Shown here: piece by piece, positions 1 to 64,000 of the stretch
Layout: each line of letters opens with the position of its first letter
Position numbering within the stretch: position 1 is the stretch's first letter
Origin: Octopus sinensis
Lineage: Eukaryota
DNA: 64,000 nucleotides
Reading direction: 5' to 3'
NCBI RefSeq assembly: GCF_006345805.1
Contig: NC_043004.1
Location: 53,506,001 to 53,570,000, forward strand
Notes under the pieces: generated by a model
Database searches by the model: none
What the model was told of the DNA's origin: nothing
Seen by the model: only the letters and a program-made list of their open reading frames with translations
Translations under genes and position numbers: made by a program

Positions 1-96
1 GTCATGTATCAGTATGTGTAATATATAAATAACATTTTTAGAATGAAATAAAAATCCAAGGCTGTGAAAGATTTTAGATCATTTATAAATAGAAGG

Positions 97-142
97 TCTT
101 GCAGCTGTTTTAGGGATATTTTATATATCCCTGCATCAGAGA
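97..142 (-). ncRNA. Degenerate minimal hammerhead
   Basis: UCU-CUGAUGC-AGGGAUAU(AUAAA)AUAUCCCU-AAAA-CAGCUG-C-A-AGA. Perfect 8-bp stem II and palindromic CAGCUG, but three core substitutions. Confidence 0.5.
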
Positions 143-299
143 TGGTGTGAGAAAATGGTTAAGCAATAGACATGCTTGACCTCCTGCTTCTGCCCCCGCC
201 CCCGCCCTACCCGAGAAATATCAATTGAGGTAACTTTGGCACACAGAGATAACTTTGGTAGAAGGAATACGGTGGAATTTCTCAGAAAATAGGGGTGAG

Positions 300-437
300 T
301 GAGGGACTAAACCTATATATAAAGCACCCTATATAAAACACCCCTACAGTGTTTCATGCCGATTGGCCCAATCTTTTGGACGTGATGCGAGTACAGACGG
401 ACGAACGGGCTGACATTACGTCCATTATAGTATGATT
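300..437 (-). mobile_element. Possible non-autonomous Helitron/Helentron-type (DINE/Lep1-like) end fragment
   Basis: Minus strand starts TCATACTATAAT, followed by gttcgtccgtctgt microsatellite-like sequence and ccaatcggcatgaaa. This resembles the layout of such elements; recognised by resemblance only. Confidence 0.35.
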
Positions 438-685
438 ATAGTATGATATATATGTATGTATTTTGTACTAGATCCAAAAGGTCCACAGTTATTCGTCGAC
501 AGCCATTCTAAGTAAAAGTTAGAAAGGAATTCCCGTCGTTTTTTGGAACAGTGAATTATTGCATCCCTCGCCATGAGAAAATTGACCCTGCGTCTTCCGT
601 ATAGAAATGAGTGAGTGATGAATTTATTTGATATTTAGAATGACATCAAGTTACATAAACTTTGAAATAGTCCAAATAAAAAACA

Positions 686-690
<5 letters not shown>

Positions 691-770
<80 letters not shown>
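691..770. repeat. (GA)n microsatellite
   Basis: ~40 perfect GA units. Confidence 0.98.
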
Positions 771-772
<2 letters not shown>

Positions 773-1914
773 ACAAGTAAAATCGCAATAACTTGAGGAA
801 CATAATGAGATAAAGTAAGTGGATGTTATATCAGGATTGCAAGTAGTAGAAACAATTCGATTAACAATTGACTCCTTAGGGACCTGGCATTGCAGCTGGC
901 ATATTTAGAATGAATTTTATATCATAAGGTTGGTTTGTAAAATGTTTATGATAGAAATTTCATAAATTAGAATTATATACAAAATATATGCGGTTCTTGG
1001 TTTTTACAGCAGGTCTAACAAGGGCCAACGGTAGCCTTTGGTGGCGACCATTCTGCTGCAATCATCCAACAATTCCTCAGATACGAATATGATTGCTCTT
1101 ACGAAGCCGCCAATACGTAAGGCCAGGAAGCAGGAGCAAGGGATTATCGCCGAGTGTGTGTTTGATTATGTGCATATGTGAATATATATGTGCGTCCGTT
1201 TTGTTACAGCGCGTTACGCGCAATGTGTGTGCGTATCTGTCCAAATATGTTTGTTGCTCATAGAATGTAAGATATGTAACATGTATCCATCTGCATAAAT
1301 ATATCACAGATGAGAAATATATTCACCTCGTAAATGGCCTTATATATTTGCACATATCAGTGTATATTCATATACAGAATATACATACATGTGCGCTCGC
1401 ACACGCACATACATATATGCATGTATGTGTGTGTATATATATATATAGTTCATATACACATGCACGTATATGTGTGAGTGCGTTTATGTCAGTCCACAAA
1501 TGTTTCTTTTCTATTATTTACATGCGTCTTTAATAATTATATACGAGTTCGCATCTTTATTGAAATATATTTCTTCCTGAGAAAGAGATTATAACTAAGA
1601 ATTTAAGTAAAAACTGATATTCAAACTATGCAAACGAGTTCCATTTGATGCTGAGAAAATTAATAAAAGATCACACTTCACAACAGTTCAAAGCTGGAAT
1701 TTCTTTAACTTCTTATCTTTTGTGTATATGAGTAATAACTGCGTTTTAAGACTTCTAAAGATGGCACTTACATGCGTTTTATTCTTTGAAAAGCTTTCAT
1801 ATTTGCCATCTGAAGAATTTTTGTGAAAAGTTGGTAGAATTTCTTAATTATATGCCGCTATACTTGTTCCTATTTCACAAAAGCCGTTGAAAAGAATATT
1901 TCATATATATATAT

Positions 1915-1966
<52 letters not shown>

Positions 1967-2254
1967 GAAAAGAATAAATATTTCATGTGTGTGTGTGTGA
2001 GTGTGTATGTATGTATGTATGTATATAAGTATGTATATGCTTTTATCGTGTCTAGTCTTTTCATCGAGAATTTCACTAGAAGTGAAATGCTGTCTGGAAC
2101 TTTTCCGAGCAAGAATGGCTATTTGATCCAAGACATATCCTACCTCACCTACGTTACAGTTAAATATTTCCAAATTCATTGATTATTTCTCGTTGATTTA
2201 GACCGTTAAACCTGACTTCTTCTGACTGTCTGGTTCATTGTTGCATCCTTTTCA

Positions 2255-2385
2255 TTCTCAGTTCAAATTCCGCCCGAGATGCACTTTGCCTTTCATTTTC
2301 GGGGTCGATAAATTAAGTGCCAGTTGCGTACTGGAATCGATCTAATCGACTGGGGGCCCCTTCTCCAAAATTTCGGCCCTAGAAA
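2255..2385 (+). mobile_element. tRNA-derived SINE fragment with Meta-like central domain
   Basis: gttcaaattcc B-box and gcctttcat..ggggtcgataaattaagt, shared with 53875-54109. Confidence 0.75.
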
Positions 2386-2405
2386 TGTGTGTGTGTGCGT
2401 GTGTA

Positions 2406-2449
<44 letters not shown>

Positions 2450-2638
2450 TGTGTGTGTGTGTGTAAGAATTCTAATATATACCTTTTGGAACATAACATG
2501 GCATATAAAATAATATATATGCCACTTAAAATAAATACGTCAAATTAGCTTCGAAGGTAGTTTGTACATTTGACTAATTAGTTATGCGTATACATGAACG
2601 TACGCAGGCGCACACACATGTAGAGGTATATGTATATA

Positions 2639-2686
<48 letters not shown>

Positions 2687-2689
2687 TAT

Positions 2690-3270
2690 AACCAGATAGA
2701 TGTAGATTTCAGGATCTACTCCATCTCAATCACAGGTTTTTTTAATTAATTTTTTAAACTAAACTGTTTAAAACGTCGAATACCGGTAGAATTTCTCACG
2801 TAGAACACGGTTTACGCCGAGCGCTTTTCATAAAATTCTGTATTTTAGAAGTTATTTCATGTTGAATTTGTCGTATTTGGGTAAATTCAACCAATCAACG
2901 ACGTGTATTCGGTTGAAGACAGCTACTGCTGTTTGCGATAGTAATCGAAGAGGAACAACCCCAAATGTAATTGGTAGAACAATATACATGTTCAATCTCA
3001 TGCGAATGCCTCGTATGTAGTTCTGCAAATTATATTTTGCTATACCGACCACACTGACGAGTTGCGGACATCTACGTAAGTGATTACGTAAGTGGTAACA
3101 ACGAAACAGGTTTGTGATTAATCTGTATATTTTGTTTCTTTTCATTTGTCTTGCTCACTTACGTCCTGGCGTTTTGCTAAATTTTCTTGAGAATATTCCA
3201 TAGGGAGTCAATTTCTAGAATAAGGGATGTCCTCTTAGTGGTCATCCCTCTTATATGTATGTAATATGTA
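2690..3270 (+). mobile_element. Non-coding HHR-bearing element between (TA)n tracts
   Basis: Contains the HHR at 3050-3116. Its 3' part (3165-3255) is homologous to the arm of the fold-back at 27342-27545. Confidence 0.65.
3050..3116 (+). ncRNA. Minimal type I hammerhead ribozyme
   Basis: CACA-CUGACGA-GUUG...(UACGUAA GUGA UUACGUA)...CAAC-GAAA-CAGG-U-U-UGUG. Intact core, G10.1-C11.1 pair, 4-bp stem I. Confidence 0.75.
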
Positions 3271-3479
3271 TATGTGCATATATATATATATACATATATT
3301 TATATATATATATATATTTGTATCGTTTTGTTTTGGTTTCGTCTATCTGGATGTTTTGTCGTCCCGTTTTGCGTTCTCATCCCATTTTGTATTGTATTTT
3401 ATTTTATATATATATATATATATATAAAACACCATCCGCAAAAAGTAGTCCTGAAATAAGCTTAGAAAAGTCCTTCTGT

Positions 3480-3770
3480 TAAGGAATACATCCATAAATA
3501 CCAACTCAAGGAATGCAGGTGGAATACTCGCGTCAAAATGTCTGTCAAATATAAACGTAACGGTCCGGATATTGTTGTTTGGGACAGGGACAAAGGTATG
3601 TACCATCATAGAGGTCAGCTGGCAGATATAAATATCTCTTTGAAAATGAAAGAAAAAGAGGGTATAATGCACAACAAGCTTCGAAACCTCCAGGTTCTAT
3701 ATCCAGACTATGAATTCATATTCCTACCAATAATAAATGGAGCACTAGGTTTTTTTAGTAAATGCTTAAG
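3480..3770 (+). pseudogene. R4/Dong-like non-LTR retrotransposon, restriction-like endonuclease fragment
   Basis: Translation contains PDIVVWD...D.NISLKMKEK...PIINGALG, typical of the C-terminal RLE domain. Confidence 0.7.
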
Positions 3771-3914
3771 AACAGTAAAAATATGCGAGTCTTTCCTCAA
3801 ATTCCAAATGTGAATTTATCTGCGTTAACTTCATCCCAAATATGGAGACATGTGTCGTTGTTGGAAACCGGCTCCCTCCTCAGTGGAAGATTTAGAAAAA
3901 TTAGAAAAATAGAT

Positions 3915-3950
<36 letters not shown>

Positions 3951-4029
3951 AATACACACACACGCACACACACACACACTCACACACAAACACGCACACA
4001 CATATCTCTTTAAATGAGACTACGGCAGC

Positions 4030-4418
4030 AGTATTAATAGTTATCGCCAAGCTAACAGGGCAGTGAAGAAAATAGGACGAATGCTGCCGTCAATTAACTC
4101 CAAGAGGCCATCGCTACAAGCTAGCTATGTGACACAGAAACCTGTGTCCATTACAACCTTTGAACAGGAGAGGTGAGCAGCGACGCCTGGTTGGTTCGGC
4201 TACTCTACATTGATGAGGAGCAATCACCCCGAAACTAATCTGTGGTTGATGAACCAACAAGTGGAAGCTGCTGACCTCCCCTGTTCGAAGGTTATAATGG
4301 ACACAGATTCGTGTGTCACATAGCTAGCTAGAGGCGATGGCTCCCTGGAGCTAATCAACGGAATCTTTCGACCTATTTTCCTGGACTGCCATGTTAGCTT
4401 GGCGATATATATTAATAC
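4030..4418 (+). mobile_element. Fold-back element with central hammerhead, in (CA)n
   Basis: Arms ~4030-4197 and ~4251-4418 are diverged reverse complements (atcgccaagctaaca / tgttagcttggcgat; ctagctatgtgacac / gtgtcacatagctag). Confidence 0.85.
4205..4245 (+). ncRNA. Minimal type I hammerhead (C3U variant)
   Basis: CUACA-UUGAUGA-GGAG(CAAUCA)CCCC-GAAA-CUAA-U-C-UGUGG. 5-bp stem I and an AUC cleavage triplet. Confidence 0.65.
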
Positions 4419-5129
4419 ACACACACACACACACATACAAGTGCACTTTTCTCATTCAGCGTATATACACACATATAATACGCAAGCGTGGATTCTCGTT
4501 AATAAATGGACAAACTCATGCACATATATCTACGTATCGGAAAGCACTTGCTCGCAGTTTTCTAAACCAAATACAGCAAAACGTCTCTGTATCTAAAGCA
4601 CAATCAAAATGATACGTATAAAAAAAATCACCATTATATTGTGGAAAAGTTACGAGAAAATTGATATAATAGCACAATAATTAATAGAAAAATTAATCAT
4701 GTTGGAAACTAAAGGGAAAAAAAGAAGCGAACAGACGATAAACAGAAACGAAAACGTACAAAATATTCTCAAACTATAAGAGAGCAATGTTAAATGGAGA
4801 AAAAAAGAACTAATATCTAATGGGAGGTATGCATAAGTATGGGAAGCAGTTGGCGTATACAAGGGAAAAGGATGGAGTGACTTAGTAAGATTCACATAGT
4901 TATTAGAGATAATGTTTGAGAGAAGAGAGATGGGGAGAGACAAAGGGGGAGAAAGGGAGAGAGAAGAATGAGCGTGAAGACAGTAAGGGAAGCAGCCTTG
5001 ATAAGATAGAGTGTGGGTGTATAGGCTGAAATGTGAGAAAGATTGAAAATTATTAGATGTTTTTTTCTGAAACATGGTTTGCGCTCTGTGCGTGCATGTA
5101 TATTTGTTAGTGTATGTATACATACATAC

Positions 5130-5304
5130 ATATAACTATTAATATATACATTATATAACTAATATATATATATGCATATATATATAACTAATAATATATA
5201 TATATATCATATAACTAATATATACATATAACTATTAATATATATATATATATCATATAACTAATACATACATATAACTATTAATATATATATATGCCAT
5301 ATAA

Positions 5305-5353
<49 letters not shown>

Positions 5354-5510
5354 CTATTAATATATATATATATATATATATAACTAATATATACATATAA
5401 CTATTAATATATATATCATATAACTAATATATATATATATATATCACTATTTATATATATATATATATATTATATAACTAATATATACATATAACTATTA
5501 ATATATATTG
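5130..5510. repeat. Degenerate minisatellite: ataacta(tt)aat interspersed with (TA)n
   Basis: More than a dozen recurrences of cat/tatATAACTA(TT)AATATAT with variable TA spacers. Confidence 0.85.
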
Positions 5511-6157
5511 ATATGTATATCACGCTCTCGCACACATATATGTGTATGTGTTTGTGTGTGAGTGCATGCTTGCGTGCGTATGTACGTACGTGCGTGCTTT
5601 CATGCATGCGTGTGTGTGTGCGTACGTGCGTGTGTGCGCGTGCGCGCTTGCGTACGTGTATGAGTGTTTGTGTGTATGTGCGTGTGTGTGTGTGTGTGCA
5701 TGTGCATATTAGGTGCTTTTGATATATTTTAGACGATTTCGATGGCGCACGTGTGTAAATCGTAAAAATGGTGTCTATGAAAACTCGAATATGTGGTCTA
5801 CTGCAAGAAAGAAAAAGAAATGAAATAAAAGATATAGAAATACAAGAACAATAAAAGCACAACTTCAATATATCTTGTAATTAGTAAATACGCTATTATT
5901 TATTGTATTTATGAACATACATTATGCATAATTCATTATTTCTAGTCATATCAGACATAAAGATGAAGAACAAAAATGCTAATAATAGAGATTTATAATA
6001 CAATATATAAATATACTTTATATTAAGCATATTAAGTAAAACCTTATAAAATGCGCTTATAACTATACTTTATAAATTTAAATAGTAGACAAGGTAAAGT
6101 ATATAACTGAAACACGCAAATATATATATGCCTATATACATACATATACAATTTATA

Positions 6158-6346
6158 AATGAGGGTGAAAAATTTGATATTAATTTAATAATACCATCAA
6201 TTTAACACCAAGTGGCTTAGCACATAAAAACCAGGGATACAATACAAATTTATACATAAATATAAGAGAGCGACCACTATGTGTTCTACTCTAGCACTAG
6301 AGTAGACCACATAGTGATCGCTCTCTCATATTTACATATACAATTT
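6158..6346 (-). mobile_element. Truncated fold-back element end (same end type as 27248-27545)
   Basis: Hairpin 6246-6346 centred on ctag-ca-ctag. atgagggtgaaaaa and tataagagagcgaccactatgtg match ataagggtgaaaaa and tataagagggatgaccactaagtg at 27248-27367. Confidence 0.7.
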
Positions 6347-6432
6347 AGGTAACATTTGAATCTTGTACGCATTAATTTCGTAATATACATTAATTGGCAT
6401 GCGCTCATCAATTTTCGTTCATTGTCTAATGG

Positions 6433-6629
6433 TTATGGTATTTTAAACGGGGTCACAATGTTTTGAGTTGAACTACTGGAACAAAAGGTGAAGTATGTCT
6501 TTGTGTAAAGCAGTTCATTGCTCGACTGAAAATGAACACTTGTAGAGTGCTGGCGCAATTCTCTCTCCGTGCAGCTTTCAGAACATGCATCTGCCACCGG
6601 ACCAACGGACGGGTCAGTCGAGCGGGTTC
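6433..6629 (-). CDS. Possible terminal coding exon of an unidentified host gene
   Basis: Pyrimidine-rich acceptor ttttatattgtccgtag|G, followed by a GC-richer non-repetitive frame (TRSTDPSVGPVADACSES...FKIP*). No recognisable domain and no partner exons found. Confidence 0.2.
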
Positions 6630-6667
6630 CTACGGACAATATAAAACAGTTAACAAAACTTAGTCAC

Positions 6668-7012
6668 TTAGGAGCGGCTGTGTGGTAAGTAACTTGCTTA
6701 CGAACAACGTGGTTCCGGGTTCAGTCCCACTGCGTGGCACCTTGGACGAGTGTCTTCTACTATATGTGTGTGTGTGTGTGTGTGCATGTATGTGTGTGTA
6801 TATACGTGTGTGTCTTTGTTTGTCCTGCCAACATCGCTTGACAGCCGATGCTGGTGTGTTTACGTCCTCGTAACTTAGTGGTTCGGCAAAAGAGATCGAT
6901 AGGATATGGACTAGGCTTAGAAAGAATAATCCCTGGGATCGATTTGCTCGACTAAAGGCGGAGCTCCAGCATGGCCGCAGTCAAATGAATGAAACAAGTA
7001 AAAGATAAAAAA
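6668..7012 (+). mobile_element. tRNA-derived SINE family A (internally deleted)
   Basis: A/B-box head, gcaccttgg..agtgtcttctactat core, (TG)n and gaaacaagtaaaaga tail. Same family as 43038-43446. Confidence 0.88.
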
Positions 7013-7824
7013 GTAGGTCTGGCTTTTAGTAACGTTCAGTGAGTACGTGATTATGTTGTGAAGGTACATAACTTAATGTTTACGATGTGGTACTAATGAT
7101 CGCAAGAGTGTCATTTAATTCCAGGATACGGTGTTAAGTTGTATTCTTAAGCAACACACTTCCTTTCACGTTGTTTCACCCTACTCAACTGTAAATTAGT
7201 AACATTGCTACGTACTGACTTACCTTTCAGGAAGAATGCGGTAATCTCGATCATTTATACCCCGAGGAAACCGCGTACTCAACCATATGATTCCTAGTAG
7301 AGGCAGCAATATACATATATACATACACACACAAATACATGTGTCTGTGTGTGTTTGTATGTTTATGCTTACATGTTATATTTTGATAGGGACTTATTAG
7401 GTACTTTAGTTGAGGCACAAAGCCATTTCAGTATAGTCGGCACAGCTCGCAGTTGGGTGAATAAAAAAGCAAATAACAAGGATGTCCAGGTATCAGTGCA
7501 TACCTGGGCATTCTTGTTACTTATTTGCTTTATATATATGTGAGTGTGTATGCGTGTTTGTGTGTGTGTGTGGATTTGCGTGTGTATCTTTCCTTTCTCC
7601 ACTGTCCTGCTCCCTATCTATCTCTCTTTCTCCTTTCCTCCCGAAAAGCACAAAAATGTTCTCCTCTTCTGAACAAAACAAAAAAAAAAACACCCGATTC
7701 ACATGAAAAATGAGGAAACATTCTGTTTTTATTATTTGGGATTTTTGTCTTGAAGAGTTCGGTTAAACGTACGAAAGCGCTACAATATCTGTACACAACT
7801 TCAAACACTCTATACACACACACT

Positions 7825-7838
7825 CAGATAGATAGATC

Positions 7839-7883
<45 letters not shown>

Positions 7884-8004
7884 CTACAAACATACATACA
7901 TACATACACACACACATAGATAGATAGATAGATAGATACATACATACATACATACATACATACATACATACATACATACATACATACATACATACATACA
8001 TACA

Positions 8005-8038
<34 letters not shown>

Positions 8039-8050
8039 CATGCATACATA
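7825..8050. repeat. Compound (GATA)n/(CATA)n microsatellite
   Basis: Direct inspection. Confidence 0.97.
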
Positions 8051-8768
8051 CATATATGTGTCTATACTTACGTACATTCACATGCATAGTCATGTAATAA
8101 TTTGAACTTGCGTTCTAGGAATAGGTAAATATACAAACAAAGGGACCTATAGATCTCCATGTCACTTAGTACGTAAAATCTGAATCCATATTCACTATGT
8201 CATAATCAGTATATATTAGATGCTTTTCTCTCTACCGACATTTACACTACAGCATATTAGTTCTTTAGTTACAGCCGACATTTTGTAATGGTTTCGCAAC
8301 GATGGAAATGCGAAACATAAGAGAGTAAGACGAGGCAGAGAGCGAGGGGAGGGTGAGATTTAAGACAAAAAGAAGGAATGAAAGGAGGAAAAAATTTCAG
8401 AAAGAAATGATGATCGAGGGAGAGAGAAAGACGGTGTGATAGAGGAAAAGAACGTCAAAGAGAAATGGAGAGAGAGAAAAAGAGAGAGCGCATGCTGTAC
8501 AACACGAAAATGTGAATAGAGGAAAATAGAGTTAGAATTCTTCTTGTTGAGGGAGAATCAATACCAGCATATGAATATTTGTCAAGGCTATTCTTAGAGA
8601 ATCTTCTGCTTGAATGAGCTAAAACACTCGTTTACAACATCACGTGCAACGTTAAGTCGGTGGAAAAGCTTTACTGATAAAAACAAATGGCTGCAGAAGA
8701 CGAGAAATATAAAGTAGCACAAATGTAACTTTTCTCTTGTTTTCATACATACCTATCTACGTACATTG

Positions 8769-8816
<48 letters not shown>

Positions 8817-9034
8817 ATATACTTACAAACGCATATATATATATATATATACATACACAAATGCATAACATACATTCATGAGAGTGCCTATGTGTTTGGA
8901 CGTGACTATGTATATTTGCCTATATATAAATGCATATGCAACGTATAATAGACATGTGTATATAGATACATGTATGTGTGTGTGTCTATGTATGTATATA
9001 TAAATGTGTTTATATATATGCACACAAACAAACG

Positions 9035-9096
<62 letters not shown>

Positions 9097-9784
9097 CGTT
9101 TGTTTGTTTGTGTGCATATATATATATATATATAAAGATGTATATATGTGTTTGTGTACACATATGTTTGTGTGCGTGTATATATATTTGTGTGTGTGTA
9201 TTGTTCTCTTTTTTTATATGTACTTATACATATAATTCTGTCGTTGTTTCACGTGATATATCGATGCCTATAAAGATGGTCGTAATATTTCTTGTTTATC
9301 GCGAAAGTGATTTAGGTTTGTGAAATGAATCTGTGAATGTCGTTGTTGTTCTGTTTATAATGTATGTCTGCACTGCTTATCAAAGTAGTGTTGAACGGTT
9401 ATGGTATTTATTTTTTTTCTAGTTCTGCAGTATTGTTGGATTTGTAGTGGTTACCAGCGGTGATGTTGGTAAGGTATTCCAACGGCTGCGTTAGTATTCA
9501 GGCAGTTGTCATTGACAGTGTTACCGCTCATGAAACTTCTTTCATTTTTGTTGTCGTTAGAATGGCAGATTGACAGAATCATTAGAACTCTGAGGAAATG
9601 CCAATCACTAATTCTACGAGAATTTTGTTACGTTCTGATTTCAAAATTAAATTAGGACGACTTTGCTGTTTGACATTGAAGAGCTCAATGAAATTAGATA
9701 CCGGTCAAGTACTGGTGTTAATGCTATCGACTAATCTATTCACTTCCAAGCTGCTGGTATTTGCTTATGTAAGAAATCATCATC

Positions 9785-9985
9785 ATTGCTGGCAGAATAG
9801 TTTGCTGGTCGGGCAAAATACTTAGCGGCATTTTGTTTGCTTTTACGTTCTGAGTTCAAATCTCGAAAAAGTCGATTTGGCTTTCATCCAATCGGGGTTG
9901 ATAAATTAAGTGCCAGTGAAACACTGCGGTCGACATAATCGACTTAATCCTCTATCCTAAGCTGCACTTGTGTTCAAATTTTGAA
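9785..9985 (+). mobile_element. Degenerate Meta-domain SINE with (TTA)n tail
   Basis: gctggcagaat...gttctgagttcaaat...ctttcatcc..ggggttgataaattaagt, as in 53875-54109. Confidence 0.7.
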
Positions 9986-10055
<70 letters not shown>

Positions 10056-10063
10056 GTATTATT

Positions 10064-10863
10064 GAGTGAGAGAGCAGTTCATGCCATCAAAGTGACACTG
10101 GGGTAAAATATACGAAGCCCAATCATGACTACCCGTCTGATAAAGGTACACCAGGCACATGCATCACAACCATATGTGCGCGACATGGTGATCTTATATC
10201 AAGATAAACAGCACATGACCTTGCAGGTGGGGCCCAGTTAGAATTTTCTTCAGGTTGAGTAGCCCATCCCGCTCAAACGGTCCCTGAATAAGGGTTGTTT
10301 AAGGATGTTGAAAGAACCACCCATGTTTCCAGAGGTGAACTATTCAAACCCCAAAGAATCCCTCTCAACACATGGCTATGATGCTCCCCCACTACTTCTG
10401 CTCGTGATCAGAGATGCACATATCGTCAGCCACTAAGGGACATGCTCAACTGGTTAAGGTCAAACAACTGACAAGCAAATCTGTGGTATTGAGCAGAATA
10501 TTTGCTGTAGCCCATCTTTTATACCAAGACAAAACAATGTACATGATAACACTTCCAATCAGTTAAGATCAGAAGCCATGAGAGCCACTGCCTGGTACTG
10601 CATCAGGGCATTGCTCCCCCACTACTTCTGCTCGTGATCAGAGATGCACATATCGTCAGCCACTAAGGGACATGCTCAACTGGTTAAGGTCAAATAACTG
10701 ACAAGCAAATCTGTGGTATTGAGCAGAATATTTGCTGTAGCCCATCTTTTATACCAAGACAAAACAATGTACATGATAACACTTCCAGTTAGTTAAGATC
10801 AGAAGCCTTGATAGCCGCTGCTTGGTACTGCATCAGGGCATGCCTGGTACTGCATCAGGGCAT
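10064..10863. mobile_element. (TAA)n-inserted ~555 bp interspersed repeat with nested end duplications
   Basis: Highly similar to 56451-57005. 10382-10611 is repeated at 10612-10841, plus a further 22-bp end repeat. (TTA)n on both sides. Confidence 0.88.
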
Positions 10864-10895
10864 TTATTATTATTATTATTATTATATTATTATTA

Positions 10896-10937
<42 letters not shown>

Positions 10938-10944
10938 TATTTCT

Positions 10945-11104
10945 TTTTATCACAGGTTTTGTTGGAACTCCTGGAGTCTTGCCTGCGTGACGGACTAGCT
11001 ACCTATAGCCTACGGTACCATGCTATCCGTTGTTTTCAGCTATCTAATACTTTCCTGGTTATTCTGGCCGTGCCAAGGAGGCAAACCTTTTGTAACAGTT
11101 CTGC
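10945..11104 (-). pseudogene. 3' end of R4/Dong-like LINE
   Basis: Minus strand ELLQKVCLLGTARITRKVLDS*, then a short 3' UTR running into (TAA)n. Confidence 0.72.
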
Positions 11105-11569
11105 TGGGCACTCTATTTTCACTCCTGATCCAGGATTCAATTACCGTTCGGTTTGGCACCTTATCCCACCCTCTTCTTTGCCTCTGTGAATAACCAATCT
11201 CTGGATGCCAATCAGATTGCTCAATCACAGGTCACCTCCCGGGCAAAAGTTCTTCACCTTTGGTTCGAGCCTCATTAACACCATTATTTGATACATATGT
11301 ATTAGATATTTTCACTCAACATTTAGGTATGTGTTTTAAGGTTAGCCATCCACCCGTATTTTTATGGAGACACCACCACTTGTAAGATTGTCAACCAAGA
11401 CTGGAGAGCTCTTACTACCCATAAGTTGAGGCTTATTATTATCATTATTATTATTATTGTTGTTGTTGTTGTTGTTGTTATCATTATATATGCACTATTG
11501 AAACTAAGTCTTCCCAAAAATATTTATATCATCCATATATATAACAGATTATTTAATTTTCTTCCACTT

Positions 11570-12490
11570 TTCAAGGTGTCTCCGAGGCCACTTTCCATAG
11601 TATCTGCGTGAGGGGTATCATACAAATTACAAGCAGCAATGGTGATACACTATCCCCTTGAAATATGCCTATCTTGATGTTAACCCACGCCACAAATTTT
11701 GCATATGAAGTTAACTCTGTATTCCGGTTTTTCATTGATCTCCTAATAACATTTGATATGTTATCAGACACCTGTACCGGCTCAAGATTTTATAAAATCC
11801 AGGAATGGGGTATCATGTCATACGCTTTCTTATAATCGATCCACGCCATGCCCATATTTGTAAGTCTTTTTCTTGCAGTCATTCAGTACGTTTCAATCTA
11901 TCAGAACTTGGTCGTTTTTCCCTTTGCTTTCTCTTTTACACTCCTGTTCTCCTGGCGGTTTGTCATTCATTTCCAGGAAGTTCCACACATAATTAGACAT
12001 TATTCTTCTCATCAGATTCCACAACAAGGAAAAACAGGTGTTAGGCCGGGTAATTATCCACTGCATTACCTTTGCTGGAATCCTTTAGGCAAAGAAGTGT
12101 TTTACCTGTGGTTAGCCAGTTTGGGATCTTGTTGAGCTTTTTACCCATTTGGGTAGCTGTTCTTCTGTGTAGTTCTTGGAAATGTTTCAGCCAATATACT
12201 TCTACCCCATCCAATCCTGGGGATTTCCAGTTTGGGATCTTTGTTGTCTGTTCGGTTACCTTTTCCGTCTTTTTCCTAACATTGCTGTTTCACTTTATAT
12301 TTTTCCGATCTTAATTCCTTCAGTCATTTAGCATCTTTGTTCTACTTTCTTTCATCATCCCAGATATTTCTCCAAAACCATTTTTTTCAGCATTTGATAT
12401 CTCATTGCTGTTAACTTTTGCCTTCAGCTGATGATAAACCCTTTTCTGGTCTTGTCGGAACAATTTGTTAATTTTATATTGTTCAATTCT
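11570..12490 (-). pseudogene. R4/Dong-like LINE RT fragments
   Basis: Minus strand NKLFRQDQKRVY, PNWKSPGLDG...WLK, MAWIDYKKAYDMIPHSW and GIFQGDSVSPLL, with stops and frameshifts. Confidence 0.85.
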
Positions 12491-12499
12491 TTATTCCTA

Positions 12500-12950
12500 C
12501 TTAATCAGGGCTGGGCAGCCAGAGACAATATGATTCGTTGTTTTTGTCCATTTCCACGTATTCTGCAGTGACTTGTATTTGTTTTCATTACATGGTTTTG
12601 GTCATATCTAGTGGGAAAGTTTTGATCTTGCGCTGCAATTAAATATTCTTCAGTTTCTGTTTTGAGTCCTGAGTTTCTTATCCTTTGTTGCGATTTTGCT
12701 TTATTTATTTCTTTTGCGTTTAGTTTAACCCAGTATTTGCCGTGAAGAGGCTTTGCTTGCCATCGTTTTATCATGATCCCTTGCTGTGCCCAATTTTGTT
12801 GGGATTTCAGTTTATTTTACAGCTTTCATTGTTAGTATGACTTCTTTTTTGTATTAATGACTGAAAACAGTTTTTATTTTGCTTTGTTCGTGTTTTGTGG
12901 CTATTTCTATTAACTTTCTTTAATTCTGAAGTTGGTATTTCTCAAAAGGA
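12500..12950 (-). pseudogene. R4/Dong-like LINE post-RT fragment (separate copy)
   Basis: WQAKPLHGKY...LKTETEEYLIAAQDQ..TR.....CRI. This normally lies downstream of RT but here sits upstream, so it is a second insertion. Confidence 0.78.
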
Positions 12951-13079
12951 AAATTGATCCAGTTATGACCATTTCGTTTTCATTTTCTCATAATGTACTT
13001 CACACAAAATTATCGAACAGTTTTACATCAATTCTGTTAAAAAATTTCATGATATTATTGATATTTATTTGCGATTCCG

Positions 13080-13515
13080 TATAGTCAGGAGGACAAGATA
13101 AAAATTCACTTGTCCAGTCTCTTTTAGTATGTTTATGTGGTATATTGATGATCACTCCCGTTCGTTTCGATGTATGAGAGTTTGAACGAGAAGACAAACT
13201 TAAAAAGGTAACAGGGAAAAAAGAAGCTGTATCCATTTGCTTCTTTCAGTCAGGTATGGATTTTGCTATGAAGTCGCAATGAGTTCAGTTCACTTAGAAG
13301 TAGAGTAAATTTTAAGAATACTCTTGGTGACGAAATCAATGTTAGAGTAGCTAAGCCTACAAGTATTTTTGGAAAATTTGCTCATTTGTGAAATGAACAT
13401 GATGTTAGTCTGAAAACTAAAATTAGTGTATACAAATCTTGTACTTTGATCACACTTTTTATGGGGTGGACTCTCTACTAAAGATATTTAAAGAAACATG
13501 AAGCTTTACACACGT
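13080..13515 (+). pseudogene. RTE-like LINE RT remnant
   Basis: LFSMFM, then TLGDEINVRVAK...VSLKTKISVYKS...WTLY, with stops. Confidence 0.65.
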
Positions 13516-14392
13516 ATGTAATATATTATGTAATATATTTAAAGGAAATATAGAAAAGGCTACAAATGTAAGAGATAAGTTTCATTTTCAAATTCACAAA
13601 AATGGCTAAGAAGGTTGGGACGATGTTTTTGTAACTAAAAGATTAGAAATCGTGATGTATGTAATTAAAGAGATACCGAAACCAATTGAAGACGAGTTAT
13701 ACTGAAAAAAAAAGGACATACCGATGGAAGTCTACTATGACGTGTTTGCGGTGCCAGTGCCGAAATAGATTGAGCCTCGTAGAAGCAGCAGTAGAAAAAG
13801 GAAGGAGACTCTTCACTTAAAAATAATGCGAAAACGAAAAAGCTATTAAATTAATTTTTAAAGTGAGAGAAGAAGAGGTGCTATAAAAATAAAAGTTAAA
13901 ATAAATTTCACACCTTACTGAAGTCGAAATCGCAAAAGGATGGTTGTTATGATATGATTCATGACGCCCCTTTGCAAGAAACAGACTGGACCGAGCAATT
14001 ATAAATAGTAGTTTGTGTGTTAGTTCGAGTTGAGTTCGCAGAGAAGTGGGAAGGTGTTGGATGGTTAGTTCGTTTGGAATATTGAATGTTGGCTCATGAA
14101 GAGATTGTTGGATCGTTACGTTGTTTTTACAGCTGCATCGTTTGCTTGTTTATTGTTAATACACTGGCACAGTGTATCTAATCTATCCGTCACAATATCG
14201 CGGCGGTACCTCGACAGTGGAGATAGATGATACAACAGTAGCTAAGTTCATATTTTCTTTAGTCTGAGTGTAAAATAATGCTGTATTAAACATACGTCAA
14301 CCCTAAATAAACGGACTTATGATCGAATGTATCGCGGTAATAACATATAGAATTTTCTTCTGAGCAGTGAACCAAGGCTTACATCATCCAAT

Positions 14393-14779
14393 GTGGAGGC
14401 GCAATGGCCCAGTGATTAGGGTGGCGGACTCGCGGTCGTAGGATCGCGGTTTCGATTCCCAGACCGGGCGTTGTGAATGTTTATTGAGCGAAAACACCTA
14501 AAGCTCCACGAGGCTCCGGCAGGGATGGTGGTGATCCCTGCTGTACTCTTTCACCACAACTTTCTCTCACTCTTACTTCCTGTTTCTGTTGTACCTGTAT
14601 TTCAAAGGGCCGGCCTTGTCACTCTCTGTGTCACGTTGAATATCCCCGAGAACTACGTTAAGGGTACACGTATCTGTGGAGTTCTCAGCCACTTAAACGT
14701 TTATTTTACGAGCAGGCTGTTCCGTTGATCGGATCAACCGGAACCCTCGTCGCCGTAACCGACGGAGTGCTTCCAAAAA
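14393..14779 (+). mobile_element. tRNA-derived SINE family B, full length, 12-bp TSD
   Basis: tggcccagtg A-box and ggtttcgattccc B-box. Flanked by acatcatccaat at 14381-14392 and 14780-14791. Confidence 0.9.
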
Positions 14780-15637
14780 ACATCATCCAATATGTCGTTT
14801 ATTAAATCTTTTAGAAATAGCAATATTTGACTGCTATTTGTAAAAGATCAAGTGATTATATGGATGCTCATCCATCGTAGTTTGTAATATGTTGTAACTA
14901 CATTTTTACATTGATTTTTGAAATTTTTATACATTCACTCACACACAAACACACTCGCACACACACATCACTATGAATATGTGCATCTCTCATAGAACTC
15001 ATTTCATTTTCATGAAGCCAATTATTTTATTTCAATATCTAAATATAATGCCTGTGCATGCAAATTGTAAACCTCTAAAAAATGCGGATTAATACAATCT
15101 TATACTGACAGAAAATACTCTAAATCCACATTTTGTAATGGTATAATAGTCAGTCAGATTATCATCAGCAACACACTAGAAGGGTGTTTGTTTGCCTCTA
15201 ATTCGCTTCAGAAATCTAAGAAATACATCTTGTCTATGCACAATTCAGAAGTGAATTAAATTTAAATAATCAAAAGACTCAATATTGGTGCCATAAACAT
15301 GAAACCATTTCTATTTTATCAATGTGCAGATAATGGACTGTTGAAGGTATTTGGTTCGTGTTTTTCAGAAGACTCGTACCCTTTCTTTCAGCAAACAATA
15401 ACATATTCCAACTTCCAGCGAGCATATTTGTAATTTTGATGGTTTGTTATTATTTATGAGATTTACGTTTTAAACTGTGAATCAGGATAAATGGAAAACG
15501 AGATTTAAACATTTTGAAAAATTGGTTAAGAAGTTAAGTAAATACTTTCGATACTATAACGTAAGAAAAGATGAAGGTATCCTACTGAACGTTTCCTACG
15601 AAGTATATTTAATCCCAAGTAAATAGGGTCAAAACAC

Positions 15638-15718
<81 letters not shown>

Positions 15719-16705
15719 ATATAATATAATATAATATAATATAATATAATATAATATATAATATATACATATATATATATATGCATGTATGTATGTATGT
15801 ATGTACACGAGGTCTAGGTATACATACATACACATATATATATATATATATATACACGTAACTTTTGAAGCTGAAATAGCACAGCACGACCATTTTTATG
15901 AAAAACACAAGGTAGATCTATAATGAATTATTTAATGAAAAATAAAGGAAAGAAAAAATTCTGACTTCAAATAAATATATTCTGTCAAGTAGCTTTAAAG
16001 AATTACTAGCTATATTATTTTGATATCTGATTTGTTAAGTTGGACAGCCGCCTACGGGTAAGCTTCCTTAACTAAGTTAACACTGAAACGGATATATTTC
16101 AGTTTGTTTATCTCTATGTATGTTTGTGACTATGTACGTACGTATGCTGGTACGTACGTATATATGTATGTCTGCGTACGTAGGTATGTGTGCATATATA
16201 TGTATATGTTTAGATTTCATTCTAAAATATTTCTGTAGTGTATCTAACCGCTTGATTCCTAAATACAGTTATGCTTACTGACTTAGTAATATCTAAAAGG
16301 AAATTTCACCAAGAGAGTTGTGTAATAAACGAGAATCGAATAGTTGACATTCTAATTCTTAGTTCGACAGTTTATCGATTAACTCTTTATTGATAAACTA
16401 CACATGGCAACGTGGGTAGTTTCCTTTTCAATATACAGAGGCAGAGTGTAGGACCAAAGTATCTGTTAATATTGACGTAAGGTTCAAATTTACTGAACGT
16501 GAGTAACTTAGTGGTGAATGACTGGAATTGTTCATTGGAACTTGGTATTTGGTCGTCTAGATACGTTCATACACATTCACAAATGTTTAACAACATGGAG
16601 CATTCTCACAGCGTCCCAAGTATCTATCTGTCTGTCTATCAATCTCTCTAGTATCTATCTATCTATCTATCTATCTATGAATTTATGTATTATGTATCTC
16701 TATAT

Positions 16706-16736
<31 letters not shown>

Positions 16737-17321
16737 CTTATACATGTATATATATACATATATAAAAATATATACATAAATGTAGACATACGTTTAGACG
16801 TATATATATATATATATATGTATACGTGCGTGTATATATATATATATATATTTATATATGCGTACACACACGCTTGCACACACACATATGTATATTATGA
16901 TCTGAACTTTGAACGGAGATTGAAACAAATAATTGCGCTGTTAGAATTAGGATATCCATGGAAAACACGCTTGTACACTAATATTCGACTTTTTGGTGGG
17001 GGGTATTTTTGTTTGTTTTTTTGCTATATCATTATTGAGCAGAAAAATTCAACGCACCGTTTTGGCTTTGATCATTGATACCATTCCGCTACATCTTTTG
17101 CAACTCAATTTTTGGTCAGTTTTTATATTCTTTTATGAACATTTGCTTATGCTACCGACTTGTATCTATTGCTTCCAATGTATTTTAAATCTCTTAATTT
17201 CTCTGTTTTTTACTAATCAAATACTTATAAAAGTGGTTCATACCATGCGCACTCACACATATATATATATGTACATACATAAATGCATGTGTCTGTGTGT
17301 GTGTGTGTGTGAGTGCTTACG

Positions 17322-17352
<31 letters not shown>

Positions 17353-18829
17353 TGTGTGTGTGTGTGTGTGTGTGTGTGAGTGTGTGTGTGTAAGTTTGAA
17401 TTTATGTATGAATGTATGTATGAATGAATGCATATATGTATATATAGGTATATGTATATTAAATATTAAATTATGTTTCTTGGAGATCCTGTGGACAGAA
17501 AACTTCGTAAGTTAATCTCTTTAATTCATATTTCTTAGTCAATTTTGAGATTGATACTATTGTAGACCAACTATATGTATATATATATATATATCATGCA
17601 ATGAATTTTGAAGTTTCTGCTATGTCTAAAATACCGAAGCAAAAATAATCCGTTCCAAACTTTTATGACTGTCGATGAGCCTATCTTTACTATCTCAACC
17701 TGATGGACGGTGAAATTCTATTCAAAGTCTACGGACATTTATCTCCCTACACATGAAAATTAAGTAAAATTTATCTTTCATCATTTCGTGAATGATAAAT
17801 ATTGGTGGACTAATGAGGTATTAGTATAACGTTGAACGGCATGCCTGCAGCATTCATTACGGATCTTTGAGTTCTGATTTCAAATCCTATATATGTGGCA
17901 GACAAAGCCTGTGTTTCGGTTTAACACAACCACTTGGTCCTTGACCTTGTGTACCTATAGACGAATCGACTTTGTTAGACTACTTCAGGCTTTGTCTATA
18001 TTTTGAAGATATCTGATTCCACCGCCCTCCACTCAGATTTGGATGTCATAAGAAATGTCACATACGTTGCTCTGCTCTTCTCTCAATGTAAACGTTATGT
18101 GGAACAGCTGACTCTAGCAGGGCACAATCTGTAATTGAATTTCCATCGAATGACAAATCGCAGATCCCTATGACTAAGTAATACAGGGAAAGTGTCAGTG
18201 GGAATATAGCAAAGCCTTATGTGTAAGAGTGCTTTAGTATTGGCTTGCAGTTTCAATAGATAAATAATATTGATATGTAAATTATTAATTTCATTTTTCT
18301 CTCATTTTTACCATTTTTAATCACTTAGTCAAATTATGAGAACGGTGTGTATAGAACTAGAATTTAAAATTCAGGATGTTTGCCCTGTACGGTTAGTGAG
18401 GGTCTCAAGTATTAGTCAACCGCTATATATACATGATGAGGTTCAAGAATGTCATTCTAAATATTAATATATGATACTATTGGACTTACCACGTAAATCG
18501 AAATGAATTTCCAATGAAAAGATACTTAAAGAGAATAAGTAGATTTAAGAGAAAGGGACGTAATTGACGTAAGAGTGCAAGGAATTACTGAGGAAGTTAG
18601 GATGATTAGGAAAAGGGGGTGGATGAGTGAAATATAGCTTGAAAAATTAGGGCGTAAAGTGATTTTGGAAGGAGTTTCCTTTTTTAAATGGGCAAGCTTG
18701 TCTCAAGAGTGATGACATCGAAGACAACTGTGAACACGGCAAAAGAAATATTTGGGGATGACATTTTACCGCTACTGTTACTGGTAGTGTTCTTTGTATC
18801 ATCGTTTGAGGCTACCATTATTATTACTT

Positions 18830-18975
18830 TATTTCTTTATTGCCCACAGGGGGCTAAGCACCGAGGAGACAAACAAGGACAGACAAACAAGGGCAGATTA
18901 CATCGACCCCAATACGTAAGTGATACTTGTTTAATCGACCGCGAAAGAATGAAAGGCCAAGTCGACCTCGGTGGT
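18830..18975 (-). mobile_element. 3' half of Meta-domain SINE
   Basis: Reverse complement matches gcctttcat..ggtcgat..ttgtttgtc..tgtggg.aataaagaaa of 53875-54109. Confidence 0.75.
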
Positions 18976-19619
18976 ACCATTATTATTACTTAATGAGGTG
19001 GTGTTATGCTGGATTTAGAGATACTTGTAATTTTCGAAAGCTTTTTGTTGACATAACATCGTCTTTGCTGTTGTCGTTGTTGTTGTCACTGCCGTCGTGG
19101 TTACTACCATGCTGTTAATAGTTTTAAGTACTACATTACTGCTACGTCTGAAACACTGCGTGCAAGGGATTGATTACAAAAGACGATTTCACTTTCATTA
19201 CAACATTGCACTTCTCGTTTACTGGATTGCTCAAAAGAGGCCATTAAAAATTTTTCAGTTTCGAAAAATTTTTAACAAAGACAGGCTTTTAGAAGAAAGG
19301 TTGAGCCCAAACCGACAGGCCTCTGAAACATGTTCAGCTTCGGCGATAAGCAACAATAATGGTAATTCTTTCAAAGCTTAGTACAAGGTCACTATGTATG
19401 ATGGGAGGGCAGTCGAATACAGTGTTCTACTGATACATATTTTATCGACTGCATAAAGATAATCATCAAAATTTGAACATTACAACATTTGAACACAGGT
19501 ACTGGGATAGATGTAATAAACTCATCCCCTCCCCAAAATTTCTGCCCTTGTGGCAAAATTATTATTATTATTATATTATTATTATTATTATTATTATTAT
19601 TATCATTATTATTATTATC

Positions 19620-19920
19620 ATTCAGTAGTTTTATTTTTATAGCGTGCTTTCACTTCACTACCGAGCGCAGCTCTGTGTGCCTTAGGTATGTGCTGTGATT
19701 TGTTGTGATGCTCTGATGGTTATTGTATGGAAAGTGTTCTGCGTAGGATGTGTGCAGTGCCTAGTAGTGCAATTTTCTGTATGTTATATGTGCTTGTAAG
19801 TCCTGGTGTTTTTGTTATGTATTTGTCTGAATATTTTTTTATCATGCCTAATGCACCTACTATGATAGGAATCGTTTCTGTCTTTAGATTCCACATTCTG
19901 ATTACCTCTATTTCCAGGTC

Positions 19921-19921
<1 letters not shown>
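19620..19921 (-). pseudogene. 5'-truncated R4/Dong-like LINE 3' end within (TAA)n
   Basis: KDLEIEVIRMWNLKTETIPIIVGALG...IQKIALLGTAHILRRTL*, then a 3' UTR. TAA repeats on both sides. Confidence 0.85.
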
Positions 19922-19965
<44 letters not shown>

Positions 19966-20726
19966 ATTATTATTGGTGGTAGTGGTGGTGGTGATGATGA
20001 TGTTTTTCTTCTTGTGATTAATATTATTATTGCTGTTAAGGCACCCAACGGTCAGATTGCTTGCGCGTCGGACGAAAGCCTTAGTGGCATTTCTTCTAAG
20101 TTCATGCGTCTTGAGTTCAAATTCCGCCAAGATCGACTGCTTTTCGTTCTTCCAGGACTGACTAAAAAATGCACGGGTCAATTCCTAGGGTTAATGAAAC
20201 GTACATTACACCTCCCCTCAAAATTCCTCCTCTTCTGCCTAAATCAGAAGCAATTATCCTTCTTACTACTTTTAATATCGCAGTAATTACACCAACGACG
20301 TAGATTGAAATGATGAGATGTGAAATATTCTGATGAGAATAATGAAGATGCTGTATAAAATGTCATTTCATAAAAAATACAAATTTCTATCTAATTATGA
20401 TATTAGTTTATCATTCACATGATAGCTCAAAGATTTCCTCGCCTATTTTATGGATATTTTATGTTTATTTTTAGTTTTTCTTTTTTATCCTGTGATTTAA
20501 TAACTCTTAAATAGTCATTTCCCTTCTTTTCTTTCCTTCCAGAATTAATTTGAAAACAACATGATATATGTGTATGTGTGTGTATGTGTGTGCGTGCGTG
20601 TACGCATGTGTGTACGTATTTATAAGAATGTATTTGTGGATATATATTAACTCTCACATAATTTTCTTTATTAAAAGTATATCAATCAACCCAACCAAAA
20701 GTTTTATTTTGTCATATTTATTATTA

Positions 20727-20808
<82 letters not shown>

Positions 20809-22908
20809 CATCATCATCATCATCATCATTATTATTATCAATATTATTGTTATTGCTGTTGTTGTTTTTGTTGATGTTGTTGTTGCTGCTATTTATTTTT
20901 CATTAAATCACCATCTTATAGCCATGGCTATGTCTAATCATTTCTTCTCATTGCATAAGTCGTAGAAATATGTTTCTGTTTTCATTTTCATTACATAGAA
21001 TTTATTCTGAAGTGGTGCCTAATTATTTTCAAGCGAATACAACTAGCGCGTCGTATGATGAAATGAGCAGAGTTTGCGTCTGTATTTAGAATGTGATTCT
21101 ATCATATTTCTAGATTACATAAACAGTATAATTCTGATATCGTATATATTCTCAGAACAGTCTCAATATTTTACTGTTGTAAATGTTTCTTTTGTAACTT
21201 TTGTCTTTCACGCAACAGTGATTTTGAGAGTATTGTTATTGTGAGAGAGGGACTAAGGTATTTTAAAACCAGAACCTGTCCCGGGTTGTTAAAACTGACT
21301 ACTGTCTAAGTCTACTACATAATTAATCCTGTTTGGGAGTTAAACCCAGAACGGAAAGAGCCAAATCAAATATCTTAAGACATCCAGGATTGGTACATTT
21401 TTTTTTTATCGGACGTGGCATGTTTATTTGTAGTATAGGCACAAGAACTGAAATTTTGGTGGATTTATCTAGTCGATTACAACACCACAAGAATCAGCAC
21501 GTATCTACTATTTTACCGACACGAAAGTGTGATATGAATACTTTATACCGACGGAATTTGAATCCATAACGTTTCACTGGATGTAGTGCTGCTAAAAATC
21601 AGTACGAATGCTGATCTGCCAAGCAACCGCTTTTCGACTCTGCAATATTCAAGCGGGTCATTTGATCGAGTATTTGTAGTTCAAGTCCTGCTGTATAACT
21701 ACAATGACCACAGCCCCAAACACACTTTTTAAGCAATTCTACGCACATTTGGTCCTTCATCGGATAGATAAAGTTTTCATTTCACTTATGAAATGAACGT
21801 CAGCGGATTGAGAGAATTAATAGAAGGCCGGACTCCAAATCTTACGAAACTTATCTTTGGTAATTCTGGTGATGATAAAATATAGCAAGACAAGTACTAT
21901 ATCCGATGTCATCTCCTGAATGATTTTTGCCTTTCTCTTAACACAAACCTATTATTCCTATAAGCCAAAGATAGTGGAATGACAAAATCATTGAACTATT
22001 CGTTTCGCCTCTAAATATAGTGAGATAAAATTCCGTAAGTAAAATGTTACATTTCATCAATCTATACACTTTTGATAAAGTTACGTACCAGTCAGATATA
22101 TACTGCGTCGATAAGAATCGATATTTTCTTGTCTCACAAGTCTCTCAAAGAAAGGGTATTAATCCACTAGTCTCTGCTATATTTCTGCTAAAGGAGAGTA
22201 CATTCAGTAACCACTCTGAGCAAGACATGTCTCATTTCTGAAGGTTTATATGTGAAACACATAAATATATTTGCTACTTTACATTAGTGACAGCAAGAAA
22301 CAGTATGTCACTTCCAAACGGGTTTCAGAATGTTAACTTCGTTCTTAGAGAAATTTTCAATCAATATTTTCTTCCCACGAAAATTGTTTGCTTTTTCGCA
22401 TATGTCATTGATTAGCACTGGGTGATGTATGTTTCCTTCAGTATGTGTGTGTATGTGTGTGTGTGTGTGCGTGTGTCTGTGTTGAGAGAGACAGACAGAG
22501 AGAGCTTTATATGTATATATTTATAGATAACGCATGTATAATGTAAAAACATACAGATAGTGAAATGTGTTTGTGTTTGCGTGTATATATCCGAAGCATT
22601 AAATAGAGAGAGATGAATTATAATTTCAACAATTGAGGGTAAAATTAATTAATTATTAATCAATTTCACCAAGTATTCAGTATGTAAAGGGACCATTTAA
22701 GGCGAATTCAAATTATTACATTATATAAAAGGGCTTAGTAAAATAAATTACTTTGCCACATACTGAACTCATTAGAAATAGTAGCTAAAAAAACTTTTTT
22801 AAAACTATTTCTAATACTTAAAGAAAATCTCTCTCATATAGTGTTTGCTCAATTCAACTCACGAAAGTATGGGGGTAAAGACATTAAAAAATCAAATGCA
22901 AAGGTATT

Positions 22909-22960
22909 TGAGAACGTACGTTTCAAGATTAGTCAACTCGACATTTCTATCATCAGCTCA
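22909..22960 (-). ncRNA. Minimal type I hammerhead (inverted copy)
   Basis: Reverse complement of 23236-23287. Confidence 0.7.
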
Positions 22961-23235
22961 GAACTCCTTGGTTTGGATTTGAAAACACTGAAAGTGGGAG
23001 CATACCCTTTCGGCTTCTTATCGCTCTGAAGATCTGCTCGAAACTAACAGTACCAGCAAACCCAAAATATGCAAGCGAAGAATTTCTGCTGGTGGAAAGG
23101 GGAGAGCAGAAATTCTTCGCTTGCATATTTTGGGTTTGCTGGCACTATTAGTTTCGAGCAGATCTTCAGAAGCGATAAGAAGCCGAAAGGGTATGCTCCC
23201 ACTTTCAGTGTTTTCAAATCCAAACCAAGGAGTTC

Positions 23236-23287
23236 TGAGCTGATGATAGAAATGTCGAGTTGACTAATCTTGAAACGTACGTTCTCA
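23236..23287 (+). ncRNA. Minimal type I hammerhead
   Basis: UGAG-CUGAUGA-U-AGA..GUC(GAGUU)GAC..UCU-U-GAAA-CGUACG-U-U-CUCA. Stem I UGAG/CUCA, palindromic AACGUACGUU, U10.1-U11.1 in place of G-C. Confidence 0.72.
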
Positions 23288-23792
23288 AATAACCTTTGCA
23301 TTTGATTTTTTAATGTCTTTACCCCCATACTTTCGTGAGTTGAATTGAGCAAACACTATATGAGAGAGATTTTCTTTAAGTATTAGAAATAGTTTTAAAA
23401 AAGTTTTTTAGCTACTATTTCTAATGAGTTCAGTATGTGGCAAAGTAATTTATTTTACTAAGCCCTTTTATATAATGTAATAATTTGAATTCGCCTTAAA
23501 TGGTCCCTTTACATACTGAATACTTGGTGAAATTGATTAATAATAATTAATTTTACCCTCAATTGTTGAAATTATAATTCATCTCTCTCTATTTAATGCT
23601 TCGGATTTTACCGAAAAGCATACTGTTTACTGATTTTAACCCACGCTGGTGGAAAGGGGAGAGCAGAAATTCTTCGCTTGCATATTTTGGGTTTGCTGGC
23701 ACTGTTAGTTTCGAGCAGATCTTCAGAAGCGATAAGAAGCCGAAAGGGTATGCTCCCACTTTCAGTGTTTTCAAATCCAAACCAAGGAGTTC

Positions 23793-23844
23793 TGAGCTGA
23801 TGATAGAAATGTCGAGTTGACTAATCTTGAAACGTACGTTCTCA
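23793..23844 (+). ncRNA. Minimal type I hammerhead (second tandem unit)
   Basis: Identical to 23236-23287, 557 nt downstream. Confidence 0.72.
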
Positions 23845-24129
23845 AATAACCTTTGCATTTGATTTTTTAATGTCTTTACCCCCATACTTTCGTGAGTTGA
23901 ATGAGCAAACACTATATGAGAGAGATTTTCTTTAAGTATTAGAAATAGTTTAAAAAAAGTTTTTTAGCTACTATTTCTAATGAGTTCAGTATGTGGCAAA
24001 GTAATTTAATTTACTAAGCCCTTTTATATAATGTAATAATTTGAATTCGCCTTAAATGGTCCCTTTACATACTGAACACTTGGTGAAATTGATTAATAAT
24101 TAATTAATTTTACCCTCAATTGTTGAAAT

Positions 24130-24186
<57 letters not shown>

Positions 24187-24204
24187 TATATATATATAAT
24201 ATGC

Positions 24205-24288
<84 letters not shown>

Positions 24289-24301
24289 TATATATATATA
24301 C

Positions 24302-24342
<41 letters not shown>

Positions 24343-24828
24343 TATATATATATGTACATGTATATATCTGTATGTATGTATGTATATATGTATGTATGCA
24401 TGTATGTATGTATTATGTATGTCCACTTACACGTAGCCTTCAAGCAATTATGTTATCATGGTTTCAGTACTATATAGCTGGATTCACATAAAAATTCATT
24501 GAAGTATATGTTTTCTTCATTTTGCTTCTTTGCTAACTTTACTTGCTCATCTGGATAACAATAAAACAAATTACTGCTGTTTGAGACTCGCTCTTGTCAG
24601 CTTTTTCTGTGGCATGAATTAATTTTTATTGTCGTTTGTTGCAGAATACTATTTTATGCCATCCTCTCATGACATAACCGCGTGCAAATATTTGGAATAT
24701 GTGTGTTGCAGTGTTTTTCTACTGTATTATTAGTAATATACGTTATAAATTTTCAGTTCTTATTGATACTATTTCATGTATGTTGTTGCTCTGGTGTTTT
24801 AGGTATGTATATTGTATAGGTATAGACA

Positions 24829-25170
24829 AGCGTGGCTGTGTGGATAAGAAGCATGAGTCACAACCATGGTCTCTTTGCCGCTACGCAGCACCTTCGGCAA
24901 CTCTTTCCTACTTTACTATACCACCGGATCAAGATGAAACCTTTCTGAATTAATTTGGCAAGTGGAAACTAAAATAGGTTTGTTCTATTTATATGTGAGT
25001 GTGTATGTGTGTGTGTGTATGTGTGCGTGCTTGTGGGTATGTGTGTGTGTGCGTGTGGTGTCTGATCTGCAAATTGCTTGACAACTGAGGTGATTTTGGA
25101 CGACTAAACACTTCGCGGTGCTGTCTCATCATAGCTACAACCGTGCAACTGAAACAAGTAGAAGATAAAA
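24829..25170 (+). mobile_element. Degenerate SINE family A
   Basis: gtggctgtgtggataagaagc head, gcacctt, ggaaact, (TG)n and gaaacaagtagaaga tail. Confidence 0.6.
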
Positions 25171-26901
25171 CGATAGGTATTGTTTATATATTGCTAAAAA
25201 TAACAGTAGTCACTATTCACAAGCACGTATGGCCTGATTGCTGGTACTACAATTTGTTCAGTTGTTTTAGGTACCTATCTAGTCGCGACCAGACACACGT
25301 TTTCTTCCATTCCCCAACTGGCCCAGCAGATCACGGCGAATACGACAGCTGGGGAGAGAGTCAGACAAACAGTAGACGCATCGATTGTCGGTAGGACTTA
25401 TAAACCTAGAAGACCAGAAGAGCGTTAAATAAACTTGTTCATTGACACAACTCATGGTAGGTTCAAGAAATTAAACTTATGAACTTTCAATCATACCAAG
25501 CACGGTATTTACAACGTTAATGCGCCATATTGTAATGTTTTTATTTTTCAGATACTTGTATCCAGATATTTTCTGCATTTTCTAGGGAACCATATTGTCG
25601 AGTATTATGAAGAATGGTCATACACTAAAATATTAAATGGAACACTTTTGAAATATTTCTTTCTGTGATTTTGTATATTCCAAAGATTTTTTAGTTGTTT
25701 GTAATTCTCCGGCATATTTCCCTAGTAGAGACCATTTCTTTTCTGTTGATATTTCATAACGCTGACATATTTTCCTGTATATGAGAGCCCCACCAATGTG
25801 CAACCAATGACTTTGCTGATAAAATAAATAAAAATATATTGCGTAACCTTAGCAATATTACTGGAAAATTGTTGAAATTACGGAGAAGTACTTGCATAGT
25901 GAGTGACTTGATCTGAGATCGTGTGCTGGAACGAAAACAATTGCAGCATGGAAGGTATTTATAAGCCATTTAAGAAACACACAAAACCGTTAGATTCACT
26001 TCAACATTTAAATTTAACTTGTCAAAATATTTTCGTCGCTTTGAGACCGTTGGAAAAAAACAACTTTAGAGGTAGACACAAATACACACACACACACACA
26101 CACACATAAAATTATCTGTACACACACGCGAGCGTGTGTCTGCAGACTACAGACATGTGTATATTATTTTCAAGAGGAAGTAGTTTGCAGATAAATCGAA
26201 GCTTCGTATCATTTAGCAGCTAGATCGAACATTTCAAGTCCCTGGCCAGATTTTCATTGTTAAAATAAGATAATCGTGATTCACCACTTAATTCTATTGA
26301 GTATACATATGTAGACGCATACATGCATAAATGTATATAGGCACACACTGAAAAACATATACACAAACGCACACACAGTTACACACACGTCAATATATAT
26401 ATATATATAATAAACGCTGGTTCGTATGTCTGACCGGATGTGTGTTATAATTGCCTTTAGTTGCGTTAATGACCACAAATATTAATTAATTTATTAAATG
26501 GCTGAACTTTCCCAGATATAATATCCTGATTAAATTTCCGCTCCTCAGCTGTCATTTTTTCCCGGTTATTTGAAACAGATGTCAAATATTTAAATATTAG
26601 ATAACAACATTATTAAAATGCTGTCAGTTTTAGTTGGCTAGTAAGATTTCAGACAGATCTGCTGATAATTAGCAGAAAAAATGCATAAATGATACTTTCG
26701 TTTAATGATTATATTCTAAAAATTCTGCTAAATGAGGCGATGTGCAGAACATCGATTCAAATAATAATTCAAATAATTCCCTAAGATATGAAATGAATAG
26801 TCGCGCAACGAGAATGTCCAGTACTAACTTAAATGTCACGCTGAGTTGGTCTAAACTCATATATTAATGTATATTTGCACGCATACGTAAACCAATGTTG
26901 C

Positions 26902-26953
<52 letters not shown>

Positions 26954-26965
26954 ACGCACACACAC

Positions 26966-27024
<59 letters not shown>

Positions 27025-27086
27025 TTTTGTTTGTTTTTGTTTTTCCAGTTTCAGCTCTTGAGATGTGGCCATGCTGGGGCACCGCC

Positions 27087-27234
27087 ATTGTGGTGAAAGA
27101 GTACAGCAGGGATCACCAACCCCTGCCGGAGCCTCGTAGAGCTTTTAGGTGTTTTCGGTCAATAAACACACACAACGCCCGGTCTGAGAATCGAAACCGC
27201 GATCCTGCGACCGCGAGTCCGCTGCCCTAACCAC
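27087..27234 (-). mobile_element. SINE family B 5' part
   Basis: Reverse complement matches the first ~160 nt of 14393-14779. Confidence 0.85.
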
Positions 27235-27247
27235 TATATATAAAATA

Positions 27248-27545
27248 ATAAGGGTGAAAAATTGTTTATTAATTTGATGATTAATATCAGTGGTCTAGGA
27301 ATCAGAAAAATCTGAAGATTCAGAAAAATTATATTACATACATATAAGAGGGATGACCACTAAGTGGACATCCATTATGCTAGAAGTCACCCCCTATGGT
27401 CTTACTACTAAGGAAGGAATGTTCTCAAGAAAAGTTCTGGCGTTTGCTAACTTTTCTTGAGAACAATCCTTTCTTCGTGGTAAGACCATAGGGAGTCGAT
27501 TTCTAGCATAATGGATGTCCGGTTAGTGGTCATCGTTCTTATATA
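27248..27545 (-). mobile_element. Fold-back element end in (TA)n
   Basis: Imperfect palindrome 27342-27545 around the loop ctggcgtttgct. Homologous to 3165-3255 and 6158-6280. Confidence 0.8.
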
Positions 27546-27690
27546 TATATATATATTTATATTATATTGAGGGTACTACTATTCGTATATACCAACACGC
27601 TAAGAGGGACCAATGCGGTCAAAACTACTAAAAATAAACAAAATTTTACCGAATGCAAACCTTCAAAACATCATTTTAAAAAAGAATTCA

Positions 27691-27755
27691 GTTACATATC
27701 ACATGTGATTTCGCATTTAAATGCAGAATATGCATTTTATGTTCATCAGTGCAAC
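27691..27755 (-). ncRNA. Type I hammerhead
   Basis: GUUGCA-CUGAUGA-ACAU..AAAUGCA(UAUUC)UGCAUUU..AUGC-GAAA-UCACAUGUGA-U-A-UGUAAC. 6-bp stem I and palindromic AUCACAUGUGAU. Confidence 0.78.
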
Positions 27756-28188
27756 AAACTCAAGAAATATAAGAGAAAAACATAACATTACAAGCTCGAT
27801 AGCCAACCGTAGAATTCGTTGTAGCATGTCCGAATGTTTATCTTTACATATCTATGAAAATGGCGGGCTTATTCGCAATGCATTTCGGTACAAATTGTCT
27901 ATTCGGAATAAAAATTCAGTATTGAACTATTCCGGTGAAAAATATAAATTAACAATTGAGGATAAAATCTTTAAAAGAAATTATCAGTAGTCAGCGTGAA
28001 AAACCTCGTAAGAGAAAAAATCCGTAAATTCTTCCTCTTTGAAAATATTCATTTATATTATATTGAGGGTACTACTATTCGTAGATACCAACACGCTAAG
28101 AGGGACCAATGCGGTCAAAACTACTAAAAATAAACAAAATTTTACCGAATGCAAACCTTCAAAAAAAATAATTTAAAAAAAGTATTCA

Positions 28189-28253
28189 GTTACATATCAC
28201 CTGTGATTTCGCATTTAAATGCAGAATATGCATTTTATGTTCATCAGTGCAAC
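28189..28253 (-). ncRNA. Type I hammerhead (second tandem unit)
   Basis: Same as 27691-27755 with one change in the stem III loop. Confidence 0.78.
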
Positions 28254-28710
28254 AAACTCAAGAAATATATGATGTGTTTTGAAGGTTTGCATTCGGTAAA
28301 ATTTTGTTTATTTTTAGTAGTTTTGACCGCATTGGTCCCTCTTAGCGTGTTGGTATCTACGAATAGTAGTACCCTCAATATAATATAAATGAATATTTTC
28401 AAAGAGGAAGAATTTACGGATTTTTTCTCTTACGAGGTTTTTCACGCTGACTACTGATAATTTCTTTTAAAGATTTTATCCTCAATTGTTAATATATATA
28501 TATTTGTATATATATTTATAATATATATGTGTGTGTATGTATATATAAGCACGCACACACAATATATGTATATACATACACACACACAAACACACACACA
28601 CAGACACACACACATATATATATATATAAATATACATATATATATACATACATACATACATACATACATACATACATACATACATACATACATACATACA
28701 TACATACATA

Positions 28711-29310
28711 CAGGGGTGCGGCGAATAGACTGTCGTCTAAATTACGCAAAAATGAAAACAAAACTGACATGTCATTTTTACAGATATATTTGGCAAAGTT
28801 ACATAAAAATAACTTGAAGTACTTAGTAAATATATTTAATAAAATCGTGATTGGTTTCAACCACAGTCTCCAGACAACCTCGGAATCTCCTGCAACTCTT
28901 CTGGATGGTCTCTTTGTTTAATTTGCTGAATGCTACCCTAATGCTTGCCTTCAGTTCATCTTTGGTGATAGAGGGAGTTTTGTTGGTCTCTCGCTCAAGA
29001 GCGCCTCATACATAATAATCAAGGGGGCGACAGCCTGATGAGGTAGGTGGCCCGATGTTAGTGGTGAGGTGGTCGTAGAAATTGTCTGAAAGCTGTTTGT
29101 GTGGCATGGTGCAGAGACCTGTTGCCAAGCATAGGGTCTGCCAGCAGCCACCCTCTTGACCCAAAGCAGCGCTACTTCTTCCAGGCCTCCATGTTAATCT
29201 GAGACCGTGTGAGAAAATGAATGGGGGTATAACGTGGCCATATCTAGTGATCACTCCAAACACGTATGATGTTGACTGGACTTTTAATTTTTATCACTCT
29301 TGGTACTTGT
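28711..29310 (-). mobile_element. Tc1/mariner-superfamily transposon 3' half (degenerate)
   Basis: Minus strand FGVI...PPFIF..GLRL, WQQVSAPCH, PPTSSGCRPLDYYV (WPPxSPDxNPLD-like), DELKASI...CRRFR..LE.VV. Terminus TA|CAGGGGTG. Confidence 0.8.
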
Positions 29311-29399
29311 CCTTAGACTGTATTTTCCTCAGATTAACACATAAACACTGAAATATTTTTATTGGAGTTTCTGGCGCGAATGCCAAGCAGTACGAAAAC

Positions 29400-29992
29400 A
29401 AAAGAGTTAAATACAAAACAACGAGAGAAAAATGGAAAACAGGACAAGTAACACGGAGAACGACCCTTCATCATTTGTCGGTTGTCTATCTACTTCTCAT
29501 TTCCAGCATTCAACTACAATATGAGTCTCCTCTCTCATTGCTCACACGTGACCATCGTTCATCTTTCTTTTTTTCACATGACCACCTTTCTTTTCATGCA
29601 TGACATTCTAAGCACTTGAGTCTTCTATCCCTCAATCTCTTCTCTTTCTATCTATCTCTCTCTTCCATCTTTTCACTTTCCAAAGAAAATATTTCACCCT
29701 GCGTTCAATATATTCCTCTCGTTCTGGTCTAACGATCCTGCATATTCTTTTCGTTCGGTTTCTTTGTATGTTTCCACTGTTCTGTTTTTGTTCTCAACTT
29801 TGATCCTCCTTATATCCAACATTTTTGGGGAGTGGGGGTTATGGGAGTAACTGTCTTCGAAGTCTCATATTATCTTTGAATGGTCGAAATGATGAATAGA
29901 TAGACAGCCGACAACTGATGAAGGGCCTTTCTCCGTGTTACTTGTCGTGTTCTCCATTTTTCCGTCGTTGTTTTTTGTATTTAACTCGTTTG
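29400..29992. mobile_element. Diverged inverted-repeat element
   Basis: 29400-29528 is the reverse complement of 29862-29992 (acaagtaacacggagaa / ttctccgtgttacttgt). Confidence 0.75.
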
Positions 29993-31169
29993 TTTTTATA
30001 CTTGATGTTGTTTACACAGTTGGTGACGTCCTGTACGCGTATATTTTCCCCCATCTTTTTCTCCCGACGCCTGAAATCGCTAAATCTGTTCCTGCGAAAG
30101 AATGGATATTATCCACCAATCTTCTGTATTTGTCATCACGATATACGATCGATATTATTGCTGCCATCTGAGGACGCCCTCCTACTGAACTTGAAGCCAT
30201 TGCTTACCGACAACATATATAGCACATTGGCTGCATCACAACACTAGCGGCAATATAACCACGGGTTAAATTCTACCTGGATGCACTATAGACTTGGCTT
30301 TCTTCCCAACAGCATAGATTCCCTCCTACGTTTATCTCCATATAAATAGGTGTGTGAGCATTCACATAGGCACACATACATTTATATACGTATACTTTTC
30401 CTCACTCTTTTCTACTCTAACAACACAAAATCTCAATCCAACGTCAAATACTCCATAGCCAGCAAAGTTGCTGCTGCCACATTAGCATATACCAGACATG
30501 TTCATGCATGCATATATATCAATTGCGTGCGTATATATGTAAGCACACGCAAGCTCCAGATAAAAACGAACATACGCATACATACACTTTCTTTCTGAGA
30601 AACACGTACTCATTCATGCGTACATAAACGAACAAATACTCATTCACATCCACCAGTCATCCATATACATTGCCATCCACGTAATGCACACACGATTATA
30701 CTGCACAAGTATTCGCAAGCATACAATCATACACCTGATACTAACGCAACGCATATACACTGATGACATATAACATACCCCAACATATTGGTGCAAACGT
30801 GTACTCACACATGGCTGATACGTACACGCAAGCATTCGAACGCATAGCTTAGCAAACAGACATGCACACCAACGAGCCTGTGCCGTCAGTTCTCACTCCC
30901 ACACACGAAGCATATACATATGCAAAATCCATATGCACTCATACAGCTGGTATATATACACACGCATACACCCTCGCTGGCCATGGTTCTGATGTCCTGC
31001 ACGCCCCTTCAAAGATGGGCCGGACAAGCCACCTTGTCCCAAAGATTCCGCTTTTAACGCATTCGGTGTCGCTGGAATATAGGTCATATATATACACACA
31101 AACATGTGTTTGTGTGTATGTGTGTTTTAAGTGCATATTTACAAACACACACACACACACACACATGCT

Positions 31170-31260
<91 letters not shown>

Positions 31261-31261
<1 letters not shown>

Positions 31262-31566
31262 TGTTTCTTTATTAGCCACACAGGGCTGCACACAGACGGG
31301 ACAAATTACAAGGTAGAGCTTTTCTTTTTGGGGATAAAAATAGGGGGATTTGGTTTTTGATCAAAAGGGATCGTAAAAGGAAAGAAAGAGGAAAGCAAAA
31401 AAGGCTGGGATAAAAATAAAAGGAAAAAGAAAAAATCGATCAATAGGGATCGTTATCACAGAAATGTCAATATAAAGTGTAAAGGGGAGGACAGGTGAGG
31501 TTTACCTGTGGAAAGAAAAGCCTACGGAAAAGACCACGGTAACCTCGGTTAATGAAGTCACATGTT
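31261..31566 (-). mobile_element. Probable LINE 3' UTR inserted in (GATA)n
   Basis: Unique block between two (GATA)n tracts. The minus strand is pyrimidine-rich and ends tgtgtggctAATAAAgaaacat. Confidence 0.6.
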
Positions 31567-31569
31567 AGG

Positions 31570-31655
<86 letters not shown>

Positions 31656-32723
31656 CAATTATATGTACATATAGGTTTGACTTGGCTCTATAATTTTGAA
31701 TCACGGATAGAGATATCTATTGCTTTTTGAATACGTGTCCCGCGGTTTAGGGAATAATTCGCGGGTAAGTCTTCTTTTTTATAAATACAGAAAATAGACT
31801 TACGTATGCAATAAAAAATTCGCAAGTGTGGGGAAGAATTTTTATTTCTTATTTCAGAAAACTATTGAACAGCTATTTATTACTGTTACTGTTTTACTCG
31901 TAATTCTTTACCCCCAACAATCGCCCACTCGACGGTAAATGTCTAGTAATTTATTTAATGTCTTGTTCTAATGCGGAACTCGACAGTATTACCACAAAAG
32001 TACATGCCCGACAAAAATTCCATTAAAACTCGCTTCCATCTTAACCATTCCACCACGTACATATGTAGTCATTTTCATTCAAATCTTCTCTGCAGGCTTT
32101 AATTCAGAAATTATTCGCATTATATCACAATGGCAACGGATGAAATATGCATTGAGAAATTGGTAATTCAAAATAATATATTTCCAATGCATCTTAGAAT
32201 CTCCTAAGAACCCAATTATTAAAATATGCTTTCATATTTCGATTTTGCAGCCACTTAATCGCTATACGTTAGGCTCGTCGTAATAGCGTTGTGTAGAAAA
32301 CTCATAATATAGTCAACATTCTTATTTTTATAATATATTATTATTTCACATATACACACCATGCCCTTACAGGCACAATGTTTTATATAAATCATTTCTA
32401 TTTTGATTTATGTAAGTGTTACTTTCTAATCACTTGTCAGCCCCAAAAAATTCACTTCTCATCGTATGTTAAATATTGTGTGCTATCTTCTATTGTAAAA
32501 CTCCAAGTAGCCATTTTTGAACATCAACTTTTCAATAATTGAAAACCCTCTAAATTCACATTAGAGTGCTCAATTTATTTCACTTCTTTACGCTTGTGTG
32601 CACGGGTCTTTCTCTCTATTTCTGGGAACTTTTCCACTCTCTGATTCGTTCTGGCGTTCTAGATCTGCCCACTTTTATCGCTCTCTATCTCACCCTTTCA
32701 CACACCCTCTCTCTCCTTCTTCA

Positions 32724-32767
<44 letters not shown>

Positions 32768-32806
32768 CGAGGTCTCTTTCATTTTTTGTTGTCTTACCAT
32801 TTCTAT

Positions 32807-32859
<53 letters not shown>

Positions 32860-33277
32860 CATACATACAAGCATACGTGCATATATTATAAGACAGATAG
32901 ATAGAAAGAGAGAGAGGGGGTATAATGGGGATAAGTTACCCAGGTGGATACCGTATTAGTCTCAAGATAGGTTGAGATGCCGGGTGTCCACAACGGTCCA
33001 TTACATAGCACTCAACCATAGAAATATATACTGGTGCTGGTAAACTTCACTCATTGGGTAATTCCGTGTTCTTATGCAGAACTACCAACAAAATGGAAGC
33101 TACCCGAACAAGCTCTGCATTAGTCTGTAAGGGAAATGTTTGAATCCGCGAAAGAGCAGTACTCAGAATTTTGTCAATGTGGGAAAGAGTAATAGCTTAG
33201 AAGATAGCCAGGAAAATTTAGAAATCACCAGTATTGAAACTGAAGCAAAAATTATAAATAGAATTAGTAGAACTCTC

Positions 33278-33470
33278 AAATGCGATTGTGCAAGGAACAG
33301 GGTTTGTCCGCTTAACTAATTGTAAATATAAAAAATTTTGTGTACAGATGTAAGATTTCCTCAGAGGATAGGGGGTGTTTCTATATTGGAGCTATCTCAC
33401 GTTATATTAAGCGAAGAATTGCCAATCACTTCAATTCATTTAGCTATGGGGACAAAAGGAATACTACTAA
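33278..33470 (+). pseudogene. Degenerate GIY-YIG endonuclease of a second PLE lineage
   Basis: CDCARNRVCPL / CKYKNFVYRCKI...FYIG...KRRIANHFNSF, with a frameshift. Confidence 0.75.
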
Positions 33471-33605
33471 CGGTTGTTGCCTGCTGCGAGTGATAGCTAT
33501 GATGTACTTTTATACACCATATAACCTTATGATAGTTTTCTCCATTGGTAAATATTGCAGTGTTTGTGTTCTAACGCAGCATCCACTGATAAATGAATAT
33601 TTTAC

Positions 33606-33647
<42 letters not shown>

Positions 33648-33711
33648 TCGTATGTATGTATGTATGTATGTATGTATGTATAGACATGAAACGCTCTTGT
33701 TCCTCTTTTAA

Positions 33712-33880
33712 GCTTTTACTTGCTAGAGCACCGCCTTGTGTCGAGCAAATCGACCCCAGGACTTATTCTTTGGAAGCCTAGTACTTATTCTATCGGTCTG
33801 TTTTGCCGAACCGCTAAGTTATGGGGACGTAAACACACCATCGGTTGTCAAGTGATGCTGGAGGGACAAACATATACACA
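33712..33880 (-). mobile_element. SINE family A 3' part
   Basis: Matches 48050-48250. Confidence 0.8.
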
Positions 33881-33973
33881 CATATACGGAAATATATATA
33901 TATACATATATACATATATACACTTTTTACTCCTCAGTAGCGTGTGGCATCTATGTGTAATAACGCCCTCTAT

Positions 33974-34023
<50 letters not shown>

Positions 34024-34339
34024 CAGCCATGTCCTCAATGTTACAAATTTCAATGACGTTCATACTTTCTGATGAGGATGATATATGTTCTGGTAAAGCA
34101 ATATGGAAGTTGGCGACTCGCATTTCGAAAAAGGACTTGATATTTAGTTATGCTGATATTGGGAGCAAAAGAAATGATTATATTATATTGATTTCGTTTA
34201 TAAAAAAATTATGGGATTTATACACTGTATATGTTAAGAATAACAACGAAGAATGAACATATATACATACAAACACACACACACACACGCACGCACGCAC
34301 ACACACACACACACAACACACACACACACACTCACACAC

Positions 34340-34418
<79 letters not shown>

Positions 34419-34949
34419 AAATATAATGTTATGATATCACAATTATATATGATAATAACAAATTGTGAATGTGTGTATGTGTGTGTTTGAGTGTGCCTGT
34501 GTGAGTGTGTGTGTATGCGTGTGTGTATGTGTGCTTATGATCGTTTGTGGTGTTTTCTGATGTACTCGCTAGGTAATGTTTACAAAACAATCTATCCGCT
34601 ATTATAACAGAAACCACAAAAGACATATTCAATCTTGAGATATTAAAAGCAACAGGAAATTATTTTTAAAAAAAGTAAACTACTAATAACATTAATGATG
34701 ATGATGATGATGAATATGGTGGTAGTGGTGGTTGTGGTGGTGGTGATAAAAAGCTTTATTTAAAAACTAATAAACGGCAGTATGATAAAACATATACAGC
34801 AAGCATGTTACAAGACATACTTATATAAATATCTATATAATCCTAAGTGCATACATGTATATAAAAGTGTTTGTGCACATAACTGTGCTTCTTCATATAT
34901 ACATATGAGAGAAATTGAGCTATATATGTGTGTGTATTTACGTGTATAC

Positions 34950-34984
<35 letters not shown>

Positions 34985-35107
34985 GATAGATATATAGATA
35001 GATACAGGGATAGATTGGTGTGTCTATATATATATATGTGTGTGTGTGTGTATCTGTGTATGTATGTATGCATACATGTACAAGACAAGGTATAAACATA
35101 TGTAAAC

Positions 35108-35204
<97 letters not shown>

Positions 35205-35536
35205 CAATGTTTATTCGCTTCTCCCGGCAATACGATATATTTCACGATTGAAGTAAACAAACTCTCCAATGTTCTGCTGTGTAGAAATTTCATTTCAATG
35301 AAGCGGATATTAAAATACACGTTCGCATGAACTTATATACTAAATGAGAGTATGGCGAAGTGTGCATTATCTTTGCACTTTTCACATTACATACAAACTA
35401 TACATCTATTAATATTTATATGCATAGACATATACTTATACGTATACATTTATATATATATATTAATATATATATATATAATATATATATATATATACAC
35501 ATACATATGCATACATATATACATACATACTTACAT

Positions 35537-35611
<75 letters not shown>

Positions 35612-35717
35612 TATATATAACGGGAAGCTTTATGAAAATAGACAAAAGACGAAGGCAGGTGGAAAACAAACGAACAATTATATTAGTATGGCGCTCAGGA
35701 AATATAAATAAAACAAG

Positions 35718-35755
35718 TCTTTAACGTTTCGAGCCTACGCTCTTCAACAGAAAGA
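35718..35755 (-). ncRNA. Minimal type I hammerhead ribozyme in PLE 3' end (variant core)
   Basis: Minus strand: UCUUU-CUGUUGA-A-GAGC(GUAG)GCUC-GAAA-CG-UU-AAAGA. 5-bp stem I, 4-bp stem II, palindromic AACGUU. Core A6 is replaced by U. Confidence 0.65.
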
Positions 35756-35936
35756 TACACAGAGAGAAAAAAACACAGAAAGAAGGAGAGAAAAAAATGC
35801 GTGCAATAGCTAACGAATCAACATGGCGATCTGATTTCGGCCAGAGGTCAAAGATCAAACATGAGACGCGAGAGCGAAATAAGGGGAGATAATAGGGTTG
35901 ATAATAGGGTTGATAAAAGGGTTGAAGGACCAGCTA

Positions 35937-36395
35937 ATAGTGCGTAGGAGGGGTCTGGACGTGTGTATGTATAGGGTTGGTGTATGTATTAGTATGTATA
36001 AGGGTGTGTGTGTGTGTGTGTGTGTATGAGAGAGTATTAGTGCGTAGGATTGGTCTGGACGTGCGTATGTATGGGGTTGGTGTATGTATTAGTATGTATT
36101 AGTATGTATTAGTACGTATTAGTATGTATAAGTGTGGTGTGTGTGTGTGTGTGTGTGTATGAGAGAGTATTAGTGCGTAGGATTGGTCTGGACGTGCGTA
36201 TGTATGGGGTTGGTGTATGTATTAGTATGTATTAGTATGTATTAGTACGTATTAGTATGTATAAGTGTGTGTGTGTGTGTATGAGAGAGTATAAGTGCGT
36301 ATGAGGGGTCTGGACGTGTGTATGTATAGGGTTGGTGTATGTATTAGTATGTATTAGTACGTATTAGTATGTATTAGTTGGTGTATGTATTAGTA
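35937..36395. repeat. Tandem ~100-130 bp repeats in PLE 3' UTR
   Basis: Four copies beginning agtgcgta...gtctggacgtg, with nested gtattagtat 10-mers and (GT)n. Confidence 0.85.
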
Positions 36396-36402
36396 TGGCA
36401 CA

Positions 36403-37337
36403 TCATATATGATGTGATGTGTAAAGTCGTGTTGTGTAGTGAGGAGAAGAGGGGGAGGGGGGAGAAGGGGAGGGGAAGAAGAGGGGAGGAGAGGTGGGAA
36501 GAGGAGAGGATGGGGGAGAGATAGGATGGGGAGAATGAAGGGGAGGAGGGGGAGGAAGGAGGAAAGAGGGAGAGGGGGAGAGAGAAGGGGAGTGAGGGAG
36601 TGAGGGAGCAGAGGGAAGGGGAAGAGGGAAGGAGGGAGGGAGAAAGAGGGAAGAAGGGAAGGGGAGTAGGGGTGAAAGGATGAAGGACTGAAGAAGTAGG
36701 GGTCGGGGGGAAAGGATAGGTGAGGAGGGGGAGAGGGGGGTTAGATGAGGAGGGGGAGAGTTGAGACCAAATGGCGTATAAGAGCGAAGAGAGAAGATTA
36801 ATTCCTGTTCACGGCGCAAACGGGAATCCGGATGGCCTCTGTGTAAGGACAAACCGAACACAGATAGGTGTTGCAAGGAGTGACCGGTGGAGCGGAAATG
36901 GCGTGAGACCGGTGTGTCGTTCGCAAGGTGGATGTCACGAAGGTGTTCCGCGAACCGGTCAGCCAAGCGGCGTCCCGTTTGTCCGATGTACAAGGAATTG
37001 CAGAGAGAGCAAGAGATGCAATAGATAATATTGCTGGAGGTGCAGGTGAAGGAGTGGATGATGGGATAGGGTCGATGGTGGGTGCTAGTGAGGCGGGTGG
37101 TGTTGGAGAGGTAAGGGCAAGTGCGGCAACGTGGGCGGGAGCAGGGGAACGAGCCGGGTTGGGAGGTAGGGTCAGGGAAGGAGCTATGGACCAAAAGGTC
37201 TCGAAGGTTGTGGGCTCGTTTGAAAGAGGGGAGGGGTCGGTTAGGGAAGAGGTGTGAAGTGGACGGGTCGGACTGGAGATGACGGAAAGCTCGAAGAATG
37301 GTGCGTTGGAGACGTAGGGTCGTGGGGTGGTAAGTGA
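36403..37337 (-). CDS. PLE Cys-rich linker + GIY-YIG endonuclease (frameshifted continuation of RT)
   Basis: PCSRPRCRTC linker, then FTCTSSNIIYCISCSLCNSLYIGQTGRRLADRFAEH...VSRHF...EQELI...PFGLN. The frame then reads through low-complexity sequence to a stop at 36403. Confidence 0.9.
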
Positions 37338-38928
37338 GGGGAAAGGGAGGCGGGAGACTACAGGGCGGGTTAGGGGAGAGAGAGCAGATACACGGTCCAC
37401 GGACCGTGCTCTGGCAAGGGCGGTGTGGATAGTGGTGAGGGGGTATCCACGTAGGGTGAAGTGGTGAGCCATACGTTGAGACTGAGTCTCAAAGTCATGG
37501 TCGTCACTACAGAGCCTACGTAGACGGAGGAATTGGGAATAGGGGATGGAAAGCTTGGTGTGTTCTGGGTGGGAGGAAGAGAAGTTGAGGTATGAGTGTG
37601 AGTCTGTGTGTTTGTAGTGAATGGAGGTGGTAAGAGTGGAGTGAAGAATGCTAACCGAAATGTCGAGGAAGGAGACAGAGGTGTTGGAGATAGTGGAAGT
37701 GAAGTGGAGGGCTGGATGGAAAGATTGGACGAAAGAGAGGAAGGAATCTAGATGTTCGCGGGAGAGTGAGGTGGCACCGATAATGTCGTCGATGTAACGA
37801 CCATATAGTTCAGGAGTGGGACCAGTGAAATTAGAGAATATTTGGGCCTCAACATAGTCAACGAACAGGTTCGCATAGTTGGGGCCCATTCGCGTTCCCA
37901 TGGCCACTCCCGAGATCTGATGGTAGAACTCGCCCGCGAACGAGAAGCAGTTCAGAGTAAGGACAAGTTCGGCCAGACGAATGAGTGTGGAGGTGTCGGG
38001 TACAGGGGTAGAGCGGAGGTCAAGAAAGTGTCGAAGGGCCTGCAGTCCTTCGTGGTGAGGGATAACAGTATAGAGGCTTTGGATGTCCATAGTAAAAAGG
38101 ATTTTGGAGGAGCCAGGAGGAAAGGAGAAAGAGTTGAAAAGCCGGAGAGCATGGTTGGTATCGTGGATGTGGGAGGGAAGAGATGCCACTAGGGGGGCAA
38201 GGACACGGTCGAGGTATTTAGAGATGAGCTCCGTGGGGCAGTTACAGGCGAAGACGATGGGGCGGCCAGGGTGGTTGGGTTTATGGATTTTGGGGAGGAA
38301 GTAAATGGTAGGGGTACGTGGGGTTCGCACAATTAGGTTGGATGCGGTGCGGGGGAGACGGGAGGACGAGATGAGGTCGTGGACAGTAGAGGATACCGTC
38401 TGTTGGTAGCTACGTGTGGGGTTAGAGGGCAGAGGGGAATAGAAGGAGGTGTCATTGAGTTGGCGGAAAGCCTCGGCCCTATAGAGGTCCGCGCGCCACA
38501 CCACTACAGCTCCACCCTTGTCAGCCGGTTTGATGATAATGTCAGCGCGCCGTTGGAGGGAACGAAGAGCCAAGAGCTCAGCCGGGGAGATGTTGAGGCG
38601 GCGTTGGCGCCTGGAGAAGTTGAACCGCTCCAATGCACGCTGACAAGCGCCCGCGAAAAGATCCACTGCTAGGATCTGGCCAGGGGCAGGCGTCCACGGG
38701 GATGGTCGGCGGCCCAGGCCAGTGAAGCAGTCCTCTTCGTTGGGTGTGGGTGGCGAGTCATGGTAATGCGCACCCAACCAGACACGGCGCACATAGCTGT
38801 GGACATCAACTCGCGTCTGGAATTCCTTACAGGATGGAGTGAGGGGGATGAAACGCAGACCCCTACCAAGGACTGAGCGTTCAGCCGCAGAGAGGGGAAG
38901 ATCGGGGGGAATGGTAACAACAGACGGA
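37338..38928 (-). CDS. PLE reverse transcriptase (frame of ORF 36798..38792, open upstream of the annotated start)
   Basis: Motifs: LSAAERSVLGRGLRFIP (in frame upstream of the listed start), ADKGG, YFLPKIHK, GRPIV, MDIQSLYT, GVAMGTRMGPNYANLFV, RYIDD, SFLD, SSSHP, IPYSQFLRLRRLCS. Homology is lost after RLPFP at a G4 run (37338-37341). Confidence 0.93.
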
Positions 38929-39171
38929 AGTGGAGAAGGGGTGGGTGGAATAGAAGTAGGAGGGGTGGTAGGTCTCGTGGAGGTCTGAGGGGGAGGGTTG
39001 GGGAGGTGTGTGGGGTGGGGTTTGGGGGGGGCAGTAGGGTTAGGTGTAGGTGGATGGAGCCTATCGGGAGGGGAGAAGGGGTTGTAGGGAGGGGCAGTGG
39101 GGTTAGGTGTGGGTGGATGGAGCCTATCAGGAGGGGAGAAGGGTGGTGGAGGAGTTGGGGTAGTGGCGTCG

Positions 39172-39208
<37 letters not shown>

Positions 39209-39539
39209 ATATATATATATATATACATATCAATGCTTTCTATTTGTAATAAAAACAATTTTACCTTAATCTGAAGTTTGTTCTATACTTCGTGGAGGGC
39301 AATTCATTATTCTTAAATAAGAATTTAATCGACTGTGACTTCTGACTGTCGGCCAGCGAACCAATCATCGGACTGTGATGCTTGGAAGTTAATTTTGGTT
39401 TCATATATATATATTTTTTTTGTGTGGAGAGAAAATCTTTCGTTACTATATGGATTTGAATTGGGTGGTAAATTGGGGCTAGTGGGGATTTTGGTAGAGA
39501 GGTATTTTGGAGAAATTTTCATTGATTAGATTCGCTGTC

Positions 39540-40600
39540 ATTTTATTGTTCCGAATTTATTCATGCGAGTATAACATTTAAACAGGTGTGTATATTTGTG
39601 TCATCATCAGCTTCAGATGATCGGATAAGTTTGATTTACTGGTTCACAAAAGGGATGAAGGTGAGTGTAGAAAGTTTTTGGTTAGCAAACGTGACTGTAG
39701 TTTCAGCTATGTTTCATTTCATTTGATTTAATTTTTTTATTTAGGGAATCTAAATGTAAAAGTTAAAAATTTAGTACGGTATTTAGCCCTGTAAATAAGT
39801 GAGTCAGATTTTTTTTTTTTTTTAGAAATGAACTTTTTAAGGGTTCACAAAAGAATGTAATTGGTATATTTTATCTAATCAGTTTCCTTCCTTGTTGTGA
39901 TTTAGGGCATGTCTTGTACATTTGGACAAAGTAATTGGCCAATAATGTCACGGTAATGTTAGTATAGAAATTAGTTAACTTGTGCTTTGATATCCACAGG
40001 AGTATATGTATAAGTCTAAAAGCTGTTGGTCGGTATATTTCTTTCGGGGTTCATTATTCTATAAGTAATTTGATTAATATGTAGAAATCTAAAACTTTAT
40101 GGGGGCAGTATTTGTGCGCTATGTTTAAAATGATTCCTTCAATTGTTTCAAATAGGCCTATTTTATAATATATTATTTTAGGATTATGGATATATGCGAA
40201 GTCTAGTATTATAAAATTTGTGTATAAGTTTATGTATAAAGACAAGAACAAAAATAGAATTTAATTTTTAAAATCAGTTAATTATTCTGAAAAAGGAAAG
40301 TGTCTTCCATCTTGCTGGCATACAAATATATATATATTTTGTGAGTGTTTGTGTACGTTTGTGCAATTAATCTAGAAAATGTTTTGAGAGAATTTTAGTT
40401 GGAGATTGAGGAACTTTTAGATAATTTCTACAACTCCTGTTTAGTGAACAGCTGTAGAAATCGTTTTTATGTATATTACGGGGATAGTTTATGGTGTAGG
40501 TGGAAGGAGAGAGGGTGGTGAGATATTTAATTGAATAACTTTTAGAAAAATTACTGGTTTGAAATGTTTTAGTGATTTTAATGTTTTGCGCTTGCATGGG
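39540..40600 (-). pseudogene. Possible highly decayed PLE remnant
   Basis: Only scattered minus-strand peptides: YTNYHSF-like/LIYRAK and TFIPFVN. Many stops. Confidence 0.3.
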
Positions 40601-42635
40601 GATACTATTTCAGAATTTCGTTTCAGAATTTAGTTCTTAAATGTGAGAATGTGGTAAGATTCATTAGTACAAAGTTAGCAGATGAGAATAATTAAGCTTC
40701 TAAAGGCAAATTCAAGCTTCTTGTGGGATTTAGATAGCTAGCAACAAAACTTCTTCCATCACATGCTATTGTGATAGAATGGAGTGGAGGTTGGCCTCTG
40801 CATAAAACTCTTGTGTCCATTTAGAAACAACGGTAGTGTATAGAAGACAGTTGCAGATTAGAGAATTCGATAATGTTGTATACCTTATTTTAGCTATATT
40901 AAATCTATAGTATATTTAAGACATACATTTTCCACTTAAATTTCATGATGCCCCAACAGATTGAGCTGGAAGAGATGATATGCTTATTTCTTATGTGTCG
41001 CCAATCAAAATCAAAAAAGTTACATTTGTAAGGAAACTTGAGTGTCGTAGTGGGACGTTTGTGGTTGTATTTACGGTACCGAATTAAGCACCTAAGGTTA
41101 ATTGTGAATGTGTTTAGTTATATTCATTTAGCAGAGTGAGGAATGAGCTTATGTTTGGTGTCATTCTTTATTGAATCCATCTTCATCTGTTTGAAATGTG
41201 TTATTCCCTCTGCTAGATACGTTGGAAATCGTGTAATATATACATGATATGAAAAACCTATGGTTCTCTGTCAAAAATGTACTTTTGATATTTTTGAAAT
41301 TGCTTCTTATCGTAATTGTTATTATTCATGTGATCGTCAATTTAGTAAGATACATTAAAATAGAGGTTTTATTTGATTTCAAAATCGGCTTGTAATGAGA
41401 CGACAAGTGAGGAAATACATCGTTAGCGACGTTCACATACCAGTTACACTTTTAAAAATCTCATAAAAAATTTAGTACTTAAAAATCTTAAATTGATGTT
41501 GCGTCCGATCTTATTAATCATGCATGTTAGACGTCACGCTTAAATAAGGATCATGCACATATATGCATTTTCATAAATTGAAACAAAGTTATGGATAATG
41601 AATAATTTTTGCCGCCAATTTTCTTTAAAATCCTAGTTACTAATATAGGTAAAATCTCAGAGCATTGTTCCTCTAAAGTAAGTTTGGATTAGCAGTTCCT
41701 GTACTAATATAAGAGTTTTAGCTAGCTGAGTTTTCACCGGTAAAATTCCACACAATCTGAAATTAGAGCGTTCATCATCTATGAACCGAAAATGAACGAT
41801 TATATATTTGGCTTCCACAATTTCTTGTAATCATTAAAACAATTCATGGCTCTAAAGACTTGCATATATACAGTAAATCATAGATATTTTAAGGTATCTA
41901 ATAGATACTGCTTTAAAATTCAACTGTATCTCAAATTTGAATTGATGACAACAAAACTCATGCATAGTTCTTTCTGTAGGAAAGTTGAATCATTTTCTCT
42001 GAACACAGACACACAACGTTGTGTTCTTTGCGTATTAAGTCTGTATTACTTCCACTATACTACAGCTGTCAATAAATAGAGAAGAACATGAGTTACTTGA
42101 AGGTTAGTTTTTATTTATATTTCATACCATATTGCTCAGTTGTGTCGACAGGGGGGATAACAGAAAGAAAAACAAAAGCAATAGTTACTCTGCCATTCTA
42201 TCGGAAATTGAAAGGCCTCAATGCGGATTCCATCAAGTGAAAATTACTTGAGAGATGCACACCATATGCACAGTATAGATATATGAACAAGTCAACAGAT
42301 AGATAGCTAGATACAGAGAAAGAGAGGGAGAGAGAGAGAGAGAGAGAGAAATCACCACGCATTTCCTGCCTCTTAAACATATTTTCATCGATCTCATCAC
42401 TCACCAAGTAATATTGTCAATCAAGAATGCCGTATATCAATTTAAAATTACCCGTCACATCTTTTTTTAGATGAACGACAACTCGCTTCGATTTCATACT
42501 CATCGCAGATTTCTCTCAAAACTAGCTGACAGAAAATTCATGAACTTTTTAAGGTGAATACCATCAAGGATAACTTTTTAGAGGGCACTGATTTTAATAT
42601 TATTCCTCAATATTTTCTACTAATCGCTTGCACTT

Positions 42636-42670
<35 letters not shown>

Positions 42671-43037
42671 GACATAATGACATAAACATACATAGAGTCT
42701 GTATTCTAAGCTACACTGACATGAGCTGATGACTGATCTAAAGAGTTTCACTTAATTTGTATTTATCCTTTAACCAATCACGCCACTTGAATGAGGCTCT
42801 CAACTATTGATGGGAAAACTTGTGACTCCTTAAGCTGCAACTCTAATGTGCATTGTATTTAGACGCTCTTCTAAACTTACACGCTGACTCGGTATCATCC
42901 TTGTTTTATCTGGTATACGATTCCTTTGTATTTTGCTTATCATCTATTTTAGACCAATCATATTAATAAACATTAATATACGTGATTAATAGAAAATTCA
43001 ATAGCATTCACGCTAGTAATTTCAAATATATATTCTA

Positions 43038-43446
43038 GGCGCAGGAGTGGCTGTGTGGTAAGTAGCTTGTTTACCAACCACATGCTTCCGGGTTCAGTCC
43101 CACTGCGTGGCACCTTGGGCAAGTGTCTTCTACTATAGCCTCGGGCCGACCAAAGCTTTGTGAGTGGATTTGGTAGACGGAAACTGAAAGAAGCCCGTCG
43201 TATATATGTATATATATGCGTGTGTGTGTTTGTGTGTCTATGTTCGTCCCCCTAGCATTGCTTGACAACCGATGCTGGTATGTTTATGTCCCCGTTACTT
43301 AGCGGTTCGGCAAAAGAGACCGATAGAATAAGTACTGGGCTTCCAAAAGAATAAGTCCCGGGGTCGAGTTGCTCGATTAAAGGCGGTGCTCCAGCATGGC
43401 CGCAGTCAAATGACTGAAACAAGTAAAAGAGTAAAAGAGAAAAGAG
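43038..43446 (+). mobile_element. tRNA-derived SINE family A, full length
   Basis: ggcgcaggagtggctgtgtggtaag A-box, gggttcagtccc B-box, core, internal (TA)/(TG) and (gtaaaaga)n tail. Confidence 0.92.
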
Positions 43447-45378
43447 GGTACATAAAAAGATATTAATATTGACACAAAACTAGAAATTCTAGGATATGAG
43501 ATTTCAGTGTGCACTAAATATATTTCCGTAGTCAGACCGCCTAATAAATTATCAAATTACAATACAGTCAACTGTTCAGTTTGCTTTTTCTTCCCAAGTA
43601 TTTCAATGCATTATACATTACATATAGGGAAAATATACTTTACTTGAAATCAGTATTGAACTGATCAAATATGGGTCAGTGAACCGTCTGTAACCCAATA
43701 GAAAATTCTATGCAGACAATATACAAAGATGAAAAATATATAAATATGATAAATTCCCTTCTATTGCGTTACAGCATTTGTTCTTTCAAATATGATTATC
43801 TTAAATTTGGACAATATTTTACGAAAGTCATAATACATTTATCTTAAATTTCGGATCATTTGTGACGGATATTATTATTGACGTTAAAGACTGACCAGTC
43901 ATGTCAGTCAAAATAGAACTAAAAGTATTCATTATGGACAGTGTGTGTTCTATTTTAACATACATCAAAGAACTGAGTTAGTTAATCTGACATCTGAGAG
44001 TTTGTTTTAGAATCTATATTAATAATTACTGCGTGAATCTGTTACATGTTTGTAGAATGGAGGATATAGATAAGTAAAAGTAAACTAAAGCCGTTTATTG
44101 TTGATAGAGAATAATGGTTTGTATATTTGTGTCAGATAGTCATATTAAATTATTCAGCAATGAATCGTGTATAAGCATGGGTTAGCAAAAAGCAATCAGT
44201 TATTTACTTACCCGACTTCAATGAAAGACCACTGAAAATTTCGCGATCGAAAGATTAATAGTAGCGAGTAACAATGTTATAGAAATAACTTTTTGTATTT
44301 ACCAAGGCCTATTCCACATAGGATGGGGTAGCCACAACAAGACAAACACCAGGCATTCCATTCCTTTCCCAGTTCAAAGAGGCGAGCCCTGTCCTATGCT
44401 CGGATCAAAGCATAGAAAGCACCCCCCGATATCAGCTAGAAATAACTAAAGAAAATAAAGATTTGTAAAGAGTGGTGAGAAGCTCTCAGCGACACTACTA
44501 CAATCTTTACAATAAAAGACTCGTATAAACAAGTAATTTGGAATATGTATATGTCCGCGATACGTATGTATTGGGAAGATATACATGTGCTTGTATATGA
44601 GAGAAAGTGAGAGCGAGTGAGTGAGTGAGTGAGGAAATAATGGAGGTGAGACGGAGGGAAGGGGAGGAAGAAAGGGAAAGAGGGAGTGAATGTGAGTATT
44701 AAAGAGTCATGCTTTGTAGACAAACTTGCCTGTGCTTCTGAATCCCATCGAAAGTGTAGGCCAGAGGACGATTAGTGGCAAGAGACCAGCATTTTCCAGT
44801 GCATTCTGCCTTCTACATACTACATAAGATTGATGCAGACGCCAACCTGTGAATTCTTTCACGGGATCATGCGGCATCAAGTAGAAAGGATCTTTGTTGC
44901 TATATAATAACATTGAAAGTCGATATATATTTTTAACTGTTTATGATACACAAAAAATAATTTCATTTTTGGAATCAGCAGAAAAATGGATTGATAAACA
45001 ATAAAAAAAATACAATAAACAAATTTTTTTTCGAAAATTGTTACGTTGTGTAATTAGCCTGAGATTACCACTAAAGGTTTAATTATTCTCAGCTTTAATC
45101 TTTTTCGGATGTTTTTAAAAATCACTCTACCCTGAATCTATACATCTATATAGATGTTGATCTGATTAACTCTCGTTGGAATTTAAGAAATGTACAGTTG
45201 AACCGACCTATTGTTAAATACTAAAAGTCTCGTATTTATGCACACACGCACACACACACACACACATATATACATACACACACACACACATACATATATA
45301 TATATAAATATATATATATATAGAGAGAGAGAGAAGAGAGAGAGAAAGACAGAGAAATTTACATATATATATTTTGAA

Positions 45379-45428
<50 letters not shown>

Positions 45429-45454
45429 CAAGTTTGTGTAAATGTGTATACTAT

Positions 45455-45710
45455 AAGATATCAGATGAATAAAGTTACACCATGGTCAGGTTTTCACAGT
45501 TTTGTTATTGTGTTAAAATAAATTTATCCTACATTTGCCAAGCACCCAATTCAACTTTCAATCAATACATTTCGAAATCTAATGATTATTACGAACGCAT
45601 GAAAGCGGTAATTGAACTTTATAAATATTACTAATTTTAAAAGTTGCAAAAAATCATCTTTAAATAAATTCATAAAAAACGTGAAAACCAGACCATATTG
45701 TAACTTTGAT
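45455..45710. mobile_element. Diverged fold-back element with HHR-like remnant
   Basis: aaagttacaccatggtcaggttttcac / gtgaaaaccagaccatattgtaacttt arms. AAU-CUAAUGA...GAAA-GCGG-U-A-AUU at 45576-45613. Confidence 0.55.
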
Positions 45711-45886
45711 ATATATATATATATAATATTATATATATATATATATTATATTAAATTAGAGATAAAACCACTATTAGGCAAATCAAACAATGAAAAAACT
45801 TAAGCCAATACATAAAATTAATTAATTTATATTATTTTAAATATATATCAAAAGTATTAAAAGTTTAATAAAGGTAATGAGTAAAA

Positions 45887-45955
45887 CACTACGATCGTTT
45901 CATGGCTGTCCAATTCGTAATAATTCGAGTTTTGGTTACAGTCAATCTTCAGGTA
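45887..45955 (-). ncRNA. Minimal type I hammerhead (mirror copy)
   Basis: Reverse complement of 46028-46096. Confidence 0.65.
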
Positions 45956-46027
45956 ATTGAAATATTTATCCTAACGAGGTTTAGCAATGAGCTCATTGCT
46001 AAACCTCGCTAAGATAAATATTTCAAT

Positions 46028-46096
46028 TACCTGAAGATTGACTGTAACCATAACTCGAATTATTACGAATTGGACAGCCATGAAACGATCGTAGTG
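46028..46096 (+). ncRNA. Minimal type I hammerhead
   Basis: UAC-CUGAAGA-U-UGACUGU..CCA...UGG-ACAGCCA-U-GAAA-CGAUCG-U-A-GUG. Palindromic ACGAUCGU, U10.1-U11.1, short stem I. Confidence 0.65.
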
Positions 46097-46487
46097 TTTT
46101 ACTCATTACCTTTTATTAAACTTTTAATACTTTTGATATATATTTAAAATAATATGAATTAATTAATTTTATGTATTGGCTTAAGTTTTTCATTGTTTGA
46201 TTTGCCTAATAGTGGTTTTATCTCTAATTTAATATAATATAATATTTTACAATAAAATTGGATTCAATCCTAAATCTGATTTTCCCTGTAAGTTGGATTT
46301 ATTCCCTAATATGTTATTATATAATATATATATATATATATATATAATATTATATATATATATATTATATATATGTATGTATATATGCATGCATGTATGT
46401 ATGTATGTATGTATGTATGTATGTATGTATGTATGTATGTATGTACGTATGTATGTACTTTCCGGATAGGTGTAAATGTGTATAGAA

Positions 46488-46620
46488 TATATAAGTTGAA
46501 TAAAGTTAAATCATGGTCTGATTTTCACGTTTTATACGGTACTTTTTTATAATGCCAAATGCCATTGGAAAAAGATAAGTGAAAACCAGACCATATTATA
46601 ACTTTATTCAACTCATATAA
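46488..46620. mobile_element. Short fold-back of the 45455-45710 family
   Basis: agttgaataaagtta..atggtctgattttcac / gtgaaaaccagaccat..taactttattcaact. Confidence 0.65.
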
Positions 46621-46624
46621 ATAA

Positions 46625-46668
<44 letters not shown>

Positions 46669-47248
46669 GTTTATGGATTTGTGTCGCAAGATTCCTGATA
46701 TGAAACGGTGCGTTGCAACAGATACTGCTATATTTTAGGATGATCTTTTGTTTTAACAAATAGACACACACACTATATATTCGTTTTTCACTCATTTATT
46801 ACTTTTCTTATTTAATCCTTTATCCAGTGTCCTTGAACATAAGATAAACTAAGAATATTAATATATGAGTGAAGAACGAATTTATAGTGAGTGTGTTTAT
46901 CTGGGCAAGAAAATGATTATCCAGAAATATAGCAATATAAATATATGCCCACTTGGCCAGGCGCGGGCCTTCCAAGTATCGCAGTACTTTGTATTTGCTC
47001 TAAACGGGTTTTAAGAGACTTGTGTAACAGTGCAGTGGTGTCCTGTTCGGTTTGATATCGTGATATAATAGTTGAGAGCAGTAGTCCATTTGTAAATGTA
47101 TACATAATATATGTCTGTGTGCGAATACCATGTTTTTTTTACTTCGTTCCATACATATATGTCAATTAGTCTTCATTTTACCACGGAATTGAAGAAATAA
47201 ACATAGTGTACTAATGTTCAGACTTAAAACACATATTGGTTTTACTGC

Positions 47249-47460
47249 TGAAGAAGAAGAAGAAGAAGAAGAAGAAGAAGAAGAAGAAGAAGAAGAGGAG
47301 GAGGAGGAAGTAGAAGAAGAAGAAGAAGAAGAAGAAGAAGAAGAAGAAGAAGAAGAAGAAGAAGAAGAAGAAGAAAGAGAAGGAGGAAGAAGGAGAAGAA
47401 GAAGAAGGAGGAGGAGGAGTAAGAGAAGTAGGAGTACGGAAAGAGAAGGGTGAAGAAGGA
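47249..47460. repeat. (GAA)n/(GGA)n purine tract
   Basis: Direct inspection. Confidence 0.97.
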
Positions 47461-48040
47461 AAAGAAAAAGAAAATACGGGAGTGCTGTACTACAATCGCT
47501 TCATATTAAATATCTGATTGGAAATTAAAAAGCAAAAACTAGTTTATTGAAGTAAATTAACTGAAACAAAACATAAGTATTTCGTATTGAATATAAATTA
47601 GGTAATTTAATGTCTTAAATTTAAGTATCAAACGCACGCACAAACACACACACACCCACACATATGTATGTATATGCAAGTATCCATGTTCATGTATGTG
47701 TCTGTGTGCATGTATGCATGTATATATGTATTTATGTAGGCAGGTAGGCAGGTAGGTAGGTAGGTATGGATATATGTGTAGGTACTCATGCATATAGGCG
47801 TGTGCATGCTTCAACGTTTGATACAATGTTTTCAAAAGTGAAAAGAAGAAAAACTGCATTAGTGTATTTCTTAGATAATTATAGAGTTCTTTTCTTGTTT
47901 TCTAAACAATTAGGCATCATTTATAACTCACACTATTAATCATGACCCAATTGTGCCTGGCACATATTTCAATAATATAATATTATTTTCTACGATTTTG
48001 ATATTTTCTAGACGCTGCAATGGCGCTATAAAGTTTTCAA

Positions 48041-48450
48041 TCTTACTCTTTTACTTGTTTCAGTCATTTGACTGCGGCCATGCTGGAGCACCGCCTTTAG
48101 TCGAGCAAATCGACCCCGGGACTTATTCTTTGTAAGCCCAGTACTTATTCTATCGGTCTCTTTTGCCGAAACGCTAAGTGACGGGGACGTAAACACACCA
48201 GCATCGGTTGTCAAGCAATGCTAGGGGGACAAACACAGACACACAAACATATACACACACACTTATAATATATATATACATATATACGACAGGCTTCTTT
48301 CAGTTTCCGTCTACAAAATCCACTCACAAGGCTTTGGTCGGCCCGGGGTTATAGCAGAAGACACTTGCCCAAGATGCCACGCAGTGGGACTGAAACCGGA
48401 ACCATGTGGTTGGTTAGCAAGCTACATAGCACACAGCCACTCCTGCGCCT
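48041..48450 (-). mobile_element. SINE family A, full length
   Basis: Reverse complement of 43038-43446. Confidence 0.92.
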
Positions 48451-48902
48451 ATACAACGTTAGAATGTATGCTTTCTTTCTACTCTAGACCGTACAACGCA
48501 GAAATTGTATATGCAGTTGTGGAAGAATTCTACGGATATATCTGTTATGACTAATGTATTGGAAAACCATTTGCTGTTCTACTGGGGGTTCTTTAATTCC
48601 TCACGATAAATGACAAAATTTGATGTCTTTATAATAACCGACGTTTTATTTATTTGTACATCTAAGAAAACATTTGCTTTCCTTCTTCCTAGAGCTTTCT
48701 AGAAACGTATTTCTATTCCTTCACCCTTTCAGGAGAATAGAGCTTGATGTGCCGATTTGTGTGTATGTATGTATGTATGTATGTATGTATGTATGTATGT
48801 ATGTATGTATGTATGTATGTGTGTATGTATGTATGTAAGTATAGATGTATGCATATATATGTATGTATATATTTTTACATATGTGTCCGTTTGTATGTAT
48901 AT

Positions 48903-48969
<67 letters not shown>

Positions 48970-49119
48970 TAAATTAGAGATAAAACCACTATTAGGCAAA
49001 TCAAACACTCTAATGCACTAAATGTCAATTGCTAAAAAGCATTCGTGAAGTAAAATCATGTAGCAACACCGAATGGCGGTACCCCAGCATGGCCACAGCT
49101 CGTGCGCTGAAACTAAATG

Positions 49120-49177
<58 letters not shown>

Positions 49178-49743
49178 GTATATGTATATGATTATGTATG
49201 TATATATGTATATGCATGTATGTAAGTATTATGTATGTATGCATGTATGTATCATAACGTGTTTCAAGGGGAAAAAATATTAGCGAAAATATCGTTTGTG
49301 TATTTCGTGGAAAATTATTCGTTATGGTTGTTTTCTAAACAACTAAGCAGCAATTATCTCTCACTTCATTATTCGTGCCCCAATTCCGTTTGACATGTAT
49401 TTCAGATACATAATTTGTTTGAAATATTGTTATTATCTTTTCATATTATGTTCCCTGTATGTTTTTGTACGCATTTCATTATCTGCTTGTTAATAATATC
49501 TTTCCTGCTGTTGTTAATCAGTTTGACGTTAATTTTTCATATCGATTTTAATATTCTCATGTCATATCGCTTATTTAACCGTGAAGGCAAAAATGATTCT
49601 ACCTTTAGTTTTTCACTATTTATTTTAATAAACCAACACAGCAGAAATGCAAAATGTAAAAATTCCTGCATGACACAGAGATTGTTAGTGTTTCATTGTA
49701 TTCGAATTTTGCTGTGTATGCATGTGTATATATATATATGTAT

Positions 49744-49834
<91 letters not shown>

Positions 49835-49917
49835 ATATATATATATTATGTGAAATAGAAAGATGAATAATCTTGTAGTAGATTAATCAAAAGTTTAACC
49901 GATACCTTAGTAGCAAA

Positions 49918-50000
49918 AATCACAGAAGAGAAAGACACAATATGGTCCCATTATTCAATCGGATTTTGGTAATTTGTGCCTTTCGAAACACGTGTAGAAT
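49918..50000 (+). ncRNA. Degenerate hammerhead in ~220-bp insert between (TA)n tracts
   Basis: CAGAAGA-GAAAGACACAA...UUGUGCCUUUC-GAAA-CACGUG-U-A. 10/11-bp stem II and palindromic ACACGUGU, but core U4 to A and poor stem I. Confidence 0.55.
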
Positions 50001-50061
50001 GAAATAAAACGATTTCTGTTCAATCTGCGTTCAGCTCCATTTCTTCAATTCACCAATAATG

Positions 50062-50125
<64 letters not shown>

Positions 50126-51295
50126 AACATAAGACAAGGTAGAGAATGCTAAAACAATTTTAGCATGAATTATATTTTAGTACCGGTTTCTGCTATTTTA
50201 GAGTTTTTCAACTGAGAGTAAAATAATAAAAAACAATTAAATTGGAGAAAATGTTTTGTAGATATTTTCATATTATTTGAAAAGGTAACCATTTCCATAG
50301 TTTTCAGGCAGTCTATCTCTCTTTTACTTTGTGAATGCCTGATAGGTAGGTAAGTAGGTAGGTAGGTAGGTAGGTAGGTAGGGAGGGAGGGAGGGAGGTG
50401 TGGAGGGAGGGAGGGGAGGGGAGGGGAGGATGGAGGGGATGAGGGGGGAGGGAGTTGGAAGTTAGGTAGGTAAGTGGTTAGGTGGGTAGAAAATTTCAAG
50501 GGATTGTTTGGGCACAGACAATTAATGGTTTCAGTAGGAGCAGCCGAGGGTGGAAAAGAAGAAAAAAAAAGAAGAGGAAGAAGAAGGAGACGAAGAAGAA
50601 GAAGATGAAGAAAAAAGGAGAACCAGGAGAACCAGGAGGATTTGAAGGAGGAGATGAAGGAGGAAGAAAAGTAGGAGATGGGAAATAGGAGGTTGAAGGA
50701 AAAAGAAAAGAGAAATAAAATATGGGAGTGCTGTACTACAGTAAATTATTCGTGCAATCTCCTTTACTGGTCAAATGACCTAAAAGTGACCTGTTGTAGT
50801 CGTAGTAGTAGAGGTGGGAACGTTCTAAATTGTTGTTGTTCAATCTGTGATGGCGAAATTCGAACAGGGTTTATATTTTGTGATGAAATATGCTTCTTTA
50901 CTGATGCGTTGACTATAAGTTGCATTGTCCTTAATTTGTAGAGGGCAAAATTTTATATATATATATGTGTGTGAGTGTGTGTATATATATATATATATGT
51001 ATGTATCTAAGTATGTATATGTATATGTATATATTTATATCAAAGATCGTGTTTGTGACGGTACGAATATCATGTTACAATTAGTTTGCTCAGTCGGAGC
51101 CTGTTCAAAACTTGATAACAACTGACAGGAACTGATATATAGCTGTCTTCTTTTTTTCATACGAAATAAATCCTCAAACATTATTCGGCTTTTGTTCACA
51201 ATATCTAAACAACATACATATCATCTAATTGCTGAGAGTCATTACATTTTCTACCTCATAAGCTAACCGATAAACGATGCAATTAAAAGATTTGC

Positions 51296-51344
<49 letters not shown>

Positions 51345-53874
51345 ATGGCGGCGGCAGTGGCGGTGGTGGTGGTGGTGATGTTGATGTTGGTGGCATTATT
51401 TTCATCACTAATTTAGTCCTGAACAAAGAGATTGAAATTTTGACCAGTTCATTTTCATGCAGTCAAGTCTGAATTAGTGACAAAATCTCACTGGGTATGG
51501 TGCCTGGAAAATAAAGTACCTCTGCTGTTCATAGAATATGGAAAGACAATGTTGATTATTCTCCAGTGAATATATATATCAATAGTTATTGGTTTTGTAT
51601 TCCTGGGTCAGACACAATCTCTTAAACATAAGGAGTCGGTCGCGCAAAGCCTAGACATAACACAATCTTAGCTAATCTTCAATATGTCAGTTATGAAATA
51701 TAAGCGTAGAATAGGATGATGAATTTTAATGTTTTGATTAATGACTTAAGCGACACGTCGTTTCCGTTTAATTATCATAAAGATGGAAAACGTTACCCCT
51801 GGATATGCCAACACATACCGATTGAAAAGTTAGAAAATGCTTCGTAATTGATATATTGTTTTCCAAAAGACGACATTATCTACCTGAAGAAAATGTTGAA
51901 TGTAACAAAGTGCAATGCCTGGCCATACAGGCAGTAATTTCTCAGTAACAGGTTAGCTTAAAAATGGAAACTTTCTGCAATAAGTATTTCACTGCACTAA
52001 TGATGATGAACAAGTGCAAATATCGTTTGCTCATTATATATGACTATACATAGGGATCATTAACTACTCTTAGTTAACGGTGTTCTTTGATATTAAAGCA
52101 TATACTGGGTTACGTTGCAATTAATGCGTCAGATGTTCAATTAGACATACTAACGAATGATTTGACAAATCGGCATTCATTATGTCGTCACCCGGTCTTA
52201 CTGTTTCTGTTTCATGTACGTCAGGCAAGCGTTGCTAGTATTGACTGCGAAGATGTGGTCCATGCATGAAGGAGACGCACCGCCTGTAGTAGTTGCTCTT
52301 AACAGACGGAGGTAGATATCATTGGATATGGTCGATATTCTGTTTGTGGTCTGTCAATTTCACACACACGGACGCAGACACACACGCATATATATATATG
52401 TTATATATGCATACTTACGCCATATACACATAATTACGTGCACACATACATTCATTTATTCATATGTATGTACATATGTTTGTTATTATTCAGTTTATAG
52501 CAAGATTACTCTAACAGAGAAAGAAAAGCTGGTTTCCAACCTAGATACAAAGATCCGTCATTGCAATTTCAACAACATCAACAGAATATTTTTGTATGCA
52601 TGTATGTATGTATGTATGTATGTATGTATGTATGTATGTATGTATGTATGTATGTATGTATGTATGCATGTATGAATGAATGTATGTATGAATGAATGTA
52701 TGCAGGATGGATGGATGGATGAATATGTGCAGATTTGCATGTTTTGTTTTATGTAGGTATACTCATGCATATAGCTGCTTGTCTAAACACGCTCCTATAT
52801 ACTTGAATGATAAATTTCTGGAACGTGGTACCGATTTTTATGTACCAGTGAACGCTTGGATTTGTAGTCGTCGAATCAGCTTTTTACTTTCTGGTTTTAA
52901 GAAGCGAAATTTCTCGAGTTTGATATTGAGTCAGTGTGTTACATATGTCAGTGCGCCAATATAAACCTGAACTTGTAATCTAGATAGAGTAGCTGTAGAT
53001 TACTCAATAGTTCAGCGTAAGTATTGTCTTTTTCGCTGATCTTTAGATTGAAGTTAACACCTGCTGGCCAGCTGAGTTCCACAATTGTTCATAGTTTCCC
53101 TTCTCTATCTTAGTTAGATATTTATACTATTTACATTTTGTGGACGATTTCACTGGGACACTCCAACAGTACACTTTTATATTATGAGTGGTTATGGCTT
53201 CCGCCATACTGTGGGTTCTTATTTCGTTGCTCTCAGGGTTATCCTTCCGACGGTTCTCATTATACAGTGTCCTATTTGTGTGTATGTATGTTTGTATGTA
53301 TATATGTATGTTTGTATGTATATATGTATGTTTGTATGTATGTATGTATGTATGTATCTATGTAGGTAGGTAGGCAGGTAGGTAGGTAAGTAGGTAGGTA
53401 GGTAGGTAGGCAGGAAGGTAGGTAGGTAGGTAGGTAGGTAAGTAAGTAGGTAGGTAGGTAGGTAGGTAGGTAGGTAGGTATATAGGGAGGTAGTAGGTAG
53501 GTATATAGGTAGGTAGATAGGTGGGTACCTAGCTCGGTATATGTTGGGGTATGAGTTTAAACTGAAACAAGTGGTAGGGTCATAGCATGGGACTTGCAGT
53601 GTTTTGTGATGGGTACTGTACCACCTTTTAGCCTCTATAGCTTCCAGGTATATTCTGACCGGGTGTATTGGCATCTATTAGAGTATCAGCTATGCGGTAA
53701 CTTGCATGTGAACTTCCTTGTAGGAGAAGATACATTTGTATAAAAACTGGGATCGGTGCGGTGCAGCACATTATCCACCGGAAAGAAATCCACGCACAAG
53801 AACTTCTTGGGCTTTCGAATCGTTCGCACGGACTTACTGAAGTTAAACGTGGTATAAGTCAGTTACAAGTTGAT

Positions 53875-54109
53875 AGGGCGGCGAGCTGGCTGAATCGTTA
53901 GCACGCCGGGCGAAATGCGTAGCCGTATTTCGTCTGCCGTTACGTTCTGAGTTCAAATTCCGCCTTGGTTGACTTTGCCTTTCATCCTTTCAGGGTCGAT
54001 AAATTAAATACCAGTTACGTACTGGGGTTCGATGTAATCGACTTAATCCGTTTGTCTGTCCTTGTTTGTCCCCATCTGTGTTTAGCCCCTTGTGGGTAGT
54101 AAAGAAATA
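53875..54109 (+). mobile_element. Meta-domain tRNA SINE, full length, 24-bp TSD
   Basis: A/B-box head and gcctttcatcctttcagggtcgataaa. ggtataagtcagttacaagttgat at 53851-53874 and 54110-54133. Confidence 0.92.
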
Positions 54110-54347
54110 GGTATAAGTCAGTTACAAGTTGATTTTGACTGTATGTCTGCAAACATACGTTTTTCAGTAGACACTCCTGTTGTTTCCTCTGCATTCGGTT
54201 TTTGGATTACATCATCACATCAATTGTGAGACCAATATTTTCACACAACCTTTACGATAATTCATCTCGTATGAACACATTTAGATATCAACCATACTCT
54301 TATAATTATATACATATACATGTGAGCGTGTATGTAAATATGGTCAT

Positions 54348-54727
54348 AGGCGCAGGAGTGGCTGTGTGGTAAGTAGCTTGTTTGCCAACCACATGGTTCC
54401 ACGTTCACCTTGGGGAAGTGTCCTCTACTAGAGCCGCGGGCCGACCAAAGCCTTGTGAGTGGATTTGGTAGACGGAAACTAAAAAATGCCCGTCGTATAC
54501 ATATATATGTGTGTGTGTGTGTTTGTGTGTCTGTGTTTGTCCTCCCAGCATCGGTTGCATGTGTTTACGTCCCCGTAACGTAGCGGTTCGGCAAAACAGA
54601 CCTATAGAATAAGTACTAAGCTTACAAAAAATAAGTCCTGGGGGTCGATTTGCTCGACTAAAGGCGGTGCTCCAGCATGGCTACAGTCAAATGACTGAAA
54701 AAGTAAAAGAGTAAAAGATTAAAGAGT
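54348..54727 (+). mobile_element. SINE family A
   Basis: Colinear with 43038-43446. Confidence 0.9.
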
Positions 54728-54926
54728 ATGGTGTTTGTATGCTTTAGTATATATATATATATTGGAGATATTTTACTATATAAGATTGCATGTAGTCCCT
54801 GTGTCACACAGCAAAATACGAACACAATGAAACACGAATAGTTCGAATGACACGCAAGGATCTTTATATTTTGCAGCTCCCTTGTATTGGTTTAGTCAAA
54901 TAACCAAAGAATAGGTTTACACACAC

Positions 54927-54993
<67 letters not shown>

Positions 54994-55205
54994 CTATACA
55001 CGTACATACATATATGTATACACGCATACATAAAAGCCCACATATGCACATACATAAAACCACACAGACAGACACACAAACGCTCACAAATACATACACA
55101 TATATACTTATATGTAGATATATACATATTTATAGATACATATTCTTGCATATTTTATATGTACACTCATATACATACGTATAAATCTATTATGCGTATA
55201 TTTCA

Positions 55206-55307
<102 letters not shown>

Positions 55308-55783
55308 GTGTGTGTGTGTGTATGTGAGCGTATATGTATATATTTATTTCAGATGAATCAAAATGATATGAACCACAGGGGATATGTATATATAATTGTC
55401 TTCTCTAAGAATTTCAGATAAAGTACAATGTGCATAGAATATTGTCGCCAATACTCTACGAACAGAAAGTAAAAGTTAAGAGTTGAAGAATCCAGTTTGT
55501 ATGGCGAAGCCTTCATTGGTGAAGTGGGAGAGCAACAGAGAAAGGGAGAGAATGAAAGAGAAATAGAGAGGATAAATGTATGAGTGACTTAGGGAGGGAA
55601 GGATGGAAGGAATCAGTAAGAGCATAATTTAGAGTGACAAAAGTTATAGATAAGCAAAGAATAAGGTGCTGCTTGCAAATATATGCTAAAACAAAAGGGA
55701 GAATGAAGTGGTGGAGGGCGAATGTAGGTGATACGAAATGGGAATTACGATGATAAATTTGCTTATGTGCGTGTGTGTGGGCA

Positions 55784-55820
<37 letters not shown>

Positions 55821-55934
55821 GGAGAGAGAGGGAGAGCGAGGTAGAGAGAGAGATGCATTATATATATATATATCCACTTGGTGAAATTAAGGATTATTTC
55901 TAAATTAATTAATTAATTTCACCCTTTATTATTG

Positions 55935-55990
<56 letters not shown>

Positions 55991-56450
55991 CTTTTACTGT
56001 GAAGGCTTTTACGCAAGCGTCGACTTTTACAATTCTGTAAATAATAATAGTATTAATAACAGAAAATTTGCGAACAAAATTTTTTGTCCTCACGTGGGCC
56101 CTTATTTTTGGGGGAAATACCGGTAGAATGGCCCCTCTTGTCTTCATGCTGGTCTCTATGCCTTTCATAATTCCAAACTAGAATACTCATCTATATAAGT
56201 CTAATTAACTTGGAAACACATGAAACACTTACAAATAGTCACACCGCAAACCCACAACATTCCATAATTATACTCTTTGCAAATACATAGGGCCCCACCT
56301 AGCACTAACAACTTCCCAAACTCAAACAATATGACAATTATTAGCCATAAGGTTGGCGAGAGGTGCTTCCATATCTAAGTAGTGAAGCCGCCCATGTGAT
56401 GATAGCTTCGAACATATTCCGTCCGTTTAATTTCGATTATTATTATTATT

Positions 56451-57005
56451 GAGTGAGAGAGCAGTTCATGCCATCAAAGTGACACTGGGGTAAAATATAC
56501 GAAGCCCAATATACCCATCATGACTACCCGTCTGTAAGTGTACATTAGGCACATGCATCACAACCATATGTGCGCGACATGGTGATCTCATAAAAAGATA
56601 AACAGGACTTGATCTTGCAGGTGGGGCCCAGTTAGAATTTTCTTCTGGTTGAGTAGCCCATCCCGCTCAAAAGGTCCCTGAATAAGGGTTGTTTAAGGAT
56701 GTTGAAAGAACCACCCATGTTTCCAGAGGTGAATTATTGAAACCCTAAAGAATCCCTCTCAACACATGGTTATGATGCTCCCCCACTGCTTCTGCTCGTG
56801 ATCAGAGATGCACATATCGTCAGCCACTAAGGGACATGCTCGACTGGTTAAAGTCAAACAACTGACAAGCAAATCTGTGGTATTGAGCAGAATATTTGCT
56901 GTAGCCCATCTTTTATACCAAGACAAAACAATGTACATGATAACACTTCCAATCAGTTAAGATCAGAAGCCATGAGAGCCACTGACTGATACTGCATCAG
57001 GGCAT
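56451..57005. mobile_element. (TAA)n-inserted ~555 bp interspersed repeat
   Basis: Second copy of 10064-10611 with identical termini and (TTA)n flanks. Confidence 0.88.
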
Positions 57006-57032
57006 TTATTGTTATTATTATTATTATTATTA

Positions 57033-57071
<39 letters not shown>

Positions 57072-57098
57072 CATCATTATTATTATTACTACTACTAC

Positions 57099-57147
<49 letters not shown>

Positions 57148-57171
57148 ATTATTATATTATTATTATTATTA

Positions 57172-57244
<73 letters not shown>

Positions 57245-57369
57245 TCACTGCCTGGGATCAAACCCAGGTTCAAATTTCCCCAAAACACCTGAACAAACCA
57301 GATGTGGACAAATATCCGTGAAATGTAAATAATGTACATAATTCCTCATCTCTTAAATATGGAACTGTA

Positions 57370-57570
57370 TTCTTTTACTTGTCTCAGTCATTTGACTGTG
57401 GTCAAGACGGAGCACCGCCTTTAGTCGAACAAATCGATCCCAAGACTTTTTCTTTTTAAGTCTAGTACTTATTCTATCGGCTTCTTTTCTCGAACCGCAA
57501 AGTTACGGAGACGTAGACACACAATCCTCGGCTGTCAAGTGATCTTGGGAGCGACAAACACAGACACGCA
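57370..57570 (-). mobile_element. SINE family A 3' part
   Basis: Diverged match to 48045-48245. Confidence 0.8.
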
Positions 57571-57629
57571 ATCATATACACACACACACATACATACATA
57601 TAAATGTACATATATATTTATACATATAT

Positions 57630-58805
57630 ATATAATTTAGAGAAAAACCTCTATTCAGCAATTCAATAGTGAAAGACGTTATTCGCAGCATATAGAAAAG
57701 AATTGAATATACTATAAAAAACATTATTCTAAAAAGCAATAAAGTAATTAAACAATAAATACTAAATAGACTACGCGCATTTCGTGTTTATAATAACTAA
57801 TAATTAAAAAAATGATTGAATTCCTACTTGACCTAAAAATTAAATGTAGACATAAATTTAATTAATATATATAATATGTTTAGCTAATTTATGTATATAT
57901 AAAAACTCTATTTTATTTTACTAATTGTTGTAGTATTAATTTGTAGTAGTATAATGTGTATAAATCAGCACGAGATTATATAGTGCATATTACATGATTA
58001 TAATACGATTAAACTAAGATGTTTATAAAACAAATAAAAAATTCATGAGAATAGATTAAATTTAGCTTAATTCATGTATATTATGTATTTTACGTATTTT
58101 AATTTTGTTATTTAGATTTAAAATTTTCCAGTGAATGGTATATTACAGGTTTTTTTTTCTTATTCTCACAGCTAAAATACAGTTTGTCATTTTAACAGCT
58201 TAAATACATGTTTCTATCTATTTATTCTATAATTTTTATTTACGCAATGATTTTACGCGATAAATTTCTTATAAACGTTAAGTTGTACGTATTACGTTTA
58301 AAATTTTAGTTAACAGAAATTCTTCGATAAGATAAGTTATGATTTTGTTTTAAGTAATATGGTTACATTTTATTCGATTATCTATTGTTAAAACACTATT
58401 TATTTGGTACTTATTATAAGTTAAGATAGTACATTCATTTTATTATTTTTATTATTATTATTTTAGACCTGATGAGTGACTATATTTTTCAAATAGAATT
58501 AATTTTCGTTCGATTTAATTTTAAATCGAATAGATTTTATTATTATTATTATCTATTTGAAAATATAGCCACGAAACGGGCGTAGTCTGTTTACTATTTA
58601 TTGTTTATGTATTTTAATGATTTTTAGAATAATATCTTTTATAGTATATTCAATTTTTTCTCTATGTTGTGAATAACGTATTTCACTATTAAGTTGATGA
58701 ATAGAGGTTTTTCTCTAAATTATATATATATATTTATATATTGTGACATTTGATTTAAAATTGCTAAATTGAATTTTCCCTGTGAGTCTGGAATTATATT
58801 TCCTA

Positions 58806-58807
<2 letters not shown>
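57630..58807 (+). mobile_element. AT-rich HHR element with inverted 5' copy
   Basis: 57630-57792 is the reverse complement of ~58565-58725. The tail 58700-58807 is homologous to 46208-46310. Confidence 0.82.
58464..58589 (+). ncRNA. Type I hammerhead with very long stem II
   Basis: UAGAC-CUGAUGA-GUGACUAUAUUUUUCAAAUAGA...UCUAUUUGAAAAUAUAGCCAC-GAAA-CGGGCG-U-A-GUCUG. Canonical core and GUA site. Confidence 0.82.
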
Positions 58808-58858
<51 letters not shown>

Positions 58859-58895
58859 TATATACATATATATACATACATATATATATATATAT

Positions 58896-58955
<60 letters not shown>

Positions 58956-58957
<2 letters not shown>

Positions 58958-59095
58958 GACGGGCTCCATCCGGTTTCCGCCAACCAAATCTAGTCACAAG
59001 GCTTTCGTCGGCCTGAGGTTATAGTAGAAGACACTTACCGAAGATGCCGCGCAGTGAGAATGAACACGGAACCATGTGGTTTGTAAGCAAGCTAC
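58956..59095 (-). mobile_element. SINE family A 5' part
   Basis: Matches 48285-48425. Confidence 0.8.
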
Positions 59096-59987
59096 TTTAT
59101 TTCATAAAATTGTCATATAGAGAGTACAAAGATTGTGTAGCTTTGCTGGCTGGACAACCACATTAATGAATGAAAATGAAATAAAATGAATAAATGAGAG
59201 ACGAAACCCAACGCCCGCCGATTGAATTTTTCTCCAAAACATATTTTCTTTTTTAAAAAACCAATATGGATTTTCAAACCTCTTACAAGAAGGAGACACT
59301 AAAGCCTCTTACTTAACACGTTTTTTTTTAAACACACAATTGAGGTTATAAACCACTACAAATAATACAATAAGATGATGTTTCAAACCCTTTAACGAGA
59401 CTTTTTCACCTCCCAATCATCGATATATTCATCATTATCTTCAATGCCGCTTGAGTACCTGTATCCCGCCATTACCCATGCCTCACTCATGTAGGACATG
59501 TATGTCGTGTAAGGGCCACCCGGCCATATGCGACACTCCTCCCCAAATCCTTTAAGCCTTTCCCACAAGGGAAACCTTATGACCTCTACAGCTATCTGCG
59601 GAGGCCATTCGGGATCCCGTGTGAAGGGCATATCTACTGTCTCTTTATGTTCTTCTACTATTTTCCCCCTCCCCGTCTTTGTAGTAAAAGATAATTAATT
59701 CATCATATTTAAGGGTTGGGGTCGTTTCTTCCACCCTGGGTGGCACAACTTTGGGACATGCAGACGGCACATCATCTCCCCCCTGAGATTACCCGTTTTT
59801 CTTTCTTTTTTTTCTTCCTGACTTCGGGAGAGTGGAGCTCTTCTGCTTTGTCCGAAGTCTCTCCCCCACCTCGCGAGCCTTAGGGTCCTTCTGCAGGCAA
59901 CTATTGTTGCCCGCCTTCTTCCTTTTTAATCCTTTTTGGGTTGAGGAGGCATTAACATAGCTAGAACCGGTAGGATTATCTGTAGGA

Positions 59988-60309
59988 GCACTCCGTCGGT
60001 TACGACGACGAGGGTCCCAGCTGATACGATCAACGGAACAGCTTGCTCGTGAAAGTAACGTGCAAGTGGCTGAGCACTCCACAGACACGAGTACCCTTAA
60101 CGTAGTTCTCAGGGAGATTCAGCGTGACACAGTGTGTGACAAGGCCGGCCCTTTGAAATACAGGTACAACTCATTTTTGCCAGCTGAATGAACTGGAGCA
60201 ACGTGAAATAAAGTGTCTTGCTCAAGAACACAACGCATCGCCGGGAATCGGACTCACGATCTTACAATCGTCAGTCGAATGCCCTAACCACTAAGTCATG
60301 CGCCTTCAC
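59988..60309 (-). mobile_element. tRNA SINE sharing the family B tail, different body
   Basis: 3' half matches 14590-14770. The middle is ttgagcaagacactttatttcacgttgctccag. Confidence 0.85.
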
Positions 60310-60654
60310 AGGAGTATCTAAGCACTGATCAAAAGCTATATCTAACGAACGTACATCAAAATCTTAAAAACATATTCTTCCTGTAGGATCTTGTTTTTTT
60401 TTTAATCCGGCGCTTCATTGTAACAGTTTCAAATAGATTAAATATGTTTTATATCGAATTAGTTCAAATTATTAGAGAAATAAATAAAAATAAGCCCTCC
60501 TTAAATTAAACTAAATCTATTTATCTAGCTAGGTCGTCCCTCAGTACGCTCCAATACTTTTCACACGTTCTCCCCACTAATCTCCCTTTTACTTCTTTTC
60601 CTATGCAGTTTGAATCCCAATTCTTCTTCCCTTCCCTCGTACGTTCTACGCATT

Positions 60655-61010
60655 ACATAATCCAAACAATTGCAACCAAATCAGAATGGATTCAGATCAA
60701 GACGGTCACCAACATCTCACGCTGTCGCACTTAAAAGACTAATAGAGGGGGTTAAAAGCCATAACAGAAAGGCTATCATTATCTATGTAGACTTTAAAAA
60801 CGCTTTTGATTCAGTACATAGAAGGAATGATGATGAAGATATTTAAAGTGTAGGATATTCCACCAAAAATTCTGAGAGGAGTTAGTAAGCTGTATGAGAA
60901 TATCAGAGCGAAAGTGATCACTCCTGATGAAGAGTCGGAATACTTTGAAGTCAAAGCCAGAGTATTAAAGTAAAACATCGAGTATTTCATTGAAAGCATT
61001 ACATTAGCAA
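60655..61010 (+). pseudogene. RTE-like LINE RT fragment
   Basis: NQNGFRSRRS...LKRLIEGVKSHNRKAIIIYVDFKNAFDSVHR; VITPDEESEYFEVKA. Confidence 0.82.
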
Positions 61011-61418
61011 TATTAATCAGTCAGTATCGCTTCGAACGTCTACTAACCACGAAAGTGGAGAGCTAACACATGGCATATTTGCATAAATTATCCATAAATT
61101 ATGCATATCTAATAATGAACCCGGCTGCGAAGTTTCATCAGTAGCGAGTCATTTTACCTTCCTAACTAAAATTAAGTTGACGTGTGTTTCTATTGAGACC
61201 ATTTTCTAATCATTAAAAAACATACATGTAATACAACCATATGCACGCTCTGACAAACATATACCCACTACACAGACACACGTATATATACACACATAAA
61301 TATATACGCACACACCACACACACACACACACACGCACACACACACACATACGCACACATGCATGCACGCACACACACATGCACACACACACACACACAC
61401 ACCACACACACACACACA

Positions 61419-61487
<69 letters not shown>

Positions 61488-62346
61488 TATATATATATAC
61501 TGCTACAGGTAAAACTGCTATTCACTAATTTCATATTTCACCAATGAGATATTGTGTTCTGTTATCTCATTCCGTATATTCGAAGAGAATATTTTGCAAT
61601 GCTATTTCTGCGCATATAAGTTTTGTTTCATTTTATTTACGATTTCATTTTATCTTCTACATACAACAAACGAATAATTCTTGTGATTCTTAGAGACGGC
61701 ATGGACATACAAAAAACGCAAAATATATTCAGAATAACACCTTTGATTAAATAAATACAAAACAACTTGCTTCCAGTTACTATTGAAATAACTGTTGTCA
61801 AAAATGTGTTGCTGCTACAAATTCACTTAGCATTTTTATCAAACCTCATTTTCAAATACTTTCAGTTAACAACTCTTTCAATACACTCCACAACCGGCCA
61901 TTTTGTTTGCAAGCTTTTTCTCTTTCCATTGCAATATTCTTGTTAGTCTTCACTTGTTTATTTTTGTAATTTTATTATACTTATTTGCGTGTATGTGAGT
62001 GTGTGCGTGTGTGAGTGGGTATGTGTTTGTGTGAGTATGAATGTATGTATGTTTAGCGATTTCTTTTCCCATAATTCCGACAATAAATACATTTCCCTCT
62101 TTTCTTCAGAGCAAGCGAGGAGGCAACGGAATAATTGTTGGACGAGTGGAAATGTAAATGCAAGTATGAGAAAATAAATTCATGAAAACTGAAAGAAGAT
62201 TGTATATTTGGCAGTTACGTTAGTGTTAAGAATAGTTAATGACGTTTTTTTTCTGTTTCATATACATACATATATTTAGACTTATACATATGCATCTCTA
62301 TATGTGTGTGTGAGTGTTTATGTGTGCACGTGCATATTTATAGTTG

Positions 62347-62413
<67 letters not shown>

Positions 62414-62434
62414 ATATATGTATATATATACAAG

Positions 62435-62491
<57 letters not shown>

Positions 62492-62849
62492 CACATGCAC
62501 ACACACACACATATATATATACACAATCATATATAAAAACATACATACACACACACGCATATGTTTGCTTCTTTGTAGATGCGCGTGCATTATTTTAAAG
62601 GGTTTATTTGGTATTCCAGTTGCATATCGTACTCTTGCATTAAATTTTCTGGGCCTCACATCTTTACCAAACAAAGTTGCGACAATAGAGAAAGCTATTT
62701 CTCGATTTTACGTACCTCGTTACTTTTTCATTTAGTTTGCTTTCGGAAACTGGAAATGATTTACATTTTTAGTATATCTACCTACGTTAACTATTTTATA
62801 TTCGAAACATATTGTGTTTGCACATTAACAGAGGAAAGTTTAATCAAAC

Positions 62850-63340
62850 AAAAGTCCTCGAGTTTACGCTTATTTTCCTTGTATCTTCAAGGAAAAATTT
62901 GATATTTTTCTTGCTCTTCATTTTTGGATTTCTATCTCTGTTGTTCATTGTATGGGGCTGATGCAAATTCATTCGTTAGAAAAAATGCAAGACTTTCAGT
63001 GTATAGACTGAAAGTATTCCTATAACAACATCTGTTAAGCTCATGCTCAGTAGTAGAATCTAACGCAACGCAACATTCAAATGGACAATTTCTTAAATTC
63101 TGACATAAAAAAATGATACTCATGTTTTGCGAATATTTCAGTCCTATGTGTTCAAACAAAACAAAGAAGAAATCAATATCTATTTTCTTTTACGACATTA
63201 TTGAATTATTCCAGATTCTAAAATTTTCGCTCCTCTCAGATTTTGGGAAATCTGTTTTATAACTAGATCAGGAAATATTTTTGCTTGCTGCAGCCAAAGA
63301 ATACCCAGGACAGTTTATATTATTACCTTTACACTGTTTT
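62850..63340 (-). pseudogene. Possible hAT (Buster/Charlie-like) transposase remnant
   Basis: CVALDSTT (ALDESTD-like), preceded by MS..LCQNL. Heavily decayed. Confidence 0.3.
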
Positions 63341-63721
63341 ATGTAGAAAATATAGTTTTGTTTGTTAAGCAATCCATTGTTGTTGGTGTTGTAGTTTGTG
63401 TCAGTGTTGACATGTTGGACATATTATCAAAGTTACTCTCGTCGTAATAATTACACTTCTTCAATACAAACTCAGCGACTAGATTTATATTCTCCTACAT
63501 ATTATTCCTACATTCTTTTCAGACTCTAATCCATCGATTGTAACATATATATGGTCAGTTTACGTTTGAGTATATCTCTGTCTCAGAAAGATTTGGTCCG
63601 TAATTCTTCTCAATGTTGCCTTGTATGTACTCTTTCTTCTTCTTGCTATGTTTGTAATCAGAAGTGGGTGATATCTTTTATCGTATTGTTTAATGCCTTG
63701 TTGTCAAAATTATATAGCCAT

Positions 63722-64000
63722 CTTTTTCTTGCGCCCTTTTCAAACCTAGCCAGGCTCATGGGCCCGGTTTTCCGGTTTCTGTGGCGTATGTGATCCCCCC
63801 ACTGGACGGGACGCCAATCCATCACAGCGTTACTCAACAAACAGGAAGGAAGAGTGAGAGAAACTTGGGGCGAAAAAGTACAACAGGGGTTGCCACCCTC
63901 ACCTCACTGCTAGAGCCTCGTGGAGCTTTAGGTGTATTCGCTCAGTAAACACACACATAACGTCCAGTCAGGGAATCGAAACCGCGATCCTCCGAACGCG
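63722..64000 (-). mobile_element. SINE with family B head/body and a V-domain-like tail (runs off window end)
   Basis: 63840-64000 matches the reverse complement of 14430-14590. It continues as gatggattggcgtcccgtccag...catgagcctggctagg. Confidence 0.8.

Follow-up and report, generated by a model that had tools for sequence, protein, structure and literature searches.

A multicopy non-coding hammerhead repeat in Octopus sinensis with the insertion layout of Penelope-like elements

Introduction

Published insertions of Penelope-like elements (PLEs), as described in the available text of two reports (PMC8557442, PMC3846280), consist of a partial tandem with an adjacent inverted, 5'-truncated copy, optionally with a tail on one end, and are biased towards microsatellites. 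For the PLE of Anolis, the purified protein is described as cutting and extending both strands of AT-rich DNA, with reverse transcription starting at two internal sites and with hammerhead cleavage being dispensable (PMC11167929). Hammerhead motifs have also been described in Schistosoma, where motif pairs lie 100-700 bp apart on opposite strands (PMC4209133).

Non-LTR retrozymes are described as ORF-less tandem units with type I hammerheads, with circles reported in coral, mussel and axolotl (PMC7229834), and have been argued to be non-autonomous PLE derivatives (bioRxiv 10.64898/2026.07.22.740005). As given in the text of the latter account, a retrozyme comprises 2 or more units in succession, all with a complete type I hammerhead whose fold lies below -5 kcal/mol, and dimers cleaved in 1 of 9 cases tested. 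For Octopus vulgaris, 31 recently active Penelope-like families have been reported, in a paper whose accessible text never mentions hammerheads or ribozymes (PMC13282606). Here we describe a hammerhead-bearing repeat of Octopus sinensis within a 64,000-nt stretch of contig NC_043004.1, called the window throughout, and weigh the ways in which it could have been inserted.

Results

Head-to-head copies of a 498-nt repeat lie between (TA)n tracts

The window is AT-rich and dense in microsatellites. Comparison of the window with itself gave a unit length of 496-498 nt, and the parts of the element are placed as follows.

27540..27554, no strand: left (TA)n target
27555..28269 (715 nt), minus strand: direct arm, holding 1.44 tandem copies of a non-coding 498-nt repeat with hammerheads
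28173..28268, no strand: unpaired spacer of 96 nt separating the inverted arms and holding the second hammerhead (HHR2)
28269..28493, plus strand: inverted, 5'-truncated copy of 225 nt, head-to-head with the direct arm
28494..28532, no strand: right TA-rich target or microsatellite
27951..27967, minus strand, and also 28474-28490, plus strand: 3'-terminal 17-mer around CCTCAAT
27566..27572, minus strand, with copies at 28062-28068 (minus) and 28373-28379 (plus): second CCTCAAT motif, lying in the unit 107 nt upstream of the terminal motif

Along the minus strand, (TA)n is followed by the inverted copy, 16 nt, HHR2, a full unit, HHR1, 142 nt and (TA)n again, with the two hammerhead cores spaced 498 nt apart (C3 at 27749 and 28247). 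The direct repeat is 95% identical between 27549-27774 and 28045-28272, and comparison of the two tandem units over 222 columns found 7 mismatches and 2 gap columns. The inverted arm (28269-28493) mirrors 28172-27948, exactly over 217 nt, and overlaps the direct arm by a single nucleotide at the junction; it begins 22 nt downstream of the hammerhead cut and terminates at the 3' end of the family, stopping no more than 6 nt from position 27942. A first-pass annotation of this DNA had described a ~497-bp tandem of ~1.4 units, with hammerheads 498 nt apart, an inverted copy of ~230 bp and (TA)n flanks, and its coordinates and counts hold, at 1.44 units and 225 nt.

The outer ends of both arms enter (TA)n at AT-rich positions of the unit, and no target-site duplication is discernible inside the (TA)n at this element. 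The direct arm finishes in (TA)n 11 nt beyond the second CCTCAAT, such that the 3' ends of the two arms are offset by 103 nt, the longer end being on the inverted arm. The 498-nt unit contains no ORF or coding remnant, its longest stop-free run on the sense strand being 44 codons. A separate hairpin repeat of ~230 bp with TA-rich ends (27327-27558; partial second copy at 3163-3273) adjoins the left (TA)n, and is either MITE-like or another head-to-head insertion.

Both tandem units carry a predicted type I hammerhead

27691..27755, minus strand: HHR1, type I hammerhead with an AUA triplet, predicted cut between 27697 and 27696
28189..28253, minus strand: HHR2, like HHR1 except for U>G in loop III and a weaker stem I extension; predicted cut between 28195 and 28194
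27697..28194, minus strand: cut-to-cut monomer, a predicted linear or circular RNA of 498 nt and about 31% GC

The core is intact in both motifs (C3 U4 G5 A6 N7 G8 A9, G12 A13 A14 A15.1 and U16.1 H17, with three helices). Both have the 6-bp stem I that had been read at first pass, one of its pairs being G-U, a stem II of 3 bp, an internal loop and 7 bp, and a stem III of 3 bp with a tetraloop; in HHR1, stem I can be extended to 12 bp over a 1-nt bulge (27684-27761). Position 10.1.11.1 is A.C in both motifs, the G10.1-C11.1 pair being absent at the locus. Across the 64 kb, a type I descriptor returned 5 motifs, 2 here and 3 in another element of the window (the first element, described below), while loose hits averaged 0.03 over 100 locally shuffled windows, none of which had a strict hit. 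Rfam had 0 hits on the window at the gathering threshold; 8 matches at E<=10 (snoRNA, miRNA, plastid UTR) included no hammerhead family and were discarded as being at chance level, far below threshold.

Each hammerhead fold has an energy of -8.2 kcal/mol, lying above the minimum-energy fold by 2.6 kcal/mol in HHR1 and 5.8 kcal/mol in HHR2. Stem III had been described at first pass as a 12-nt palindrome long enough to fold as a monomer. The palindrome is perfect in HHR1 and interrupted in HHR2 by the U>G change in the loop. Monomeric folding is marginal, the hairpin having an energy of +0.4 kcal/mol and the duplex being favoured at -15.8 kcal/mol (HHR1/HHR1) or -11.4 kcal/mol (HHR1/HHR2). Given the A.C at 10.1.11.1, a hammerhead fold above the minimum, a weak stem III hairpin and a palindrome that can pair between copies, these models favour a ribozyme that acts as a dimer or with help from a protein over one that is efficient as a monomer. 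The sense monomer as a whole folds better than its shuffles (z -3.73, 0 of 100 shuffles as good), and the antisense monomer gave z -1.44 with 10 of 100 shuffles as good. Folded as a circle, the monomer is 62% paired, and its ends re-form stem I.

The unit belongs to a multicopy family

The unit or a part of it is present in 20 of 24 listed public sequencing runs (11 studies, six organisms; contigs throughout). Four of the 24 (labelled X1, X3, X5 and X20) were aligned contig by contig to one unit, 27640-28135, onto which 738, 1161, 66 and 1 contigs were placed, respectively, over a range of identities; the run X20 contained a small share of words (0.14). Summed contig depths reach about 0.4-3.4 x 10^5 in X1, a figure that is not a copy number. 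The tandem joint, from 28135 to 27640, recurs in X1, X3 and X20, while no contig among those listed covers the whole unit. Exact-pattern scans found no matches in metagenome contigs or viral contigs. The earlier suggestion that the locus is not a chance duplication is thus borne out by the unit being a multicopy family.

Among the loose ends listed, family ends at 27942 reading into (TA)n were found in at least 13 contigs of X1 and at least 5 of X5, and this position at (TA)n marks the usual 3' end of the family. The second CCTCAAT site is not among the 18 loose ends listed, with 153 more in existence. The share of contigs running on into unlike sequence is 0-0.03, with examples in X5 at 28092 and 28105.

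A sense-strand G10.1 corresponds to T>C at 27742, which accounts for 16% of depth in X1, 54% in X3, 20% in X5 and 0% in X20. Both G10.1 and A10.1 are therefore common in the family, and A10.1 is not a private defect of this locus; its description at first pass as a replacement of G10.1 agrees with the family copies that carry G10.1. The core bases were changed by none of the 15 substitutions and 6 indels listed among variants with at least 5% of depth, and of the listed hammerhead variants one restores G10.1-C11.1 and two lie at the internal loop of stem II. Overall, the hammerhead varies no less than the remainder of the unit does: 3 changes are listed for its 65 nt and 17 changed places for the other 431 nt. 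The one run recorded as RNA contributed a single 250-nt contig, at a depth of 2.2, that crosses the cut site; X5, only presumed to be RNA, was left out as evidence of expression. Contig starts and ends do not pile up, in data where contigs cannot reveal ends, strand or circles. The junction of a 498-nt circle would read the same as the genomic tandem.

The first element of the window has the same layout and 3' terminus

22589..24133, plus strand: first element, 557-nt unit with three hammerhead motifs and an inverted arm at 22589-23090

The first element forms a near-perfect palindrome of 1 kb whose arms overlap by 3 nt at the junction; a tail of about 30 nt is present at its inverted end and lacking at the other. 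Its hammerheads have U.U at 10.1.11.1, a GUU triplet and a palindromic stem III. The unit bodies of the two elements align no better than shuffles, 32 of 300 of which reach the same score, but a terminal 17-mer is common to both at 16 of 17 positions, a match that arose in 1 of 20000 shuffled units; this 17-mer was chosen after it had been seen, but it is terminal in both elements. A second apparent common block (TGGTCCCT...TTGGT...CCCTCAAT) was not significant, being equalled in 456 of 2000 shuffles, so we claim shared sequence for the terminal 17-mer only. In both elements the inverted arm extends further 3' than the direct arm.

The two elements had been called unrelated, with a shared mechanism proposed from their like architecture. 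While the former description fits the bodies, which cannot be aligned above chance, it does not extend to the common 3' terminus; the latter proposal gains support, as the layout is the published PLE insertion pattern. Between two (TA)n tracts at 55876-55950 lies a short and diverged piece left from the 3' end of the first element.

The window also contains a frameshifted Penelope-like element and other repeats

35620..39206, minus strand: frameshifted PLE with RT and GIY-YIG domains and a CX4CxxC linker, between (TA)n tracts

The RT domain of this element matches RVT_1 at E 2.8e-07 and the GIY-YIG domain at E 0.0023, the latter below the Pfam cut-off; the nearest protein-atlas clusters are animal RT proteins, and the CX4CxxC linker fits Neptune or Nematis as these are described in PMC8557442. 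As read from these matches, the element shows that PLE machinery has been present in this DNA. It is the only PLE in the window and was considered as a helper; with no blastn or tblastn match to either unit, it cannot be assigned that role. It also carries a variant minimal hammerhead at ~35715-35760 (CUGUUGA core) and, in its 3' region, tandem repeats of 122-133 bp (35982-36382).

Several other repeats were noted in the window. A third family, at 45745-46245, comprises two ~250-nt copies placed head-to-head as a 500-bp palindrome with TA-rich flanks; each arm has a CUGAAGA half-core, without a convincing hammerhead, and an end fragment at 48965-49007 abuts (TA)n. An imperfect 390-bp palindrome (4031-4418) has a hammerhead-like motif (UUGAUGA...GAAA) near its centre, at ~4210-4240. 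The repeat at 10064-10841 contains a 230-bp tandem duplication ending in (TTA)n and no convincing hammerhead, and has a second, 95% identical copy at 56451-57006. A 560-bp element at 29415-29974 with inverted ends of 86-114 bp (85% identical) is MITE-like. One SINE-like family occurs at 6670-7013, 33721-33869, 43036-43446, 48034-48452, 54346-54726, 57368-57557 and 58945-59097, and another is dispersed at 14411-14585, 27088-27235 and 63839-64000.

Discussion

Proposed insertion mechanism and alternatives

Taken together, the layout, the family and the hammerheads make it probable, as judged from sequence, that the element is a non-autonomous PLE, i.e. a non-LTR retrozyme or mini-PLE, inserted in trans by a PLE RT-endonuclease. 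In such an insertion, a donor tandem would be transcribed on the hammerhead-sense strand, and a PLE-encoded RT/GIY-YIG protein would bind the RNA at a 3' signal of which the CCTCAAT 17-mer is part, as the common terminus of the two elements suggests. The protein would then nick both strands of a (TA)n target, with each 3'-OH priming cDNA inside the RNA, as occurs in vitro with another PLE. One cDNA would start at the family end and run for 225 nt, with 22 nt left to the hammerhead cut. The second would start from the second CCTCAAT, about 105 nt further upstream, and run for 715 nt through two cut sites. Since the long cDNA passes both sites, its template would have been an uncut multimer, a circle, or two templates between which synthesis switched. 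The two cDNAs would finally be joined head-to-head with a 1-nt overlap. The hammerhead itself probably cuts weakly, or as a dimer through the palindromic stem III, releasing 498-nt monomers or circles.

Several observations sit less comfortably with this scheme. The one PLE of the window matches neither unit, no target-site duplication can be discerned in the (TA)n, the hammerhead folds lie 2.6 and 5.8 kcal/mol above the minimum, the motif varies no less than the remainder of the unit, and a single contig is all that the RNA run offers. The tail of the first element, about 30 nt, is of the classic kind. The 103-nt offset between the arm ends here exceeds the 30-40 bp of a PLE tail, and A10.1.C11.1 breaks a pair described as highly conserved in PLE hammerheads (PMC4209133). 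With an offset of this length, and with the second motif absent among the loose ends listed, the left end of the direct arm may be a second priming site or may result from a later deletion.

Within the same element class, the inverted arm could have come from fold-back (self-priming) of the first cDNA instead of from a second target primer, a route we regard as possible though not probable. The sequence of the arm is internal to the direct arm and agrees with the adjacent unit at every position over 217 nt, the junction overlap of the first element is 3 nt, and self-priming has been proposed for PLE inversions in the account given in PMC3846280. Here, however, the overlap is only 1 nt and the spacer 96 nt, the first 8 nt of the arm match an allele of the family and not the adjacent unit, and the arm finishes where family copies usually meet (TA)n, as expected of a primed start. 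We therefore favour two target primers over fold-back, to a moderate degree. The tandem, for its part, might have arisen by rolling reverse transcription on a single 498-nt RNA circle, as in the retrozyme model described in PMC7229834, and to this reading we lend a similarly limited credence. A cDNA that reads through two cut sites, a well self-paired monomer whose ends re-form stem I, and the RNA-library contig across the cut site are all compatible with a circle, but over 222 columns the units differ at 7 sites and by a 2-nt indel, against 217 identical nt between the arms, and other family members carry both indel alleles and the HHR2 allele of loop III, fitting two template units. These differences carry caveats of their own: the indel is slippage-prone, and five of them fall within about 20 nt. 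The differences of the first element are distributed evenly among its three copies, which fits one template. As far as these alleles can be read, the balance leans towards two different template units over one circle.

Other readings would deny the unit independent mobility or mobility altogether. The repeat could be nothing more than the pLTRs, or terminal repeats, that an autonomous PLE left behind after 5' truncation or internal deletion; Xenopus retrozymes are described as homologous to PLE pLTRs (bioRxiv 10.64898/2026.07.22.740005), and some contigs do exit the unit into other sequence, such as those of X5 at 28092 and 28105. Such exits nevertheless make up a share of only 0-0.03, the ORF-less tandem joint is found in three runs, and one hammerhead follows the other at 498 nt without a coding remnant, leaving this origin improbable. 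Least plausible of all, and in our judgement very improbable, is a local duplication and inversion of single-copy sequence, by replication error or as an assembly artefact, around a fortuitous hammerhead-like motif. Long inverted repeats are error-prone in assemblies, Rfam recorded no hammerhead, and none of the listed pieces spans the whole unit; yet a single copy is contradicted by the G10.1 allele and by variant contigs that number in the hundreds per run, a strict hammerhead appeared in 0 of 100 shuffles, and a second element has the same layout and terminus.

Having preferred a non-autonomous PLE primed on both target strands, we put forward a broader reading more tentatively, as one that may well prove wrong: that several hammerhead mini-elements of this genome, otherwise unrelated, have one short 3' signal in common, the CCTCAAT 17-mer, which a single helper PLE recognises; that they insert by two-strand priming from uncut multimeric RNA and not from circles; and that the attenuated A10.1.C11.1 hammerhead spreads at least as well as the canonical one. 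If true, this would offer evidence, at the level of insertions, on the way in which retrozymes of animals move; it would also define a cis signal used by a PLE protein for trans-mobilisation, and set up a natural test of whether PLEs benefit from their hammerhead or simply carry it along.

Significance of the locus

On its sequence, the element is a common, protein-free mobile repeat with a predicted self-cutting RNA motif, of a class already known. The novelty implied at first pass was accordingly too high, the mechanism class having been described before, and the locus alone is ordinary. We found no literature on the 498-nt family, which subscription journals, Repbase/Dfam or supplements may hold. 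The value of the locus lies in being a clean, young specimen that links the retrozyme and PLE literatures. In the text of the retrozyme papers, PLE mobilisation is argued from co-occurrence and pLTR homology (PMC7229834, bioRxiv 10.64898/2026.07.22.740005), and in the present copy an ORF-less unit with hammerheads bears the marks of PLE insertion. How the tandem and inverted structures of PLEs arise is named as open in PMC8557442; with a large family and allele differences between tandem units, circle versus multimer and two primers versus fold-back become countable genome-wide.

Comparison with known systems

Compared by description, the unit resembles the pDo500 satellite of Dolichopoda cave crickets (PMC2837043) in its length (~500 bp) and its single hammerhead; single- and double-hammerhead cleavage are proposed there, and the hammerhead is often not the lowest-energy fold, as here. 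pDo500 is described as satellite DNA, in contrast to the short dispersed insertion with an inverted arm seen at this locus.

With the minimal hammerheads of PLEs, as described in PMC4209133, our motifs share a long helix II, a palindromic helix III and, by expectation, activity as dimers with low cleavage. They differ in having no extra base between 9 and 10.1 and, at this locus, A.C in place of G10.1-C11.1, while helix I (6-12 bp) and helix III (3 bp and loop) are longer than in that description.

Animal non-LTR retrozymes, as described by Cervera and de la Pena 2020 (PMC7229834) and by Li, Clavereau and Pollet 2026, are like the present element in being ORF-less tandems of low GC with one type I hammerhead per unit. 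By the sequence traits of retrozymes, the element has two type I hammerheads (-8.2 kcal/mol each), is non-coding, multicopy and self-paired, has a unit in the size class of tens to hundreds of nt, and has a GC content of 31%, under the 45% limit. Its 498 nt lie inside the 51-972 bp range of bioRxiv 10.64898/2026.07.22.740005 and above the 170-400 nt of PMC7229834. Mussel retrozyme hammerheads, as described, also lack most of the loop 1-loop 2 contact bases, like the unit here. On the other hand, A10.1.C11.1 in both motifs, a stem II with an internal loop and a 12-nt palindromic stem III set the element apart from the animal retrozymes described, as do the 5' inverted arm and (TA)n ends from those in the main text of both papers (PMC7229834, bioRxiv 10.64898/2026.07.22.740005).

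The element is not an autonomous PLE, an identity that was rejected as no RT/GIY-YIG ORF lies between the repeats; besides this missing ORF, it departs from the PLE insertions described in an end offset of 103 nt versus 30-40 bp and in having no visible target-site duplication. In its layout, it is like the insertions of endonuclease-containing PLEs (Penelope/Poseidon, Neptune and Naiad) as these are described (PMC8557442, PMC3846280, PMC11167929), with a partial tandem and an adjacent head-to-head, inverted, 5'-truncated copy. It is also like them in its AT-rich or (TA)n target, in its two 3' ends, of which the longer is on the inverted arm, and in a hammerhead placed upstream of the 3' end.
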